A stretch of 64,000 bases of DNA from a virus. Location: IMG/VR virus record IMGVR_UViG_3300044492_000149, positions 5,615 through 69,614 of that record; one strand, given 5' to 3'. The notes beneath the pieces were generated by a model. It did not search any database, had not been told where the DNA came from, and worked only from the letters and a program-made list of their open reading frames with translations. This document shows positions 1 through 64,000 of this stretch, in pieces. The number at the start of each line of letters is the position of its first letter. Within the stretch, counting starts at the first letter, position 1. A program made the translations under genes and the position numbers.

Positions 1-987
1 CTCAGCCGCCAGTACGCCACGACGGAGAGGTCGATCATTCATCTGGGGACAGGCAGCTCGTTCCTGTTCGTCGGCCTAGAACGCAACGTCGAGTCGCTGA
101 GATCCTTGGAAGGCGCCGACATCGTCTGGGTAGACGAGGCCCGCACGATCAAAGCCAAGTCCATGGAGATCCTCCTGCCGACGATTCGGCAACCAGGATC
201 AGAGCTGATCTGGTGTTGGAACCCCGAGAAGCCGACCGACCCCGTCGACGCTTACTTCCGTGACGGCGATCCGCCGCCTCGCTCGATCGTGGTTCGCGTG
301 GACCACACGGACAATCCGTTCTTCGAGCAGACGGAGATGCCCCACGAGCTGGAGACCCTTAAGCGGGGCAACTTCAACCGCTACAAGCACGTCTGGCTAG
401 GCGAGTACGACCTGTCGTTCGAGACGAAAGTATTCTCGAACGTGGAAATCGGCCACTGCTTCGTCCCCGACAACTGCCCGCCCCTGTACGGCATGGACTT
501 TGGTTTCGGCAGCGATCCGTCTTTCGTCGTCAAGCTGTACGTGATCGAAGAGCGGAAAGAGATTTACATAGCCGCCGAGGCTAGTGGCCGGGTGCCCATG
601 GTCCAGCTGCCGGCCATGGTCCGCAGCGTGGTCGGCGACACGGGCCACCTGATCAAGGCAGACTCAAGCCAGCCGGGGACGATCGAGTTCCTGGGGAATC
701 AAGGCATCAATATCTACCCGGCGAAGAAGGGGCCGGGATCTGTCAAGTCGGGGATCTTGTGGCTGCAAGGGTACAAGATTTACATCAACCCGGACTGCGA
801 GGCCATGCGGGAGGAAGCCCACATGTACTCCTGGATGACGGATAAGCTGACGGGCAAGGCGCTGTCTGTGCCGATCGACTCGAACAACCATGGTTGGGAC
901 AGCGTTCGATACGCAACAGAGAGTGCTCAGACCGAGACGGGTAGCAGGGACGAAGACGGCGGGGTTTTGCAACTGAAGAGGTGGTAG
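1..987 (+). CDS. terL: Terminase large subunit, PBSX family (5' truncated by window edge)
   Basis: Frame open from base 1; SLEGADIVWVDEA Walker B, WNP coupling motif, nuclease motifs GMDFGF..DP and NNHGWDSVRYA. Confidence 0.93.
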   Translation, partial: LSRQYATTERSIIHLGTGSSFLFVGLERNVESLRSLEGADIVWVDEARTIKAKSMEILLPTIRQPGSELIWCWNPEKPTDPVDAYFRDGDPPPRSIVVRVDHTDNPFFEQTEMPHELETLKRGNFNRYKHVWLGEYDLSFETKVFSNVEIGHCFVPDNCPPLYGMDFGFGSDPSFVVKLYVIEERKEIYIAAEASGRVPMVQLPAMVRSVVGDTGHLIKADSSQPGTIEFLGNQGINIYPAKKGPGSVKSGILWLQGYKIYINPDCEAMREEAHMYSWMTDKLTGKALSVPIDSNNHGWDSVRYATESAQTETGSRDEDGGVLQLKRW

Positions 988-1016
988 GTATTTTTATTGC
1001 GGTGTACTAATGGCGA

Positions 1017-1694
1017 ATGAAACTGACGTTCGAAAACATCCGAAAGACGACTCGCAAAAGCGGAATCTACCTCATACAGGGTCCAAATGGTCGCGTTTAC
1101 ATCGGGCAGAGTTACAACGTCGGCAGACGTTTGACCGTCCATTTGAGCCAACTGATAGCTGGGAAACATGGCAACGTTATATTGCAACGTTCATGGTTAA
1201 AGAATGGTTCTGATGCTTTTGAGTTTCGGGTGTTGATGGAAGTCGAACGCTCCATGCTCACTCGGATGGAACAGTACTGGATGGACCAGTTTAAGATCCA
1301 AGGGAAACTTTACAATTTGCATCCGACGGCAGGTTCTGCTCTTGGGTTCAAACAGCCAGAGTCGCAAAAATCTAAAGTAAGAGCGGCCTTGATAGGACGA
1401 CCCCTAGATCCTGAGGCAGTTGCTAAGATGAGGGCAACTCTGACGGGTCGAACCCTTACGACGGAACACAAAGAAGCTATCGGAAGAGGAGGGAGGGGGT
1501 TAAAAAAATCTGCTAGTCACCGGGCCAAAATTGGCGCTGCACACGTTGGAATGAAACGAACAGCTGAAACCTGCGCCAATATCAGCAAGGCCGTACGAGC
1601 GGCAATGGCAGACCCCGAAGTACGGGCCAAGATCAGTAAGGCTGCCAGAAATCGAGGATGTGATGCCGGCCAGTCCAGGCTTTCCCCACGGTAA
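1017..1694 (+). CDS. Free-standing GIY-YIG homing endonuclease with NUMOD3-like repeats
   Basis: SGIYLI...RVYIGQS motif; C-terminal repeats of the type T.EHK.AIG / SHRAKIG; more AT-rich than its neighbours. Confidence 0.88.
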   Translation: MKLTFENIRKTTRKSGIYLIQGPNGRVYIGQSYNVGRRLTVHLSQLIAGKHGNVILQRSWLKNGSDAFEFRVLMEVERSMLTRMEQYWMDQFKIQGKLYNLHPTAGSALGFKQPESQKSKVRAALIGRPLDPEAVAKMRATLTGRTLTTEHKEAIGRGGRGLKKSASHRAKIGAAHVGMKRTAETCANISKAVRAAMADPEVRAKISKAARNRGCDAGQSRLSPR

Positions 1695-1839
1695 ATCTAT
1701 AAAAAATCCCATCACGTACGAGGCCCTCAAGCGCAGCGGCATGAGCAAGACAAAGGCTGCCCGGATCAGCAACGGTGTCCTGAAGCGCGGCGTCGCCAAG
1801 GGCGTCCATTGCCGCGGGGGCCGGTGCCGGAGCCGCTGA
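1663..1839 (+). CDS. Small basic protein (58 aa), not in ORF track
   Basis: Hand translation MPASPGFPHGKSIKNPITYEALKRSGMSKTKAARISNG...; GAGG upstream; abuts next gene. Confidence 0.6.
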   Translation: MPASPGFPHGKSIKNPITYEALKRSGMSKTKAARISNGVLKRGVAKGVHCRGGRCRSR

Positions 1840-1840
1840 C

Positions 1841-2044
1841 ATGGCCAAGCTCACGAGCCGCCGGCGGAAGGGATTGCCGAAGAAGTCCTTCGCCATCCCT
1901 GGCAAGAGAAAGTACCCGATCCACGACAGAGCCCACGCCTCCAATGCCTTGGCGCGGGTGAGCCAGCATGGATCGTCGTCGCAGAAGAAAGTCGTCCGCG
2001 CAGCTGTCTGCCGGCGATACCCTGGTCTGCCAAGTTGTAAGTGA
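1841..2044 (+). CDS. Small basic protein (67 aa)
   Basis: LPKKSFAIPGKRKYPIHDRAHASNALARV resembles a small family seen in phage head regions. Confidence 0.7.
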   Translation: MAKLTSRRRKGLPKKSFAIPGKRKYPIHDRAHASNALARVSQHGSSSQKKVVRAAVCRRYPGLPSCK

Positions 2045-2193
2045 AATCGTGATCGTGCCGCCGTTCCGGGGGGTGTGGAAACGGCGGCACTTACACAACG
2101 GGTCGAGGGGTCGCGTCACCCAGAGGGGCTGGGTGCCAGCATAATTCACACCCCACAGGGGTTGTTCCACGGTAATCGGAAGGAATTTTTGTC

Positions 2194-2400
2194 ATGGGTT
2201 GTGGTTGCGGTGGTCGGTCTTACGCTCCTCGGTCTGTCTTGCCGCCTAAGCGTCTGCAGGGGAATCACGCACCGATCTCGCAGCCGCCACGGATGGCGAC
2301 GTCGCAGTCCCATGCGCCAGGATCTGCGCCCACCAACGTGGTCCAGTCCGCTAGCCTGCAGCAGCGCCGCGCTGCGGCTGCTAACCGCCGACAGGTCTGA
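2194..2400 (+). CDS. Hypothetical protein with N-terminal MGCGCGG
   Basis: ORF with AAGGA upstream, ends just before portal. Confidence 0.6.
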   Translation: MGCGCGGRSYAPRSVLPPKRLQGNHAPISQPPRMATSQSHAPGSAPTNVVQSASLQQRRAAAANRRQV

Positions 2401-2409
2401 TAACATCCC

Positions 2410-3741
2410 ATGGGTATGCTTAGTTATCTGTTCAAGAAAGCTCCTGAACGGATCGCCAGCGATGAGCCGGTGTCGCCGATCTACTTCATGGCGGGGCAGC
2501 CGGTCCGGTTCCTTTCCTCTGCAGCAGCGATGACGGCTGAGATCGCAGTCCGTAAAGTGCCGCAGCTGTACCGCATCACGAACTTCGTCTCCAGTGCAAT
2601 CCAATCGGTTCCTTGGTACTGCGAAGTCGACAACGACGTTGTCGCCATGGAACAGGCCGGCGCCAGCTCGATCAAGGCGATCAACTCCCTCTTGAAGAGC
2701 CCCAACGACAGCTTCACGGCGACGAACTTGCAGTACTGGATCGCTTTGAACCTGTTGCTGTACGCCCGCGCCCACTTCAAGGTCGGCGTCAGCTCTTCCG
2801 GCCTGCCCAACGGCATCTACCCGCTGGCCGCTAAGTACATCCGCGGCATCCTGAACAACCGCGGCACGGTCGAGAAATACGAGTATGGCCTGAACGAGGA
2901 AAGCAAGTCGATCCTGCCGACGAGGCGGACCGCAGAGAAGACTGGCGGTGGCGTGGCTTACGCGGCTGAGATCAGTTTCCCGTCGATCACGGGGTTGGTC
3001 GAGTACAACAAGACGCCCGCAGCGATCGAGAGCATTACCCTGCCGATCATGATCATTCAGGCTTTGATGCAGCGGGCTTTCGATACCGCGTCCGGCCACC
3101 CGAACGTCAAGTACATTATCACGGCAGAGAAAACTCTGACGGTCCAGCAGAAAGAGGCCGTGAAGAAGCACTTGGAAGAAGCCGCTCCGGGCAACGAGGA
3201 CAGCGGCAACATCCTGTTCTTGTACAACACGTCGATCACGGTCCACAAGCTCGACAATGACCTCAACGACATCCACTCGAAGCTGCCCCTCGACGACATG
3301 ACCCGGCAGATCGCTGGCGTTTTTGGTGTCCCGATCGCTCTTCTAGGACTGGGGTCCGCCGACGCGGCTAAGTACGCGAACAATTACGCGGAAAGCCGTC
3401 TGTCGTTTTGGCAAGACACGATCGTCCCGTGCTACCTGCGGCCCATCGCGACTGGGATGACAGCAGCTCTGTGCCCTGCGGGGGCGCGGATCTGTTTTGA
3501 CCTCGACGATATCCCGGCCCTCTGGGAAGGCCGCGCCAAGTTGGGCCAAGTCCTCGGCACTGTGCCCTTTATGACGGACAACGAGAAGCGGGCTACGTTG
3601 GACTTCGAGCCGATCGCCGGCGGAGAGAATCTGCCGCCGCGGCCGCCGAAAGAAAGTCCAGCAACTGACACAACGGTCAAGCCTGATGGCTCGGCTTACG
3701 CGCCCGACGACGGCGTCACGAACAGGAGGCCTCTCCAATGA
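2410..3741 (+). CDS. Portal protein (HK97-like)
   Basis: LLKSPN, RQIAGVFGVPIALLG, MTDNEKRATLDFEPIAGGE motifs; position before protease and capsid. Confidence 0.92.
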   Translation: MGMLSYLFKKAPERIASDEPVSPIYFMAGQPVRFLSSAAAMTAEIAVRKVPQLYRITNFVSSAIQSVPWYCEVDNDVVAMEQAGASSIKAINSLLKSPNDSFTATNLQYWIALNLLLYARAHFKVGVSSSGLPNGIYPLAAKYIRGILNNRGTVEKYEYGLNEESKSILPTRRTAEKTGGGVAYAAEISFPSITGLVEYNKTPAAIESITLPIMIIQALMQRAFDTASGHPNVKYIITAEKTLTVQQKEAVKKHLEEAAPGNEDSGNILFLYNTSITVHKLDNDLNDIHSKLPLDDMTRQIAGVFGVPIALLGLGSADAAKYANNYAESRLSFWQDTIVPCYLRPIATGMTAALCPAGARICFDLDDIPALWEGRAKLGQVLGTVPFMTDNEKRATLDFEPIAGGENLPPRPPKESPATDTTVKPDGSAYAPDDGVTNRRPLQ

Positions 3742-4496
3742 CCAAGACCTGGCAAGCTGGCGATCGAATCGAGTGCGATCTGGCTTTCAACCCAGCGACG
3801 ATGGCGGCCGGCGAAAATATTCCCGACGGCTTCATCAAGGGCATCGCGTCGACGCCAGCAACGGACGCTTACGGCCACAAGGTCCTGCCAGGGGCTTTCA
3901 CGAAGTCGATCAACACCAAAGGCCTGAGCGGACCCCGCGGCATCAAGCTGCTGGCAGGCCACGACTGGCACAAGCCAGCAGGCGTCATCAACCGTCTCGA
4001 GACTGTCGGTCAGGCGTTGCAGCTCGAAGCCCAGATGAATCTGAACGTGTCTTACGTCAAGGATCTGTACGAAGTCGCCAAGCAGAACAACGGTTTGTCG
4101 TTTTCTGTCGGCTTTATCCTTGAAGATTTTGAGTTTGTCGACCAAGAAAAGGCCGTCGACAACGAGTTTTTGATCATAAAGAGCGGGGATTTGATGGAAG
4201 TTTCCATCGTCTGCTTCCCTGCCTGCGCCGAAGCTGAGATGAGTTTCATCAAGCAATCCCCGAATACTCTGGCAGAGTTCGAGAAGGCGCTGGTCGCCGA
4301 GGGCATCTGCAAGAGTCGGAACGAGGCGAACCGGATCACGCTGGCCGTGAAAAAGTCGGTTCACTTGTTTCATGGCAAGACGCCTCAGGAGGCGGCTCGC
4401 GTCATTGAACCGACCCATCCCTTGTTGGATGTTCACAAGCTAAGGGCCGCAACCGATCTTGCGATCAAGGCCAGGGCGTTGCTCAGCTCCCGGTGA
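3738..4496 (+). CDS. Prohead maturation protease (HK97 family)
   Basis: IKGIAS, LLAGHD, SFSVGF, LMEVSIVCFPA motifs. Confidence 0.93.
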   Translation: MTKTWQAGDRIECDLAFNPATMAAGENIPDGFIKGIASTPATDAYGHKVLPGAFTKSINTKGLSGPRGIKLLAGHDWHKPAGVINRLETVGQALQLEAQMNLNVSYVKDLYEVAKQNNGLSFSVGFILEDFEFVDQEKAVDNEFLIIKSGDLMEVSIVCFPACAEAEMSFIKQSPNTLAEFEKALVAEGICKSRNEANRITLAVKKSVHLFHGKTPQEAARVIEPTHPLLDVHKLRAATDLAIKARALLSSR

Positions 4497-4531
4497 GTTG
4501 ACCCGCCGATCCACAATCAGGAAACACATCC

Positions 4532-5956
4532 ATGAACACCAGTCACTCACTCCTCCGAGGGACTTACCTCACGAAGGAAGCTCCTGCGGACGTCAAGGCC
4601 GCCGAGAAGGCCCTGGAGACTTTGACTCTCGAGCTTGGCAACATCACGACCGCCTTGGAAACTAACAGGAAAGAAGTGGACACCCACTACAAGGACCTGA
4701 CGACACACTTCAACGGCGTCAAGGCCGACACGGATGAGGTCAAGGAGTCTGTCAAGAAGCATGCCATCGAGTACGCTGCTCTCGTCACCAAGCAGCAGGC
4801 GCTTGAGCAGACCATCGACAACATCAAGAAGGAGATGGACGCCCCGCTCCTCAAGGGCGGTTCGGATCTGGCTGACAACGACCGCAAGTCTGCCGTCGAG
4901 CTGCAGCGCCGCGCGTTCCTGTTCAAGGGCGGCAACGAGTTCGAGTTCAAGCCGGACATGGAGAACCTGGTCGATGCTTCGGCGTATCGGTCGGCGGTTC
5001 GCAAGCTCATGAATGTGGGCATCGAGTCGAAGGCCAAGATTGTCCGCACGTTCACGGACATCGAGCGCAAGGCTTTCGACGGAGCTTCGCTTGACTCGGC
5101 CCTGTTCTCTCCGGAGATGCTCGGCATCGAGGTTGACTGCACGATCCTGTGCGCAGAGCTGCTCGACCTCTACGGCAATGCCACCGTCGGCAAGTCCACG
5201 TTCATGTACCCGCAGGTGCTCGACTACGGCGCCATCGGTCAGTACGACTGCGACGCCAAGTGCGACGCCGAGTACGGGCCTGAGGGCAACATCGTGTACA
5301 AGAACGGCAAGGTCAGCGACTTCCGTGGCGTCTTCTGCCTGGTCCGCAAGGTCCTGGCCGAGGCCAACTACGATCTGCTCGACTTCATGTACCGGGCAGC
5401 GTCGCGGTCCTATCGGATCAATCGCAACCGCGCCTTGATCGCTGGCGACGGCATCAACGAGCCCCTCGGCTGGTTGACGGCGAACTGCTTCACCAAGATC
5501 AAGACCCCAACGGCGGCGTTCAATCACGTGGATTTCCGCCTGTTCTTCGCCTCAGCGCCGGTCGAGTATGGCCCGGTCGTGGCGACGATGCACCAGAACA
5601 TGTTCGCCTATCTGGCGGCCATGACTGACTCGGTCGGCCGGTTCATCTTCGGCGAAGGCCTGATGACCTACAGCCCTGACGACGTGCGGGAGCGCATCCG
5701 CATCTCGAACTGCCTGCCGGACGCCACGCATGGCTTGACGAAGGGTTCGGCAGCCGCCCCGTTCACCACCGGCGACTTCTTGTTCGCTGCCGGCGCTTGG
5801 AAGCAGGCGTACTACATGGTGAACAAGCGTCCCCTCTGGATCGAGCAGTGGGAAGGCCAGAGCTCGGCCTGGTGCGTCAAGTACCAGTTCGGTGCCGAGG
5901 ACGGCGGCTTCACGGCCTGCTGCCCAGCAGCCCGCATCCTCATCGTTGGCCCTTGA
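4532..5956 (+). CDS. Major capsid protein (HK97 fold, N-terminal coiled-coil delta domain)
   Basis: Coiled-coil N-terminus, LIAGDGINEPLG motif, position, strong codon bias. Confidence 0.9.
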   Translation: MNTSHSLLRGTYLTKEAPADVKAAEKALETLTLELGNITTALETNRKEVDTHYKDLTTHFNGVKADTDEVKESVKKHAIEYAALVTKQQALEQTIDNIKKEMDAPLLKGGSDLADNDRKSAVELQRRAFLFKGGNEFEFKPDMENLVDASAYRSAVRKLMNVGIESKAKIVRTFTDIERKAFDGASLDSALFSPEMLGIEVDCTILCAELLDLYGNATVGKSTFMYPQVLDYGAIGQYDCDAKCDAEYGPEGNIVYKNGKVSDFRGVFCLVRKVLAEANYDLLDFMYRAASRSYRINRNRALIAGDGINEPLGWLTANCFTKIKTPTAAFNHVDFRLFFASAPVEYGPVVATMHQNMFAYLAAMTDSVGRFIFGEGLMTYSPDDVRERIRISNCLPDATHGLTKGSAAAPFTTGDFLFAAGAWKQAYYMVNKRPLWIEQWEGQSSAWCVKYQFGAEDGGFTACCPAARILIVGP

Positions 5957-5992
5957 TCTGGGTCGGCATTTCCCCCACTGGAGACCAAGTCC

Positions 5993-6376
5993 ATGAACCT
6001 TAATCACGCTTCCCAGCACCAGGGTGTCGTTGCCTGGGACGGGACCGCCGCGCATCCGATTGATGTGCGTCATCACGTCAGCTTCTCCTTCACGTTCCGT
6101 CCTATCGCGGATCTGGCGGCAGATGCTGTCTTCACGATCAAGGCTGCGCCGGCGTCAGCCGGAGATCCTTGCGTGCCTGGCACGTTCGTCGATGTGCCTG
6201 AAGTCGTCCAGTGCGACGGCTTCGCAGTCGGGGCCGCCTCGACGGTCACGCTTCCAGCTGGAACGAAGGCGGGTTCTCTCTGCACGGCGACTTTGCCGTG
6301 CAAGCCCAATGCTTTCGTTGAAGTCACCGGTCCAGCTACCGCGACGGCGGTAGCCATTCTTTCGGGGCCGATGTGA
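5993..6376 (+). CDS. Putative head decoration protein
   Basis: Small beta-rich ORF directly after capsid with GGAG RBS; function inferred from position. Confidence 0.5.
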   Translation: MNLNHASQHQGVVAWDGTAAHPIDVRHHVSFSFTFRPIADLAADAVFTIKAAPASAGDPCVPGTFVDVPEVVQCDGFAVGAASTVTLPAGTKAGSLCTATLPCKPNAFVEVTGPATATAVAILSGPM

Positions 6377-6777
6377 GGGTTGCTAACAACAAACCCATGA
6401 GGATCGAGCCCGGGGATCAAGTCGTGATCCGGGCTCGCCTGCCTGCCAAGTCCCAGCTTGGCAGGCTCTACGTCTTCGCCAAGGAAGCCCGCGGCGAGGA
6501 TTTCTCGCCTTACGTGCCGCGGATGACGTCGTTCGAAGAGCCCAGCATGGCGACGCCGGTGTCCCTGCGGTTGATCGACTCTCATCCGGAGAAACGCGTC
6601 TCGTTCACGTCTGACATCGACGGCTACGTCTGCGTCATGCAGGAAGTGGACGATTTCCGCGACCCTTTGGCGCATGTTAATATGCGGCGGATCATCGACC
6701 GCAACCTGAATTGGCGGCGTCGCGCTGCTCGATTGATCAACGGGATGGTACCGTGGAAGAACTGGCAGAACCGCTGA
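6373..6777 (+). CDS. Hypothetical protein
   Basis: GTGA overlap with upstream stop. Confidence 0.65.
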   Translation: MRVANNKPMRIEPGDQVVIRARLPAKSQLGRLYVFAKEARGEDFSPYVPRMTSFEEPSMATPVSLRLIDSHPEKRVSFTSDIDGYVCVMQEVDDFRDPLAHVNMRRIIDRNLNWRRRAARLINGMVPWKNWQNR

Positions 6778-7112
6778 TCGAGACCCCAGACAAAGCCCCA
6801 TCGACGGCCTCGGGCCTGATGGGTGTCGTCATGATTCACACTAGTGGTCAAGACGACGAGGTGCGATGGTTCGACTACAAGCCGACTTTTTACGCCGACG
6901 CGATCCGGGTGGTCTGGGACCACGACACAATGGCGGTGGCGATCCCGGCCGAGACGGCAGATTACCTGCTGAAGAACGGCTACGCTCGGCCGATGACAGC
7001 CGACGAGGTTGCTGCTTACAACGAGCAGCTGAAGAAGCCCGAGACTGAGCCTGAGAAAGCCGAAAAGGTCACGGGGAAGTCGAAGTCAAAGAAGGAGAAA
7101 ACTGATGATTAA
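6711..7112 (+). CDS. Hypothetical protein (start uncertain)
   Basis: ORF with phage-like codon usage and Lys-rich tail. Confidence 0.6.
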   Translation: MAASRCSIDQRDGTVEELAEPLIETPDKAPSTASGLMGVVMIHTSGQDDEVRWFDYKPTFYADAIRVVWDHDTMAVAIPAETADYLLKNGYARPMTADEVAAYNEQLKKPETEPEKAEKVTGKSKSKKEKTDD

Positions 7113-7188
7113 GGTACGCTGCACCAATGCTTGTACCCAGAACGCGGCGACGACTCTCGCACCGCCGCCGTGCTTTACGTGCACGTGA
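7105..7188 (+). CDS. 27-aa Cys-rich peptide MIKVRCTNACTQNAATTLAPPPCFTCT
   Basis: AAGGAG RBS upstream; overlaps upstream stop; not in ORF track. Confidence 0.5.
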   Translation: MIKVRCTNACTQNAATTLAPPPCFTCT

Positions 7189-7278
7189 TCTAGACTCGTT
7201 GCGTGTGCGAAAGGGGAGACTGGAGGGGTTTGCAACCGCTCCTCCAGATCTTCTAATCCTTCTGAAAGGATCTAGACC

Positions 7279-7971
7279 ATGTACCATTTCACGGTCGATC
7301 AAGCCGTCAGCGATGGCTGTCAGGTTTGCTGCTGCGAGAAGTTGTCCCTGAAGCCAGGGACCGTGAACAAGGTAACAGTCAGCTACGTGCCGTGGGCAGC
7401 GCCGATCGGGCAGCTCCACTGCAACCCACAGTTCGTGCTGGAGCAGATGGAAACCTGCCCCGTGCCGATGACGGGCAACCTGCCGCCAAGCATTGTGGCT
7501 CCCGTCGAGTTCACGACGCCCATGAATACTCTGCTAGAAGGCGTCCTTGGCGACAAAGTCGCGGACCCTGAGTCAGCACCGACGACGTTCAAGCTCTTGC
7601 CGTTGTACGGGCCGCAGCACGGCACCCTGATCTTGCACGAGACGGGGATGTTCGACTACACACCAGTGCCGAACTACAAAGGCCCGGACAGTTTCTACGC
7701 ATCAGCCTCGGACGGCACCAACACGTTCGTCTTCGAGACTCGGATCGGAGTGGAGCAGGCCGCGTCGCCGCCCACGCCGTCCATCAGCATCATCAGCGAG
7801 GGAGTTCAGGTGGACCAGCGATACCACATGATCTCTTTCCCTGTGAAAGTGTCTCCAGGAGCGGGGCTCTGTGAGGTCTGGCGCCTGACTGTTTTACAGT
7901 CGGCGCTAGACTGCTCCTGTTTCTGCTTCAACCGCACCGACTGCTTCGACATTGGGATCGCCAAGTGCTGA
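7279..7971 (+). CDS. Cys-rich structural protein with Ig-like (cadherin/Big_9-type) domain
   Basis: PQHGTLIL..GMFDYTP.PNYKGPDSF..ASDG motif; CQVCCCE and CSCFC termini. Confidence 0.7.
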   Translation: MYHFTVDQAVSDGCQVCCCEKLSLKPGTVNKVTVSYVPWAAPIGQLHCNPQFVLEQMETCPVPMTGNLPPSIVAPVEFTTPMNTLLEGVLGDKVADPESAPTTFKLLPLYGPQHGTLILHETGMFDYTPVPNYKGPDSFYASASDGTNTFVFETRIGVEQAASPPTPSISIISEGVQVDQRYHMISFPVKVSPGAGLCEVWRLTVLQSALDCSCFCFNRTDCFDIGIAKC

Positions 7972-8675
7972 CACCTCGGGGATTGATACCGATCCCGCGG
8001 CCCAGCAGCACGGACCTGCCGCCGCCACCGCCGCCGACGTCTTTCGATTGGTCTGCTCGATTGTCGATCGAGATGATCCGGCAGCACACCAAGACGGAAG
8101 ACGTGCCTGGAGTGACCGACGATCAGCTGATGCTGTATCGGTCAGCGGCGATCGAGGCGGCTGAACTCTACACGGGCATGCTCCTGTCAGGCCAGAAAAA
8201 CATAATCGAGCCCGTTCAGGGACCGTCTCAGGTTCGCCGACCCGGCCACTACCACTACATCCACCGCCTGCGGTACCCGACGGCGGATCAGTACGCTTAC
8301 CTTTTTGGTTCGCCGTGGCCCACAGACAACATGACGTTCATGGTGCCCGTCGGTACCCGAACGATCAAGATCCCAGTTCGGACGGGGTACGTCGACACCC
8401 ATAATTGCTGCGATCCCTGCTCTGAGCATCACCTCAACGCCGGCATGCAGTTGTCCTATCGGGCTGGGTTCACTTCGCCGGATCAGGTTCCCTCGGGCGT
8501 CATCATTGGCATCCTGCAGTTCATTGCTTGGGTCGTTCAGCATCCGGGCGACGAGTTGCTGACGATGAGAAACACGGAACAAGCCAGGACAGGTGGCGTT
8601 GGTGGCACGAACAACATCGCTATGGCCAGCGGCGCCCTCGAGTCTTGGCGCTTGTACAACCCGGAAGCGGTATGA
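7965..8675 (+). CDS. Head-tail connector protein
   Basis: IRQHTK..DDQL..AAIEAAELYTG and YRAGF...VP motifs of gp6-like adaptors. Confidence 0.75.
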   Translation: MLTPRGLIPIPRPSSTDLPPPPPPTSFDWSARLSIEMIRQHTKTEDVPGVTDDQLMLYRSAAIEAAELYTGMLLSGQKNIIEPVQGPSQVRRPGHYHYIHRLRYPTADQYAYLFGSPWPTDNMTFMVPVGTRTIKIPVRTGYVDTHNCCDPCSEHHLNAGMQLSYRAGFTSPDQVPSGVIIGILQFIAWVVQHPGDELLTMRNTEQARTGGVGGTNNIAMASGALESWRLYNPEAV

Positions 8676-9082
8676 ATATCTCGGACTTACGCCACCGGAT
8701 CAGGCTTTGCTCGGCCGACGACGTCGTCGTGGCGAACGGTGCTATGGAATTGTCTCGGCGAGAAGTCGTTACCTGCTGGGCGCACATCAAGTCTCTCTCT
8801 AACTTACCCTCGTTTTTGTCGCGGATGGGCTACGCCATCAAAGAGGGGTTTGACCGGGAGACCCACGTGATTACGGTCCGGGCTCATCTGGGCCTTTCAG
8901 TCACGAGCGCTGCCTGGGTGTACGAGGAGTTCAGGGTTTCCGAGCCACGCTGGTACAAGGTCATAGGTTTCTCAGAACAAGACAGTTGGCTGGCTTTGAG
9001 CTGTCATCTCGTCGAGCGGTCTGACCTGGCGCAACCACCGACAGGAGATCTCGTAGCTAAGGCTAGCGATATTCTCCTATGA
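8672..9082 (+). CDS. Head closure / head-tail adaptor
   Basis: ISDLRHRIRL...CWAHI...THVITVR; ATGA overlap; position. Confidence 0.75.
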   Translation: MNISDLRHRIRLCSADDVVVANGAMELSRREVVTCWAHIKSLSNLPSFLSRMGYAIKEGFDRETHVITVRAHLGLSVTSAAWVYEEFRVSEPRWYKVIGFSEQDSWLALSCHLVERSDLAQPPTGDLVAKASDILL

Positions 9083-9441
9083 TCGAGATCACGTTCCAGC
9101 CTTGGCGACCGTTCATAGCTCGGAAGAAACCTGACACGATCAGGAAGTGGTTGAGGGGCATCGGCGAGGCGTCTAAGCAAGCGTTCACAGGCGGCATGGG
9201 TGGTTCACCGCCGTCGTCGCCTGGCGAGTACCCGGCCGTTCGAACAGGCCGATTGAAAGGATCTGTTTCGTTCACGACGACAAGCGACTCAGTGACCATC
9301 GGCAGCAACATGCCTTACAGCATCTACCTGCGGATGGGCACGTACAAGATGGCCCGCCGGAAAATGAGCGACAACGCTCTTAAGGAAGGCGTGGAAAAGG
9401 CCGGCCGATTGAAAAAATGGGTGGAGTGGACACGGATTTAG
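9079..9441 (+). CDS. Tail completion protein (HK97 gp10-like)
   Basis: SSPGEYPAVRTGRLKGSV...YSIYLRMGTYKMARR motif. Confidence 0.75.
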   Translation: MIEITFQPWRPFIARKKPDTIRKWLRGIGEASKQAFTGGMGGSPPSSPGEYPAVRTGRLKGSVSFTTTSDSVTIGSNMPYSIYLRMGTYKMARRKMSDNALKEGVEKAGRLKKWVEWTRI

Positions 9442-9444
9442 GTC

Positions 9445-9534
9445 GTGACTAACGAACTCTGGCCTTTTTTCCTTTTGATAGCGATAGCAGCGGTCCCGTG
9501 GCTGTCGATCATAATCATCATGACCATGCGATGA
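9445..9534 (+). CDS. Putative 29-aa membrane peptide
   Basis: Hand translation MTNELWPFFLLIAIAAVPWLSIIIIMTMR fills the intergenic gap. Confidence 0.35.
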   Translation: MTNELWPFFLLIAIAAVPWLSIIIIMTMR

Positions 9535-9538
9535 AAAA

Positions 9539-10123
9539 ATGGATGCCCAAACACCGAAGGAAGTTCTGCCTGAGCGGCGATTCCTCCCAGCTCTCGCAGA
9601 GGCCGTGGCCACCTGGTTCCCTGAACTGGGTGGCCGCGCGCTAGCTGTGTCAGAGGTCTCAGTCACGAAGGAAAACATCCCAACCCTGCCGCTTGCTATG
9701 GTCGCTTTTGCCCGCTCGACGTCAGAACAGCCGCTTCATCAGCGCAGCGAGATGTTCGAGATCCAAGACGCTTTCATCATCGAGTTCTGGATGGAGCCGT
9801 CGCGGTACAAGAAAGCGAATGGTTCAGAGACGCCGTTCTGGAGTTACTATGACTACGAGGCCGTCCGCGATACCCTGCTCGCCAACATCACGCAGTGGGA
9901 AACCCCCGGCGGCGAACGGATCGCTTTCCGTGGCCTGACGATCGACGCTGATCCGTTGGCCGTGACTCTGTCGTTCGCTTTCATCGCCAGCTTCCGCTGG
10001 TGCTCACCCGTCACCGAGTTCGGTATTCCTTTCACGATCAGCAGCAGGCTTTGCGCTCCAGCCATTACCTGCGTTCCGACTTGTCTGGAGGAGAATGAAG
10101 ACGAATGTCACCCCTGTCCATAG
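9539..10123 (+). CDS. Putative tail terminator protein
   Basis: Position upstream of sheath; size. Confidence 0.55.
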   Translation: MDAQTPKEVLPERRFLPALAEAVATWFPELGGRALAVSEVSVTKENIPTLPLAMVAFARSTSEQPLHQRSEMFEIQDAFIIEFWMEPSRYKKANGSETPFWSYYDYEAVRDTLLANITQWETPGGERIAFRGLTIDADPLAVTLSFAFIASFRWCSPVTEFGIPFTISSRLCAPAITCVPTCLEENEDECHPCP

Positions 10124-10152
10124 GCTTCAGGACCCCGAAGAGGAGCTCTACA

Positions 10153-10413
10153 ATGTCCATGATTTATGTCAAGGCCAAACCCGACCGTCGCGCTTACTAC
10201 GAGGGTCGCGTCATCCCTCAGGACAAGTTCATTCCTGTCGCTGACACGCCGTACATCCGGCGACTGATCGACCATCACGGCGATCTTGAAGTCGAGGGTG
10301 GCCGCGGCGGCGACAAGCCATCTCAGCAGGGGCGACGACCCCAGGCACCTGAGCAAGTTCAGAGACAGGATGCCCAGACTGCTGCGGACAATCGACCGAA
10401 GAAGGAAGTCTGA
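10153..10413 (+). CDS. DUF2635-like small tail protein (Mu gp38-like)
   Basis: YVKAKPDR...V.DTPYIRRLI..GDL motif; AGGAG RBS; precedes sheath. Confidence 0.65.
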   Translation: MSMIYVKAKPDRRAYYEGRVIPQDKFIPVADTPYIRRLIDHHGDLEVEGGRGGDKPSQQGRRPQAPEQVQRQDAQTAADNRPKKEV

Positions 10414-10452
10414 AACCCGGGAGCCCGCTCTCGTTCTTAACGGAGAAACATC

Positions 10453-11973
10453 ATGAGCATCGACTCACTGCGGAGCGGGGCAATTCGAATTTGCTTCGAT
10501 CCTTCTTTGAATGCCTACCCTAACAAGTGCCGCATCTTGCTTGAGGGCCAGATGCTTACCACGGGCACGGCAGAACCAAACGCCCTGATCAAGATCCCGT
10601 CGCTGCGTGACGTCGATCTTCTCTTCGGCGAAGGCAGCGTCATCTCCAATGGCTTGAAAGTGGGCTTCGCTTGTTGCCCAGATCAGGTCATGGAGTTCTA
10701 CGCCCTGCCGCGCAACGATCAGGATGTTGGTGCAACGGTAAAGGCCAAGTACACGATCACCTTTACTGGGACGGCTACGTCTGACGGTCGGGCCGATTTC
10801 TTCGTCGCCGATGGTCGCTGGAACACGTCGACTCGTATCACGGAAGGCATGACTCCCGATGAGGTTGCTGCGGCAGTCGCGGCGAACATGGAAGTCGAGG
10901 CAGGCTTTCCGTTCGATCCAGTAGCTACGGCAGGCGTCATCACGCTGACAGCTAAGAACGCTGGCACGGTTGGCAACAACATCGGTATCATCTACAACTG
11001 GCACCAGCGACGGGACTACGCACCTCTCGGTGTGGATGTGGTCGTTGCTCAGTCAGTCCAAGGGTTGCACGCTGGAGCCTTTGCCGCTCCTGACTACGCG
11101 GCCACCCTCGGCGAGTGCTGTTACTGCTGCATCGGCATGCTTTACGACAGCCCGGTATGGCAAGACTACATGATCGCTTACATTGCCGACGCCTGGTCTT
11201 GCGACAAGCCCCAGTGCTTCGGCCATGGTTACACTTACAACAGCGGTACCCTCGGCCAGATCTTGGCCACGGACACGAACTCGGCAGAGGTCAGCCGGAT
11301 CGCCCACTGCACGACTGATCCGATCGCTGGCTACCTCGAGGTCGCCGCTTACGCTGCTCAATCCTGTTGCTTGACGGTGAACAACCCCGAGCTGAGCATC
11401 CAGGGACCAAACTTTGGTGTCCTGTCCTGCGTCTTGCAGCCGGAGTCGTGCTTCCAGTGCTTCACGTTCGAAGAGCAGCAGCTCCTGCAGGCCACGGGGT
11501 TCGTGGTCGTGGTGCCGCTCGCTGGTGGCGCCGGGTCCATGACTAGCCCGATGGTCGTGAATGACATCACGAACAACCGCTACGACGAGGAAGGCAAGTT
11601 GAACGCCACCTGGTGGAATGTCAACTCTCGTCGTCTGGCGGCCGCTACAGCTGACGCTATGGCCATCCAGCTGGGTCAGGTCCTTGGTCTGGGACTGTTC
11701 ACGAAGAACACGGCGATCCCCCGTGGCGTTCGCGGCACCAACCCCAAGCTGATCCTCGGGATGGTTCGGTCTTGGGCGAAGTCGAACATCGGGGTCTTGT
11801 TCTCGGAGTTCGATGACATCGACAACGACATCGTGCTCATGACGGACTTCGAGAAAGCTCCTCGGTGCCAGGGCATTCCGGGCAAGCTGTGGCTCGATTT
11901 TACTTATCGGCCGCCAGTCCGTATCTCTAACATCATCATCAACGCCAAGCCGGCGCTGCTGAGCAACTGTTAA
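10453..11973 (+). CDS. Contractile tail sheath protein (Mu gpL-like)
   Basis: LLEGQML..G.A, LFGEGS, ITLTAKNAGTVGN motifs. Confidence 0.88.
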   Translation: MSIDSLRSGAIRICFDPSLNAYPNKCRILLEGQMLTTGTAEPNALIKIPSLRDVDLLFGEGSVISNGLKVGFACCPDQVMEFYALPRNDQDVGATVKAKYTITFTGTATSDGRADFFVADGRWNTSTRITEGMTPDEVAAAVAANMEVEAGFPFDPVATAGVITLTAKNAGTVGNNIGIIYNWHQRRDYAPLGVDVVVAQSVQGLHAGAFAAPDYAATLGECCYCCIGMLYDSPVWQDYMIAYIADAWSCDKPQCFGHGYTYNSGTLGQILATDTNSAEVSRIAHCTTDPIAGYLEVAAYAAQSCCLTVNNPELSIQGPNFGVLSCVLQPESCFQCFTFEEQQLLQATGFVVVVPLAGGAGSMTSPMVVNDITNNRYDEEGKLNATWWNVNSRRLAAATADAMAIQLGQVLGLGLFTKNTAIPRGVRGTNPKLILGMVRSWAKSNIGVLFSEFDDIDNDIVLMTDFEKAPRCQGIPGKLWLDFTYRPPVRISNIIINAKPALLSNC

Positions 11974-12012
11974 GTCCAATCACGGGGAAAGTGATCAACC
12001 AAGGAGAATATC

Positions 12013-12474
12013 ATGTTAGGTCTTATTATCCCGCTCGGCGTTCCGGGCGGTGGTAGCCCCGATCAGAGCTTGCCTGGTCAGCCCGGGCATCCGTCCAACG
12101 CGCTGCCCGGCGGCGGCCATGTATCGGGTCAGCCGGTTCCTGGCGGTGGTGGCGGCCGCCCCTCACAGGGCCTCCCCGGTCAGGGTGGCAGCGGCAGCAC
12201 GTTGCCGACCGATGAAGCCTGGATTCTCGCCTATAGCCCGCGCAATGGCTACAGCTGGGTCAAGGCCAGCGATCTCGTTGGCAGTGGCCATCGTCCAGGA
12301 CAGGAGCTTCCGGGCGGACCTCCCGGCCATGCATCCGGACAGCCCCTTCCTGGCGGTGAGCACGGTTCCACGCAGCCGGTGCCCGGTCAGCCGCCGCATG
12401 CATCCGGTCAGCCGGTGCCTGGGCAGCCGCCGCGTCCGGATAATCAGCCAAGTGGTGCCCAGCCGAAGAAGTAA
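12013..12474 (+). CDS. Gly/Pro-rich repeat protein
   Basis: AAGGAG RBS; repeated H.SGQP.PG units. Confidence 0.7.
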   Translation: MLGLIIPLGVPGGGSPDQSLPGQPGHPSNALPGGGHVSGQPVPGGGGGRPSQGLPGQGGSGSTLPTDEAWILAYSPRNGYSWVKASDLVGSGHRPGQELPGGPPGHASGQPLPGGEHGSTQPVPGQPPHASGQPVPGQPPRPDNQPSGAQPKK

Positions 12475-12489
12475 GACGTCGAACGTCAG

Positions 12490-12516
12490 CGGTGGGGCTT
12501 CACTGCCCCACCGTTT
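12490..12516 (+). terminator. Putative terminator hairpin
   Basis: CGGTGGGGC-ttcact-GCCCCACCG-TTT. Confidence 0.55.
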
Positions 12517-12531
12517 CATGAAGGTTTCGAA

Positions 12532-12753
12532 ATGAGCGACAAAACCGGTGAACCAGCTTACTCGTTCGACGCTTGCGTGTGCGGCGATCCTGAGTGCGGT
12601 TCTCTCCATCTAGTTGCCCGACGGACCGACGGTTCAGCAATCTGTGAGCTCGTGATCGCCCGCGAGCAACTTCAGGGTCTGTTGCTGATGTCGATCGAGT
12701 CTGGTTTGCTCGAGGGCGAGGTCGAAATGATCCCCCGTAACAGAATTCAGTGA
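12532..12753 (+). CDS. Hypothetical protein (CxC..C..H)
   Basis: ORF fills the gap before the tube gene. Confidence 0.55.
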   Translation: MSDKTGEPAYSFDACVCGDPECGSLHLVARRTDGSAICELVIAREQLQGLLLMSIESGLLEGEVEMIPRNRIQ

Positions 12754-12780
12754 GTTCATCTTGACGAAGGAGACGTAGAC

Positions 12781-13236
12781 ATGACTTGCGACAATCAGGT
12801 AGGCGTCAAGAACATTCTCTTGACGTTCAAGGACTGCGACACGGACGCAGTTTATGGGCCGATCTCTCACCTGTTGGCGACGGACACGCTGCCGACCTGG
12901 AGGCTCTGCCCTTACAACAACGACACGTTGCCGCACGGTTACGTTACGCGCAAGCCCGCCTCGCCGGAGGTCGAGATCAACGTGATCCGGGACTTGAGAA
13001 TTCCCTTGTCGATGTATCAGGGGTGTAGTGACGTCAGTCTTCAGGTTGAGTACTACAACGGCCTCGTGTACTCGGCCCTTAAAGGAACAGGCACCGGCGA
13101 TGACAAGAGCAACACCCATGAAGTTGACATGAAGATCACCTTCAGGGAAATCGACGAGCTCCTGCCGAACGGCATCCTCGACCAGAACGTGGCCGAGATC
13201 CCACCGACCTTCGCTCCGACAGCGCTGGCGGCGTAA
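12781..13236 (+). CDS. Tail tube protein
   Basis: 151 aa beta-rich, AAGGAG RBS, downstream of sheath and upstream of chaperone. Confidence 0.7.
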   Translation: MTCDNQVGVKNILLTFKDCDTDAVYGPISHLLATDTLPTWRLCPYNNDTLPHGYVTRKPASPEVEINVIRDLRIPLSMYQGCSDVSLQVEYYNGLVYSALKGTGTGDDKSNTHEVDMKITFREIDELLPNGILDQNVAEIPPTFAPTALAA

Positions 13237-13240
13237 TCCT

Positions 13241-13867
13241 ATGGTTGAGGTTGCAAAACTCAACGGCGCCAAGATCCCGATCACTTTTGATCTAGGAGAT
13301 CGGCACATCGACGGCGCCGTCATCAAACCGCTGACGTTTTCTACGTTTGCGGAATGTATCGCAGAAGCCCAGAGCATGCGTGGCCCTAAAACCTTTGATG
13401 CGCGACTTCGAAGGTTGCGGATGGTCAAGCAGGTGACGTACTACACCAATGGTTCTGTCGCTGTCGTCGGCATGGAAGACATTCTGAAGATGCCGATCCA
13501 GGCGGCGCGAACGATCGCCGGCAAACTGGACGACGACGATGAAGTTGCTGGCAAGGTCATTACGCCTGGCGACGGCATCGACAAGGCCATCGTTTATGAG
13601 TTGGGTAAGCCCATCCCGATGGGCCAAGGAAAGCCGCCCATCAAGGAGCTGGAGTTCTTGGCCAAGACCTACGGCGACATCGAAGACGTCATGGCTGCCA
13701 CTGATGCTATCTCGCAAACGGCCATGCTGATCTCTACAGTAGCGAAACCACTAGGAACGTCGCTGATTCAGTTGCCCAGCTGGGCTCTGACGCAGATCAC
13801 GGTTGCTGACGGTGTTACGATATCGCGAGATATCTTACCGCTTTTTCTAGGGTCGCCAGCCGAGTGA
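13241..13867 (+). CDS. Tail assembly chaperone (G-like)
   Basis: Position after tube; followed by overlapping -1 frame ORF. Confidence 0.6.
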   Translation: MVEVAKLNGAKIPITFDLGDRHIDGAVIKPLTFSTFAECIAEAQSMRGPKTFDARLRRLRMVKQVTYYTNGSVAVVGMEDILKMPIQAARTIAGKLDDDDEVAGKVITPGDGIDKAIVYELGKPIPMGQGKPPIKELEFLAKTYGDIEDVMAATDAISQTAMLISTVAKPLGTSLIQLPSWALTQITVADGVTISRDILPLFLGSPAE

Positions 13868-14025
13868 TTGAGCGGGTGGAAGAATACCGGTATTATTCCG
13901 CATCGGCAGGCGACTTACGACCGCTCAACATTCGCTTGTTGACTCTACGAGTTTTGACTTTCCAGACGATCCACAAGCAAGAATTCAAGAATCGGGTTGT
14001 CTTAGCAGGCGGAAAGCCAAAATAA
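13864..14025 (+). CDS. Tail chaperone T-like extension (-1 frame)
   Basis: VIERVEEYRYYS...GGKPK; -1 frame is open from CTTTTTC at 13841. Confidence 0.5.
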   Translation: MIERVEEYRYYSASAGDLRPLNIRLLTLRVLTFQTIHKQEFKNRVVLAGGKPK

Positions 14026-14075
14026 TTCAAAAAACAGCAGGAACTTCTGCAGGAAGGTGGTGGTATAAGGGTTGG

Positions 14076-14095
14076 GAGTCAAAGGCCTTTGACTC
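14076..14095. promoter_or_regulatory. Perfect 20-bp palindrome GAGTCAAAGGCCTTTGACTC
   Basis: Self reverse-complementary; lies upstream of the ORF at 14120. Confidence 0.6.
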
Positions 14096-14119
14096 TTCAA
14101 CCGACGGGAGCTCCCTCCT

Positions 14120-14857
14120 ATGCGAACTCTGCTGGCAGCCTCAGCGCTGCTCCTGACGGCGTCATGCTTGACGCCAGCTAATGCTGTTACTATCAATGCT
14201 GCTGACATCGGTCTGACTGGCACCACCGTGGTGCAGGGCATGGTCGATATCGGCAACACTCACACGGTCATTCCCGGTTTGACTGGGACGTTAGGACTGA
14301 CTTTCCTTGGCAGAACCGGCACGTTGTGGAATTTTGCTTACACCGTGACGAATACTTCCAGCGGCAACGTCACCGGTTCTTCGATCAGTAACTTCGGTCT
14401 CAACGTCACGCCCGATCTGGCGCCGACGGGATCGACGGCTACTGGATTGTTTGGTGGTAGCGTGTCAACGCCCGGAAATGAACCAGTCGGCATTGGCAGC
14501 GTCGATTTTTGTGCCTCGACTGGCCCAAGCTGTCCTGGCGGTGCCAGCAACGGTGTTGACGAGGGTCTAAGTACGAGCGGGCTGTTCTCGCTTAACTTCA
14601 CCAGTGTGCTAGGGTCGATCACGCTCGATTCGGCTGACATGCGCTGGCAGGAAATCACTGGTACCTTCAACGGACAAAGGCTTCCTGAGTCTGGTGCTGG
14701 TACTAACCCTAGCGTTTGTCCGGACTGCACGATCACTCCGGTCAACGCCGTACCGGGTCCTATTGCAGGAGCCGGTATTCCAGGACTAATTGCTGCTTGT
14801 TTGACCTTGGTTGGTTTGGCTAAACGTCGACGGCAGCGATTGGCCGGTCTGGCGTAA
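14120..14857 (+). CDS. Exported protein with PEP-CTERM-like sorting signal (cistern-family-like)
   Basis: Signal peptide; YTVTNTS..GSSISNFG..GIGSVDFC core; C-terminal VPGPIAGAGIPGL + TM + KRRRQR. Confidence 0.8.
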   Translation: MRTLLAASALLLTASCLTPANAVTINAADIGLTGTTVVQGMVDIGNTHTVIPGLTGTLGLTFLGRTGTLWNFAYTVTNTSSGNVTGSSISNFGLNVTPDLAPTGSTATGLFGGSVSTPGNEPVGIGSVDFCASTGPSCPGGASNGVDEGLSTSGLFSLNFTSVLGSITLDSADMRWQEITGTFNGQRLPESGAGTNPSVCPDCTITPVNAVPGPIAGAGIPGLIAACLTLVGLAKRRRQRLAGLA

Positions 14858-14923
14858 GCCATTCCGGAGACGACCGCGCGCCGAGACGTCGACGCGTGGA
14901 ATGTTGATCAAGGAGACTAAAAA

Positions 14924-15583
14924 ATGAAGAGTCTACTCTACGCGTTTGCAGCAGTAGCGGCGTTGGCGGTCAGTCCCGCTCTCGCCGACACGATTACGGC
15001 CACGGCAACGGTCGATGGCGGTCTAACCCAGACCACCACCACCGTTAACGGCACGCTTAATATCATCGGTGGATCGATTGGAGCGTTCTCGTTTAACACT
15101 GTTAGTGCCAACTCGCAGACGACGCTGCCGGCTCCAGGGATTCTCACGACCAACTCCCTGAACTTGCAGCAGACGGCGGCAGGTGCGCACACGCTGGTGT
15201 TGGACATCACGGCATCGCAGCTCGTTGGCACCAACGCCCTGACCAACTTCCTCTCGACGTTCTCGGTTAGTGGCTTGACGGCGGGTTGGACGGCACAGGA
15301 ACAGACCTTCATCAACGGCACGCTGTTGTCCTCTACCCCGGTGTTCACCACGGTATCGGGTTCGGCGAACGCCACGGTGGCCCGGTTGGAGACTAATCCG
15401 TTCTCGGCCGAGGTGCGTTACACCATCACCTCGAATGGTCCTGGTGGCTTCAATGGCGGTATCGACATTAGCGGTACTGCAGCTGTCCCTGGTCCGGTGG
15501 TCGGTGCTGGCTTCCCCGGTCTGGTCGCTCTGCTTGGCGGCATCTGGGGTTGGAAGAAACGTCGTCAGCTTTTGACGGCGTAA
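14924..15583 (+). CDS. Exported protein with PEP-CTERM-like sorting signal
   Basis: Signal peptide ending ALA-D; Thr/Ser-rich; C-terminal VPGPVVGAGFPGL + TM + WKKRR; AAGGAG RBS. Confidence 0.8.
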   Translation: MKSLLYAFAAVAALAVSPALADTITATATVDGGLTQTTTTVNGTLNIIGGSIGAFSFNTVSANSQTTLPAPGILTTNSLNLQQTAAGAHTLVLDITASQLVGTNALTNFLSTFSVSGLTAGWTAQEQTFINGTLLSSTPVFTTVSGSANATVARLETNPFSAEVRYTITSNGPGGFNGGIDISGTAAVPGPVVGAGFPGLVALLGGIWGWKKRRQLLTA

Positions 15584-15591
15584 TCTAAAGG

Positions 15592-15633
15592 GGGCCGTAG
15601 TGATCCGAGTCACTGCGGCCCTTCTCCGTTTTT
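15592..15633 (+). terminator. Putative terminator hairpin after the PEP-CTERM-like genes
   Basis: GGGCCGTAGTGA-tccgag-TCACTGCGGCCC then pyrimidine tract. Confidence 0.5.
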
Positions 15634-15650
15634 CCTGGAACGAGGCTACC

Positions 15651-15983
15651 GTGTTGCGCGCTAAGGAAGCCCTGTTTCTGCATCGCCAGGGTCAAAATTA
15701 CCTGCAGATCGCTAACCGGTTCAAGCTCACGCGAGAGCGCGTTCGACAACTCATCAACATCGCGATCCAGCTTGAATCCCTCGAGGAAGCTCCCGACAAC
15801 GGCCTGTCCGTTCGAACCCACAACGCTCTAGTCCGCGGGGGGATCGAAGAGATCTCGCCTGAGGCCGTCAAGACCCATTTCCCGACCCTCGAACGGTTAG
15901 CTAGAATTCCCGGCATGGGAGAGAAAGCTATCGAGGAGTTGCAAGACTGGTTGGGTAAAAACGGGGCTGAAAAGATCCAATGA
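15651..15983 (+). CDS. Sigma-70 region 4 HTH fused to RNA polymerase alpha-CTD-like domain
   Basis: YLQIANRFKLTRERVRQL and LSVRTHNALVRGGI...LARIPGMGEKAIEEL; GTG start with GAGG upstream (track start 15600). Confidence 0.75.
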   Translation: MLRAKEALFLHRQGQNYLQIANRFKLTRERVRQLINIAIQLESLEEAPDNGLSVRTHNALVRGGIEEISPEAVKTHFPTLERLARIPGMGEKAIEELQDWLGKNGAEKIQ

Positions 15984-16210
15984 ATTTTAAGATACCCTTG
16001 TTCGTCGTTCGGTCTTGGGACTGGTTTGAAGGCCAGATCAACAAAGACCTCATCTGGCGAATTCGGATCGTCGATGTTTTTCTTCTCGTAAGTTTTTTAT
16101 TCTGCGTCGGGTATTACTGGTGGTTCTATAATTGGCAGTACGCAATCTACGCTGGCATCCTGTACGGCGTGATGATGTTAACCGGGTTCTTCCTCAGGGA
16201 CTACGGCTAA
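15980..16210 (+). CDS. Small membrane protein
   Basis: Two hydrophobic segments; ATGA overlap. Confidence 0.6.
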   Translation: MNFKIPLFVVRSWDWFEGQINKDLIWRIRIVDVFLLVSFLFCVGYYWWFYNWQYAIYAGILYGVMMLTGFFLRDYG

Positions 16211-16225
16211 AAACAGGGGGCCGTC

Positions 16226-18988
16226 ATCGCCTCTTTCGTCGAGCAAGCTACCCTCCAAGTAAGAGATCAGTCGACCGCTCAGATCAATAAGATCAACGCG
16301 GCGTTGAAAACCCTTGCGACCACAGCGAAGTCCCTGAAGTCGATCAAGATCGACATCAAGGTCAACGACGCCAATGTAGACAAGGCCACGAGAGCCCTGC
16401 GAGCCTTGCGCAACGAGGTCAACGCCGCCAAGCGCGCACAGAACATCAACATCACTGCCAATACGGGTTCGGTTCGTCAAGCCCAGAACGCAGTTCGTGG
16501 TCTCACGCGAGACATCCGTGGTCTGAAGAACACCTCTACCGCAGCCCGCGTCAACATCAACACTAGCGCGATCTCCCAAGCCCGCCAGCAGTTGGCAGCG
16601 TTACGGTCAGCCGCTCGGCGGCCTATCAATGTTCCCTTTGTTAATGCTGGTGGCGGACCCGGTGCTGGTGCTGGTAGGCCTGGCCTTGGGGGCGGCCGTC
16701 CCGGCGGTGGCCGTCCTGGAGCCCCCGGTGCTGGTGGCGGAGGCGGTGGTGGTCGTGGTTTCATCGGTGCTGGACTTGGCGCTGCTGGTCGAGGTTTCAG
16801 TGCCGGTTTAGGCGGTGGCCTGGGTTTCCTTGGGATCAACCCAGCATTCATGGCGGTGACGGCGGCAGCTTATGCGGCAGCGGCTGCGTTGAAGGCCGTA
16901 ACCGAGAGTGCTGCTACTCGTGATCGTACCAAGCTGCAAGCCGCTGTGGCAGCTACACCAGCGCAACAAGCTATCATTGATGCGAACAACGCGGACAAGA
17001 CAAAAGACCGTGGTCCCCTGCCTTACACTGACGACGAACGCAAGCAGCTGGTAACTTCGCTTCTTGGTGACGTCCAAGGCGAGGGCAAGACGCCGGAAGA
17101 ACGGGGCGAGGCTAGAGCTAGGGCCGCTATCAACATCGCTGATCTCATGGAACGGGAAGTTCTACCCCGTCAGTATGCTTTAGGTGGTCCAGATAAATCA
17201 CCGGAGGATGTTAAGGCAGGTGTTCGTAAGCTTGTTCAGGCCATGAACTTGGCCTCGACGGACATTACCGATGAAAAGGGCAACATCACCAAAGAAGGTC
17301 GTCGTGTTCTAGAGGGTATTCAGATCGCCCAAGCGGCCGATCCGGAACTGACGCCCGGTATGATCAAGACTACGCTGGCGAACCTGAAGACCGCCGGCTA
17401 CAGCTTTAGCGCCGATGCCATAGCCAAGACGTTGATGAACGCCGGTAACCGCGGCGTTCGGTCCGCCAACGAAGCTTATCGGGCAATGTCGTCGGCCACA
17501 GGTACGATCGACAACAAGGCACTGAACGAAGGTCTGGCTAATCTTAAACTTCTAGAAGGTTTCGACCGTAAGGAAGTCGGAAAGAAAAGCAAGAAAAAAG
17601 GTTCCATTATTCCTGGCAGTGGCCACGCTGTCGATGAAGCGGGATTGTATGAAGATCCCTATATGTGGTATCAGCAACACGTCGTTCCAAAGATGCAGGA
17701 AGACATTGGCAAGACTAATGCCTCTAAGGAACGAATGCGAGCTGCTAAAGAGGCGGGTAAGACACAGGACGAAATTGCCGCTGCCGGTGAGGCGACCAAC
17801 GCTGAAACGATAGCTTGGATTGGTAGAAACTTCAAAAACATGTCAGCCGCTGGCAAGCAGGGCGTCGCTGACATGATCCTTGGTAACAAGCAGGCCCAGC
17901 AACAAGTCGAACAAGCTCGACTTTCGCTCAAACAAAACGTGCCAAACGCCATGGCCAAGTCCTGGACGGCGCAGTGGGCAAATCTAAAGACTGAATTGGA
18001 GAACCGTCGGGCGCAGATGGGCGACGCCATGTTTGAGAAAATGGGGCTCGCTGACAAGTTGAAGTACCTCACGGAGGCCATTAAAAATCCGCAAGGCAAG
18101 GAAGCTCAAACTCTAACTGCTGGTGGACTGGACATATTCAAAGCAGGACTGGGACCGCTGGCTACGGCTGCTGAGGGTTTGATTCGAGGCGGTTCTTTGT
18201 TGATCGACGGTGCCACGGCTTTAGCCAACTGGTTTGGCGTCGGCAGTGCCCCCTCTAATCCCATCAGTAGTCAGACTCCAGAGCAGCAGACCGCTACCGC
18301 TTTGAAACTAGCCTTGGCTGATCTGGAAACGGCGAACCGTGGCACGATTTCGCCTTATCCGGAGGAACGATCCGCCGCCATCGCAGAAGTCGTTCGGTTG
18401 ACGAAGGTCGTAAATCAGCTGGCGACTAACAAGGCTTACCAAGAAGGCATGATCAAGCCCGATTGGTTTGATCCGAAGAAATTCATTCAGGTTCCGCCTG
18501 GCGGTAACTTCGAGAAGCCAACCGGTGCAGTTCCAGTACCAGCGCCAACCACAGAACGGCCGACGTGGCTGGATGACATAATTCGCAACCTGCCGAAGCC
18601 ACCACCGGAGACTGATACAACGGTGGGAGGTGGTTTTGGTAAACCGTTGGACCCTTCCATTGGAATCACTCTCGATGCAGCAGCGAAGGGTGTCAATGAC
18701 TCGTCAGTAAATCTCGCCAATTCCGTACTAGGTCTCAGTACTGCTAACAGCAACTTCAACACGACGTTTAACGCCTTTCCGCAAAAGGGCACTGAGGCTG
18801 GCACCAACGTCGGCAACAGTGCTATCGGGGTCATCCAAGGAGGAGCCGGCGGCGCTGGAGAGACCTTTGGCAACTCGGCGCTTGGCGTTATTCGTTCCGG
18901 CCTGTCCAACATCAGCATCAACGTCAATGCCAACGTCACTGGTGCTGGAGCGTCCGGTGACAAGGGCAGTCAGAAGGCCGCTGAGTAA
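16226..18988 (+). CDS. Tape measure protein (start ATC 16226 or TTG 16304)
   Basis: About 900 aa, Ala/Gly-rich helical; precedes Mu gpN-like gene. Confidence 0.8.
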   Translation: MASFVEQATLQVRDQSTAQINKINAALKTLATTAKSLKSIKIDIKVNDANVDKATRALRALRNEVNAAKRAQNINITANTGSVRQAQNAVRGLTRDIRGLKNTSTAARVNINTSAISQARQQLAALRSAARRPINVPFVNAGGGPGAGAGRPGLGGGRPGGGRPGAPGAGGGGGGGRGFIGAGLGAAGRGFSAGLGGGLGFLGINPAFMAVTAAAYAAAAALKAVTESAATRDRTKLQAAVAATPAQQAIIDANNADKTKDRGPLPYTDDERKQLVTSLLGDVQGEGKTPEERGEARARAAINIADLMEREVLPRQYALGGPDKSPEDVKAGVRKLVQAMNLASTDITDEKGNITKEGRRVLEGIQIAQAADPELTPGMIKTTLANLKTAGYSFSADAIAKTLMNAGNRGVRSANEAYRAMSSATGTIDNKALNEGLANLKLLEGFDRKEVGKKSKKKGSIIPGSGHAVDEAGLYEDPYMWYQQHVVPKMQEDIGKTNASKERMRAAKEAGKTQDEIAAAGEATNAETIAWIGRNFKNMSAAGKQGVADMILGNKQAQQQVEQARLSLKQNVPNAMAKSWTAQWANLKTELENRRAQMGDAMFEKMGLADKLKYLTEAIKNPQGKEAQTLTAGGLDIFKAGLGPLATAAEGLIRGGSLLIDGATALANWFGVGSAPSNPISSQTPEQQTATALKLALADLETANRGTISPYPEERSAAIAEVVRLTKVVNQLATNKAYQEGMIKPDWFDPKKFIQVPPGGNFEKPTGAVPVPAPTTERPTWLDDIIRNLPKPPPETDTTVGGGFGKPLDPSIGITLDAAAKGVNDSSVNLANSVLGLSTANSNFNTTFNAFPQKGTEAGTNVGNSAIGVIQGGAGGAGETFGNSALGVIRSGLSNISINVNANVTGAGASGDKGSQKAAE

Positions 18989-20178
18989 TGTCGCGAACGA
19001 ACTGCGCCATTGGTAAGGACTACGCGCCCGCCTCGTTCAAGGGCGTGTCGTTCTTGTGCACGGAAGCCGACATCGAAGGCGGTCGTCGCGGCGCTGAAGG
19101 CGAGTTTCCGTTTGGTGAAAACACAGCGTACGCCGACTTAGGTCGGAAGATCCGAGTCTACCACCTGACGGCAGCGTTCCGAGAAGACGATCACGTCAGC
19201 GACAGCCAAGCCCTGTTTGCCGTTTGCGAGTCTCCTGGTCCTGGCATCCTGGTTCACCCGACCCGCGGCAGCGTCATGGTGGCCTGCCGGTCGGCTAAGT
19301 TCAAGGATAGCATCGAGGATAAAGCGGGTGAGACGACGGCGGATCTGGAATTCGTCGAAGCTAATCCGATCAGCGGGCTCCTTGGTTCTCTGTTTGGCCT
19401 GATCTCGTCAGGCCTCAACACGGCGTCGAAGAATTCTTTCTTGCGGGACTATCGGCCTACTTTGGTGTCTCAGCCCTGGAGCAAAGACATCATCGACCGG
19501 GCTCAGTTTCTCGTTGATCTGGTGGGCAAGACGTTTATCCGAACGATGGCGCCAGACGCCCCCGCTCAGGACTGGCGCGACGCTCTGAAGATCGAAGAGG
19601 TAGCCACCGATGACGGATTGGCAGCATCGGCTTCTAATGTGGACCGCGTTCTGGTTTCTGGTTTTCGCCATATATCTTCTAATGTGGTCGATCCAGCCAA
19701 AGCTTTTACTGTGATGAAGAAACTGGCCAATGCGGCTACGACCTCGTCGGACCTGCCGGCAGGGATCGCTGTCGAGAGCGAAGAAGCTGTCCTCAGCCGT
19801 CACCGGATCTTAGCGGCTACCGGCATGGCTGAAGCTGCGATGGGTAAGAAATACGCTTACATCGACGAAGCCCTGCAGGCGATGGACGCCGTCCTGGCTG
19901 TTCTTGAAGACGAAGCCCAGGTCGCTTACAAGAACTGTGACAACACTCTGTTCTTGGAGTTGCGCAAGTACGCGACTGAGTTCGGCAAGATGATGAATGA
20001 TCTGGCGTATCGCCTGCCAGGTCTCGTAGCTGTGAATTTCATGGGCGGGGTCCACCCGCTGGTCGCTGCTTACGCGATTTACAAAGACGCCAAACGACAC
20101 CGTGAGTTGGAGCAGCGAAACATCGTCGATGCTAATGGCCGCTTCCAGCCCGTGGTCGTCGGTGTTGCGCCAACGTAA
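18988..20178 (+). CDS. DNA circulation protein (Mu gpN-like)
   Basis: PASFKGVSF...GGRR...EFPF...DLGR...GPGILVHP motif. Confidence 0.88.
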   Translation: MSRTNCAIGKDYAPASFKGVSFLCTEADIEGGRRGAEGEFPFGENTAYADLGRKIRVYHLTAAFREDDHVSDSQALFAVCESPGPGILVHPTRGSVMVACRSAKFKDSIEDKAGETTADLEFVEANPISGLLGSLFGLISSGLNTASKNSFLRDYRPTLVSQPWSKDIIDRAQFLVDLVGKTFIRTMAPDAPAQDWRDALKIEEVATDDGLAASASNVDRVLVSGFRHISSNVVDPAKAFTVMKKLANAATTSSDLPAGIAVESEEAVLSRHRILAATGMAEAAMGKKYAYIDEALQAMDAVLAVLEDEAQVAYKNCDNTLFLELRKYATEFGKMMNDLAYRLPGLVAVNFMGGVHPLVAAYAIYKDAKRHRELEQRNIVDANGRFQPVVVGVAPT

Positions 20179-20181
20179 GTC

Positions 20182-21513
20182 ATGAAACCTGTTGTCATTA
20201 CTATTGGCGGCGGCGAACTGACGAACTGGACGGAGATGACTCTTCAGCGGAGCAAAGATGAGCTGACGGGTTCCCTTTCAGTGTCGATCTTCGCCGGCGC
20301 CATGCCACCGTCGCCTTTGATCCGCCAGGCCAAGGCTGGCGCGGAGATCCAGGTCTACATCGCCGGTCAGTTGGCCTTCACAGGGAGCATAGATAAGCGC
20401 CAGGGCAGTGGTGCTAAGAAGGGGGAGAAAGGGACCAGGGCAGGCGGCGAGGACAACCACGGTGGTTCTATGAGCGTCAGCATCGGTCCTAACGAGTACA
20501 CCATCAAGCTGTCAGCTCGCGGCAAGACTAAGCGGCTGATCGACTCGAGCCACCAGCACCCGACGACGAACATGCTGAAGCCCACGACTAAAGAGGTCGT
20601 GGAGAAACTGGTCGAGCCGTGGAAAACTCAGGTCGAGTGGAAAGGCGAGGTGATCAAGCTTGATAAACAGCGATTTCGTGACGGGGCAAGAGTGGTCGAC
20701 GAGCTGCACCGAGTTGCGCTGGAAAATTGTTACTTCATGTATGAGACCCGTGACGGCAAGCTGCGCGTCACGGATGGTGTCGGATCGGAAAGCGGTGGCG
20801 GCGACGCCCTCATCCTCGGCCAGAACATCCTGACGTTCTCTGCCGAACAGTCAGAGGATGAAGCCAAGAGCAAAGTCAAGGTCAAGGGACAGCGGAGCGA
20901 CAAAGACAAGTGGGGCGAGGAAGCCCTGCTCAAGACGTTCAAGGAAGTTCAAGATAGCTGGGTTAAGGACTTCGTGCCGCTGACCGTTCAGCACTACGGT
21001 GACGCTGACGATAAAACTCTGGAACGTCGCGCCCGTTTTGAGATGAACAAGCGAAGCACGGAAAGCAAGAAGATCACGATCGACGTCTTTCACGTTCAGA
21101 CTCCTAGCGGCCAGCCCTGGGATATTGGCAACACCCATTACGTCGAGGTCCCGCCCGAAGGTATCTTTGACGTCTTCGAATGCACGGAACTGACCTACCA
21201 CGTCAACGCTGAAAAGGAATTGAAGACGACTCTGACGCTATCGCCACCGCCGTCAGGCGGCTCCGGCGGCAGCGGCGGCGGCTTCGGCCTCTCCTCGCTG
21301 CCTCTGAACATGGGACAGGCCAGGAGAAATCAGTCTGGTGTAACCATGGTCGCGGATCAGTTTCCGGCTCCTTGGTCGTCTCCGATGTTGGGAGATCTGC
21401 CGCTGATGACCTTGGTCGAAGCCGCTGCTCTGCCACCGAAGGAAGAAACAGAAGAGCCACCACGGCAGCCGCCGCTGGTCTTACCACCATGGTTTGGGGA
21501 GGAAACGTCATGA
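20182..21513 (+). CDS. Baseplate hub protein (Mu gpP-like)
   Basis: LSARGKTKRLIDSS, LILGQNIL, VKVKGQ motifs. Confidence 0.85.
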   Translation: MKPVVITIGGGELTNWTEMTLQRSKDELTGSLSVSIFAGAMPPSPLIRQAKAGAEIQVYIAGQLAFTGSIDKRQGSGAKKGEKGTRAGGEDNHGGSMSVSIGPNEYTIKLSARGKTKRLIDSSHQHPTTNMLKPTTKEVVEKLVEPWKTQVEWKGEVIKLDKQRFRDGARVVDELHRVALENCYFMYETRDGKLRVTDGVGSESGGGDALILGQNILTFSAEQSEDEAKSKVKVKGQRSDKDKWGEEALLKTFKEVQDSWVKDFVPLTVQHYGDADDKTLERRARFEMNKRSTESKKITIDVFHVQTPSGQPWDIGNTHYVEVPPEGIFDVFECTELTYHVNAEKELKTTLTLSPPPSGGSGGSGGGFGLSSLPLNMGQARRNQSGVTMVADQFPAPWSSPMLGDLPLMTLVEAAALPPKEETEEPPRQPPLVLPPWFGEETS

Positions 21514-22103
21514 GCTTTACCCGGTATCGAGAGAGAACCCGAGACGTTCAGGACGGCATCGAGCGGCACGTCTGGGGCAAGCAAAAATACACGGGCAAGG
21601 GCTCGATCATCAAAGTCCGTGGCACGGACAGCGAGGACCAAGAAGCCATGGTCCTGGTCGGCGGAGTTTCTTTCAACGTCAAGGAAAAGTTCAACACCGA
21701 GGTCATGCTCCTGTCCTCGTCGTCGGATACCCAGCTGAAAATGGCGCTGCTGACTATCCCCAAGGACAAGCAGCGACGGTGGATGGAGGGATCAGGTGGG
21801 GTTCAACATCCCACCGACGGCGAGTTTGCCTTGGATTTCTCGGACAAACTGGCCCACATCACTAAGAACAAGTTCGCCGTGGGGGAAAAGGGCGAATTTG
21901 AGGTCAAAGGTGACCAAGGTGTGTTTAGGGTCAAGAAATTGATCGTCGATGGCGAACTGGTCGTCAACAAGCGGATCAAGACCCCGCAGGTCATTCAGGG
22001 CAGCGAGAAGCCGCCCAGCTTCGAAGGCAGCAAGCAAGCCGAGATCGAGAAAGATGACCAGCCGAAGACGACGGCCCAGCTCGAGATGGACCTCGACCGA
22101 TGA
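21510..22103 (+). CDS. Baseplate spike / assembly protein (Mu gp45-like)
   Basis: Position; ATGA overlaps; beta-repeat C-terminus. Confidence 0.6.
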   Translation: MSFTRYRERTRDVQDGIERHVWGKQKYTGKGSIIKVRGTDSEDQEAMVLVGGVSFNVKEKFNTEVMLLSSSSDTQLKMALLTIPKDKQRRWMEGSGGVQHPTDGEFALDFSDKLAHITKNKFAVGEKGEFEVKGDQGVFRVKKLIVDGELVVNKRIKTPQVIQGSEKPPSFEGSKQAEIEKDDQPKTTAQLEMDLDR

Positions 22104-22642
22104 TCGAACAGCCGTGCGCCGACCGGAACTCCGGCCGCCGGCGGATCTTCTGGACGACGCGGCAGGGCGCTTGCGGCGACTACAGTGTATGTGGCACACA
22201 GTGTGCTATCCCTGGGCTCCAGTATGTCGAGGAAGCCGACGACGGCCGAACGATCAGGAACGATGAGTGGTTGGAGAGCCTGATCCTCAATATTCTCAAC
22301 ACCCGGGCCAGAACCGACGCCAAGTGTCCTTCGCCTGCTGCCGTCTACGGCCACTGGTCTGAGTCTTACCGCGGCGATGGTTTGTACATCGGCTCGAAGA
22401 TGTGGAACGCTGCGACTAAGCCGTACATCCGAACGGCTGATGCTGTCAAGGCGATCAACGCTGCCGTGACTGCCGATGTTAGCAAGCTCGTCGCTCAAGG
22501 ACTTGCCAACAGCGTCGACGTCGAGACCGTTTATCGTAGCCACAACCGAGTCGACATCATCATCACAGCGACGGTGATGAACGCGAGTCACACTCTCAAT
22601 CTGTCAGGCAGCCTGTCTTCAGGTAACTGGTTCTGGCACTGA
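22100..22642 (+). CDS. Baseplate protein (Mu gp46-like)
   Basis: L.TRAR...GHWSESY...IGSKMW motif. Confidence 0.75.
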   Translation: MIEQPCADRNSGRRRIFWTTRQGACGDYSVCGTQCAIPGLQYVEEADDGRTIRNDEWLESLILNILNTRARTDAKCPSPAAVYGHWSESYRGDGLYIGSKMWNAATKPYIRTADAVKAINAAVTADVSKLVAQGLANSVDVETVYRSHNRVDIIITATVMNASHTLNLSGSLSSGNWFWH

Positions 22643-22655
22643 GCGGGTCCATGAA

Positions 22656-23879
22656 ATGTCATGCACTATTCTGAGACCCGACCCACAGGCGCTGTTTGAT
22701 CAGCTCCGAAGTATGTTTTCCTCCACTGTCTTGGGTGGTGGCAAAATCATACCGGAGTCGAACGAATGGTATGTCCTGACGAATGACTACGCGATGGCAG
22801 AGCAATTCTACGCTGTCGCAGATCAGATGTGGCGGGAAACTGATCCTGCCACAGCTTGTTGCGATAATCTCTACGCCATGGCGGCTCAACATGGGGTGTT
22901 TCCTAACCCGGCGTCGCACTCTGAGGGTTACGCTAAATTGACAGGGACGGCAGGCTCGCCCATTCCGCCGTCGCTGGAGATCAGCACGAGCCAGGGGACT
23001 TACATCTCCGTCGGTACGATCCCCTTGACGATGCCAGACAGCAACAGCATCGTGATCCGGATCAGAGCCTTGACTCCTGGACCGGCCATGAACTCGGCGG
23101 GGACGATAACGACTGGGACTCTGACGACTCCTGCCCCCGGGATCGACGCTGCTGTGCAAATCTGCGGTGGCACGTTCTGTGGCGGCGCCGACGCAGAGAC
23201 CTGTGAGGAATTTCGCAAGCGGTACATAGAGCGGTTGGCCTATCAGCCGCGGGCGACTCTTTCGTGGATAAAGCAAAAACTCTTGGAGTTCCCTTGTTCC
23301 ACGCGAGTATGCGTTCGAGAGGGTAGCTGTTGCAAATGCGAGCCAGAATGCGGAGAGTGCGGTTGTAAGAACTGTGGGACCAAGATGGAGTTCTACGTTC
23401 TGTTCGACGACACCTTCCCGTGCGGTATTCCGCCGGCCAACGTTGTCGAAGACATCACGAATTGGATATTCGGTGAGCACCAGGGCTACGGCGAGGGGCA
23501 GGTAGAAATTGGCGTTTGCGGTAAGATTTACCAGCCAATTCCTTTGCTGTTGGATGTTTACATCGACATCGTGGGTTGCCCGTCTTCAACACAGAAACAA
23601 ATAATCGAGGATCAAGTGCGGGCTATGTTCCGGCGGATTTGCCCGTCGATGCCCCTAAGGATCAAACAGTTCGAGTTGATCGTAGCGTCTGTCCTTGGCG
23701 TCGAGACAAACGCTTCGGTTCGGTTCTCTATCGTTGGCTGGGAAGACACGCCGCCGTTCTACCCTCGAGATCTGACTTGGATGACAGCCTGCGGCGACTT
23801 GGAGCCTGAGTGCGACGTGCTGCCGTGCCTGAACAAGGTGATTTTCATCGGTCCTGCTCAAGTGAAACCGCCATGCTGA
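22656..23879 (+). CDS. Baseplate J-like protein (Mu gp47-like)
   Basis: LTGTAGSPIP, GGADAET.EEFRKRY motifs. Confidence 0.88.
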   Translation: MSCTILRPDPQALFDQLRSMFSSTVLGGGKIIPESNEWYVLTNDYAMAEQFYAVADQMWRETDPATACCDNLYAMAAQHGVFPNPASHSEGYAKLTGTAGSPIPPSLEISTSQGTYISVGTIPLTMPDSNSIVIRIRALTPGPAMNSAGTITTGTLTTPAPGIDAAVQICGGTFCGGADAETCEEFRKRYIERLAYQPRATLSWIKQKLLEFPCSTRVCVREGSCCKCEPECGECGCKNCGTKMEFYVLFDDTFPCGIPPANVVEDITNWIFGEHQGYGEGQVEIGVCGKIYQPIPLLLDVYIDIVGCPSSTQKQIIEDQVRAMFRRICPSMPLRIKQFELIVASVLGVETNASVRFSIVGWEDTPPFYPRDLTWMTACGDLEPECDVLPCLNKVIFIGPAQVKPPC

Positions 23880-24745
23880 CTGCTGATGGCTGTCAGGTTG
23901 TTCTAGAGCCGGAACCCGAAGGATGCTGCCCGCCGCCTCTGTGTGGCAACGACTTGTGCTGCACGATGGTGGCGTTCATGAACATCCTGCCGTCCGGGCC
24001 TTTGTGGGACTACTGGAAGGCGGCTGCTATCAGTTACTTCGAGAGGTCTGATGATCCCCTGGAGTGTCCGCTTTTAACCGATCCAGCGTGCCCCTCCTTA
24101 GTTCTGCACGCCATCTACTGTGTCCTGAAGCTCAAGGGTCTGGTCCACGGCGCCCTCTGGCCAGCAATCCGGGAAAGCAACCCTTATACAGCGGTCACGA
24201 CCTTGGACGACCACTTGGCCCGCCTGCAGTGGGAAGATTGCTACAACCAACACTGCCGTTCAGTTTTGCTGGGTGAGCTGACGCCGTACGAGATCTGGAC
24301 CGAGTGCGGACCGCTGTTCTGTCCGCCTAATTTTCCTCCGGATCTGGAGTGTGCTGTCAAAAGGGGCGTGGCGATCGCCCTGACGAGAGCTAACATGGGG
24401 ATAATCAAGAACCTGTGCAGCATCAACTGGATCGTCGAACCCTTGGGAGCTGAGATCATCATCGTCCCTCCAACGGGAGCGCCGTCGACTGATCCTTGCA
24501 GCTTGTGTTTAGAGAATACTCAGTTCATCGTCCACACGACACGAGATTGGATCGAAGGCTGTGGTTCTGGAGAACTGTGCGATACCCAGAAACCGTTGCC
24601 CCAGATCCCGGCTTACTGGGATTGGGGTTGTGACAAGCCAGCTGGCTTACCTGACACGGTTTGGCCCGGACTTCTGGCAGCCGAGTGCATCATCAGGTCG
24701 ATGATGCCGTCGAACTGTCCAAGCAACATTACGAGGGCTTGCTAA
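23873..24745 (+). CDS. Baseplate wedge protein (Mu gp48-like), Cys-rich
   Basis: ILPSGPLW and RESNPYTAVTTLDD motifs; follows the J-like gene. Confidence 0.7.
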   Translation: MLTADGCQVVLEPEPEGCCPPPLCGNDLCCTMVAFMNILPSGPLWDYWKAAAISYFERSDDPLECPLLTDPACPSLVLHAIYCVLKLKGLVHGALWPAIRESNPYTAVTTLDDHLARLQWEDCYNQHCRSVLLGELTPYEIWTECGPLFCPPNFPPDLECAVKRGVAIALTRANMGIIKNLCSINWIVEPLGAEIIIVPPTGAPSTDPCSLCLENTQFIVHTTRDWIEGCGSGELCDTQKPLPQIPAYWDWGCDKPAGLPDTVWPGLLAAECIIRSMMPSNCPSNITRAC

Positions 24746-25272
24746 TGGCAACAGGTATTTTTCCAGAAAGCGTTGCCGGCGGTCTTGTCATTCGTGATGC
24801 TGCCGGCAATCCAACTGGCGTACTGAACGTCAACAATGCCTATGTTCCGTCGCCGGCATTTATATCAAGCTGTTTGCTGACGGCGCTGCCGTCGGATTGC
24901 ACGGCGCGCATCGAAGCGCGACAGATCAACGCCATCGTGTCCGAGTTGGTTCATTTTGCTGAATGTCTGGATGCTAACGGACCGTGGAACTGTAACTCGT
25001 TGAACAATCTCTGCGCGGCGTTCGCGCAGTGGGCTTACGTCAACATCATTCCAACGATCATCTCTGACACGCCACCGCCGGTGCCGAAGCACAATCAGTT
25101 CTGGTGGGAGAGCGACACCGGACTGCTTTTCATCTGGTACGACGACGGCAACAGTCAGCAGTGGGTTCAAGTGACACCAGGGCCAGTGGTCGTCGACGGT
25201 GTCTCCATTGTTGGCGGCGGCGTCAAGACCGATCCGCTCAGAGTGGGTCTGGTGGACTGCGGAACCTACTGA
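24745..25272 (+). CDS. Tail fibre-associated protein
   Basis: ISDTPPP...[23 protein letters not shown] module typical of fibres. Confidence 0.6.
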
Positions 25273-28151
25273 TGGGCATTCCACAGATCTTCCCGCTGGC
25301 GCGGCTGAACATTGATCCTGAAACCGGCAAGCCGATTCAGGAAGTGATGTTCACCAACAGCAACGACCAGATGGTCGTTGTCACCGACGGCAAGACGCTG
25401 GTCGGGCGCAGCGAGACTGATCGCGGCACCTCGACTGGGATCAAGATTCAAGAGCCGCTGTTTCTTTCCAACGGCGTGCTCGGCAGCTACGGCGGCACCG
25501 GCGGTGGCGAAGCAGGGCCACCCGGGCCGCCTGGGCCGGCGGGTCCGCAAGGGCCGGCAGGTCCAGCATCGACTGTGCCGGGACCGCCGGGAGCTACTGG
25601 TCCACAGGGTCCGGCGGGACCGACTGGAGCGGCCTCGACTGTGCCCGGGCCACAAGGGCCACAGGGGCCGGTAGGGCCACAGGGCGTCAAGGGTGACACG
25701 GGTGCTGCGTCCACTGTGCCAGGACCAGTCGGGCCGACTGGGCCACAGGGCGCCAAAGGCGACACCGGCGTGCAGGGGCCACAGGGTGTCAAGGGAGATC
25801 AGGGCACGCAGGGTGTCCAGGGGCCAAAAGGCGATCAGGGGGTGGAAGGACCCCAGGGCATCCAAGGCCCTATAGGGCCACAGGGCGCGACGGGCAGCGG
25901 CATTACGATGCAGGGGTCCGTACCTACGGAAGCTGACCTGCCGGCCACCGGCAACGCCCAGGGGGACGCCTACATCGTTCAGGCTGACGACAGTTTGTGG
26001 ATATGGGACAGCTCGGCGTGGGTCTCCGGCGGTTCGATCCAAGGTCCGCCCGGGTCACAGGGTCCACAGGGCACGGTCGGCCCACAAGGTCCGGCTGGTC
26101 CACAGGGCGATCAGGGCATCCAGGGCGCGCAAGGTGTCCAGGGTCCGATCGGCGCCACGGGGGCCGATAGCACGGTGCCAGGACCGGCCGGTCCTGCCGG
26201 ACCGAAGGGCGACACGGGCGCAACAGGTGCGACGGGAGCCGACAGCACTGTTCCTGGGCCGCAAGGTCCGAAAGGTGATCCTGGCACGACAGGAGCTACG
26301 GGTCCGCAAGGACCAGCCGGTGCGACTGGAGCTACTGGTGCAACGGGTCCGCAAGGGCCACAAGGTGTGCCTGGTGTAAACGCCGATCCGAGTCTTTATG
26401 TCGCCAAGGCCGGCGATACGATGACCGGCGGGTTGGGCGTTGTTGGGCAAATCGCTAACCCGCCATCCGCTTCTGGCGTCTATAGCGGCACAGCCAGCAA
26501 CTACGGCCAGATCAAAATTATGGGCCAGACCACCACTGGCTCGATCATCGACTTCATGGAGCCTGGGGACGGGTTAGTTTTCAAAGCGCGCATCATCTAC
26601 ACCGCCTCGATCAGTACGCTTGGCATTTCTGCTCCAAACCTCTCCTTCAGTGGCCCAGCGACCTTCAACAATGCTGTGGCGATGACTGGCAACCTTACTG
26701 TCAGCGGAACGTCTACGCAGACCGGAACAGCATCATTCGCCAATGGTATTTCGCTGGGATCAGTTGCGGTTGCCAGTGGCACCGACCTAAGCAAGCACAT
26801 CAATCTCTATGGCAGCAACAGTTACGGCTTCAGCGTTACTGGCGGAACCCTGAACATTGTCGCCAGCAATGTCCTCGCAGCAACGCTGACTGGCACTCTT
26901 TCCACATTTAATGGAAACATGACTGTCAGCGGGGGAAACCTGACTGTCATCGGTAGCGCAGTCATCCAAGGTGCCCTCAATCTTGGATCAGCCAACGGCC
27001 CGACGCGCGCCCTCTCGTTGGACGGCGCGAACATCTATATGTCGTTTAACACTGCTGGTGCCGAAGGTTTTCTAATCGGCAAGGAGGGCGACAACTCTAC
27101 TGGTCGGTTGCTGATCTATAAGGCTGGCGTCTACACGATGACGATGAGCGCGGCTGGCCATACGGTGTGGTCCGGCAACATGACGGTTAGTGGCAACTTC
27201 AACACTAACCTTATCTCCGGAAGCCAGTTGAATACGACCGGCTATGTCATGCTCGGAAACAGCGATTACGGTCTTCTTTATTTCGGCAACACGGGTGGTC
27301 GTTATCTTCAGTACACAGGCGGCCAACTGAACTATGTCGGGCTTGGCACGCTCAACATGGGCGGCAATGCGATCACCGGCGTTGCTGGGTATAACGGCGG
27401 CGCGATCACTTGCACGACCATCAATACCCAAGGCAACACGATCACCGCTGGGTCGATCAACGGCACCACGCTCTCTGGTGGTACAGTATATATGCCTGAT
27501 GCTAATAACTATCTCGTCAGCGACGGCAGCAACATAATCCTGCGATCCACCGGCGGTATGTTTTTCCAAAGTGTCGGTGGCATCAATGATCGTCCGATTT
27601 ATTGCGGATCGTTTACGACTTACGGCGGCGGTTTTGCTATGGCAGCCTCTGGTGGCGGCATCGCCTCTGATGGTGTGATCCAGACGGCAGCCTACGGCCA
27701 ATGCCCAGGCGGTGGTGCTTGGCGCGACACTTCCGACGAGCGCATCAAAATTGTTCTGGGAGATTACAAGCACGGATTGAGCGAGATCCTGGCCTTGCAG
27801 CCAAAGCGGTATCTGTTCAAGGGCAACGATACAATTAAGCCACCAGCGAATTCATCTGACAAAGCACTGGAGCAGGACGCTTCGGCTCCGGTTCTGCCGT
27901 ACCGCAACTCAAATCATTACGACGCTGCTGTCGCCCAACAAGAATACGTCGGCCTCATTGCGCAAGAAGCCGAAGTGCCGATGCCGGAGCTGGTCACCTA
28001 TCACGAAGGCTACGTTGACGGCGACAAGGTCGAGGATCTTCGCATCCTTGATAATTCGGCCCTGGTCTACGCCCTGGTCAACGCCGTCAAATCGCTGGCT
28101 GCCACCAACACCGCACTGGAAGCCCGCATCGCTGCCTTAGAAGGAGCCTGA
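25272..28151 (+). CDS. Tail fibre with collagen-like repeats and C-terminal S74-type chaperone
   Basis: Long Gly-X-Y tracts; [11 protein letters not shown]; SDERIK...GLIAQE...RIAALE. Confidence 0.88.
25514..26380 (+). repeat. Collagen-like (Gly-X-Y)n coding repeats
   Basis: GPQ/GPA/GAT triplets in two tracts. Confidence 0.85.
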
Positions 28152-28152
28152 C

Positions 28153-28482
28153 ATGGCTTACGATTTTCCGGCCAATCCGACCGTCGATCAAGTCTACATC
28201 ACCAATACGCGGATCTACATTTGGAGCGGCTACGCTTGGATTAGCTCCGGCTCGACCAACGCTGTCGAGGATGTGTTCGTCAAGAAAGACGGCGACACTA
28301 TGCGGGGAACGCTGGTGTTGAATGCCGATCCTGCCAATCCAATGGTCGCCGCCACTAAGCAATACGTCGATAACGAGATCGAAGCGTCCGTCCCATCAAC
28401 TGGATTACCCGGTCAAGCTTTGGTGAAGAACGCTAGCAATGCGCCGACTTGGGGCTACCCGATCGACGGCGGAGAGGTCTAA
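28153..28482 (+). CDS. Small tail fibre-related protein
   Basis: FPANPT, FVKKDGDTMRG, AATKQYVD motifs. Confidence 0.7.
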   Translation: MAYDFPANPTVDQVYITNTRIYIWSGYAWISSGSTNAVEDVFVKKDGDTMRGTLVLNADPANPMVAATKQYVDNEIEASVPSTGLPGQALVKNASNAPTWGYPIDGGEV

Positions 28483-28486
28483 TTCC

Positions 28487-31051
28487 ATGACGCAGACTAT
28501 TCAAATCAAGCGACGCATCACTGCCGCGGGTCAGCCGGACACCCTTGCGCCCGGTGAGTTGTTCCACAACAACATGGATAAGACGCTATCGGTTGGCGAC
28601 TCAACTGGCGTTCCACAGCTCCTCGTCGGCTCCACGCGACAGGTCGAGATCGAAGGTACACAGACGATCAATGGCGTCAAGACGATTCCGGTAGCAAACC
28701 TGAGGCTCCCTGGCGGCACCGCCAATCAATTCCTGAAGACCGACGGCATCGGCAACGTCAGCTTTGCGACCATTCCGCCGCCGATCCCGCCAATTCCAGC
28801 GACGCCGCCGGAGATGGATGCGGGCACGCGCAACGACGTTTACGGCACGCCAGCCAATACCCGAAGCCTGATCGGCGCCAGCGTCGCCACGTTGCAGACT
28901 ACGGCCAAGACCGTGGTGCCAGCCATCAACGAGTTGCAGTCAGCTATTTCCCAGATGGGCACCGGCAATATTTTCGTTGGCCAATTCAGTGCTGCCGCAG
29001 GCACTATCACCTGGACCGCAGCTTCGGGCGCCAGCGGCAACACCCTGCCGGCCCCGGTCTCTGCTAACAAAGGTTGGCAGTTGATCTGCAACGTCAGCGG
29101 CGCGGTGCCGCCCGGTGGCGCTCCGGCTGGAACGTACTCCAGCAACGATTGGCTGCTCAGTGACGGCACCGCCTGGAATCACTTGGCGTTCGGCGGTTCT
29201 AGTACAATCTTGGCAGCGAACGTCACTGTCTCGCCCGCTGTCGCTGGCGGTAACAATGTTCAGGCATCGTTGGAGGGCCTGCAGAACAACAAGGTCAATC
29301 GCGCTGGCGATACCATGACCGGACCGTTGACCGTTCCATCTTTCAACATATCTCCTCCTGCTGGTAATTATTCCGAACAGTATTTTTATTCTGGTGGTGT
29401 TGCGCGTTGGTTGCTCAGAGGCGGCGACCCGACCAACACGGCTAATCTTGAGATTCATCGCTACAATTCTGTCGGTGGGTATCTCGGCGCTGCGTTTAGC
29501 ATCAACAACGCCACCGGAGCGATAACAGGCTACGGCGCGACAACCATCAACGGCACGTTGACGGCCAGCGGCAATATCACAAGCAGTGCGGCTGTGGTTG
29601 CCTACGGTGCGGTTTACTCTGGTCAAGGCGGCGTCGGCGGCACCGTTTATCTCGGCAACACCGGCACCCATTATCTGACGTTTGACGGGACGCAATACGT
29701 CCTGGCGAATGCAAACTTGTCTACCGGCAACATCAGTTGCGGCTCGATCACAAATTCGGGCACCATGTATTTCGTCAACGGCAACAATTACCTCATCACC
29801 GACGGCACCAACCTGATCGCACGGACGATCGGTTCGTTCTACGTCCAGAATACCGCTGGTGCGCTGGGTAACTTGATTACAGGATCGGCCAATCTAGGCG
29901 CTATTATTACAACTACGATCAACATGCAGGGCAATACGCTTACCGCAGGCCCGGTCAATTGTGGCTCTGTCACGGCCACCGGTAATGTCGCTTCTTCAGG
30001 TTTTTTGAATGTTGGTTACACCACCGACTACGGCCTGATCTATTTCGGTAATACGGCTGGACGTTACATTGAACAGAACGGCGCGCAGTTTACCTTCGTC
30101 GGCGGCCGGCTCAACTGCAACAGCGACATCCACGCCGTCGGCAATCTGCACGCCGACGGCGGCAACATCTTCCTGGCCGGTCAAAACTCGCTAACGCGAG
30201 CGGCCCCATACACCAATATCTATTCCGGTGGCAACATCTGTCTCATCGCTGGCGATGCTGGCGAGCCATCGAATTACTACCGCAACTCGCGGCACATGCT
30301 TCAGAGCACGGCGGGAGCCGATTTTCTAACGGTGGATGGTTCTGGCTGCACGTCTTCTGGCTTTCTGAACGCTAATGGTAACATCACCACCAACGGCCAA
30401 TTGCGAGTGGGGGCAACCGCTGACAGCGGTCTGATCCATTTCGGCAGTACAAGCACTCGCTACATCTCGCAGAACGGTTCCGACGTTCAGTGGTACAATA
30501 TCAATTTCACCGTTCCGCAAGGTAGTCTGCGTGCCGGCGGTGCTTTGTTTTGCAACGACACCGACTTCAGCAACGGCTGTTATATCTCTGCCGGTCTCGG
30601 CTACCAACCCGGCGGCGGTTCTTGGCGAGACAGCTCAGACGCTCGCATCAAGAACATCGTTGGCGACTACGCGCACGGCTTAGATGAAATACTGAGGCTG
30701 CAACCGAAGATATTCACCTACAAAGGCAACGACACCCGCACAGAACCTTCGAACATATCTGACGTTGAAGCCTCCCTTGGTAATTCTGCTGAAAGCCAGC
30801 CCGTCGTCAGTGTGCCTTACGGCAACTCGCCGCATCACAAAGCTGCCGTGGCGGGCAAAGAATTCATTGGCCTGATCGCGCAAGAGGCTGAAGGGCCGAT
30901 GCCGGAGATGGTAGAGAATATCGTCGGCTACATCGACGGTATGTCAGTCGACGATCTGCGCAGCCTCGACACGACACCGTTGATTTTTGCCCTCGTCAAC
31001 GCCGTCAAGACGCTGGCTGCTAGGGTTGAGGCTTTGGAGACTGGGACATGA
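28487..31051 (+). CDS. Tail fibre with C-terminal S74-type chaperone
   Basis: IQIKR..P..L.PGEL N-terminus; SDARIK...GLIAQE...RVEALE. Confidence 0.85.
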   Translation: MTQTIQIKRRITAAGQPDTLAPGELFHNNMDKTLSVGDSTGVPQLLVGSTRQVEIEGTQTINGVKTIPVANLRLPGGTANQFLKTDGIGNVSFATIPPPIPPIPATPPEMDAGTRNDVYGTPANTRSLIGASVATLQTTAKTVVPAINELQSAISQMGTGNIFVGQFSAAAGTITWTAASGASGNTLPAPVSANKGWQLICNVSGAVPPGGAPAGTYSSNDWLLSDGTAWNHLAFGGSSTILAANVTVSPAVAGGNNVQASLEGLQNNKVNRAGDTMTGPLTVPSFNISPPAGNYSEQYFYSGGVARWLLRGGDPTNTANLEIHRYNSVGGYLGAAFSINNATGAITGYGATTINGTLTASGNITSSAAVVAYGAVYSGQGGVGGTVYLGNTGTHYLTFDGTQYVLANANLSTGNISCGSITNSGTMYFVNGNNYLITDGTNLIARTIGSFYVQNTAGALGNLITGSANLGAIITTTINMQGNTLTAGPVNCGSVTATGNVASSGFLNVGYTTDYGLIYFGNTAGRYIEQNGAQFTFVGGRLNCNSDIHAVGNLHADGGNIFLAGQNSLTRAAPYTNIYSGGNICLIAGDAGEPSNYYRNSRHMLQSTAGADFLTVDGSGCTSSGFLNANGNITTNGQLRVGATADSGLIHFGSTSTRYISQNGSDVQWYNINFTVPQGSLRAGGALFCNDTDFSNGCYISAGLGYQPGGGSWRDSSDARIKNIVGDYAHGLDEILRLQPKIFTYKGNDTRTEPSNISDVEASLGNSAESQPVVSVPYGNSPHHKAAVAGKEFIGLIAQEAEGPMPEMVENIVGYIDGMSVDDLRSLDTTPLIFALVNAVKTLAARVEALETGT

Positions 31052-32286
31052 CCGGAAAAGTTCAGATCCTGCGAACTGAAACTGCCAACGCCCCGCCGTC
31101 TAACTTGCTGCCGGGCGAGCTGTGCATCGAAATGGCCGTGCCGACGCGGCTCTGGGTCGGCGTTCCAAATTACCTGGATGGCTCGGGCAAGAAGCTCTTG
31201 TTCGACAGCAGCAACACCCTGAACAACTACTACACCAAACCAGAATCGGATGCTCGCTTCGTCAAGATCCCCGGCGATACTATGACCGGTACGCTGACGA
31301 TCAACGCTGACCTTCGGCTCTGGGATGCGGGTGCTACTTATTACGGCACGCTCGGCCACCGGATCGCCCGCATACCCGACACCGGGCGGCTGCTGATCGG
31401 CGGCGGCCAGGACATCATCGAGTTCGATGCAGCCAATCCTATCAAGGCAATGAACTCACTCTACGTCGATCTGGACATCACCGCCAAAGGCAACATCGTT
31501 GCCGCCAAAGCGGTGAACGCCCTGGAGTCGATGTATTGCGGCGGTGCCATCTACAGCACCAATGGCAACATCATCAGTCAGGCCGATCCGCTTTACGACC
31601 GCGCACAGTTTCTCATAACCGACGAGAACAAAGTCGTCCGAGTGGCGTTCTTCTGGCACCGCGCCGATAATCTTTTTGTCCTGCGCAACCAGTCGGCCGG
31701 ATCGAACCCTGGTATAGATTTCAACGATTTCGTTTATTATGGCGTTGGCGCTTCCATCGTCCCCGGTCTTGGCATCAACGGCCGTGCTGGCACCGCCAGC
31801 GGGTCCATCGCGTCGGTCAACAATTTTGCTTGGGACGGTGCAAACCTAGGCGCTTACGTCGACGCTACTTTCATCGGCAACGTCACCGTCAGCTCAGACT
31901 ACCGCATTAAGAAAGACGTCCTGCCGTTGCCCTCGATGTGGGCAGCCGTAAAGGCGCTTAAGCCGATCAGCTACACGCATCGGGATTTCACGTCACCAGC
32001 TGACATCGCCTATCGCGCTGATCTCGACAACGTCGCCAGGGAACGCGGCCAAACATTATCCGAAGGCGAGCAACGGACAGCACCTGCGGTAGTCGCTGAC
32101 GACATCGAACGCTGGGGTTTCGTCGCCCACGAACTGCAGGAGACCCTGATCGAAAGCGTCGCCACCGGCGTCAAAGATTCGCCTGACGTCATCCAGTCTC
32201 CTAATCCATGGCCCGTGATCGCCTCTCTGACCAAGGCTCTGCAGGAAGCGATGGCGCGCATCGAAGCCCTCGAAGCGAAAGCTTAA
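31048..32286 (+). CDS. Tail fibre with C-terminal S74-type chaperone
   Basis: SDYRIKK...GFVAHELQE...LTKALQEAMARIEALE. Confidence 0.85.
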   Translation: MTGKVQILRTETANAPPSNLLPGELCIEMAVPTRLWVGVPNYLDGSGKKLLFDSSNTLNNYYTKPESDARFVKIPGDTMTGTLTINADLRLWDAGATYYGTLGHRIARIPDTGRLLIGGGQDIIEFDAANPIKAMNSLYVDLDITAKGNIVAAKAVNALESMYCGGAIYSTNGNIISQADPLYDRAQFLITDENKVVRVAFFWHRADNLFVLRNQSAGSNPGIDFNDFVYYGVGASIVPGLGINGRAGTASGSIASVNNFAWDGANLGAYVDATFIGNVTVSSDYRIKKDVLPLPSMWAAVKALKPISYTHRDFTSPADIAYRADLDNVARERGQTLSEGEQRTAPAVVADDIERWGFVAHELQETLIESVATGVKDSPDVIQSPNPWPVIASLTKALQEAMARIEALEAKA

Positions 32287-32289
32287 TCC

Positions 32290-33537
32290 ATGACAGCAAT
32301 GTTTCCAGATTCTGGCGTCCCTCCGGCAGACGCCAGGAACTCGACTGATCCGGTAACAACAGGTTGCGACGAGCTGTGGTACTCCACGGGCCGTTGCGAG
32401 CCGCGCTTCGATCCGGCCGCTGCCAATGCCATGCTGTCCGAGTTGACTGCGCTGATCAACGCGGGCGAGGTTGTCTACAACTGTGCCTCGCTTAGTCAGG
32501 TACAGCTGGCGGTACGATATCTGATCCAGCGTGGCCTGCCAAAAGGTGCCGCTTTGGCTGGTGGACCGTTTGATTACATCTGCGCTCTTGATCCGACGCT
32601 TACCCGCTACAATGATTTCCTAACTCTGGTCGTCGTCCCTAACGCCAACAATCAAGGTCCAGTCACGCTCAATGTCGACAGTCATGGACCGGCTCAAGTG
32701 CTGCGTCCTGACGGTCAGCAACTATCACCGGCAGATCTCAAAGCCGGCATCCCGACTGTCATGACCTATTACGGCGGCTTCTGGTATCTCAGCGGCGGCC
32801 AAGGCATGCCAGGAACCCAAGGCCCTCCTGGGCCGCAAGGCCCAATGGGGCCTCCTGGATCGAGCGGCGGCGCGGGTGCGAGTGGCGGCATACCGGATGT
32901 TGTCGTGTTCTCGGTTCACGGATCTTACAACTGGAACGTGCCCGCTGGCGTCTCAAAAATCTGGGTCAGAGTCGTGGGTGCGGGCGGTGGTTCGTTTCCT
33001 GGAGGCATCCCACCGAGAATTTTTGATGTTGATGATGGACACCTTATACCCGGCTACGAAATCCAACCAACTCCTGGAGGCGGCGGTGGCGGTGGCGGTG
33101 GTTGGACCGAAGGACCGCTGCATGTAACTCCAGGTCAAGCATTCACCGTGCTCGTCGGTCAGGGTGGACTCGACGGTAACACCAATCTGGCGAACACAGG
33201 TCAGGCTGTCGGTGGCAATGGTGGCACCAGTTCTTTTGCTGGGTTCAGTGCGACCGGCGGCGGCGGCTCTGCTCGTACATCTGCTTCATTTGAAAACGGC
33301 GTCGCCCTAGGCGGCGGTAGGTCCGGCATGGGTGCTGGTGGCCCGCTTGCCGGTGGCTTAGGCCACGGTGACAGTTCTGCGCTTTGCGCTGCGGTAAATA
33401 ACGGCGGCGGCCCGCTTGGTCCCGGTCACGGCGGCGACAACGAATACAACACGACACCCGTTTCACCTCCTGGAGGAGTAGACGTGACCGGTCGTTCGAA
33501 TTCCGGCAACGATGGAATGGTTGCAATCTATTACTAG
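32290..33537 (+). CDS. Tail fibre protein with glycine-rich domain
   Basis: WNVPAGVSKIWVRVVGAGGG glycine-rich domain; short collagen tract. Confidence 0.75.
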   Translation: MTAMFPDSGVPPADARNSTDPVTTGCDELWYSTGRCEPRFDPAAANAMLSELTALINAGEVVYNCASLSQVQLAVRYLIQRGLPKGAALAGGPFDYICALDPTLTRYNDFLTLVVVPNANNQGPVTLNVDSHGPAQVLRPDGQQLSPADLKAGIPTVMTYYGGFWYLSGGQGMPGTQGPPGPQGPMGPPGSSGGAGASGGIPDVVVFSVHGSYNWNVPAGVSKIWVRVVGAGGGSFPGGIPPRIFDVDDGHLIPGYEIQPTPGGGGGGGGGWTEGPLHVTPGQAFTVLVGQGGLDGNTNLANTGQAVGGNGGTSSFAGFSATGGGGSARTSASFENGVALGGGRSGMGAGGPLAGGLGHGDSSALCAAVNNGGGPLGPGHGGDNEYNTTPVSPPGGVDVTGRSNSGNDGMVAIYY

Positions 33538-33546
33538 GGGGCAACG

Positions 33547-33783
33547 GTGGCAGACAAAACCTATGTGAGAGTGCAAAGCGGTTACGTCCACGAGCGGATA
33601 GTCCTGGACGAATCGGTCGATACCGCAACGCTCTTTCATTCGACGATTTACAACCAATTGATTGACGTGACGGCAACCGATCCGCAGCCAGACCAGAATT
33701 GGATTTACGAGAACGGAGAATTCAGACCTCCGGAAAGAAGACGCCTTGTAGAAGCCTTTCCCACTAAAGGGTCAACGCTATGA
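33547..33783 (+). CDS. Putative tail fibre assembly protein
   Basis: IDVT..DPQP..NWIYENGEFRPP motif; follows glycine-rich fibre. Confidence 0.6.
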   Translation: MADKTYVRVQSGYVHERIVLDESVDTATLFHSTIYNQLIDVTATDPQPDQNWIYENGEFRPPERRRLVEAFPTKGSTL

Positions 33784-35144
33784 CAGCGATGTTTCCGATC
33801 ACAGGCGTGCATTACACCGACGCCGAAAACAGTCTGCCCGACCCCGATACGATTAACTGCAAAGAGCTGTGGTACTCCACGTCTCGGTGTCAGCCGCGCT
33901 TCGATCCAGCGGCGGCCAACGCCGTGCTGGCGGAGCTGGTCAACACCATCAACAAAGGCGAGGTCAGCTACAACTGCGCCTATCTCGATCAATTGCAGCT
34001 GGCGGTGCGTTACCTGATCCAGCGCGGCCTGACCACGGGCACGCAGCTGCAGGCTGGGCCGTTCGATTACATCTGCTACACCGACCCGCCGCTGACTCGA
34101 TACAACGATTTCCTAACTCTGGTCGTCCTGCCGGGACAAAGCAATCAAGGCAACACCCGGATCAACGTCGATAACCATGGTCTGGTCCAGCTTCTGCGAA
34201 ACGACGGCCAGCAACTGGAGTCGCAAGATCTCAAGGTTGGCATCCCGGCGCTGATCAGCTACTGGCAGGGCAACTGGTACCACGTCGGCCTGGTGCAGTC
34301 ACAAGTGCCGATCCTCATTCGAGGTGGCGTCGATCTCTGGATCAGGACCGACGGCAGCGACGTCACGGGCGACGGCAGCGCCAACAGTCCCGACAAGGCG
34401 TTCCGAACTATTCAAGGTGCTTGGCTGAAAGCCGGCGGCCGGTATGCTGCCACGCCACTGTTCACGATGAACTTCCGGCTCGGCATCCCGGGCACTTATG
34501 ACGGCGCTAATCTCGGGCCGTTCGGTGGCAACGTCACGTTAACTGGCGACGAAAGCAATCGCAGCGCCTACCGCATCTCCAGCGTTGAGATCGGCAACAC
34601 TCGCCACGCCTCTTTCTCTTGTCAGGGTCTGAGCACGATCTCGTTCTACGGCCTGACCCTGTTGTGCGACATCGCGCCTAATCAGATGCAGTGCTTCTAC
34701 ATCGGCAATTCTCAGGTTAATATCCAAAGCGTCGATTTCGAGACGACGGTTGCTAACCCTAATGCGGCCTGGGTCATCATCGGCGGCGGCAGCTTTGCGA
34801 CGCGAAACGGCGACTTCTATTTCCGCGGCAACAACCTGACCATGGGCGCCGCTTTTTACGCCAAGGAAGGTTCTAATCTATTCATTGGCGGCAACAACAA
34901 CGGCTCCCTGCCGGTGCCGCGGTTCTTCTTCAACGACATGCAGTTGGGTGGCGGCGCGTTCTACATCGCTTCGCGTCTGGCGGTGATCCAGCAGGCAGGT
35001 CCGTCCAACGGAATAATTATGCCTGTCAACATCGTAGGTCCGCAATACTCGGTTGACACCAACTCCATTCTCACTGGCGGCGGCGTGGCGTTCCCTGGCA
35101 GTTCTGCAGGAGCAGTTTACAGCGGCGGCCAAGTCGTTCCTTAA
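33780..35144 (+). CDS. Tail fibre / receptor-binding protein, N-terminus paralogous to 32290
   Basis: Shared ELWYST.RC.PRFDPAAANA N-terminus; DGSD.TGDGS...AFRTIQGA motif before a beta-rich domain. Confidence 0.75.
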   Translation: MTAMFPITGVHYTDAENSLPDPDTINCKELWYSTSRCQPRFDPAAANAVLAELVNTINKGEVSYNCAYLDQLQLAVRYLIQRGLTTGTQLQAGPFDYICYTDPPLTRYNDFLTLVVLPGQSNQGNTRINVDNHGLVQLLRNDGQQLESQDLKVGIPALISYWQGNWYHVGLVQSQVPILIRGGVDLWIRTDGSDVTGDGSANSPDKAFRTIQGAWLKAGGRYAATPLFTMNFRLGIPGTYDGANLGPFGGNVTLTGDESNRSAYRISSVEIGNTRHASFSCQGLSTISFYGLTLLCDIAPNQMQCFYIGNSQVNIQSVDFETTVANPNAAWVIIGGGSFATRNGDFYFRGNNLTMGAAFYAKEGSNLFIGGNNNGSLPVPRFFFNDMQLGGGAFYIASRLAVIQQAGPSNGIIMPVNIVGPQYSVDTNSILTGGGVAFPGSSAGAVYSGGQVVP

Positions 35145-35156
35145 GGAGCAGATCCC

Positions 35157-35318
35157 ATGGCTACAGTCGAAGAGTTGCAGACATCGTTGGACGCGCTGCG
35201 CGCCGAGTTCGAAGAATTCAAAGCCTATGCCATGCCAGTGATTGCTGGTCATCAGCCTGGGATAGCGCCCACGGCTAGTAAGTTCGACAACCCGCCGACC
35301 CCCGAACCAAAACAATGA
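35157..35318 (+). CDS. Small coiled-coil protein (53 aa)
   Basis: AAGGAG RBS; hand translation MATVEELQTSLDALRAEF... Confidence 0.6.
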   Translation: MATVEELQTSLDALRAEFEEFKAYAMPVIAGHQPGIAPTASKFDNPPTPEPKQ

Positions 35319-35494
35319 ACATCAAGTCCGTCGCCGGCGACGTCATCAGCGGCCTGAAGGGCGAACCAATCCTCCTGGTCGTCCTGTTGTTGAATGTCAT
35401 CTTGGTCGGCGGCTTGGGTTACTTCCTGATCAAGTTTGGCGAAGCCAATGCTGAGCGCATGCAGCTGATCCTGAAAAGCTGCCTGCCAAACTAG
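35315..35494 (+). CDS. Putative holin (59 aa, one TM)
   Basis: ILLVVLLLNVILVGGLGYFLI; directly upstream of endolysin. Confidence 0.5.
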   Translation: MNIKSVAGDVISGLKGEPILLVVLLLNVILVGGLGYFLIKFGEANAERMQLILKSCLPN

Positions 35495-35505
35495 GAGTCA
35501 CCACT

Positions 35506-36483
35506 ATGCACATCGTCATCTCGTCTGGCCACAGCAAATACGTCGGTGGCGCTAGCGACATCCTCGACGAAGTGACCGAGGCCCGCAAAGTGGTCGAGGA
35601 AGTGGCCAACGAGCTGCGCCTGCGCGGCGTCGAAACGACCACGTTCCACGACAACACCTCCCATGACCAGGACACCAACCTCAAGACCATCGTCGATTTT
35701 CACAACGGTCGTAAACGCGATCTCGACATCTCGGTGCACTTCAATGCCTACGAGCACACGAACAATCCCCGCGGCACTGAGGTGTTTTACGGCAGCCCCG
35801 AGCAGTTGGCAGCCGAGGTCTCAGCAGCGATCGCCGAAGCTGGTGGGTTCATCGACCGCGGCGCTAAGGACGGCGGCAACTTGTATTTCTGCAACAACAC
35901 TGACATGCCGGCTCTGCTGATCGAGGTTTGCTTCGTCGATAGCGAGGCCGACGCCAGTTGCTACGTCATGAACTTTGAGACCATCTGTGAGTCTATCGCT
36001 GACGTGTTCGGCGATCGCGAGACGATCGAGGTTCCTGATCGACCCGAGCGGCCTGAGCCGCCCGAAGAAGTTGCCGGCGGCGAAGTGACCACGGGCAAGT
36101 GTTCTTGGTTCGGCGGTCCCGATGACGACGGCGTCGATCCTGATGAAGGTCTGGCCTTCATTTACGACGTCGATGACGCCCCGCACCTGTTCCTGCCGGA
36201 CCAGCCGAAAGGCACCACAGGGCTGGCGCGGCGGCTGAACCCCTATGTCCATTACTTCGCGATGCGGTTCGACTACGACGAGATCCCGAAGAGCGAGCTG
36301 CTCCGCCACGTCGGCCTGATCCGCAATCCCAAGACCGGCTTCGCCCTGGAGGCGTTCCCGGCCGATTGGGGACCGCACGAGGACACAGGCCGGGTGGTCG
36401 ACGTCAGCCCGGGCCTCCTGCTCGATCTTGGGCTGGCGACTGACGACGAAGTCGAAGTGATCTTCCCATACAAGGATGCATGA
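35506..36483 (+). CDS. Endolysin: N-acetylmuramoyl-L-alanine amidase (Amidase_3) plus C-terminal domain
   Basis: ISSGH, E, ISVHFNA, GTEVFY, PALLIEVCFVD motifs. Confidence 0.92.
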   Translation: MHIVISSGHSKYVGGASDILDEVTEARKVVEEVANELRLRGVETTTFHDNTSHDQDTNLKTIVDFHNGRKRDLDISVHFNAYEHTNNPRGTEVFYGSPEQLAAEVSAAIAEAGGFIDRGAKDGGNLYFCNNTDMPALLIEVCFVDSEADASCYVMNFETICESIADVFGDRETIEVPDRPERPEPPEEVAGGEVTTGKCSWFGGPDDDGVDPDEGLAFIYDVDDAPHLFLPDQPKGTTGLARRLNPYVHYFAMRFDYDEIPKSELLRHVGLIRNPKTGFALEAFPADWGPHEDTGRVVDVSPGLLLDLGLATDDEVEVIFPYKDA

Positions 36484-37673
36484 CCATGACGATCTGGCTC
36501 TCCTGTGGTGGTTGCAGTGCCAACCAGCCTACCTACCTGCCGGCTTACCCGCCGTCCTGGGACTCTGGCATCACCCCGCCAGCAGCGCCTGCGCCCACGG
36601 TGACTGGGCTGATCCCGTCCTCGTTGCCATACGGCGGTCCTGCCGCATACCTGGAAGTGATCGGCACGGGCTTCGACGGCAGCTCTACGATCCTCTTGGA
36701 TGCCGTACCGGTGCCGACTGAGCGACTCGGCAGCACCAGGTTGCGGACTTTGATTCAACCCGATCTAGTAACTGCGGCGACGCCTGTGGTGGTAACAGTC
36801 CACAACGGTTCGGTGGCAGCCGTTGGCTCTAAGACGTTCAACTACACGGACCCGCCCACGATTGTGGTGACGCCCCACATCACGGGGGTCAATCCGACTG
36901 GCATGGAAACCGACGACCCAGACACCACAGTGCACATCATGGGCACTGGCTTCACCGACACCACGGAGGTCTACGTCAACGGCACGCCGGTCGAGACCAC
37001 CCACGTCTCTGACACTGAGCTAACCTACGTGGCTTTGGGTGATTCCGTTGGCGCCCACACGGTCACGGTTGGGGCACCGACGATGCGCTCTGGTAGTGCT
37101 GTCTTTACGGTGACAGCGCCAGCGGCACCGGCACTCACGCTCACGGATTTGATTCCACGGACTGCAGTGGATGGCACGCCGACGCAAGTTAGGATCATCG
37201 GCACTGGCTTCACACCAGCCACAACGGTGACGGCAAGCCTGGAGCCGATTGCCGCTACTTTCGTGTCAGACACCGAACTGACTTATCTGGCACCGACCAG
37301 CGGTACCGGGATTTTCGCCATCGAAGTCCAAGAAAGTGGTGCCAGGGCCGGGCCGATCTCGTTCATCGTGAGTGCGCCGCCGGCACCAGCCGCACCTGTC
37401 GTCACATCGATGACGCCGAACACAGTTAGCAGAGCAGAGCCACCGGCGACGATCACGCTCATCGGCACTGGATTTACATCTGACTGTGTCGTGCTTTGCG
37501 ATACCAAAACGCCGCCTGAATATGGCGGCACTTACGTCGATGCTACAACTGTCACGTTCGTTGTAACGCCGGCAACTGACACTTGGCTACTGGGTTCCAA
37601 CAACATCAGCGTCCGCAACGGTCCCACGGGAAGTCCGCAATCTAGCGCGTTTGTCCTCACGGTTGTTGGTTAG
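36480..37673 (+). CDS. Protein with four IPT/TIG-like domains
   Basis: Repeated P.VT...P...I.GTGF...T.VSDTELT units. Confidence 0.8.
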   Translation: MTMTIWLSCGGCSANQPTYLPAYPPSWDSGITPPAAPAPTVTGLIPSSLPYGGPAAYLEVIGTGFDGSSTILLDAVPVPTERLGSTRLRTLIQPDLVTAATPVVVTVHNGSVAAVGSKTFNYTDPPTIVVTPHITGVNPTGMETDDPDTTVHIMGTGFTDTTEVYVNGTPVETTHVSDTELTYVALGDSVGAHTVTVGAPTMRSGSAVFTVTAPAAPALTLTDLIPRTAVDGTPTQVRIIGTGFTPATTVTASLEPIAATFVSDTELTYLAPTSGTGIFAIEVQESGARAGPISFIVSAPPAPAAPVVTSMTPNTVSRAEPPATITLIGTGFTSDCVVLCDTKTPPEYGGTYVDATTVTFVVTPATDTWLLGSNNISVRNGPTGSPQSSAFVLTVVG

Positions 37674-37677
37674 ACCG

Positions 37678-37845
37678 ATGATCGACGTCTCGGAGCTGCG
37701 CAAGCGCGAGATCGCGGACCAGTTCGCTGATCTGGTGCGTGACAGCGTTTCGGTATTCGAGGCGGCTGACATCTTGGCCACTAAGTACGGTATGTCGCGG
37801 CCGGAGATCCTCGCGATCGTCAAGGAGATCAAAGGGAGCTTATGA
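37678..37845 (+). CDS. Hypothetical protein (possible HTH)
   Basis: LATKYGMSRPEILAIV. Confidence 0.5.
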   Translation: MIDVSELRKREIADQFADLVRDSVSVFEAADILATKYGMSRPEILAIVKEIKGSL

Positions 37846-37846
37846 C

Positions 37847-38023
37847 ATGGGCGCAAACATCTGGTTCTGGATCATCTACGTTCTCACGCTGGTGTTCGGA
37901 GTTTGGGGCATGAACCCTTGGAGGCCGGCCAATCAGCCGTGGGCACCATTCGGCGGCTGGCTGATCCTGTTCATTCTGGTTGGCATCCTCGGCATCGCGG
38001 TATTTGGCTCTCCAATACGGTAG
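37847..38023 (+). CDS. Small membrane protein (two TM)
   Basis: IWFWIIYVLTLVFG and WLILFILVGILGIAVFG; GGAG RBS. Confidence 0.65.
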   Translation: MGANIWFWIIYVLTLVFGVWGMNPWRPANQPWAPFGGWLILFILVGILGIAVFGSPIR

Positions 38024-38123
38024 CCGAGTGAGCCGTTTCCCGGCCCTGCCGGGAGGCGTCCCGCCCATCAATATCTGCCGCGACTCGGCCGGCGAACGCT
38101 GTTGATACTCAAACTGGTTCTAC

Positions 38124-38306
38124 TCAAACCCCGGGCACTCCCGCCTGGGGTTCTTTTTTGTCCTTTTCAAGGTGCTGCCACCCTATCGAAACGAGCTCAA
38201 GCGAGGGGGCGCGTTTGCCGTAGTTCGTTTCGGTCCACCATCGTTGCTTGAATTTTATCGGCAGGTGCTGCCATTCTTCGTGAGTGAACACCGGCTCGTA
38301 GGTCAA
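38124..38306 (-). CDS. Hypothetical protein
   Basis: ORF in the contiguous minus-strand cluster. Confidence 0.5.
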   Translation of the reverse strand: MTYEPVFTHEEWQHLPIKFKQRWWTETNYGKRAPSLELVSIGWQHLEKDKKEPQAGVPGV

Positions 38307-38309
38307 GAC

Positions 38310-38660
38310 TCACTCCTTGAACCTGTGCATGATCCCGGCCACGTTCGCCAGCGCCGCCTCGGCCGCCTCCAGTCTCCGGCGCAGCTGCTCGACGTAGTCA
38401 TCCAACGGCATCTGCGTGATCGCGCGCAGCCGCTCAGTCTCGGCGCGCAGTCGCTCAATCTCAGCACAATAGTGCTTATGTCGAATTTCGTGGCGAGCCT
38501 CAATCTCTCGCACATGAATTGCGTGTTGCTCACCGTCGATACCAAATAACTCGCGCAGCCGCTCAATCTCGTCGGCGGCCTCGTTCAGCATTGGCGCAAT
38601 CTCCGTGGTGTGTGCGTTGGGATGGGTATAGGCGCGCAACTGCTCAATAATGTCTGTCAT
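38310..38660 (-). CDS. Coiled-coil hypothetical protein (AADEIERLR type)
   Basis: MTDIIEQLRA start with GAGG RBS; repeated EIERLR. Confidence 0.65.
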   Translation of the reverse strand: MTDIIEQLRAYTHPNAHTTEIAPMLNEAADEIERLRELFGIDGEQHAIHVREIEARHEIRHKHYCAEIERLRAETERLRAITQMPLDDYVEQLRRRLEAAEAALANVAGIMHRFKE

Positions 38661-38748
38661 GGTTTCCTCTACCGCATCAACAGCCACGCAATGGCGGTAC
38701 CGACGGCAAGATAAATAAAGACGGCGATGACCAGTATTTCGATCCAGC

Positions 38749-38880
38749 TCATTGGCTCAGCTTCTTGACGGTGCGCATGATGGCGTGACGCATCCGACGG
38801 TGGCACTGATCCTCGCGCATCACTTGCGCCAGCAGGCGCAATAGAACGCGAAGCTCATGGCGTAATTCGCGCTTGGTCAT
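38749..38880 (-). CDS. Small basic hypothetical protein (43 aa)
   Basis: Hand translation MTKRELRHELRVLL...; overlaps adjacent stop/start. Confidence 0.4.
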   Translation of the reverse strand: MTKRELRHELRVLLRLLAQVMREDQCHRRMRHAIMRTVKKLSQ

Positions 38881-39158
38881 TAGCTCGCCCTATGGAAAAC
38901 TAGCTTGCCGTTTTCCTCCGACACCGTACCAGTGACCTTGCCGCTGGGATCGCGGACGATGCGACTGCCGTCTTCCAGCAGCTCGACCATGCCGACCAGC
39001 TCACCCTTGGCATCGCGCAAATAGATCATGTTGCCAAGCTTGGTGGCGGTGCCGGCTTTGACACCGTCGCTGGTCATGACGTCGGTAGTTTCAGGCATCT
39101 GTGCCGCCGCAACCGACGTCATTGCGATCAGGGCGATCACGCTTACAAGATTTCTCAT
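38880..39158 (-). CDS. Putative exported protein
   Basis: Signal peptide; repeated RD.KG / RDPSGK hairpins. Confidence 0.65.
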   Translation of the reverse strand: MRNLVSVIALIAMTSVAAAQMPETTDVMTSDGVKAGTATKLGNMIYLRDAKGELVGMVELLEDGSRIVRDPSGKVTGTVSEENGKLVFHRAS

Positions 39159-39451
39159 TCTCGGTGCTCCTCTCGTCGTTTCATCAATAGTTCTCGTAAC
39201 CGCTTGATCTCAGCGGTATCAAATTTGCGTAGTTCGCGGCAGGTATCCAACGCATCTTGCAGCCGCTGAATTTCAGCAAGCAGATCGACGTTCCTCTGCC
39301 GGACGTCTTCCCACTGCTTGCGCTGCTGCTCGACCTCAGAACGAAGAGCTAAAACCTCGGCCTCGGCGCTCTTGGCTATCGAGCGATATAGTTTGCCACC
39401 AGTGTTACGGCCATTGTCCATTTGTTCGGCGGCCTCATCTTTGTCAGTCAT
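39155..39451 (-). CDS. Coiled-coil hypothetical protein
   Basis: AEIQRLQ / AEIKRLR heptads; GGAGG RBS. Confidence 0.6.
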   Translation of the reverse strand: MTDKDEAAEQMDNGRNTGGKLYRSIAKSAEAEVLALRSEVEQQRKQWEDVRQRNVDLLAEIQRLQDALDTCRELRKFDTAEIKRLRELLMKRREEHRE

Positions 39452-39645
39452 GCTTGTCTTCCTCCCGGCCCCCTCAACGATACGGTCCCCATGACCGGAT
39501 CAGCGATATTCGCCACCCCCATTTCCGCGACGGAGGGAACGTGATCTGCCACCAGTTTGGTCCGCGCGTTAACAGACGGCTGGTGTGACCCTGGTATCCA
39601 AAAATCAATCGCATTTGACTCTCCTGTTCTTACGGGGTTGGAGCT

Positions 39646-39984
39646 TTAGAGCACGCCGACGAACCGACCGTGGCATTCATACGAACAGAAGGCATAGTTG
39701 CCTTCTATGTCGGCATCGTCCTCGCTCATCGACTTCCCGCAGTTCGAGCACTCGATTGTCCCGTCAAACTCGACGTATTCGCCAATACCGCGCGACGGAA
39801 ACTGATCCTTGGTCGGATCAACGATTTCCCCGTTCGGACGCTTGGCCCACCAATGAGGTTGTTCACCCCACATCGGACAATGATAGTGACCTTGGACAAG
39901 GGTTAGGCTGGGGTCGGCGGCTATCAGTGCCTCGGACATCTCCTTGCACTTGCCGCGATACCGTTCGTAGTCTGTGGTTGTCAT
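39646..39984 (-). CDS. Hypothetical protein with C-terminal zinc finger
   Basis: PHWW..DPT..QF and CSNCG...FCSYEC. Confidence 0.7.
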   Translation of the reverse strand: MTTTDYERYRGKCKEMSEALIAADPSLTLVQGHYHCPMWGEQPHWWAKRPNGEIVDPTKDQFPSRGIGEYVEFDGTIECSNCGKSMSEDDADIEGNYAFCSYECHGRFVGVL

Positions 39985-40060
39985 GACCCACCCTCCCACT
40001 TGGCGCGGTATAATGCCTCCTTTAGCCTCAACTGGGCGCGCAGCCGCTCAACAATGTCTG

Positions 40061-40261
40061 TCATAGCCACGTGAACCTTTTCGCCTTAGCGACTTCCTCA
40101 GGCATCGTCCAGTTGCCTTGGGCGGTCTGCCGCACGACGCTCTTCCGAACCCAGGCCTTGACGTCGCCGTGAACCAGGCAGACGGCAGCGTCTGTCTCCT
40201 TCACGACTAGGGCCACCACCTCTACTTGCCGGCCGGGGGACCGTTTCACTGCCATGACCAT
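40061..40261 (-). CDS. Hypothetical protein
   Basis: ETDAAV...AWVRKS...MPEEVAKAK, a common small phage family pattern. Confidence 0.65.
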   Translation of the reverse strand: MVMAVKRSPGRQVEVVALVVKETDAAVCLVHGDVKAWVRKSVVRQTAQGNWTMPEEVAKAKRFTWL

Positions 40262-40264
40262 AAC

Positions 40265-40801
40265 CTAAGCTCCTGTCATCGAGTCGAATATCTCTTTAGC
40301 TGAATGGGGTTTGACGATGTTGATGTTCGTCCGGATCTCGTGCCACTGACCATCCTCGCAGAATGGCGGGGCGAGCAGCAGGAACGCGTCTCGGGAGCCA
40401 GTCCGAACAAGGGTACCTATACCGTCCTGCGCCCGTCGGGCCACCCACTCGCGAAGGGCGGAGTCTCTATGGGCCTCCGGGTACCGCGGGTCGATCCAGA
40501 CCTGGACGACCGTCATGTTTTTCTTAGTCCCCGTGGCGTTGTCTTCCATCGTGATGAAGTCTGGCAGAATGTCGAGGACGTAGTGGGACCGATCGGGCCG
40601 CGACAGATCCGAAGCGTCGTCGTTGATCAACCAACGGCAGTTCCAGAGGCCACACTCGACGGGGAACTCCGCCGTGTGATAGACCGTGCAGCCCTTGTGG
40701 AATTTCTGGAACCTGCAGGTCGTGTTGGCCGGCTTGTCGATCCCGTTCACGGGCAAAAGCTTGCAGCACAGTTGACAGTCGCCACAGTACCGGCGAGTCA
40801 T
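40265..40801 (-). CDS. CxxCxxCC cysteine-cluster (YkgJ-like) protein
   Basis: CGDCQLCC...C...GCTVY...P.EC...CRWL. Confidence 0.75.
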   Translation of the reverse strand: MTRRYCGDCQLCCKLLPVNGIDKPANTTCRFQKFHKGCTVYHTAEFPVECGLWNCRWLINDDASDLSRPDRSHYVLDILPDFITMEDNATGTKKNMTVVQVWIDPRYPEAHRDSALREWVARRAQDGIGTLVRTGSRDAFLLLAPPFCEDGQWHEIRTNINIVKPHSAKEIFDSMTGA

Positions 40802-41037
40802 TTCGGTTCTCCAACGCTGATGGCAACGACGGGGTGGACTTGACCTTTGATGTGCAAGTGGACAGGCATGCCAGCGTTGAGTCGTTTCAGTTCTGTCTCA
40901 GTCGGTATCCAGGCTGATATCATCCAGCCGTCCCGGTCCAGGATCTCCAGCGTGTGGCAGATCCCGAGCTCCTCATGGTCCCATTCCACGGGAGCGCCAA
41001 GACGACGCGTGTGGCCTTCTAAGGGCGAGGCTTTCAT
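40798..41037 (-). CDS. Hypothetical protein
   Basis: LGAPVEWD...SAWIPT..EL..LNAG motif; ATGA overlaps. Confidence 0.7.
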   Translation of the reverse strand: MKASPLEGHTRRLGAPVEWDHEELGICHTLEILDRDGWMISAWIPTETELKRLNAGMPVHLHIKGQVHPVVAISVGEPK

Positions 41038-41312
41038 GCTGTCCCCTTCATTTCCGGCTGACCTTCGAAGCGGGCGATCATCTCTTTCATCAGCACCACG
41101 ACGTCTTTGCGGTCAGCACCATTGGAGATGTAGTTGCAGCGTGTATCGCCCGCGTTGAATTCCTCATACGGAAACACCATCAGCACAAAGCCAGTCTTGC
41201 GCGCTTTGCCTTTGACCTCGCCATTGAAGATGACGTCAAGATGTCGCGCCACCTCATTCATCATCTTGTAGTATTCTGGCTGGATCGGTTGATCGCCCAA
41301 GCGCTCAGTCAT
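41034..41312 (-). CDS. Hypothetical protein
   Basis: GFVLMVFP...RCNYISNGADRKD motif; ATGA overlaps. Confidence 0.7.
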   Translation of the reverse strand: MTERLGDQPIQPEYYKMMNEVARHLDVIFNGEVKGKARKTGFVLMVFPYEEFNAGDTRCNYISNGADRKDVVVLMKEMIARFEGQPEMKGTA

Positions 41313-41695
41313 CGGTTGCATCTCCAGGATTTGCCGCCATTGATGTAGTACCGACCTTTGCCGCGGCAAATGTCGTGCTGCCGAGCCTCGCGCTGCCGGG
41401 TCCGTTTCTTCTTGACTGGTGTCGACACGGGTGTCGACACCGGTTCAGGCTCTTCGACGATCGCCACGGTCTCGATAGGTTTAATAGATTCAACAGGTTT
41501 GGGTCTGACGATTTCGATGGTCCTGATGGCCGTCGCCGGTTTCCACTGATCGTTGAACGTAAGAGGAGCCACGACCTCAGGTTTCTTGGTTGGTATTGCC
41601 CGGTCCGTTTTCTTCGCAGCTGGAGAACCCTGGCTCAGGACCAGGATCACCAGAGCGATGACCAGAAAGGTCTTCTTGATCTGCAGAAGCGTCAT
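41309..41695 (-). CDS. Putative exported / membrane-anchored protein
   Basis: Hydrophobic N-terminus; C-terminal DIC...GGKSWRC. Confidence 0.6.
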   Translation of the reverse strand: MTLLQIKKTFLVIALVILVLSQGSPAAKKTDRAIPTKKPEVVAPLTFNDQWKPATAIRTIEIVRPKPVESIKPIETVAIVEEPEPVSTPVSTPVKKKRTRQREARQHDICRGKGRYYINGGKSWRCNR

Positions 41696-42069
41696 GCGGG
41701 GTACAGGCCAATGTAGCACGTGCCGCTCGACGAGAGCTGGGGCGTGATGTAGTGCTTGCCTTGCTTGCACATGAAGTACAGATCACCTTTGTTATCGACC
41801 TGCAATTCCTGCCGGTCGCCGATGCTGCAATCGAACCCGCCGTCGAGCTCGACGACGACCCCGGGCTTAGCCTCAGCCGCCAATAGGTAAACGCGGCCGT
41901 TTACGTCCGAGAGGGACTTTTCCTCGGTCTCCCAGCGGCGGGAGAAGTTCAAGAGCCAGACCCGTTGGTCCAGGGTCAGGTTGTCGTCGAACAGATGCTC
42001 ATCGGCAGATCCCAGGTTGAGCCCCTGGGCCTCGTTCCACTCTTTGTATTCCTCGATCAATTTTTCCAT
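41692..42069 (-). CDS. Hypothetical protein
   Basis: GAGG RBS; DGGFDC...C..GKH motif. Confidence 0.6.
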   Translation of the reverse strand: MEKLIEEYKEWNEAQGLNLGSADEHLFDDNLTLDQRVWLLNFSRRWETEEKSLSDVNGRVYLLAAEAKPGVVVELDGGFDCSIGDRQELQVDNKGDLYFMCKQGKHYITPQLSSSGTCYIGLYPA

Positions 42070-42130
42070 GACAGGTCCTCGTTTGAAAAAGCCCACCAGG
42101 GACGCAATACCTTGCCCGGTGGGGGTGGTC

Positions 42131-42529
42131 TCAGCTGGCCTCAGGCACGGGTGCTGGGCGGAGGGGTGTAACCCTATGGTCCGAGGGGTTTTGCGCGCTC
42201 CTGAACGCCCTGTGGGCAAAGCTCGGGGACTGTGGCGGCAGGAACTCCGTCAGCAGCTGGGCCAGGCTAAGGATCAGGGTCTCGTAGGCCACCCGGGCCG
42301 CATCAGATTTCCGAGCAGTTTCCTCGGCCCGGACCAGCCGCTCCTGAGTATCGTGGGAGGTCAGGCGCAGATGGTCAAGTTCCATCGTGGTCATCTTGAG
42401 CTCTTCCTTGATCGCCTCCAGCTCCTGCCGGCGGGCTTCTGAGAGCTCGACCACAGCCCGGTGGGCGGCCGTCGCAGCTTCGATCTGGCGGATGGAGTCG
42501 TCAGACAGGTTCGGGTGGTTTTCGTTCAT
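42131..42529 (-). CDS. Coiled-coil hypothetical protein
   Basis: ATGA overlap with polymerase stop. Confidence 0.6.
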   Translation of the reverse strand: MNENHPNLSDDSIRQIEAATAAHRAVVELSEARRQELEAIKEELKMTTMELDHLRLTSHDTQERLVRAEETARKSDAARVAYETLILSLAQLLTEFLPPQSPSFAHRAFRSAQNPSDHRVTPLRPAPVPEAS

Positions 42530-44355
42530 TCCGTGTTTCCCCAATTCTTTCCAATGCCAATGTCGACTTTCAACGGGACCGTCAGGGCCACGCAAGTCTC
42601 CATGATGTGGCCAACTTCCTTGATGGCCTCCCGCCCAGCTTTACCGGGCGGAATACTGAAGTCGAGTTCGTCATGAACCGTCAGGTGTGGCACGCCCAAA
42701 ACGTCACATACCCCTGACTCGACGGTGTCGACCATAGCTTTTTTCATGATATCAGCCGCGCTGCCCTGGATGCGGGCGTTCAAGGCTTTGTGCAAGAAAG
42801 CCCGCTGCGATCCAGGGAACCGGTGCGGCAGGACTAGATAATCGCCGTTCGGCTGACGTTTACCCCACATGTTAAAACGGCGCTTGCGGTTCATGAGGGT
42901 GCTAACCTCGGCCGCGGCGTTAGCCATGTTTGACATGAGCTGGGCCAGGGGCCGGATGAATGGCGCTTTGCTGTGGTACTTCAACAAGAGGGCCTCAGCC
43001 TGCGGCCGTGACAGCTTCAGCTGCATAGCCAGCTTGTCGACGCCTTCGCCGTAGGCCAGGCCGAAGTTGATCGTTTTGGCGCTCTGCCGCTCCAGGCCCG
43101 TCATGTCAGCTACGACTTCGTGGAAGTCCGTCGTCGGGTCTGTGGAGTAGCGATGCACCACTTCGTCCGCCCCGCGGAGGCCCGCCGAGGCTGCGTCGTG
43201 GACGATCAGGCGATACTCGATCTGGCTGAAGTCGAGCTTGCCCCACTTCTGGCCGGGGTCTGAGAGGAACGCTGCTCGGACTTTCTTAGACTCTTCGGTT
43301 CGCGTCGGGATGAATTGCAGATTCGGCAGACTCGAGGAGAACCTGCCCGTGACGGTGCCGCCTTCCTCAGACTTCAGCTGGTTGAACTGGGAGTGGACAC
43401 GACCTTCGTGATGGCCCTCGAGAATGCATCCCTGCAGGAAAGTGCCCCGCATCTTGTCTAGCCAGCGAGCCCGTCGGAGGTTCGCGGCAAAGGGATGGTC
43501 CACCAGATCCAAAGACGTCGCCGTGAACGAAGGCTTCTTCGTCTTTGGCGTCAGGGGGTACTTCAGGCCCAAGTGATTGAAGACTTTGGCGATCGACTCG
43601 GCCGCCCAGACTTGGACGTCGATCCCTGTGTCGCGCTTCATGTTCGTCAGTAGACCGTTGTACTCGGTCTCGTACATCTGGTCAAGGGCTTCGGTAGCTT
43701 TCAGATCGACCCGAACGCCGCGGAGATGCATGCGGGCCAACAGCTCAACCAGTTTGCTCTCCATCAGGAACAGGTCCCAGAGATTTTGCTTCTCCAATTC
43801 CTTTCGTTGCAACGGGAAGATCCGCAGGGGCAGGTCCACGTCGCCTATAGCATAAGGGCCAACGATTTCAGGAGGGGCGCGCCAGATGTTGTTGCGGGGG
43901 TTCTTCTTGCCGAAGTTCTGAACCAGGAAGTCGTCGAGCTCCTTGCCCTTTTTGCCGGTGTTGAGATACTGCAGGCTGATGCGGTCCAGGGAAAACGTGT
44001 ATTGGTTCTCGTCCAGTAGGGGTTCGGCGACCTGAACGTCGTAGAACGGCCCGACGAAGGGGACTCCAGCTTTGATCAGGAACCCTAAGTCGTAGACCAG
44101 CCGAGCACCGATCTTGGGAACGGGCAGCTTCAGTTGCTGGCCCAACCACTTCAGGACTTTCTTGCGATCCATGTTCTCGCCGGCTTCGTGGGCGATCGGC
44201 AGGTAAGCCCGGAAACCTGCCTCAGTCCCTATGGCCACACCGCAAATGAAGCCGCCCCGGTGAGGACCAGGGCCGCGGGTCTTTAGATCCACGTCGCAAG
44301 TCTCGAGGTCGATGCCGATCGCCCCTTGACCTTTCAGCGAGTCAGGTAATTCCAT
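42526..44355 (-). CDS. polA: DNA polymerase family A with 3'-5' exonuclease
   Basis: DLET exo I, TVTGRFSS..PNLQ, DFSQIEYR motif A, AKTINFGLAYG motif B, TVHDEL motif C. Confidence 0.96.
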   Translation of the reverse strand: MELPDSLKGQGAIGIDLETCDVDLKTRGPGPHRGGFICGVAIGTEAGFRAYLPIAHEAGENMDRKKVLKWLGQQLKLPVPKIGARLVYDLGFLIKAGVPFVGPFYDVQVAEPLLDENQYTFSLDRISLQYLNTGKKGKELDDFLVQNFGKKNPRNNIWRAPPEIVGPYAIGDVDLPLRIFPLQRKELEKQNLWDLFLMESKLVELLARMHLRGVRVDLKATEALDQMYETEYNGLLTNMKRDTGIDVQVWAAESIAKVFNHLGLKYPLTPKTKKPSFTATSLDLVDHPFAANLRRARWLDKMRGTFLQGCILEGHHEGRVHSQFNQLKSEEGGTVTGRFSSSLPNLQFIPTRTEESKKVRAAFLSDPGQKWGKLDFSQIEYRLIVHDAASAGLRGADEVVHRYSTDPTTDFHEVVADMTGLERQSAKTINFGLAYGEGVDKLAMQLKLSRPQAEALLLKYHSKAPFIRPLAQLMSNMANAAAEVSTLMNRKRRFNMWGKRQPNGDYLVLPHRFPGSQRAFLHKALNARIQGSAADIMKKAMVDTVESGVCDVLGVPHLTVHDELDFSIPPGKAGREAIKEVGHIMETCVALTVPLKVDIGIGKNWGNTE

Positions 44356-44462
44356 GGCGGTGACCCTACCCTCGTAGTTTGTTGAAGTAAACTAGTTTAC
44401 GGTTTACAATGTACCACAAATTGATTATTTCACATCGGATGTGAATGAAGGAGCAAAGAGAT

Positions 44463-44663
44463 ATGTCACGAGCGATCAAGATCCTCGCAAAGGAGAACCC
44501 CCATCGTAAGGCGTCAGCGTCTTACCGGTTCTTTGCGACGGCCCAGAAGTCTAAGGACGTGGAATCGTACCTGAAGAAGTTTCGCGACGAAAAGGACCGC
44601 CGCAACGCTCAGCTGTATCTGTCGATCAGCCGCCGGAAGGGCCACGTCAAAATCGCTGCCTGA
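44463..44663 (+). CDS. Small basic putative DNA-binding protein
   Basis: AAGGAG upstream; divergent from polymerase; followed by terminator. Confidence 0.65.
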   Translation: MSRAIKILAKENPHRKASASYRFFATAQKSKDVESYLKKFRDEKDRRNAQLYLSISRRKGHVKIAA

Positions 44664-44685
44664 TACCGCCGCGCCCTGCCGGGTG

Positions 44686-44717
44686 AAAGAGGTCCGCTTC
44701 GGCGGGCCTCTTTTTTT
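44686..44717 (+). terminator. Rho-independent terminator
   Basis: AAAGAGGTCCGC-TTCG-GCGGGCCTC-TTTTTTT. Confidence 0.9.
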
Positions 44718-44762
44718 GTGACCAAATTATTTTTGCATCTTTTTTAGTTCTACCCGTAAAAA

Positions 44763-44806
44763 GGGGTTTACAAATCTAGTAGTTCCTTTACAACCTTACC
44801 TGTAAG
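44763..44806 (+). promoter_or_regulatory. Putative early promoter with palindromic operator
   Basis: GGGG-TTTACA-N16-TACAAC then CTTACctGTAAG. Confidence 0.6.
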
Positions 44807-44829
44807 AACAGATCCTCAGGAGATTTCAG

Positions 44830-45798
44830 ATGGCTTCCGTCCTTCGAGAGCTACAGGCGCAGTGGAACTCCCTGGTCCCGATGGCCCAGGCCCGTGGCAT
44901 CAAGCGGGTCAAGCTGCTGGGCCAGGGCGACGTCCTGCGGGCTCCTCTCGAGCCGATCGCCTACCGACGGGCGAAGCTGGAATGGCTGCAGGCCCTTCTG
45001 GGCGGCACCAGCATGGCAGGCCTCGAAGGCGTGCAGTTCGGCGTCGAGATTGAAGTCATCCTGCCTCGGGGCGTGTCCAAGTCCAACGCGGCGGCCCAGA
45101 TCGCAGCCGCCGGCGTCCCCTGCCAGGAAGAGCTTTACGGCCACAGCGTGCCGCGGGGTCAGTGGAAGGTGGTGACCGATGGTTCCCTCGGCTACGCCCA
45201 GGGCGCTGAGTTCGTTTCCCCGCCCATGCGTGGCGAAGAAGGGTTCCGCCAGATGGAAACCGTCTGCCAGGTGCTGACCCGGATGGGCGCCAAGATCACG
45301 AGCAAGTGCGGCTTCCACGTCCACATCGACGTGGGTTCTGAGCCCGTCGATTTTTTCAAGAACTTGATCCGCCTGTACACTTCGGCAGAAAGACCCTTAG
45401 ACACCGTGATGCCCATGTCCCGCCGCGGTACCACCAACCCCTATTGCTACCCCCTGCGGATCGACCAGAACGCCCTGACCGCGGCCACGACCGTGAACAG
45501 CGTCATCCGGGCGATCGGCCAGAACCCTGACGTGCCGCGCAGCAGCACCCGGTTCCGGAAGATCAACCTGCAGTCGTTCAAGGCCTACGGCACGGTCGAA
45601 TTTCGCCACCACGGCGGCACCTGCGATGCTCAGAAGGCGTCCCACTGGGTGCGGCTGTGCATGCGGATGGTCCTGACCGCCCGGGCGGGAGAAAAAACCG
45701 TCACCACCCTCGAGGACCTGCTTGACACCGTCGGTTCCAACGAACTCGAGAAATCTTACTTCCAGGGCCGCCGGCAGTATTTTGGAAACAGGCCATGA
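44830..45798 (+). CDS. Putative amidoligase (COOH-NH2 ligase, Amidoligase_2-like)
   Basis: FGVEIE, WKVVTDGS, EFVSPP, CGFHVH, INLQS, TVEFRH motifs. Confidence 0.9.
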   Translation: MASVLRELQAQWNSLVPMAQARGIKRVKLLGQGDVLRAPLEPIAYRRAKLEWLQALLGGTSMAGLEGVQFGVEIEVILPRGVSKSNAAAQIAAAGVPCQEELYGHSVPRGQWKVVTDGSLGYAQGAEFVSPPMRGEEGFRQMETVCQVLTRMGAKITSKCGFHVHIDVGSEPVDFFKNLIRLYTSAERPLDTVMPMSRRGTTNPYCYPLRIDQNALTAATTVNSVIRAIGQNPDVPRSSTRFRKINLQSFKAYGTVEFRHHGGTCDAQKASHWVRLCMRMVLTARAGEKTVTTLEDLLDTVGSNELEKSYFQGRRQYFGNRP

Positions 45799-46406
45799 CC
45801 GAACTGAAGATCCCACAGCAATCCCTCCGGTGGACCCGCAGTCAGGTCCGCCGGCGGCGGGCTCTGTACCTGGCTTATGGCTCGAACCTGAGCATGGCTC
45901 AGATGGACCAGCGGTGCCCGGGGGCTGATCCCATCGGCCCGGTCCTGGTTGGTCCTATGTCGCTGGTGTTCCGCGGCGTCGCCGACGCTGTCCATCGCCC
46001 TGGCGGCAAGCTGGCCGGCGGCCTTTGGCGGATCAGTGACGAGAACGAGTTGACGCTGGACCGCCTCGAAGGGGTCCGTAGCCGGTTTTACCTGAAGCGG
46101 TACTTCACGGTCCTGGTCGACGGCCGGCCGGAGGATGCGTTGCTGTACCAGCTGAACATGACCCGCGGCGTGATGCCGCCCAGCGAGGAATACCTGGGCA
46201 TGATCGTCCAGGGGTACCACGACTTCGGCCTCAAGCTGAAGTACCTGGACCGGGCGTTAGCTGAGTCGTGGAACGACAAGAAAGTGACCTGGCGCCTGCA
46301 ACAGCGCCACGACAATCGAGGCCGGCCAAAGCTGGCCAAGAAGAGACGACGGCAGGAATTCGTCCTGACGGAAGATGAACTTAGACAAGCAGGAGCAAGA
46401 CCATGA
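45795..46406 (+). CDS. Gamma-glutamylcyclotransferase family protein
   Basis: YLAYGSNL..QM..RCP, LDRLEG, PSEEYL motifs. Confidence 0.9.
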   Translation: MTELKIPQQSLRWTRSQVRRRRALYLAYGSNLSMAQMDQRCPGADPIGPVLVGPMSLVFRGVADAVHRPGGKLAGGLWRISDENELTLDRLEGVRSRFYLKRYFTVLVDGRPEDALLYQLNMTRGVMPPSEEYLGMIVQGYHDFGLKLKYLDRALAESWNDKKVTWRLQQRHDNRGRPKLAKKRRRQEFVLTEDELRQAGARP

Positions 46407-46630
46407 AAGTCCAGTATGGCGACCACGTGATCGAAGCCAACGACGCCACCAAGATGCTGCAGGAAATGAAGAAAACCTCGCCATTTGAACAGGAGAAATC
46501 CATGGCTCAGTATGCCTTGGACCTGGCCCAGCGGGCGAAAATGTCGACGGGCAAAAAGGTCCGCATCCGGCCCATCGAAGCCCTGATCAACGACCTGGCC
46601 GCAGCAGGTGTCCTGAAGGTGCTGCCATGA
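46403..46630 (+). CDS. Hypothetical protein
   Basis: AGGAG RBS; ATGA overlap. Confidence 0.65.
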   Translation: MKVQYGDHVIEANDATKMLQEMKKTSPFEQEKSMAQYALDLAQRAKMSTGKKVRIRPIEALINDLAAAGVLKVLP

Positions 46631-46806
46631 CCGAGTATGAAATCGAACGGACCGCCGAGCGGCGGATGGATGCCGTGGACATGCTGCTGATGAAAGGCAG
46701 CATTTCCCAAGATACCTACGACGCAGCCGTCAAGGACATTGACGATTGGGCCGTGAAGAAATATGTAGAACTTTGTAGCAAAAGGGGTTTACTATCCTAC
46801 AGGTAG
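46627..46806 (+). CDS. Hypothetical protein (59 aa), not in ORF track
   Basis: Hand translation MTEYEIERTAERRMDAVD...; ATGA overlap. Confidence 0.5.
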   Translation: MTEYEIERTAERRMDAVDMLLMKGSISQDTYDAAVKDIDDWAVKKYVELCSKRGLLSYR

Positions 46807-46816
46807 ACCGTACATG
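46784..46816 (+). promoter_or_regulatory. Putative early promoter
   Basis: GGGG-TTTACT-N17-TACATG with TACagGTA in the spacer. Confidence 0.6.
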
Positions 46817-46844
46817 TGCGGTGTAACCTAACGGAGAAACCCAG

Positions 46845-47120
46845 ATGAATAACCTTGCTACTGTTATCGACGCCTTCGGTGCCCACAAAGCTGCGATGGC
46901 TGAGCTGAAGAAGAAAGAGGACGAGCTCAAGGCCGCCCTCGCTGACTTAGCCCCCGGTGCTTACGAGGGCACGCTGTTCCGCCTGTCGATTTCCAAGTCT
47001 GAACGCGAAACCCTGGACATGGAAGCGGTCCGCGAGAAGCTCAGCCCGCAGTTCATTCGGGCTCACACTAACGTCACCGAAGTCCGCACCCTGCGGGTGT
47101 CGGCGCGGAAGGCCGCCTGA
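46845..47120 (+). CDS. Hypothetical protein
   Basis: GGAG RBS; coiled coil then YEGTLF...RETLD motif. Confidence 0.7.
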   Translation: MNNLATVIDAFGAHKAAMAELKKKEDELKAALADLAPGAYEGTLFRLSISKSERETLDMEAVREKLSPQFIRAHTNVTEVRTLRVSARKAA

Positions 47121-47251
47121 TGCGGACCTTCCTGATCCTGTTGCTCATGGTCTCCCCGGCGATAGCCGGGGGACGGAGCAAGGTCACGGTCTGCAAGTCG
47201 TCCACGAACATCACGGGTACGACGACCACGACCTGCACGACGAAGAAATAA
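47120..47251 (+). CDS. Putative small secreted peptide (43 aa, two Cys)
   Basis: Hand translation MRTFLILLLMVSPAIAGG...C...C; TGATG overlap. Confidence 0.45.
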   Translation: MRTFLILLLMVSPAIAGGRSKVTVCKSSTNITGTTTTTCTTKK

Positions 47252-47252
47252 A

Positions 47253-47465
47253 ATGGTACCAACCCTAACGACGAACCAGCTCAAGAACCTGCTCCGAGTG
47301 ATCGGGGTCATTTTCTTGCTGCTCTTTTTGATCCGCTTCCCCGAGTTCCTGCCGATCGTTCTCGTCGTTTTCGCGATCCGAATGATCTTCTATTGGCTCG
47401 GTATCCGCCAGTACTTACCCTGGTTCTGTTTTGTCTTCTTCATGTCGTTGTTCCGCGGGAGGTAA
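47253..47465 (+). CDS. Small membrane protein
   Basis: Strongly hydrophobic ORF. Confidence 0.6.
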   Translation: MVPTLTTNQLKNLLRVIGVIFLLLFLIRFPEFLPIVLVVFAIRMIFYWLGIRQYLPWFCFVFFMSLFRGR

Positions 47466-47466
47466 C

Positions 47467-47775
47467 ATGACGATCCAGATCAACATTATCCACCCACGGG
47501 CGCACCTGTCGGACCTTGGACTCTTGCCCAGTTTCTTAAACGAGAACGATCCACGGCCAGCTGCGGAGCAGTTCAACGACCGATACATGTTCGGGGGCTG
47601 GCACCCCATGGCAGGGTTCAAGATGAACGGCCGGCGGCTGAAGTACCCCGGAGACCCAGCCCTCTTGCCGTGGGCTGAGATCCACTTCCGCGACGAGCTG
47701 ATCCTGGTCTACCCTGGCGACTGGGTAGCAATCGTCCAACCCGACAAGTCTTTCGAGGTGTGTAGAATGGATTAG
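47467..47775 (+). CDS. Hypothetical protein
   Basis: GGAGG RBS; DPRPAAEQFNDRY..GGW..LKYPGDP..FEVCRMD pattern. Confidence 0.75.
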   Translation: MTIQINIIHPRAHLSDLGLLPSFLNENDPRPAAEQFNDRYMFGGWHPMAGFKMNGRRLKYPGDPALLPWAEIHFRDELILVYPGDWVAIVQPDKSFEVCRMD

Positions 47776-47910
47776 TCAACGCAGGCGTAGTGGTCAGCGC
47801 GCGTGAGGTGAGTAAACTCCGCCTCGACAAGGTAGGGTTCGGTTTTGCTGTTCTCCCGTGAAACCCTATTAGACCACCCCAAGAAATAAATCTACATTTT
47901 TGATCCTAGT

Positions 47911-47956
47911 GGGGTTTACTTACCTGTAGATCTTCCTTACATTCTTACGTGTAAGG
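47911..47956 (+). promoter_or_regulatory. Putative early promoter with palindromic operators
   Basis: GGGG-TTTACT-N17-TACATT then CTTACgtGTAAG; TACctGTA in spacer. Confidence 0.65.
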
Positions 47957-47966
47957 AGAGAACCCC

Positions 47967-49451
47967 ATGACCCCGACCGTTCAGCAAGCTGCCTTCATCA
48001 CCGCCCTGGTCACCAGCACGAGCAACATCGCCCTGGTAGCTAGGGCGGGCACGGGCAAGACCACGACCATTCTGCAGGGTGTGGCTGCCTACCACGAGAA
48101 GTTCCCCCACCAGGAAATCGTAGTCTGCGCCTTCAACAAGGCGATCGCAGACGAAGTCAAGGAAAAGCTGGTGGCTGCCGGGTATCCCTGGCAGAAGGTC
48201 CAGGGCTCCACGATCCACGCCCTCGGCCTCGGCCTGGTCCGCCCTGTGTTCAAGCCCAAGGTCGACGCCAACAAGGTGCGGGACCTGATCCGCGGCCGCA
48301 ACGAGCTGGTGTTCCAGCAGTATGGCGCTCAGATCGGCGACCTGGTTCGGTACGCCAAGAGCATGGGCTTCGGCTTCTTCCCCGACGTTCAGATCGGCGA
48401 CACCAAGGCCTGGTACGATCTGGCCGACCACTACGACGTAAACGGCTTCGACGACACGAGTGAAATGGACTTCGTGGTCGCAGCTGCTCAGGACATCTAC
48501 CGCGCCTCCCTGGCGCAGACCGACGTCGTCGACTTCGACGACATGATCCTCTTCCCCCTGGTCAAGAACCTGCGGGTCCGGTTCCCGAAGGATCTCATCA
48601 TCCTCGACGAAGCCCAGGACCTCAGCCGGGTCCGCCAGGCGCTGGCCAAGAAATTCATGAACCCCCTGACGGGGCGCATGATCATCGTCGGCGACGATCG
48701 CCAGGCGATCTACGGCTTCTCGGGCGCTGACGCCCAGGCCCTGCAGAACCTGACGACGGAACTGCAGGCCATTACCCTGCCGCTGACGGTAACCTGGCGT
48801 TGCCCGAAGAAGGTAATCGCCGAGGCCCAGCGGATCGTCTCAGACATCGTGTCCGCCAAGGACGAGGACGGCGAGGTACTGCACCTGGACGACTTGCCTG
48901 AGGACCTGCAGGCCACGGACGCCATCCTCTGCCGCAACACGGCTCCCCTCATCAGCATCGCTTACTCCCTGATCCGCAAGGGCATCGCCTGCAAGGTCGA
49001 GGGGCGGGCGATCGGCGAAGGCCTCGTTCGGCTGGTGGACCGCTGGAAGATCACTACGGTCGACGCCTTCATTCGCCGCTTGGAAGACTACAAGGCCCGC
49101 GAGATCCAAAAGGCCATGGCCAAGGGCAACGAGGCCAAGGTCGAGGAAGTCACGGACCGAGTGGAAACCCTCCTGCAGATCTGTCAGGCCGTGACGGCCA
49201 AGGGGCTCCACAGCCTCAACGACGTCCGTCAGTTCATCTTCGCCCTGTTCTCGGACGACGTGAAAGGGGTCCTGACCCTGGCCACGTATCACCGGTCGAA
49301 GGGTCGGGAGTGGACGCGGGTGTTCCTCTGGGAGCACAGCAAGCGCTGCCCGTCCCGAGCCGCTCGGCAGGAATGGCAGAAGCTTCAAGAGCAGAACCTG
49401 GCCTATGTGGCCATCACCCGCGCCAAACACACTTTGGCCTACGTAGGATGA
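47967..49451 (+). CDS. UvrD/Rep-like SF1 helicase
   Basis: ARAGTGKTT, DEAQD, VGDDRQAIYGFSGA, TYHRSKGREW, YVAITRA. Confidence 0.94.
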   Translation: MTPTVQQAAFITALVTSTSNIALVARAGTGKTTTILQGVAAYHEKFPHQEIVVCAFNKAIADEVKEKLVAAGYPWQKVQGSTIHALGLGLVRPVFKPKVDANKVRDLIRGRNELVFQQYGAQIGDLVRYAKSMGFGFFPDVQIGDTKAWYDLADHYDVNGFDDTSEMDFVVAAAQDIYRASLAQTDVVDFDDMILFPLVKNLRVRFPKDLIILDEAQDLSRVRQALAKKFMNPLTGRMIIVGDDRQAIYGFSGADAQALQNLTTELQAITLPLTVTWRCPKKVIAEAQRIVSDIVSAKDEDGEVLHLDDLPEDLQATDAILCRNTAPLISIAYSLIRKGIACKVEGRAIGEGLVRLVDRWKITTVDAFIRRLEDYKAREIQKAMAKGNEAKVEEVTDRVETLLQICQAVTAKGLHSLNDVRQFIFALFSDDVKGVLTLATYHRSKGREWTRVFLWEHSKRCPSRAARQEWQKLQEQNLAYVAITRAKHTLAYVG

Positions 49452-49834
49452 AAACGATGTTGATCTTCGTGTATGGAACCCTCAAGCGGGGTTACTGGAA
49501 CCACGAGGCCTTCATGGAAGGCGCAGAGTTCCTGGGCGAGTGCCAGACTGTTTCTCCCTACGGCATGACTGGCCACGGCTTTCCGATGATCTTCCGCGAC
49601 CGCAAGGGCAAGCCCGTGACCGGCGAGCTGTTCGAGGTACCACGGGCTAACCTGCCTGAACTGGATCGCCTGGAGCAGCACTACGTCCGCATCCGCGGCA
49701 GGATCAGGATGGCCGATGGCCGGATCGTTTGGGCCAGCTACTACGTCGTCCGCCCCCGCCAATCCGGTTTTACTTTCCGCAGCAACGATGAATGGGACAA
49801 AGGAGACGCGTTCACATGGCACCGTACCCCGTAA
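49448..49834 (+). CDS. Gamma-glutamylamine cyclotransferase / AIG2-like protein
   Basis: IFVYGTLKRG..NH, VTGELFEV, LDRLE. Confidence 0.88.
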   Translation: MKTMLIFVYGTLKRGYWNHEAFMEGAEFLGECQTVSPYGMTGHGFPMIFRDRKGKPVTGELFEVPRANLPELDRLEQHYVRIRGRIRMADGRIVWASYYVVRPRQSGFTFRSNDEWDKGDAFTWHRTP

Positions 49835-50042
49835 AGCCCTATGCCTTCCCCGTCGGCACTGTCATCCCCGGCGAGGGAACAGTGACCGCGACGCCAGGTC
49901 CCTACACGGTCGTGATCGACGGTCGTGTTTCTGTGCCTACTAGTTTACTTCTTCGTCACTTACCCGTACAAACAGAACACTCTGCCTCCGGACCCGGGCA
50001 GAGCACCACAGGTACCCACACGCGGTCCAAGGACTGAACCAC

Positions 50043-50264
50043 ATGGACTTTGTTATCTTCCATCAAGCTATCGACCCCCACGAGCTCACGGGGGAAGAGC
50101 ACCAAGACACGGGCGCGCCCGTGGCTGTGAGCCGCAGCCAGATCCGCAGCTTCAACCCGCGCAAGAACGGCATGCCGGGAACCCGGATCGCCTTCCTCAA
50201 CGGCGCTGGCCTGCCGGTCAGCGAGACCTACGACGAAGTCCTCGCGGCCCTGAGAGGACAGTAG
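50043..50264 (+). CDS. Hypothetical protein
   Basis: AAGGA RBS; V.ETYDEV motif. Confidence 0.65.
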   Translation: MDFVIFHQAIDPHELTGEEHQDTGAPVAVSRSQIRSFNPRKNGMPGTRIAFLNGAGLPVSETYDEVLAALRGQ

Positions 50265-50768
50265 ATGAAGCAGCCCACCGGGACAGTTTGGGACACCCGC
50301 ACCTCCCGGTGGGTTCTTTCCAGGGAACCGAAAACAGCAACGAAAACAGTGAGACAGATCATGAATGAGATATCAGGAAAACCAAACTACGAGCAGATGA
50401 ACGGTCAGCAATTACTAGATGCTTACAACGCCATGTCCCTGACCAAACGGAAATCTAAGTTCCAGACGAAGCAAGACGCCGTGAAAGCTTGCGAGCGGTT
50501 GTGGGCCGAGAAAGCGCCGCAGCCCGCCCCGAAGGCTCCCAGGGCTAGGCCCGTTCGAACGACCACTTCCCGCCTGCAGATGAAGATCTACCCGGCAGGG
50601 GGCGACAAGACTCTGCGGCCCAACAGCGACGGTCAGAAGCATCTTGACAAGATGAAAGGCGAGCCGACGATCGGCGAGTACCTTTCTAAATTCTCGCCGG
50701 AGGCCCGCCGCACGGCCAGCCAATGGCTCTCCAATCTAATCCGCTACAACCTCGTGAGGGTGGAATGA
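50265..50768 (+). CDS. Putative DNA-binding protein (start uncertain)
   Basis: Basic two-domain ORF; C-terminus resembles 44463-44663. Confidence 0.6.
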   Translation: MKQPTGTVWDTRTSRWVLSREPKTATKTVRQIMNEISGKPNYEQMNGQQLLDAYNAMSLTKRKSKFQTKQDAVKACERLWAEKAPQPAPKAPRARPVRTTTSRLQMKIYPAGGDKTLRPNSDGQKHLDKMKGEPTIGEYLSKFSPEARRTASQWLSNLIRYNLVRVE

Positions 50769-51052
50769 AGAAAAGGAAGAAACGGGGCGGGGCTAGCTTG
50801 CCCTGCCCAGACTGCGGCCGGGACAGCCACGTCATCATCACTAACCGTGTCGGCGACGTCGTCGTCCGAAAGCGGGAGTGCCTGGTGAAGCGGGGTTCCC
50901 ACACTTACAACTCCGTCGAAAGAGTCATCAGCGATGAAGATCTATCTGAGCTGCAAATTCAGCAAAAGGAGCATGATGAAAAAAATCGTCCGGCCCGTCA
51001 TCCAGGAACTCGGTCACGAAGTCGTGTCCCGGTGGGTGTGGCAGGACGATGA
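50765..51052 (+). CDS. Zinc-ribbon protein (NrdR N-terminal-like)
   Basis: CPDCG..SHVI..R...RKREC...H.Y.SVE. Confidence 0.6.
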   Translation: MKKRKKRGGASLPCPDCGRDSHVIITNRVGDVVVRKRECLVKRGSHTYNSVERVISDEDLSELQIQQKEHDEKNRPARHPGTRSRSRVPVGVAGR

Positions 51053-51293
51053 CTCAGGTAGGGTTGCCGCCGGGATATGCATCGAGGACCTGAACCAGTC
51101 TGAGGCCCTGATCCTGTTCACGGACCCGATCGGTTCGATGAACCCCGGCGGCGGCCGCTGGTTCGAAGCCGGCTACGCCCACGCCCAAAACAAGAAACTC
51201 ATCGTCGTCGGCAGTCGGGAGTGCGTGTTCTGCTGGCTGCCGTCGGTCGTCCAGTTCGAGGACTTGCACGGCTTAGTGGAGTATCTCCGATGA
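50934..51293 (+). CDS. Nucleoside 2-deoxyribosyltransferase-like protein
   Basis: KIYLS, GHEVVSRW, DL..SEALI, GGRWFEAGYA motifs. Confidence 0.75.
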   Translation: MKIYLSCKFSKRSMMKKIVRPVIQELGHEVVSRWVWQDDDSGRVAAGICIEDLNQSEALILFTDPIGSMNPGGGRWFEAGYAHAQNKKLIVVGSRECVFCWLPSVVQFEDLHGLVEYLR

Positions 51294-51985
51294 AGAAAGC
51301 AGACTACGAGTTAGTCGATTTCTGTTCCATCCAGATGGACAATGGTCACTTCAAGAGGGGCGCTAGCCTGGCCTGCAGCCACTGCAGCAAGAAAGAAGAA
51401 ACGATAATCAACACCGTGAAAGGTCCAGTCGAAAGCGAAGTCGAAGAACGGATCATCATCCACAAATTCAAGAAACTAGGGTGGGTGATAGGAAAGACGA
51501 AGTCCCAGCATCTCTGCGGGACCTGTTTTCTCAGCAAGAAGGAAATCATCATCATGAAAGACGACAAATCAACGGTAATCCCTATGCAATCCACGACGGC
51601 CCTACAGTCTACCCTCACTAGCAAAACTGCCCCGCGGGCTATGACCCGAGACGAGCGATACCTGATCACTATGAAGATCAACGAACACTGGCTCGGGGAA
51701 CAGGTCGGCTACGAAATGGGATGGAGCGACGAGCGGATCGCCACAGACTTAGGGACACCGCGGGCTTTCGTCAGCACGGTTCGGGACGAGACTTTCGGCC
51801 CGGACATCAACGAGAAAGACTCCAAGGTAATCAACGAGGCCCAGGGTCTCTTGAACGAAATCAGGGAGTTCAGCAAGATCACACAGCCGATCGTTCAGCG
51901 CCTCACCGACTTGGCCGGCAGGGTCAAGTCAGTCGAGGAGCAGCTATCCGCGATAGGGATCAATCGGTTAAAATCACCACGGTAA
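51290..51985 (+). CDS. Hypothetical protein with zinc finger and HTH-like region
   Basis: CSHC...LCGTC; WSDERIATDLG.PRAFVSTVRD..FG. Confidence 0.7.
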   Translation: MKKADYELVDFCSIQMDNGHFKRGASLACSHCSKKEETIINTVKGPVESEVEERIIIHKFKKLGWVIGKTKSQHLCGTCFLSKKEIIIMKDDKSTVIPMQSTTALQSTLTSKTAPRAMTRDERYLITMKINEHWLGEQVGYEMGWSDERIATDLGTPRAFVSTVRDETFGPDINEKDSKVINEAQGLLNEIREFSKITQPIVQRLTDLAGRVKSVEEQLSAIGINRLKSPR

Positions 51986-52388
51986 TCCCGACTTCCTGGA
52001 ACATCATCTGCGTCCAATCGGATGAAGACTTCCAAGGCTCTCGGTCCAGGGGCGGCGGCGTAACCACCCGCTTGATGCCCCTGGACACGATCGACTTAGC
52101 ACACTCCTGGCAGGGGAACATCGTCGTCACCAGCGTGGCGCCTTCCAGATCGAACCGGGCAAAGTCCAGGGCATTACGCTCCGCGTGCTGCGTCAGGGCG
52201 TACTTGGTCGGCTTGTCAGCCAACCTCTCAGTCGTGTCCTTAACCCCCGGCGGGAAGCCATTGTAACCGAAGGCGATCAGCCTGCGGTCACGGCCGACGA
52301 CGACAGCCCCCACCTGAGTGGACGGGTCACGGCTCCACTGAGACACGTGCTGGGCTAAGGCAAAGTAGCGGCGGTCCCAGTTGGTCAT
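51960..52388 (-). CDS. dCMP deaminase
   Basis: SRDPSTQVGAV, GYNGFP, HAERNA, PCQECAK. Confidence 0.93.
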   Translation of the reverse strand: MTNWDRRYFALAQHVSQWSRDPSTQVGAVVVGRDRRLIAFGYNGFPPGVKDTTERLADKPTKYALTQHAERNALDFARFDLEGATLVTTMFPCQECAKSIVSRGIKRVVTPPPLDREPWKSSSDWTQMMFQEVGITVVILTD

Positions 52389-52756
52389 CGGGTTAAATCA
52401 GACAGGTCAGGAGCCGTCCAGCCCGCCGGCTTCACCACGTCGTACATGGACTGCCGGGCAGAGTCTGAACCGTCGGGCTGGGCGCGGACCTTCTTCATGT
52501 TGGCTTCGTGGACGCGACGCCAGGCCTCGTCGAAGTCGAAGCCGTAAAGGTACGCTGTCCCGAGGGCGACGTAGACGAGATCCACGAGGGCGTCGAGTTT
52601 CTTTTCCAGGCTTTCGGCGTCGCAGAACTCGTCGAGTTCTTCTTGCATGAACCGAGCCCGAAAATCCTCCAGGGCTCCGGCAATTTCCCGCGGCGGTCCT
52701 TTGTAGTCCAGACCGAACTTCTCGTGAAACTTACGTATATCATCGTACATTGTCAT
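52385..52756 (-). CDS. All-alpha NTP pyrophosphohydrolase (MazG-like)
   Basis: EELDEF, LDALVDLVYVALG, VHEANMKK, VVKPAGW. Confidence 0.88.
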   Translation of the reverse strand: MTMYDDIRKFHEKFGLDYKGPPREIAGALEDFRARFMQEELDEFCDAESLEKKLDALVDLVYVALGTAYLYGFDFDEAWRRVHEANMKKVRAQPDGSDSARQSMYDVVKPAGWTAPDLSDLTR

Positions 52757-54198
52757 TACACAACCCACTCCCTTTGGGGGTCCGAGAGGACCACAGTTGC
52801 CAGATCAATCTTCTTCCGCATAGCGTAGATAATCTTCCACTCGACGGTGTCGCGGGTCACGAAGTCAACGATCGTCACGCGATCCGTTTGCTGAATAGAA
52901 GACGCCCGTTCCTCGGATTGGTCTCTGTGTTCTAAGTTATCCGTGTTCGAGTAGTAAACAATTAAGTTGGCTTCGGACCAGTCACGGCCGCGGCCGCCTG
53001 ATCCCGGCGTGGCGACGATGAACCGGCAGTCAGGATCGTTCTTGAACCTGTTGCTCGACTCTTCCCGGGTGTCGCGGTTCTGTCCCCAGAACGTCACGGT
53101 GGACTGCGCCCCGAACCGCCGCTCGAGGGAGGCCGCCACCTTCTGCAGGTCGCGGGTGTAACTGCACCAGACGATCGCCTTGCCGTCGTGGTCCTCCAGG
53201 AGCTCCAGGAGCGCGTTAGTCCGGTTCTCAGGGACCTGCTCAGTCGTCTTTGTTTCGTCGTCCGTAGCCCAGCCACAGCACAACTGGTGGAGTCGTAGAG
53301 TCGTCGTGATGCTGTGCTGGGAGGACATGAACACCCCGTCGCGGATCTCAGCCGTCGCGGTGGCTTCCATCTGCCGATAAAGCCGTTCCTGAACGGGCGT
53401 CATCTCGACTTCGCGGGTCACGTACAGCTTAGGCGGCACGTCAGCGCAGTCCTCGAGACGCTTGCGGTAGGACCAGGGTTCTAATTTAGACCACAGCTCG
53501 TCGATCTTGTCCGTGTACCGAACCACCAGCGGAATGTGAAACTTGCCGCCGACGATGATGTTCTTAACGATCGCGTATCGCTGCTGGAAGGCCTTGTACG
53601 AAATGAACCCCAGGAGACCTGGTTTCAGGAACTCGAATTGACCCCACAGGTCTAAGGGCGACCGCGGCGTAGGCAAGCCCGACAGGATGCGGACCTTGCC
53701 GGCTAAGGGCCGCAGGTTGTGGATCGACTGCGCCCGATGCGATCCCTTGCCGCTTTGCTCCCACCGCAGGATCGTAGTGCTCTCGTCGATGACTAACATG
53801 GACTGGGGGTGCATCTGCAGGAGGGCAGCGCAGGCGTCCCGAACCTCTTGCACGACGCTGAAGGCCTCGATGTTCGCGATCAGGATCTTAGGCCGCTTCG
53901 TGATCTGGAACAGCGGCGCGATGGACTTCATCTTCAGCTTGCTGTCCCACACGGCGACGATGGACCGCTCCAGCACCCCGTGTTCTAGGTGCTTGTTCAG
54001 TTCCGTTACCCAAACGCGGTAAACTCCTGCCGGTGCAGTGACGACCAGAACCCCGCCGGACCGGTCGAGGGATCTTTGCCAATCGTCGATCGTGACTTTG
54101 GTTTTGCCGGTCCGCATCGTCATCAAGAGAGCGAACGCGTCTTTGTTTTCCATTCGCTGGAGGGCTTCAACTTGGTGGGCGTAAGGTTTGAACGTCAC
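52756..54198 (-). CDS. SNF2-like SF2 helicase
   Basis: PYAHQ, MRTGKT, IDES, LSGLP, LRLHQL, QSEERA. Confidence 0.9.
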   Translation of the reverse strand: MTFKPYAHQVEALQRMENKDAFALLMTMRTGKTKVTIDDWQRSLDRSGGVLVVTAPAGVYRVWVTELNKHLEHGVLERSIVAVWDSKLKMKSIAPLFQITKRPKILIANIEAFSVVQEVRDACAALLQMHPQSMLVIDESTTILRWEQSGKGSHRAQSIHNLRPLAGKVRILSGLPTPRSPLDLWGQFEFLKPGLLGFISYKAFQQRYAIVKNIIVGGKFHIPLVVRYTDKIDELWSKLEPWSYRKRLEDCADVPPKLYVTREVEMTPVQERLYRQMEATATAEIRDGVFMSSQHSITTTLRLHQLCCGWATDDETKTTEQVPENRTNALLELLEDHDGKAIVWCSYTRDLQKVAASLERRFGAQSTVTFWGQNRDTREESSNRFKNDPDCRFIVATPGSGGRGRDWSEANLIVYYSNTDNLEHRDQSEERASSIQQTDRVTIVDFVTRDTVEWKIIYAMRKKIDLATVVLSDPQREWVV

Positions 54199-54292
54199 TG
54201 TTTTCTCCGTGGAAAAGAACCTCGGGTCTTTAATCTACCAGTATACAATACTACAAAACTATGGGATACAGGAATTTAATCATGGAGGTAAC

Positions 54293-54553
54293 ATGACGAG
54301 TCCGCTCGACGAGATACTCAAGCAGCGTGGCACTGTCCACGGCGACTTCACAGATGTTGCCGACGTCAGCCAGCAGCTTAAGGCTGTGCTCCAAACGGGC
54401 AAGTCCTGGAACGAGTTGACAGCGGTCCAAAAGGAAAGCCTGGAGATGATCATGCACAAGGCCGCCCGCATCGTTTCGGGAAACCCCAACCACCACGACC
54501 ACTGGGATGACGTTGCCGGCTACGCCACGATCACATCCAAAAGGATCGTCTGA
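54293..54553 (+). CDS. DUF6378-like protein
   Basis: RG.VHGDF...KAARIVSGNP..DHWDDVAGYA; GGAGG RBS. Confidence 0.75.
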   Translation: MTSPLDEILKQRGTVHGDFTDVADVSQQLKAVLQTGKSWNELTAVQKESLEMIMHKAARIVSGNPNHHDHWDDVAGYATITSKRIV

Positions 54554-54554
54554 C

Positions 54555-55919
54555 GTGTGCGGTTGGTTGGCCCAAGCAGGACCGAAATCGAAGACCTTTG
54601 ACAAGGCCCTCGAGAGCCTCAACCATCGGGGCATTCGAAAGAAAGTCATCAGCCACAGCTACGGCACAGTGGGCCATGTCCGCTTGCCGATCGTGGGATT
54701 GTCCACGGCAAACGACCAGCCCGTTCAAAAAGGCAACTGGACGATCGCCTTCGTCGGCGAGATCCTGGACTTCCGCGACAAAGATCCAAAAGCCGAGTGC
54801 GACCTGCCGATCGTCGTGGACCGCTGGATGACGGGCCTGACAGACCACGACGGCTTCTGGAGCATCGTGGCTCTGAAGAATAACGGCACGCTCCACGTGG
54901 TGTGCGATTACCTGGCGCAGAAGCCCACGTACTACCGAGCTGACGTGCGGGCCGCCGCGTCTGAGCTGAACGCCCTGACGATCCTGGCACCGACGCAGCC
55001 TGACGAGGTGTACCTGGCCGCTGTGATCAAGTGGGGCTACTGCCCTGAGGTCGAGCGAACTCCCTACCGCCAGATCAAGCACGTCCTGCCGGGGGAACAC
55101 GTCCGCATCACTCCGTTCGGTTCTGTCCACCGGGAAATCATAGATCCACTTCATCCTGTTAAAGGCGACTTGAAAGCTGAGATCGAGGCGGCAGTCCGCC
55201 GGCGGGTCCTGGCCGCGGATGTGCCCGTGGCTTGTCTTTTGAGCGGGGGTTTGGACAGTTCCATTGTTTACACCCTAGCGCGTCGCCACGGCACCGTCAT
55301 CCCTTACTACGCGGACCTCGGCGACGGCGACGCCATGGAGCACTTCCGGGTGTCCGCTGTCGCGGGCAAGCAAAAAGTAAACGAGGTCCACGGCTCCGTG
55401 GACGTAGACGACGACACCTGCCTGTCGTACCTGCAGGAGCCGATCGACTTAGGATCTTTGCGCCCTCAAATCGCCCTGGCTCGGGCCATCGGGGACAAGC
55501 AAACGGTGTGCCTGACTGGTGACGGCGCAGACGAAGGCTTCGGCGGCTACGGCCGAGCAATGCGGTACGACTCCCAGGGCTCAGACTTGTTCCACGAACT
55601 GCCCGCGTGGCACCTGGTTCGCCTGGACCGAGTGATGATGCGCCACCGGATCGAAGTCCGCAGTCCGTTCCTGGCTCGTCAGGTGGTTCAGATTGCCCTT
55701 GGCCTGCCTTACGAGGAACGGCGCAACAAGAAAATCCTCCGCGATCTATTCCGCGACGACCTGCCGCCGGAGATCGCCGACCAACCTAAAAAACCCCTGC
55801 GGATCGAGGAGGACCGTGAAGAGCGGTCTCAAAATCTGGTCCGCCTGTTTCGACAAAAGGACGCAACATGGCACAGCTTACTTCAATCGGGATCACCTGT
55901 GGCATTGGTAGTCTCCTGA
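54555..55919 (+). CDS. Asparagine synthetase-like glutamine amidotransferase
   Basis: GTG-TGC start giving N-terminal Cys (MCGW); HRG, HVRLPI, QP, LLSGGLDSS, LTGDGADE.FGGY, EVRSPFL. Confidence 0.9.
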   Translation: MCGWLAQAGPKSKTFDKALESLNHRGIRKKVISHSYGTVGHVRLPIVGLSTANDQPVQKGNWTIAFVGEILDFRDKDPKAECDLPIVVDRWMTGLTDHDGFWSIVALKNNGTLHVVCDYLAQKPTYYRADVRAAASELNALTILAPTQPDEVYLAAVIKWGYCPEVERTPYRQIKHVLPGEHVRITPFGSVHREIIDPLHPVKGDLKAEIEAAVRRRVLAADVPVACLLSGGLDSSIVYTLARRHGTVIPYYADLGDGDAMEHFRVSAVAGKQKVNEVHGSVDVDDDTCLSYLQEPIDLGSLRPQIALARAIGDKQTVCLTGDGADEGFGGYGRAMRYDSQGSDLFHELPAWHLVRLDRVMMRHRIEVRSPFLARQVVQIALGLPYEERRNKKILRDLFRDDLPPEIADQPKKPLRIEEDREERSQNLVRLFRQKDATWHSLLQSGSPVALVVS

Positions 55920-57274
55920 TCGGTGCTCGGTCTGCAGGGTTCAAGGTCCTGGGCAACGTCGAGTGGCGGAAGTACTACCACGAGAAAGACTCGGACGGCC
56001 GCAACACTTTCCTGGAGAACTTTCCAGGGGCCGTGTTCCCCCACTCCGTCGAGCAGATGACGGAAGAAGAGTTCCGCCGATTTAGTAATCCCGACCTGGC
56101 CCTCGGCCACCCGGAGTGTGGAGCTTACAGCGCCCTCAGCGGGGCGAATAAGAACTTCAGGGAACGGGCCGCGACCGATCAGTCTGACATTCCTTTGTTC
56201 GTGGAACTGGTGGCAAAGCTGAAGCCCCGCTACTTCGTCATGGACGATCTACCGAAGTCCCTGACCGCGTATCCTATGAAAGAATACGCCGACGGTCTGC
56301 CTGAGTATGACCTTTACCCCGAGTGGGTCTCGAACTGGGGCTACGGCAACGTCCAGAAGAACCGCAAGCGCTTGTTCATGCTGGGCGCTCTGAAGAAAGA
56401 ACGGTGGGTGTTCCGCCCTGGCGAAGCCGAGCACGCGTTGACCGTGGCCGACGTTCTGGGTGACCTGGGCAAGCCGCGGTCGCGATCGAACATGCCGAAC
56501 ATGGACCCGTGCGACCTGTCGGCCGAATGCTTCCGAGCGCTGAACTTAGGCGGTTACCGAAAAAAGAACAGCTGGGGCGACGTCAAGAAGTACTTCGCCG
56601 ACAAGAGGGCTGGCCACACTCTGCAGTACCCCACTAAAGAGGGCCGGCTGGTCAACCGGATCGGCTTCCTCAAGGGGCACTGGGACGGTCCCAGCCATGT
56701 CCTGACCGGCCAGAACGCCACCCTCCATCACTTGCGGTGCGAGCCCTATACCATCCGGGAGCGCGCCCGCATCATGGGCTTCCCCGACGATTTCATCTTT
56801 TATGGCACGATCCTGAACGCCAAAGGCGAGTGGAACCACGACGAGAACAGCCACATGGTCCGGCAGACGGGCAAGGCAATGCCCATACAGTTCGCCGAGT
56901 ACGTGTCCCGGCAGATCGCGGCCCACATAGGGGGCAAGCCGTTTGCGTCGTCAGGCGTACGCCTGCTGCCGGCTAACCCCCACATAGACGAAGCCAAGCA
57001 GTGGTATTGCCAGAACGTGGGCTATGCCGACCAGCCGCAGGCCTGCGGCCAGTGCTGGCTGGCCCGGCGGTGTCAGATCCGTACCCGGAAGTACGGTTTA
57101 CCCCCTGAGGGGGACGTAACTCCGGTCCCATCTAGGGACTTACGCCCTCCGGATTCTAAGTCTGAACCAAAGAAAACACGGACCCCCTCCCAAGTCCTTG
57201 TAAACAAAAAGAAAAAACACGGGTATCCTGATACCCATAAAACTTATCCCCCGCTCACAATAGAGGAATACTAG
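55868..57274 (+). CDS. Divergent C5-cytosine methyltransferase-like protein
   Basis: TCGIG, GHPECGAYS, QKNRKRLF, TIRERARIMGFPDDF, QTGKAMP. Confidence 0.8.
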   Translation: MAQLTSIGITCGIGSLLIGARSAGFKVLGNVEWRKYYHEKDSDGRNTFLENFPGAVFPHSVEQMTEEEFRRFSNPDLALGHPECGAYSALSGANKNFRERAATDQSDIPLFVELVAKLKPRYFVMDDLPKSLTAYPMKEYADGLPEYDLYPEWVSNWGYGNVQKNRKRLFMLGALKKERWVFRPGEAEHALTVADVLGDLGKPRSRSNMPNMDPCDLSAECFRALNLGGYRKKNSWGDVKKYFADKRAGHTLQYPTKEGRLVNRIGFLKGHWDGPSHVLTGQNATLHHLRCEPYTIRERARIMGFPDDFIFYGTILNAKGEWNHDENSHMVRQTGKAMPIQFAEYVSRQIAAHIGGKPFASSGVRLLPANPHIDEAKQWYCQNVGYADQPQACGQCWLARRCQIRTRKYGLPPEGDVTPVPSRDLRPPDSKSEPKKTRTPSQVLVNKKKKHGYPDTHKTYPPLTIEEY

Positions 57275-57276
57275 AA

Positions 57277-58182
57277 ATGTATGGAGAACGAGTCAACCTG
57301 ATCAAGGGCCAAGTGCCCGAGTTTTACCACTGCCGCTGCAAGTACTGCCAGAAGATCCTCGGCGAGCTCTTGCGGCCTGACGGCAGTTACTACAGCCGCT
57401 TGGAGCGGCGGCAATACTATGACCCTTCTGAGTCAGGATCTAAGAACGCTGACGGCAGTAAGAAGCATTCACACATCGCAAAATCTCCTCTTCACGTTTC
57501 TCGCTGGGCGATCCAGCAGTACACCAAACCCGACCAGTGGGTCCTCGACCCAACTTGTGGCGCGGGGACAACAATCGTCGAAGCCGTGACCCAGGGCCGG
57601 AACGCCGCCGGCATGGAGCTGGAGTACGGTGACATCCTGAAGGCGAACATCGCTAAGGCCAAGGAGATCAACAACCTGCCGATTGTCAAGATCGGCAATG
57701 GCGACGCCAGGGAAATCGCCACCTTCCTGGAAAAGGCTAAGGTGCCGCCAGTCCACTTGGTCCTGAACAATCCGCCGTACTCGGGCGACGTGTCCATGCC
57801 CAGCCCAAAGGGGAAGCTCCGCGGCAAGGAACACCGCGACCAGGAAATCACGTTCAAGTACGACAAGACCCTGCCCAATCTCGCTTTCCTGAAAGAGGGC
57901 GAGGAGTACTGGCAGACCATGATGGAGATCTACAAAGCCTGTGTAGGCCACTTGGTCAAGGGTGGTTTCTTAGTTCTTGGCATCAAGGACATGAGCAAGA
58001 ACAAAGAGCCGTTCCTGCTGCACAAGATGTTCTGCGAGCAGATCGAGGACAGCCTGAAACTGAAGTTCGTCGGCACAGCGTTCCTGAAGCACCACCCGGG
58101 CACGCTGCATCTGAATAGCTGCATGAAGCGCCATGGCTTCGAGCCGCCGAAGCATCAGACCATTAGTGTGTTCAAGAAATAA
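57277..58182 (+). CDS. N6/N4 amino-methyltransferase
   Basis: VLDPTCGAGTT motif I and NPPY motif IV. Confidence 0.85.
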   Translation: MYGERVNLIKGQVPEFYHCRCKYCQKILGELLRPDGSYYSRLERRQYYDPSESGSKNADGSKKHSHIAKSPLHVSRWAIQQYTKPDQWVLDPTCGAGTTIVEAVTQGRNAAGMELEYGDILKANIAKAKEINNLPIVKIGNGDAREIATFLEKAKVPPVHLVLNNPPYSGDVSMPSPKGKLRGKEHRDQEITFKYDKTLPNLAFLKEGEEYWQTMMEIYKACVGHLVKGGFLVLGIKDMSKNKEPFLLHKMFCEQIEDSLKLKFVGTAFLKHHPGTLHLNSCMKRHGFEPPKHQTISVFKK

Positions 58183-58258
58183 TACTAGTATACACGGCTG
58201 AAGTTTTGTAGTTTATCTGTTGTACCGGCAATCACCGGAAAACAGAGGAACGAAAACG

Positions 58259-58900
58259 ATGCTGACGAAGACAAAAGAAGAGCCGAAGACGATCTTGACC
58301 ATTAGCCCGCCGAACTTTCAGCTGGCTAAGGTCAAGATCATTGGCACTGCCCCCCTGGTCATGAACAAAATGTCCAGCGCAAACCGGCAGAAGATGATCG
58401 ACGACATGATGGCCGGTAGTCGTACCAAGAAAGGTACCGCCCGGCCGCCTAAAGACTTCGACGCTGTCTATAAAGGCGCGATGCACATCAGCGAAACGGG
58501 CCAGTATGGCATTCCGGCTTCAGCCCTGCGGACGGGCATGATCGACGGCTGCCGCCTGGTCGGTTTCAAGATGACGATCGCGAAGCTCAGCGTCTTCGTC
58601 GAGGCCGATGGTTTCGACACCGACGACGGCCAACCTCTCGTGCATCTCACTGTTGGTTCTCCGGTTCGCCGGGACATGGCTGTGAAGCTGGCGAACGGTT
58701 CGACTGATATCCTGGCACGGCCATTCTTCATGCCGTGGGAGTGCGAGCCGACCTTGCGTTGGGACGGTGACCAGTTCAACGCTCAGGACGTCATCAACTT
58801 GCTCGCTCGCGTTGGCGGTCAAGTTGGCATCGGCGCTGGACGGCCCAATAGTAAAATGAGCACAGGTATGGGCTGGGGTACTTTCCGCGTCGAGTCCTGA
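58259..58900 (+). CDS. Stand-alone RAMP / Cas7-like protein
   Basis: IIGTAPLVMN first strand, GIPASALR, C-terminal G-rich loop GIGAGRP...GMGWGTFRV; GAGG RBS. Confidence 0.75.
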   Translation: MLTKTKEEPKTILTISPPNFQLAKVKIIGTAPLVMNKMSSANRQKMIDDMMAGSRTKKGTARPPKDFDAVYKGAMHISETGQYGIPASALRTGMIDGCRLVGFKMTIAKLSVFVEADGFDTDDGQPLVHLTVGSPVRRDMAVKLANGSTDILARPFFMPWECEPTLRWDGDQFNAQDVINLLARVGGQVGIGAGRPNSKMSTGMGWGTFRVES

Positions 58901-58904
58901 ACCT

Positions 58905-59175
58905 AGCAGGCCAAGCATAGCGCAGTAATGCACAGACCAGCTTAGTCAAGTATAGCGCAGTCGAAGCAGGCTTAGTTTAGCAGATCGGAGCATAGAATAG
59001 CAGAGCCCCGCAAAGTTTAGCCGAGTCAAAGCAGGCGGAGCTAGGCAGAGCGTAGTTCAGCTTAGTCCAGCACAGATTAACGTAGCAAAGTCGAAGCAGG
59101 CGAAGCTTAGCTCAGCGCAGCGAAGCGGAGATCAGCGTAGTTTAGCACAGCATAGCCCAGTCAAAGCAGGCAAAG
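58905..59175 (+). repeat. Pentamer-periodic array 1 (AGY-NN)n, four units; candidate guide ncRNA
   Basis: 53 pentamers in unbroken register 58909-59173; junction AGTCR-AAGCA-GGC; units 60, 65, 65, 70 nt. Confidence 0.9.
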
Positions 59176-59184
59176 GAGACTAAA

Positions 59185-59643
59185 GTGAGCATCAAGGAAG
59201 AGTTACTAGCGTTGCGGGAGGCCCAAGGCGGCATCCTGCGGGTCGAGCCGGTGGTCGAGTGGGCGCAAGCCCACCCGACTTCGGATCTTCACAAGTCCCT
59301 GGAATGGGACGATGAGAAAGCGGGCTTCGAGTGGCGGTGCCACCAAGTCCGCCGGCTGATCGCTGTCCACGTCGTGAACGAGGAAGGCGAGCGGCAGATG
59401 GTAAGCCTGACTATCGACCGGGTGAGACCGGGCGGTGGCTATCGGGACATTCAAGACGTCGGCTCTGTCCCTAACCTGCGGGAAGTCATGCTGGGGGATG
59501 CTCTCGACGAATTGGAGCGGGTTCAGGCCCGCTACAATCACCTGCAGGAGCTTGTCCAGATCTGGGAAGCCGCTGATCAAGTCCGCCAGCGTCATCCTCG
59601 TAGGCACCGTCGCGGCCGGCCGGAGAACCGATCGACGGCCTGA
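59185..59643 (+). CDS. Hypothetical protein between the two arrays
   Basis: AAGGAG RBS; LHKSLEWDDEKAG.EWR.HQVRRLI motif. Confidence 0.8.
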   Translation: MSIKEELLALREAQGGILRVEPVVEWAQAHPTSDLHKSLEWDDEKAGFEWRCHQVRRLIAVHVVNEEGERQMVSLTIDRVRPGGGYRDIQDVGSVPNLREVMLGDALDELERVQARYNHLQELVQIWEAADQVRQRHPRRHRRGRPENRSTA

Positions 59644-59897
59644 AGTCGAAACAGGCGGAGCTAAGTCGAGTTCAGCTTAGCGCAGACAAGTGATGTTTAG
59701 CAGAGTCGAAGCAGGCGGAGCTAAGTCGAGTTCAGCAAAGCAAAGTCGAAGCAAAGCAGGCCGAGCACAGCCAAGCGTGGAAGAGCACAGTGCGGTGAAG
59801 TTAAGTCGAAGCAAAGCAGGCAAAGCCCAGTGCGCAGAGTGGAGCAAGCTAAGCCATGCCCAGCCCGGCCCAGTCGAAGCAAAGCAGGTAAAGCGTG
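59644..59897 (+). repeat. Pentamer-periodic array 2 (AGY-NN)n, four units; candidate guide ncRNA
   Basis: Same junction (AAGCA doubled in the last three); units 60, 45, 60, 68 nt. Confidence 0.88.
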
Positions 59898-60263
59898 AAA
59901 TGGATTGTTGGAACTGATGACCCGACCGGCCGCGGCGACGCGTTCCCTCCGAACACGAAGGGGACGGGCCGCCGCCTGCTGGCCTTGAGCGGGCTGTCCG
60001 CAGACGAATACACGGCGACGTTCTTCAGAACCAACACCGAAGAGGAACCGGTCTTTCGCGGGGGCGACACCGTCGTCGTTCTGGGGCGCGTCGCCTGGCG
60101 TCACCTCCGCCTGCCGTCCCGTCATCCGTGGTTTACTTCAACGGTCAAAAATAGAACTACATACTGGTTAATTCCCCACCCGTCGGGAAAAAACCTGATG
60201 TACAATAGCCTGCAGGTAAGACGCAAGACGCAGCGTCTGATGCGGTCTCTGTCACGGAGGTAG
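59895..60263 (+). CDS. Minimal uracil-DNA glycosylase-like protein
   Basis: TGRRL, VVVLGRVAW, LIPHPSGKN..YN. Confidence 0.6.
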   Translation: MKWIVGTDDPTGRGDAFPPNTKGTGRRLLALSGLSADEYTATFFRTNTEEEPVFRGGDTVVVLGRVAWRHLRLPSRHPWFTSTVKNRTTYWLIPHPSGKNLMYNSLQVRRKTQRLMRSLSRR

Positions 60264-60646
60264 TGATGGAAATAGATCCGATTTGGCGAACGCAGTTCCA
60301 GGGCGGCCAACCAAAGGAGAGGAAAACAGTGAAGAAAATCCCCTGTCGTATATCTGTAGGCCACCACCCCCCTGGATATAGCAAACAACGAAACTGTCAG
60401 ATGATCGCTATCCATGTCCCGTCTTTTGTAGGAGTCTATGACACCGTGTGGCTTTACCACACGAAAGATCGGGGGATGATCGTAGTTAAACCGCGGGTCG
60501 GATTTACTAAGCACAAAGTGCAGAAGAAAAAGGGCCGAATCACCCACAACTCCCGACTTAAGTTGGGAGAATTAAAAAAATGCGGACTCACAGACACATT
60601 CCTGGTTCAAAACGGGGATGAGTACGTTTTCGAGTTCCCCAAATGA
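60263..60646 (+). CDS. Basic hypothetical protein
   Basis: GGAGG RBS; AT-rich ORF overlapping the next start. Confidence 0.5.
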   Translation: MMEIDPIWRTQFQGGQPKERKTVKKIPCRISVGHHPPGYSKQRNCQMIAIHVPSFVGVYDTVWLYHTKDRGMIVVKPRVGFTKHKVQKKKGRITHNSRLKLGELKKCGLTDTFLVQNGDEYVFEFPK

Positions 60647-61482
60647 TCTACGTGACAGACACACCGTCGTTTGAAGCCGTGCGGCAGGATCTCCGGCGGG
60701 CGTTTCGGACAGCGCCGCGCGTTGCCACTGAACGGTGGCAGGGGCTCGATGTCAGCCAGAACCCTGCCGCCGTGTCGTACGAGCTGAGGAACGTGGAGTT
60801 CGAAGTATCCCTCGGCGGGTTCGAGGACCTCGACCACTGGCGGCAGGACATTCAGCCGAACCTGCCCTGGGCCGATGATCACTTCCTGGAGCGCGTGGGC
60901 GGCGAGCCCCTGAACCCAGGGAGGGAGTGGGCCAACTGGCCCTGGGCCGGCAGCGCTGCCCGGTTCAAGGAGACCCACTTCAACCACACTTACATGGAGC
61001 GTCTGTGGCCTAAGTTCGCCCGCCGGTCCGGCGGCGGCACCCTGCCGGAGAAGGGCCGGTTGAGGAAGTACCCTGCCGGCGACAAGCGGCCTAAGTACGG
61101 CGTCGCTTATTACTGGGGCGACCTCGAAGATTTGGTCGAGATGCTGGCCAAAGAGCCGCACACCCGGCAGGGGTTCATCCCGCTGTTCTTTCCTGAGGAC
61201 ACGGGCGTCGGCGACGGCGGCCGCAAACCGTGCACCTTAGGATACCAGGTCATGGTCCGCGACGGCGAAGCCCACATGTGGTACCCCTTGCGGTCCTGCG
61301 ACTTCGTCCGTCACTGGGCCGACGATTGCTACCTGGCCGTGCGGCTGCTCCTGTGGATCATCGACCGCTGCCGAGAAATCAACGGAGATGATTGGCTATC
61401 AATCCGACCCGGTAGCCTGGCCATGCACTGCACTAGTCTGCACATTTTCGAAAATGACAGACGGGAGTTGCTGAAATCGTGA
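60643..61482 (+). CDS. Thymidylate synthase-family enzyme (dCMP hydroxymethylase-like)
   Basis: TRQ, PCTLGYQ, RSCD, SLHIF motifs. Confidence 0.85.
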   Translation: MIYVTDTPSFEAVRQDLRRAFRTAPRVATERWQGLDVSQNPAAVSYELRNVEFEVSLGGFEDLDHWRQDIQPNLPWADDHFLERVGGEPLNPGREWANWPWAGSAARFKETHFNHTYMERLWPKFARRSGGGTLPEKGRLRKYPAGDKRPKYGVAYYWGDLEDLVEMLAKEPHTRQGFIPLFFPEDTGVGDGGRKPCTLGYQVMVRDGEAHMWYPLRSCDFVRHWADDCYLAVRLLLWIIDRCREINGDDWLSIRPGSLAMHCTSLHIFENDRRELLKS

Positions 61483-61560
61483 AAACTGCCTTTGTCTATG
61501 GTAGAGAAGTCTTGATCCTCGCGGCAGGCCCGCAACAATCTTGGATCAAGTGGAGGGACA

Positions 61561-62667
61561 ATGGCACTGAGCAAGCAGTCATCAACGACCATATCAGAAG
61601 TGATCCACTCGTACGGCAGCCAGATGGGAAAGACGTTCCCCGATCGGACAAAAACCATCGGCGCGTCCGAGATCGGCCTGTGCGCGCGGCGGATGCACTT
61701 CCTGAAGAAGGGATACCAGACCGACGCGGCCGAGACAGCGGCCAAGCGGCAAGGGGACAAGAGAGGATCTCTGGCGTTGCCCGAGAACTGGGGCGCCCAC
61801 GTCCGCGGCAGCGTGATTGAGGAGCAGCTGTGGGCGCCAGCCATGAGGGCAAAGTTCGGCGATGACCTCAAGATGGCCTGGCCTGAGCAGCAAACCCTGA
61901 CGTCTGGAGCCCTTTCGGCCACACCGGATGGGGTGGTCGTTGGCCGGGGGAATGAGCTTCTGAAATATCACGGCATCGTTTGTAATAAAAAAACCGATGT
62001 TGTCGTCGAGTGCAAGTCGATAGACCCGCGGGTGAACCTGGTTGAGGAAAAGGCCCAGCACGCGTATCAAGTCCAAGTTCAGATGGGCCTGATCCGCGAG
62101 CTGACGCCGTACAAGCCGCTGCACGCGATCATCTCCTACGTCGATGCTTCGTTCTGGCAGGAAGTCAGCGAGTTCGTCGTGGCCTGGGACGAGGACCTGT
62201 TCGAGAAAGCCAAGAGCCGCGCCGCCAGGATCTTGGCCGGAGACCCCCACGACCAGAAGCCCGAAGGCTGGATCGCCGGCGGCAAGGAATGCGGCTGGTG
62301 TCCCTGGAGCCGCCTGTGCAACAACATGCGCGGCAACGTGCCCACCGAAGAAGTGGGGCTGGACCAGCAGAAAGTTGCTGAAATCCTGGACCTCTGCCGA
62401 GAAGCCCTGAAGCACCACTACGCCCGCGCCGAGGCCGACGAGAAGTACCGGGAGATGCAAGACGTGATCAAGACTCGTCTGCAGGAGTTAGGGACTAAGA
62501 AAGTTCCTGGCGTCGTGAATTGGGTGCCCGTCAAGGGCCGCACCAGCTGGGACATGGACGCAGTGGTCAAGTTCCTGGAGAAAAAGAAAATCAAGATCGA
62601 GCAGTTCAAGTCCACGGGCGAACCCTCGTCGCAGCTGACCATAGACAAAAAAATAGTCCTGATCTGA
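61561..62667 (+). CDS. Cas4-like PD-(D/E)XK exonuclease
   Basis: ASEIGLCARR, ATPDG, VECKS, QVQVQM, CGWCPWSRLC. Confidence 0.85.
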   Translation: MALSKQSSTTISEVIHSYGSQMGKTFPDRTKTIGASEIGLCARRMHFLKKGYQTDAAETAAKRQGDKRGSLALPENWGAHVRGSVIEEQLWAPAMRAKFGDDLKMAWPEQQTLTSGALSATPDGVVVGRGNELLKYHGIVCNKKTDVVVECKSIDPRVNLVEEKAQHAYQVQVQMGLIRELTPYKPLHAIISYVDASFWQEVSEFVVAWDEDLFEKAKSRAARILAGDPHDQKPEGWIAGGKECGWCPWSRLCNNMRGNVPTEEVGLDQQKVAEILDLCREALKHHYARAEADEKYREMQDVIKTRLQELGTKKVPGVVNWVPVKGRTSWDMDAVVKFLEKKKIKIEQFKSTGEPSSQLTIDKKIVLI

Positions 62668-62721
62668 AAAAACAATGGTACAGTTGCCGCACCGCATTCC
62701 GCGGAACAAAGGACGATAACG

Positions 62722-63414
62722 ATGGACGATCTGACAAAGACGAAACAGAACAATCTCGTCAACCTCCAGAAAAATTACTTCCAGCAGTACGGTGAGGCCG
62801 TCTCGGGCCAACAGACGATCGTGGGCTCGTTGCTGAAGTTCAGCAAGGGCCACTGGCTGAAGGGAGCGGAGGAAGAGGAAGTGGTGGCAGCTACGAAGTT
62901 CGTCGTGAACATGGACGAGATGTTCACGGGGTTCCAGTGCTGGAAGGACAACAAGCCCGTCGAGCACCGGCGGGGGAAGATCTCGGAAGGCTGGGCACCG
63001 CCTAAGCGCGCCGAGCTGGGCGACATGGACCAGGAGCAGTGGGAGCTCGACACGAACGACAAGCCCCGCGACCCCTGGCAGTTCAACAACTGGCTCCTCA
63101 TGAAGCCTGTGGGCAAACGGTACAGCACGGACGTCGCCCTCACGTTCATCACGTCAAGTCAGGGCGGCATCAGCGCTGTAGGAAAGTTCACGAAGGCCTA
63201 CGGCGACCAGATGGCGCAGCACGAAGACGAGTGGCCGATCATCGAGATTGGTTCTGAGTCGTACAAGCACTCGAACAAGGAGTTCGGCCGCATCGAGAAG
63301 CCGATCCTTACCCTGGTAGGGTGGGAGAAGAAATCCTTGTTCGTCGTTGAAGACGAGGAAGCCGCCGCCGAGCCCGAGCCCGCGCAGACGACGAGGAAGG
63401 GCCGCCGCAGATAA
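62722..63414 (+). CDS. Putative single-stranded DNA-binding / annealing protein
   Basis: LLKFSKGHW, PRDPWQ, acidic tail; follows exonuclease; function inferred. Confidence 0.6.
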   Translation: MDDLTKTKQNNLVNLQKNYFQQYGEAVSGQQTIVGSLLKFSKGHWLKGAEEEEVVAATKFVVNMDEMFTGFQCWKDNKPVEHRRGKISEGWAPPKRAELGDMDQEQWELDTNDKPRDPWQFNNWLLMKPVGKRYSTDVALTFITSSQGGISAVGKFTKAYGDQMAQHEDEWPIIEIGSESYKHSNKEFGRIEKPILTLVGWEKKSLFVVEDEEAAAEPEPAQTTRKGRRR

Positions 63415-63431
63415 AACTGTGTTTCAAACAG

Positions 63432-63461
63432 ACCCTCGCTGCTTCTAGCAGCGGGGGTTTT
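63432..63461 (+). terminator. Rho-independent terminator
   Basis: ACCCTCGCTGC-ttcta-GCAGCGGGGGT-TTTT. Confidence 0.75.
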
Positions 63462-63475
63462 CAATGGAGGTAACC

Positions 63476-63709
63476 GTGGCACGAACTATAGTCCCCGCTC
63501 AGCCAGGACACGAAGTAATATTAGAAAACGGTGATCGTTTCCCTATCATCGCTTGGTCGGTCATAGACGATGCACTACTTCGTCCTTTCCCTGTGACTTA
63601 TCATCCATTGCCGCAAATGGAGAAACTCACGACGATCCGTTACCCTGACGGCCGGGTGTACGACGGGAGCAAATGGTATGAGAGCGTCGAAGCCTGGCAG
63701 GCTAGATAA
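63476..63709 (+). CDS. Hypothetical protein
   Basis: GGAGG RBS before GTG; IVPAQPG...PIIAW...PDGRV. Confidence 0.65.
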   Translation: MARTIVPAQPGHEVILENGDRFPIIAWSVIDDALLRPFPVTYHPLPQMEKLTTIRYPDGRVYDGSKWYESVEAWQAR

Positions 63710-63763
63710 AACTGTGTCACAGTAAAAAACAGTCATCTTCAAAAAATAGGCGTGGTACAAAAG

Positions 63764-63797
63764 GACCCCAGCACCGCGGCGTAGGTGCTGGGGTTTC
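63764..63797 (+). terminator. Hairpin, possible terminator or leader structure
   Basis: GACCCCAGCACC-gcggcgta-GGTGCTGGGGTTT. Confidence 0.5.
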
Positions 63798-64000
63798 AAT
63801 GTAACCTGACGGTTCAATCCACTGGAGGGGGGCTCATTATGGACTAAATCATCAGCAGCACGAAGGCTCTCCTCAGCATCCCTACCAACGAGAGCCCTTA
63901 CTCAACCACCACAACCGGAAAGGCTGTAGTCCCTACAACCCACAACAAGAAAGGTTGCAGTTATGCCATCCAATAATCATTCAGCGGGTGGAAGTAAACC

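Follow-up and report, generated by a model that had tools for sequence, protein, structure and literature searches.

A two-gene cassette with two pentamer arrays

The window, by which we mean the whole 64,000-nt stretch of DNA analysed here, corresponds to positions 5615-69614 of an IMG/VR virus record (IMGVR_UViG_3300044492_000149) that is 69.6 kb long and rated 99% complete. The stretch was found, whole or in part, in 20 of 22 listed public runs (14 studies, mostly labelled soil metagenome), none of the listed runs that contain it is recorded as RNA, and contigs of four soil runs were identical to the window across the parts of the arrays that they covered. The region of interest lies between two DNA methylase genes and a thymidylate-synthase-like gene and contains the following features:

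55868-57274: C5 DNA methylase (Pfam search)
57277..58182, + strand: the phage's own N6/N4 DNA methyltransferase (Pfam PF01555, E = 6.5e-14)
58259..58900, + strand: vipr, encoding a 213-aa Vipr protein, predicted to be RAMP-like; the ORF is open from TTG at 58220
58904..59173, + strand: putative vrRNA array 1, with leader junction TAGCAGGC, four units and a final GGCAA that merges into the RBS
58909-58968, 58969-59033, 59034-59098 and 59099-59168, + strand: the units of array 1 (60, 65, 65 and 70 nt)
58909..58958, + strand: guide 1 (array 1 unit 1, 10 NN), matching HIAKTPLHIA codons in a family of phage DNA methylases
59185..59643, + strand: accessory gene in the vap position, 152 aa with an EWDD motif (PHROG 15946, E = 2.3e-10)
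59644..59890, + strand: putative vrRNA array 2, with junction AGTCGAAGCAAAGCAGGC
59654-59713, 59714-59758, 59759-59818 and 59819-59886, + strand: the units of array 2, the second short and the fourth degenerate
59895-60646: two small ORFs
60643-61482: thymidylate-synthase-like gene

Pfam named only the two upstream methylases and returned no family for the five unnamed ORFs beside the arrays (58220-61482). Neither an Rfam family nor a tRNA was found anywhere in the window.

Array 1 is a series of pentamers in a single register

Array 1 begins 5 nt past the vipr stop codon and stops at the RBS of the accessory gene. An initial annotation of this DNA, made from its letters and open reading frames, had the array running directly into an AAGGAG RBS, and this motif is indeed present at 59173-59178, followed by the GTG start of the accessory gene at 59185. 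Composition modulo 5 revealed 52 pentamers in one register (58909-59168), in which position 1 is A in 45/52, position 2 is G in 46/52, and position 3 is C in 32/52 and T in 12/52. Per-position entropies across these 52 pentamers were 0.72, 0.59, 1.49, 1.99 and 1.97 bits, such that the first two positions of the trinucleotide are conserved at 87-88% and the last two positions of the pentamer are near random. As the array contains no internal indel, the earlier description of variation confined to two of five positions, with no insertions or deletions, holds. Its GGC unit starts (58909, 58969, 59034, 59099 and 59169) and its four NN strings for array 1 are likewise exact. Its pentamer counts were too high: 35 of the 44 internal pentamers begin with AG and 31 with AGY, and the 39 and 35 that had been given apply to 48 pentamers, including the four AGTCR.

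Every unit of array 1 has the same anatomy, consisting of a GGC start, a run of xGY/NN guide pentamers (10, 11, 11 and 12 in the four units) and a constant end, AGTCR-A-AGCAG. The units differ from one another at every NN. The 13-mer junction that closes the units, AGTCRAAGCAGGC, occurs five times in the phage genome, always on the + strand, and a reversed-pattern control for it gave no match across the same genome. The base added after AGTCR cancels a -1 register shift that is seen in related phages (described below), and because of it the unit lengths of array 1 are exact multiples of 5. The proposal that all unit lengths are multiples of 5 therefore describes array 1 well but does not extend to array 2, which has a 68-nt unit, or to the closest relatives, in which 24 of 32 units have a length of 5k+4.

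The periodicity of array 1 far exceeds what chance would give. Of the dinucleotides in the window, 5.9% are AG, and a scan of the whole window for AG at 8 or more of 12 successive steps of 5 nt identified two regions only, 58899-59193 (12/12) and 59634-59793 (9/12), both on the + strand and none on the - strand. Dinucleotides other than AG reached a maximum of 6/12 or less at 5-nt steps, except for GC, whose peak of 10/12 lies inside array 1. Folding of the array was no better than that of shuffled sequences (z = 0.12 on the + strand and 1.30 on the - strand), and the + strand holds no ORF of at least 30 aa inside 58901-59184. Cutting at the junctions of array 1 would also be expected to split the vipr message from that of the accessory gene.

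Several familiar classes of repeat were considered for this locus and rejected. In ToxI-like arrays of type III toxin-antitoxin systems, tandem RNA repeats that are nearly identical precede the gene of an endoribonuclease toxin; here the units differ at every NN, and the protein encoded downstream has no match in PADLOC, Pfam or NCBIfam. A CRISPR array was discarded since a tandem-repeat scan gave only fragments of period 10-20 and the junction is 13 nt, not a repeat of 25-40 nt. G-quadruplexes were ruled out because AG cannot form them.

Array 2 contains a partial duplicate and a degenerate unit

The units of array 2 are less regular. Unit 2 opens with the same four pentamers as unit 1 and ends after 6 NN, making it a partial duplicate, and the unit at 59819-59886 is degenerate and 68 nt long, hence not a multiple of 5. 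Three units across both arrays open with GGCGG AGCTA, namely those starting at 59034 (array 1 unit 3), 59654 and 59714 (array 2 units 1 and 2). Together with the partial copy, these common starts suggest that guide units arise by duplication. In one low-depth soil contig, array 2 (from 59643) is joined to a different upstream sequence that resembles AGY pentamers; this contig may represent a variant arrangement of the array in another sample.

The gene upstream of array 1 encodes a homolog of SUSP1 Vipr

Preprints from 2026 describe VIPR (Viral Interference Programmable Repeat), a form of RNA-guided DNA silencing that combines a small Vipr protein of RAMP lineage with an accessory vap gene (bioRxiv 10.64898/2026.04.26.720920). 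As presented there, vrRNAs carry 9-16 YNNGG repeats in which GGY is constant and NN hypervariable, the NN bases read double-stranded DNA with one target base skipped per repeat, the Vipr complex silences transcription, and the natural targets are competing phages and satellites (10.64898/2026.04.26.720920). In Escherichia phage SUSP1, which together with a Pseudomonas fulva prophage represents type II VIPR (10.64898/2026.04.26.720920, 10.64898/2026.04.26.720927), disrupted NN pairing abolished silencing, and the main text and the legend of fig. S12B list GGY-to-AGY guides among the changes with the same effect (10.64898/2026.04.26.720920). Each repeat is bound by a single Vipr protomer; in SUSP1, H17 and D177 read G1, R138 and W178 read G2, and the Y3 pocket excludes purines (10.64898/2026.04.26.720927).

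Profile alignment showed full-length homology between the 213-aa protein of the window and SUSP1 Vipr, whose structure is solved. Profile A1, built from 42 homologs, aligned to SUSP1 Vipr with an hhalign probability of 94.85% (E = 4.8e-8, 170 columns), pairing residues 24-213 of the window protein with residues 5-193 of SUSP1, and the same profile hit PDB chain 36pp_D, 'SUSP1 Vipr protein', at E = 8.3e-5 (hmmsearch). On the strength of this homology, the window protein would adopt a RAMP fold. It belongs to PHROG 4652, which has no known function, and has 4578 homologs in a large protein collection; those encoded in GTDB genomes come from many phyla and are at most 54% identical to it.

Residues that contact the repeat in SUSP1 are retained in part. 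R138 of the SUSP1 thumb, which contacts G2, corresponds to the invariant R154 of the window protein, R179 corresponds to R195, and H17 to the invariant N36. The G-loop reads GIGAGRP in the window protein and GVGDWRP in SUSP1, such that A193 and G194 stand in place of D177 and W178, with an insert of 8 residues and GWG after them. A loop rich in glycine, GIGAGRPNSKMSTGMGWG, is visible in the C-terminal sequence. These residue correspondences and the insert, as placed by the hhalign alignment, clearly point to a subfamily distinct from that of SUSP1.

Compared with SUSP1 vap1, the only vap examined, the accessory protein is not similar (hhalign probability 0.25%), and it has no match in Pfam, NCBIfam or PADLOC and no named family. 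Its relatives nonetheless adjoin vipr at three other loci (L006, L008 and L010) and in the named phage Cy-LDV1, and its neighbours in Atlas are viral hypothetical proteins.

AGY loci form one clade among mostly GGY relatives

We gathered 128 loci encoding Vipr homologs from IMG/VR, from GTDB genomes of many phyla and from Cy-LDV1. Of the 86 IMG/VR loci L006-L091, 71 have xGY/NN arrays on the same strand as vipr and 4 have them on the opposite strand. The loci found with the 152-aa protein have the same gene pair beside GGCNN pentamer arrays that are punctuated by GGCAGGC. In a census of repeat types restricted to the 103 loci with at least 20 scorable pentamers, GGY accounted for 93, AGY for 4, CGY for 3 and mixed types for 3.

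The layout of Cy-LDV1 is that of the window: vipr, array, EWDD gene, array. The phage carries a complete, unannotated VIPR-like locus (L011 = BK059895.1, 2983-4590), in which g34 encodes a Vipr 55% identical to that of the window and is followed by a GGC array, g33 carries the EWDD motif, and a second array lies ahead of the excisionase gene. Its GC content is high, which looks odd for a Cylindrospermopsis phage. Other loci vary in the constant trinucleotide: the first base of the pentamers is mostly C in L055 (28/41) and in L087 and L088 (42/54 each), and Y is nearly always T in L041 (27/32), L077 (52/58) and L125 (31/35). A Vipr homolog of 26-30% identity, annotated as hypothetical protein, is also present in 25 Mycobacterium and 5 Gordonia phage records (for example NC_051648.1, 37334-37963, and NC_031249.1, 32735-33319).

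The AGY loci are the window and three others (L012, L013 and L015) whose Vipr proteins, at 81%, 77% and 58% identity, are the most similar of those with scorable arrays. In a quick tree, the four form one branch nested among GGY rows (SH-aLRT 94). Two residues separate them from their GGY relatives: at residue 38 the AGY clade has M where 75/77 GGY relatives have F, and at residue 143 it has K where 74/77 have R. The M38/K143 pair occurs in 27 of 42 aligned Vipr homologs, a set that includes the window protein; it is present in all 22 of the most similar homologs (84-58% identity in the same alignment) and mixed with F/R below about 62%. Based on these sequences, the M38/K143 clade is probably common in soil data. 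Residue 38 is a reasonable candidate for a change in the pocket because it lies two positions after N36, which aligns with the G1-reading H17, although this is a correlation within a single clade. K143 was ruled out as an AGY-diagnostic residue, as the GGY-reading SUSP1 also has K at this position. Since GGY-to-AGY guides abolished silencing in SUSP1, the protein of the window's clade should read A; we infer that Vipr of the AGY clade does so and that an AGY array would work only in that case.

Within this clade, the scaffold is kept and the guides are exchanged. Units of L012 and L013 end in AGCAA-AGCAG and the next unit opens at the last G (AGCAG|GC), which creates a 1-nt overlap and a register shift of -1; the 5k+4 unit lengths of the three closest relatives were noted above, and GGY relatives have the same overlap with GGCAG|GC. 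A comparison of 39 units from the four AGY phages, 7 of them from the window, identified no window of 5 NN common between phages, while the trinucleotide and the junction are kept. The expectation that related phages would preserve AGY and swap NN is thus borne out by three relatives. The selection on register that had been proposed is supported and agrees with the published mechanism (10.64898/2026.04.26.720920), but the register is kept within units and not across them, where the relatives shift by -1 at AGCAG|GC.

Guide 1 matches the methylase gene of a distant phage

We searched for targets by reading each unit as NNxNNx... and requiring exact matches, so that guide 1 comprises 20 fixed bases; collection searches were exact-only and pass over targets of 80-95%. 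Guide 1 matched 20/20 at skip 1 in four contigs. Two of these, L136 and L137, are IMG/VR contigs with identical sequence around the site, and a third, the metagenome contig L143, is a twin of the IMG/VR contigs with the same site sequence and a length close to that of L137's contig. The fourth (L142) is a 1.4-kb contig of 33.9% GC in which 7/9 of the skipped bases differ. Each match falls in frame on H-I-A-K-T-P-L-H-I-A, ten codons in the gene of an N6/N4 DNA methylase, and the skipped base is codon position 3, the wobble position. One guide can thereby fit gene versions of 58% GC and of 34% GC. In L137, the codon that follows, CGT, also fits the CG of the constant AGTCG pentamer.

The match is specific to the spacing. 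Across the whole 67-kb target contig, guide 1 scored 20/20 at skip 1 and 14/20 at each of skips 0, 2 and 3, and 200 guides with shuffled NN order reached a maximum of 16 on the same contig. A cross-search that took 1618 nine-NN windows out of 134 records and compared them with 0.78 Mb gave matches at skip 1 only, all of them from guide 1, and none at skips 0 and 2. Guide 1 fits the methylase motif under the 1-nt-skip rule only. The initial annotation had proposed that NN carries information and that each unit should be searched for a gapped target. Such a search matched unit 1 perfectly, with a gap of 1 nt and not of 3, as skips 0, 2 and 3 stay at background. The in-frame 20/20 target also agrees with the published mechanism, in which NN is the part that reads DNA (10.64898/2026.04.26.720920).

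A target was found for one of the six guides tested. Exact NNx searches with array 1 units 2, 3 and 4 and array 2 units 1 and 3 (18-24 fixed bases) gave no match in IMG/VR, and because these five patterns returned nothing from the same collection, chance matches must be rare. Unit 4 gave no exact match in metagenome contigs and, with up to 3 mismatches allowed, nothing in 50 related virus records; at the same tolerance, unit 2 gave nothing in the target phage's two records.

The target gene (L137, 7326-8222) encodes a protein 50.6% identical to the phage's own methylase. Its phage is distant and partly syntenic, with 19,263 of 67,227 bases under tblastx hits at ~45% amino-acid identity and a similar GC content. 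Its 67,227 bases contain no vipr, no accessory gene and no array. From these sequence matches, the methylase genes of rival phages are a well-supported predicted target of guide 1.

The 5-nt period of the arrays, a triplet plus a 2-nt spacer, and their 11-13 repeats per unit resemble TRAP sites. RNA structure no better than that of shuffles would also suit a track of RNA or single strand that lacks structure and is bound by some other oligomer, such as a TRAP-like ring on NAG triplets. An element acting as DNA, be it an origin, iterons or clustered primase sites, can be considered alongside it. We nevertheless regard such explanations as extremely unlikely: the neighbouring protein is a Vipr homolog, arrays accompany vipr across many bacterial phyla and phages, mostly on the same strand, and none of these models predicts variable bases that spell a gapped match to a gene. 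The TRAP-like track and the primase-site cluster were dropped in light of the Vipr homology and the VIPR papers.

The phage's own methylase is an outlier at the targeted motif

Within the genome of the phage itself, guide 1 has its best skip-1 site in the phage's own methylase (57472-57500, peptide HIAKSPLHVS). The motif HIAKTPLHIA is present in 75 of the best 120 methylase homologs; among the same 120, HIAKSPLHVS occurs in the phage's own protein alone, and this protein is the least guide-compatible, fitting the guide at 7/10 codons. Relative to the consensus it carries T>S, I>V and A>S together with a change of Leu codon family, and this Leu switch is one of four mismatches among the 20 bases read. 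We read the divergence of the own copy as possible avoidance of self-targeting while the guide is aimed at the most conserved motif of the family, with the caveat that the own site, at 16/20, sits exactly at the 80% published as a cut-off for target calling and self-avoidance is not clear-cut. Lower self-match scores reported for some guides of the SUSP1 family provide a parallel case (10.64898/2026.10.15.759431).

The same site raises the idea that guide 1 regulates the phage's own methylase via the 16/20 match instead of attacking rivals. It is the best skip-1 site in the genome, it reaches the published 80% threshold, and its gene is directly upstream of vipr. However, the perfect match is to the consensus motif found in 75/120 homologs, from which the own copy departs as an outlier; shuffled guides reach up to 17 in a genome of such size; and disrupted NN pairing abolished silencing in SUSP1 (10.64898/2026.04.26.720920). 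We thus consider regulation of the own gene very unlikely and favor rival phages as the target.

Comparison with described systems

Several properties align the locus with type II VIPR. It is carried by a phage, its small Vipr is homologous over the whole length, and its two-gene operon is flanked by same-strand arrays whose pentamers combine a constant trinucleotide with a variable NN. Units hold 10-12 guide repeats here and vrRNAs 9-16 in the published description, and the target fits a 1-nt skip at the wobble position, with no self-target above 80%. The repeat is AGY here and GGY there, a departure from the canonical trinucleotide that does not rule out membership, given the 'related consensus' noted below. 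It also departs from SUSP1 in detail: SUSP1 has a 3' tail of ~40 nt with a pseudoknot whereas the units of the window abut without a tail; the G-loop has D177/W178 in SUSP1 and A193/G194 plus the 8-residue insert and GWG in the window; and the accessory protein is unrelated to vap1. The order here is vipr - array - vap - array, while NC_028808.2 suggests vrRNA - vipr - vap1 - three vrRNAs for SUSP1.

Closer parallels to the array itself are mentioned in the VIPR preprints. The legend of fig. S18 in 10.64898/2026.04.26.720920 refers to 'staggered' vrRNA arrays with a 1-nt overlap; the units of the window's relatives are likewise tail-less and share one G, and array 1 differs in the extra base (AGTCR-A) that cancels the -1 shift. 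The VIPR papers allow 'a related consensus' to GGY, and non-canonical motifs include GAC/NN, CAC/NN, WGT/NN and TGH/NN, with 21 non-canonical clusters (10.64898/2026.10.21.760802), as well as NNNGG, YNNNG and NNNNG, given in the Methods of 10.64898/2026.04.26.720920. These resemble the present case in being Vipr-linked 5-nt arrays whose constant part is not GGY, and WGT/NN and YNNNG each cover part of it. In the window, however, the A itself is conserved (45/52) and C predominates over T at Y (32 against 12), hence AGY/NN. Neither AGY nor AGC appears in the text of 10.64898/2026.10.21.760802, although the motif may be in its fig. S10A or supplements.

The VIPR papers further draw a likeness to Cas7 and crRNA of Class 1 CRISPR, in which a RAMP-type protein also polymerises on a guide RNA and bases are flipped at a fixed period. 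The period is 5 with three bases hidden in VIPR and 6 with one hidden in CRISPR, and the window has no repeat-spacer array, cas genes or adaptation module.

A probable VIPR locus with an AGY repeat

Taken together, we consider it very likely that the pentamer locus is the VIPR locus of a 69.6-kb soil phage, of an AGY variant, with guide 1 directed against the methylase of a related phage that lacks VIPR. By homology and the published mechanism, vipr, array 1, the accessory gene and array 2 would be transcribed on the + strand, and cutting of the arrays at the constant junction, (AGTCR)AAGCAG|GC, would yield guide RNAs 12-14 pentamers long. Each pentamer would be bound by one Vipr protomer, which would bury the trinucleotide and present the two variable bases; these would pair with double-stranded DNA while every third target base is skipped, and the bound complex would silence transcription. 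The likely role is interference with competing phages.

An alternative is that the locus is inactive or decaying, AGY being a drifted form that Vipr does not read and the arrays being relics. The failure of GGY-to-AGY guides in SUSP1 (10.64898/2026.04.26.720920) would be in keeping with this, as would the 6-NN unit and the 68-nt degenerate unit of array 2 and the five guides that lack a found target. On the other hand, AGY is kept in four phages (Vipr 58-81% identical) although all of their guides differ, array 1 is free of indels across 52 pentamers with positions 1-2 conserved at 87-88%, guide 1 has a perfect in-frame target, and with the M38/K143 pair in 27/42 aligned homologs the clade is not rare. 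Weighing these points, decay is improbable. Judged by its sequence, the locus appears functional, distinguished by its AGY repeat and by tail-less, abutting guides, and it is of a kind already published in 2026.

We lean somewhat towards a more specific account, in which the repeat specificity of a Vipr clade of soil phages has shifted from GGY to AGY, so that a guide scaffold orthogonal to the characterised one exists in nature. F-to-M at residue 38 would be the candidate change in the pocket, one of the tail-less abutting guides would be aimed at the most conserved methylase motif of rivals without VIPR, and the carrier would have recoded its own copy to stay immune. As the tested VIPR members read GGY, an AGY-reading clade, if true, would show how the trinucleotide pocket evolves and would offer a second scaffold for guides, one expected to be free of cross-talk with GGY systems. 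With the predicted target, a soil phage provides a case beyond Enterobacteria and Pseudomonas, and with the own allele being the family outlier at the motif, self/non-self discrimination by allele recoding becomes directly testable. The logic of VIPR was in this instance recovered from reading the sequence alone.

Other features of the window

The interval between the conserved methylase and the thymidylate-synthase-like gene (58183-60642) is made up of the 2.4-kb VIPR cassette and two small ORFs. Over one of these, ORF 60263-60646 (127 aa), the GC content falls to 48-49% (60150-60600) compared to about 58-62% around it; the ORF has no match in Pfam, PHROGs or PADLOC. The same slot in the target phage (L137, 8223-8814) holds a single unrelated 166-aa ORF, and is thus variable. 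Elsewhere, the tandem-repeat finder reported several tracts of 9-nt period (CAGGGCCGC and similar) at 25513-26127, inside a 1015-aa ORF (25104-28151); these tracts may code for collagen-like Gly-X-Y repeats in a tail fibre.
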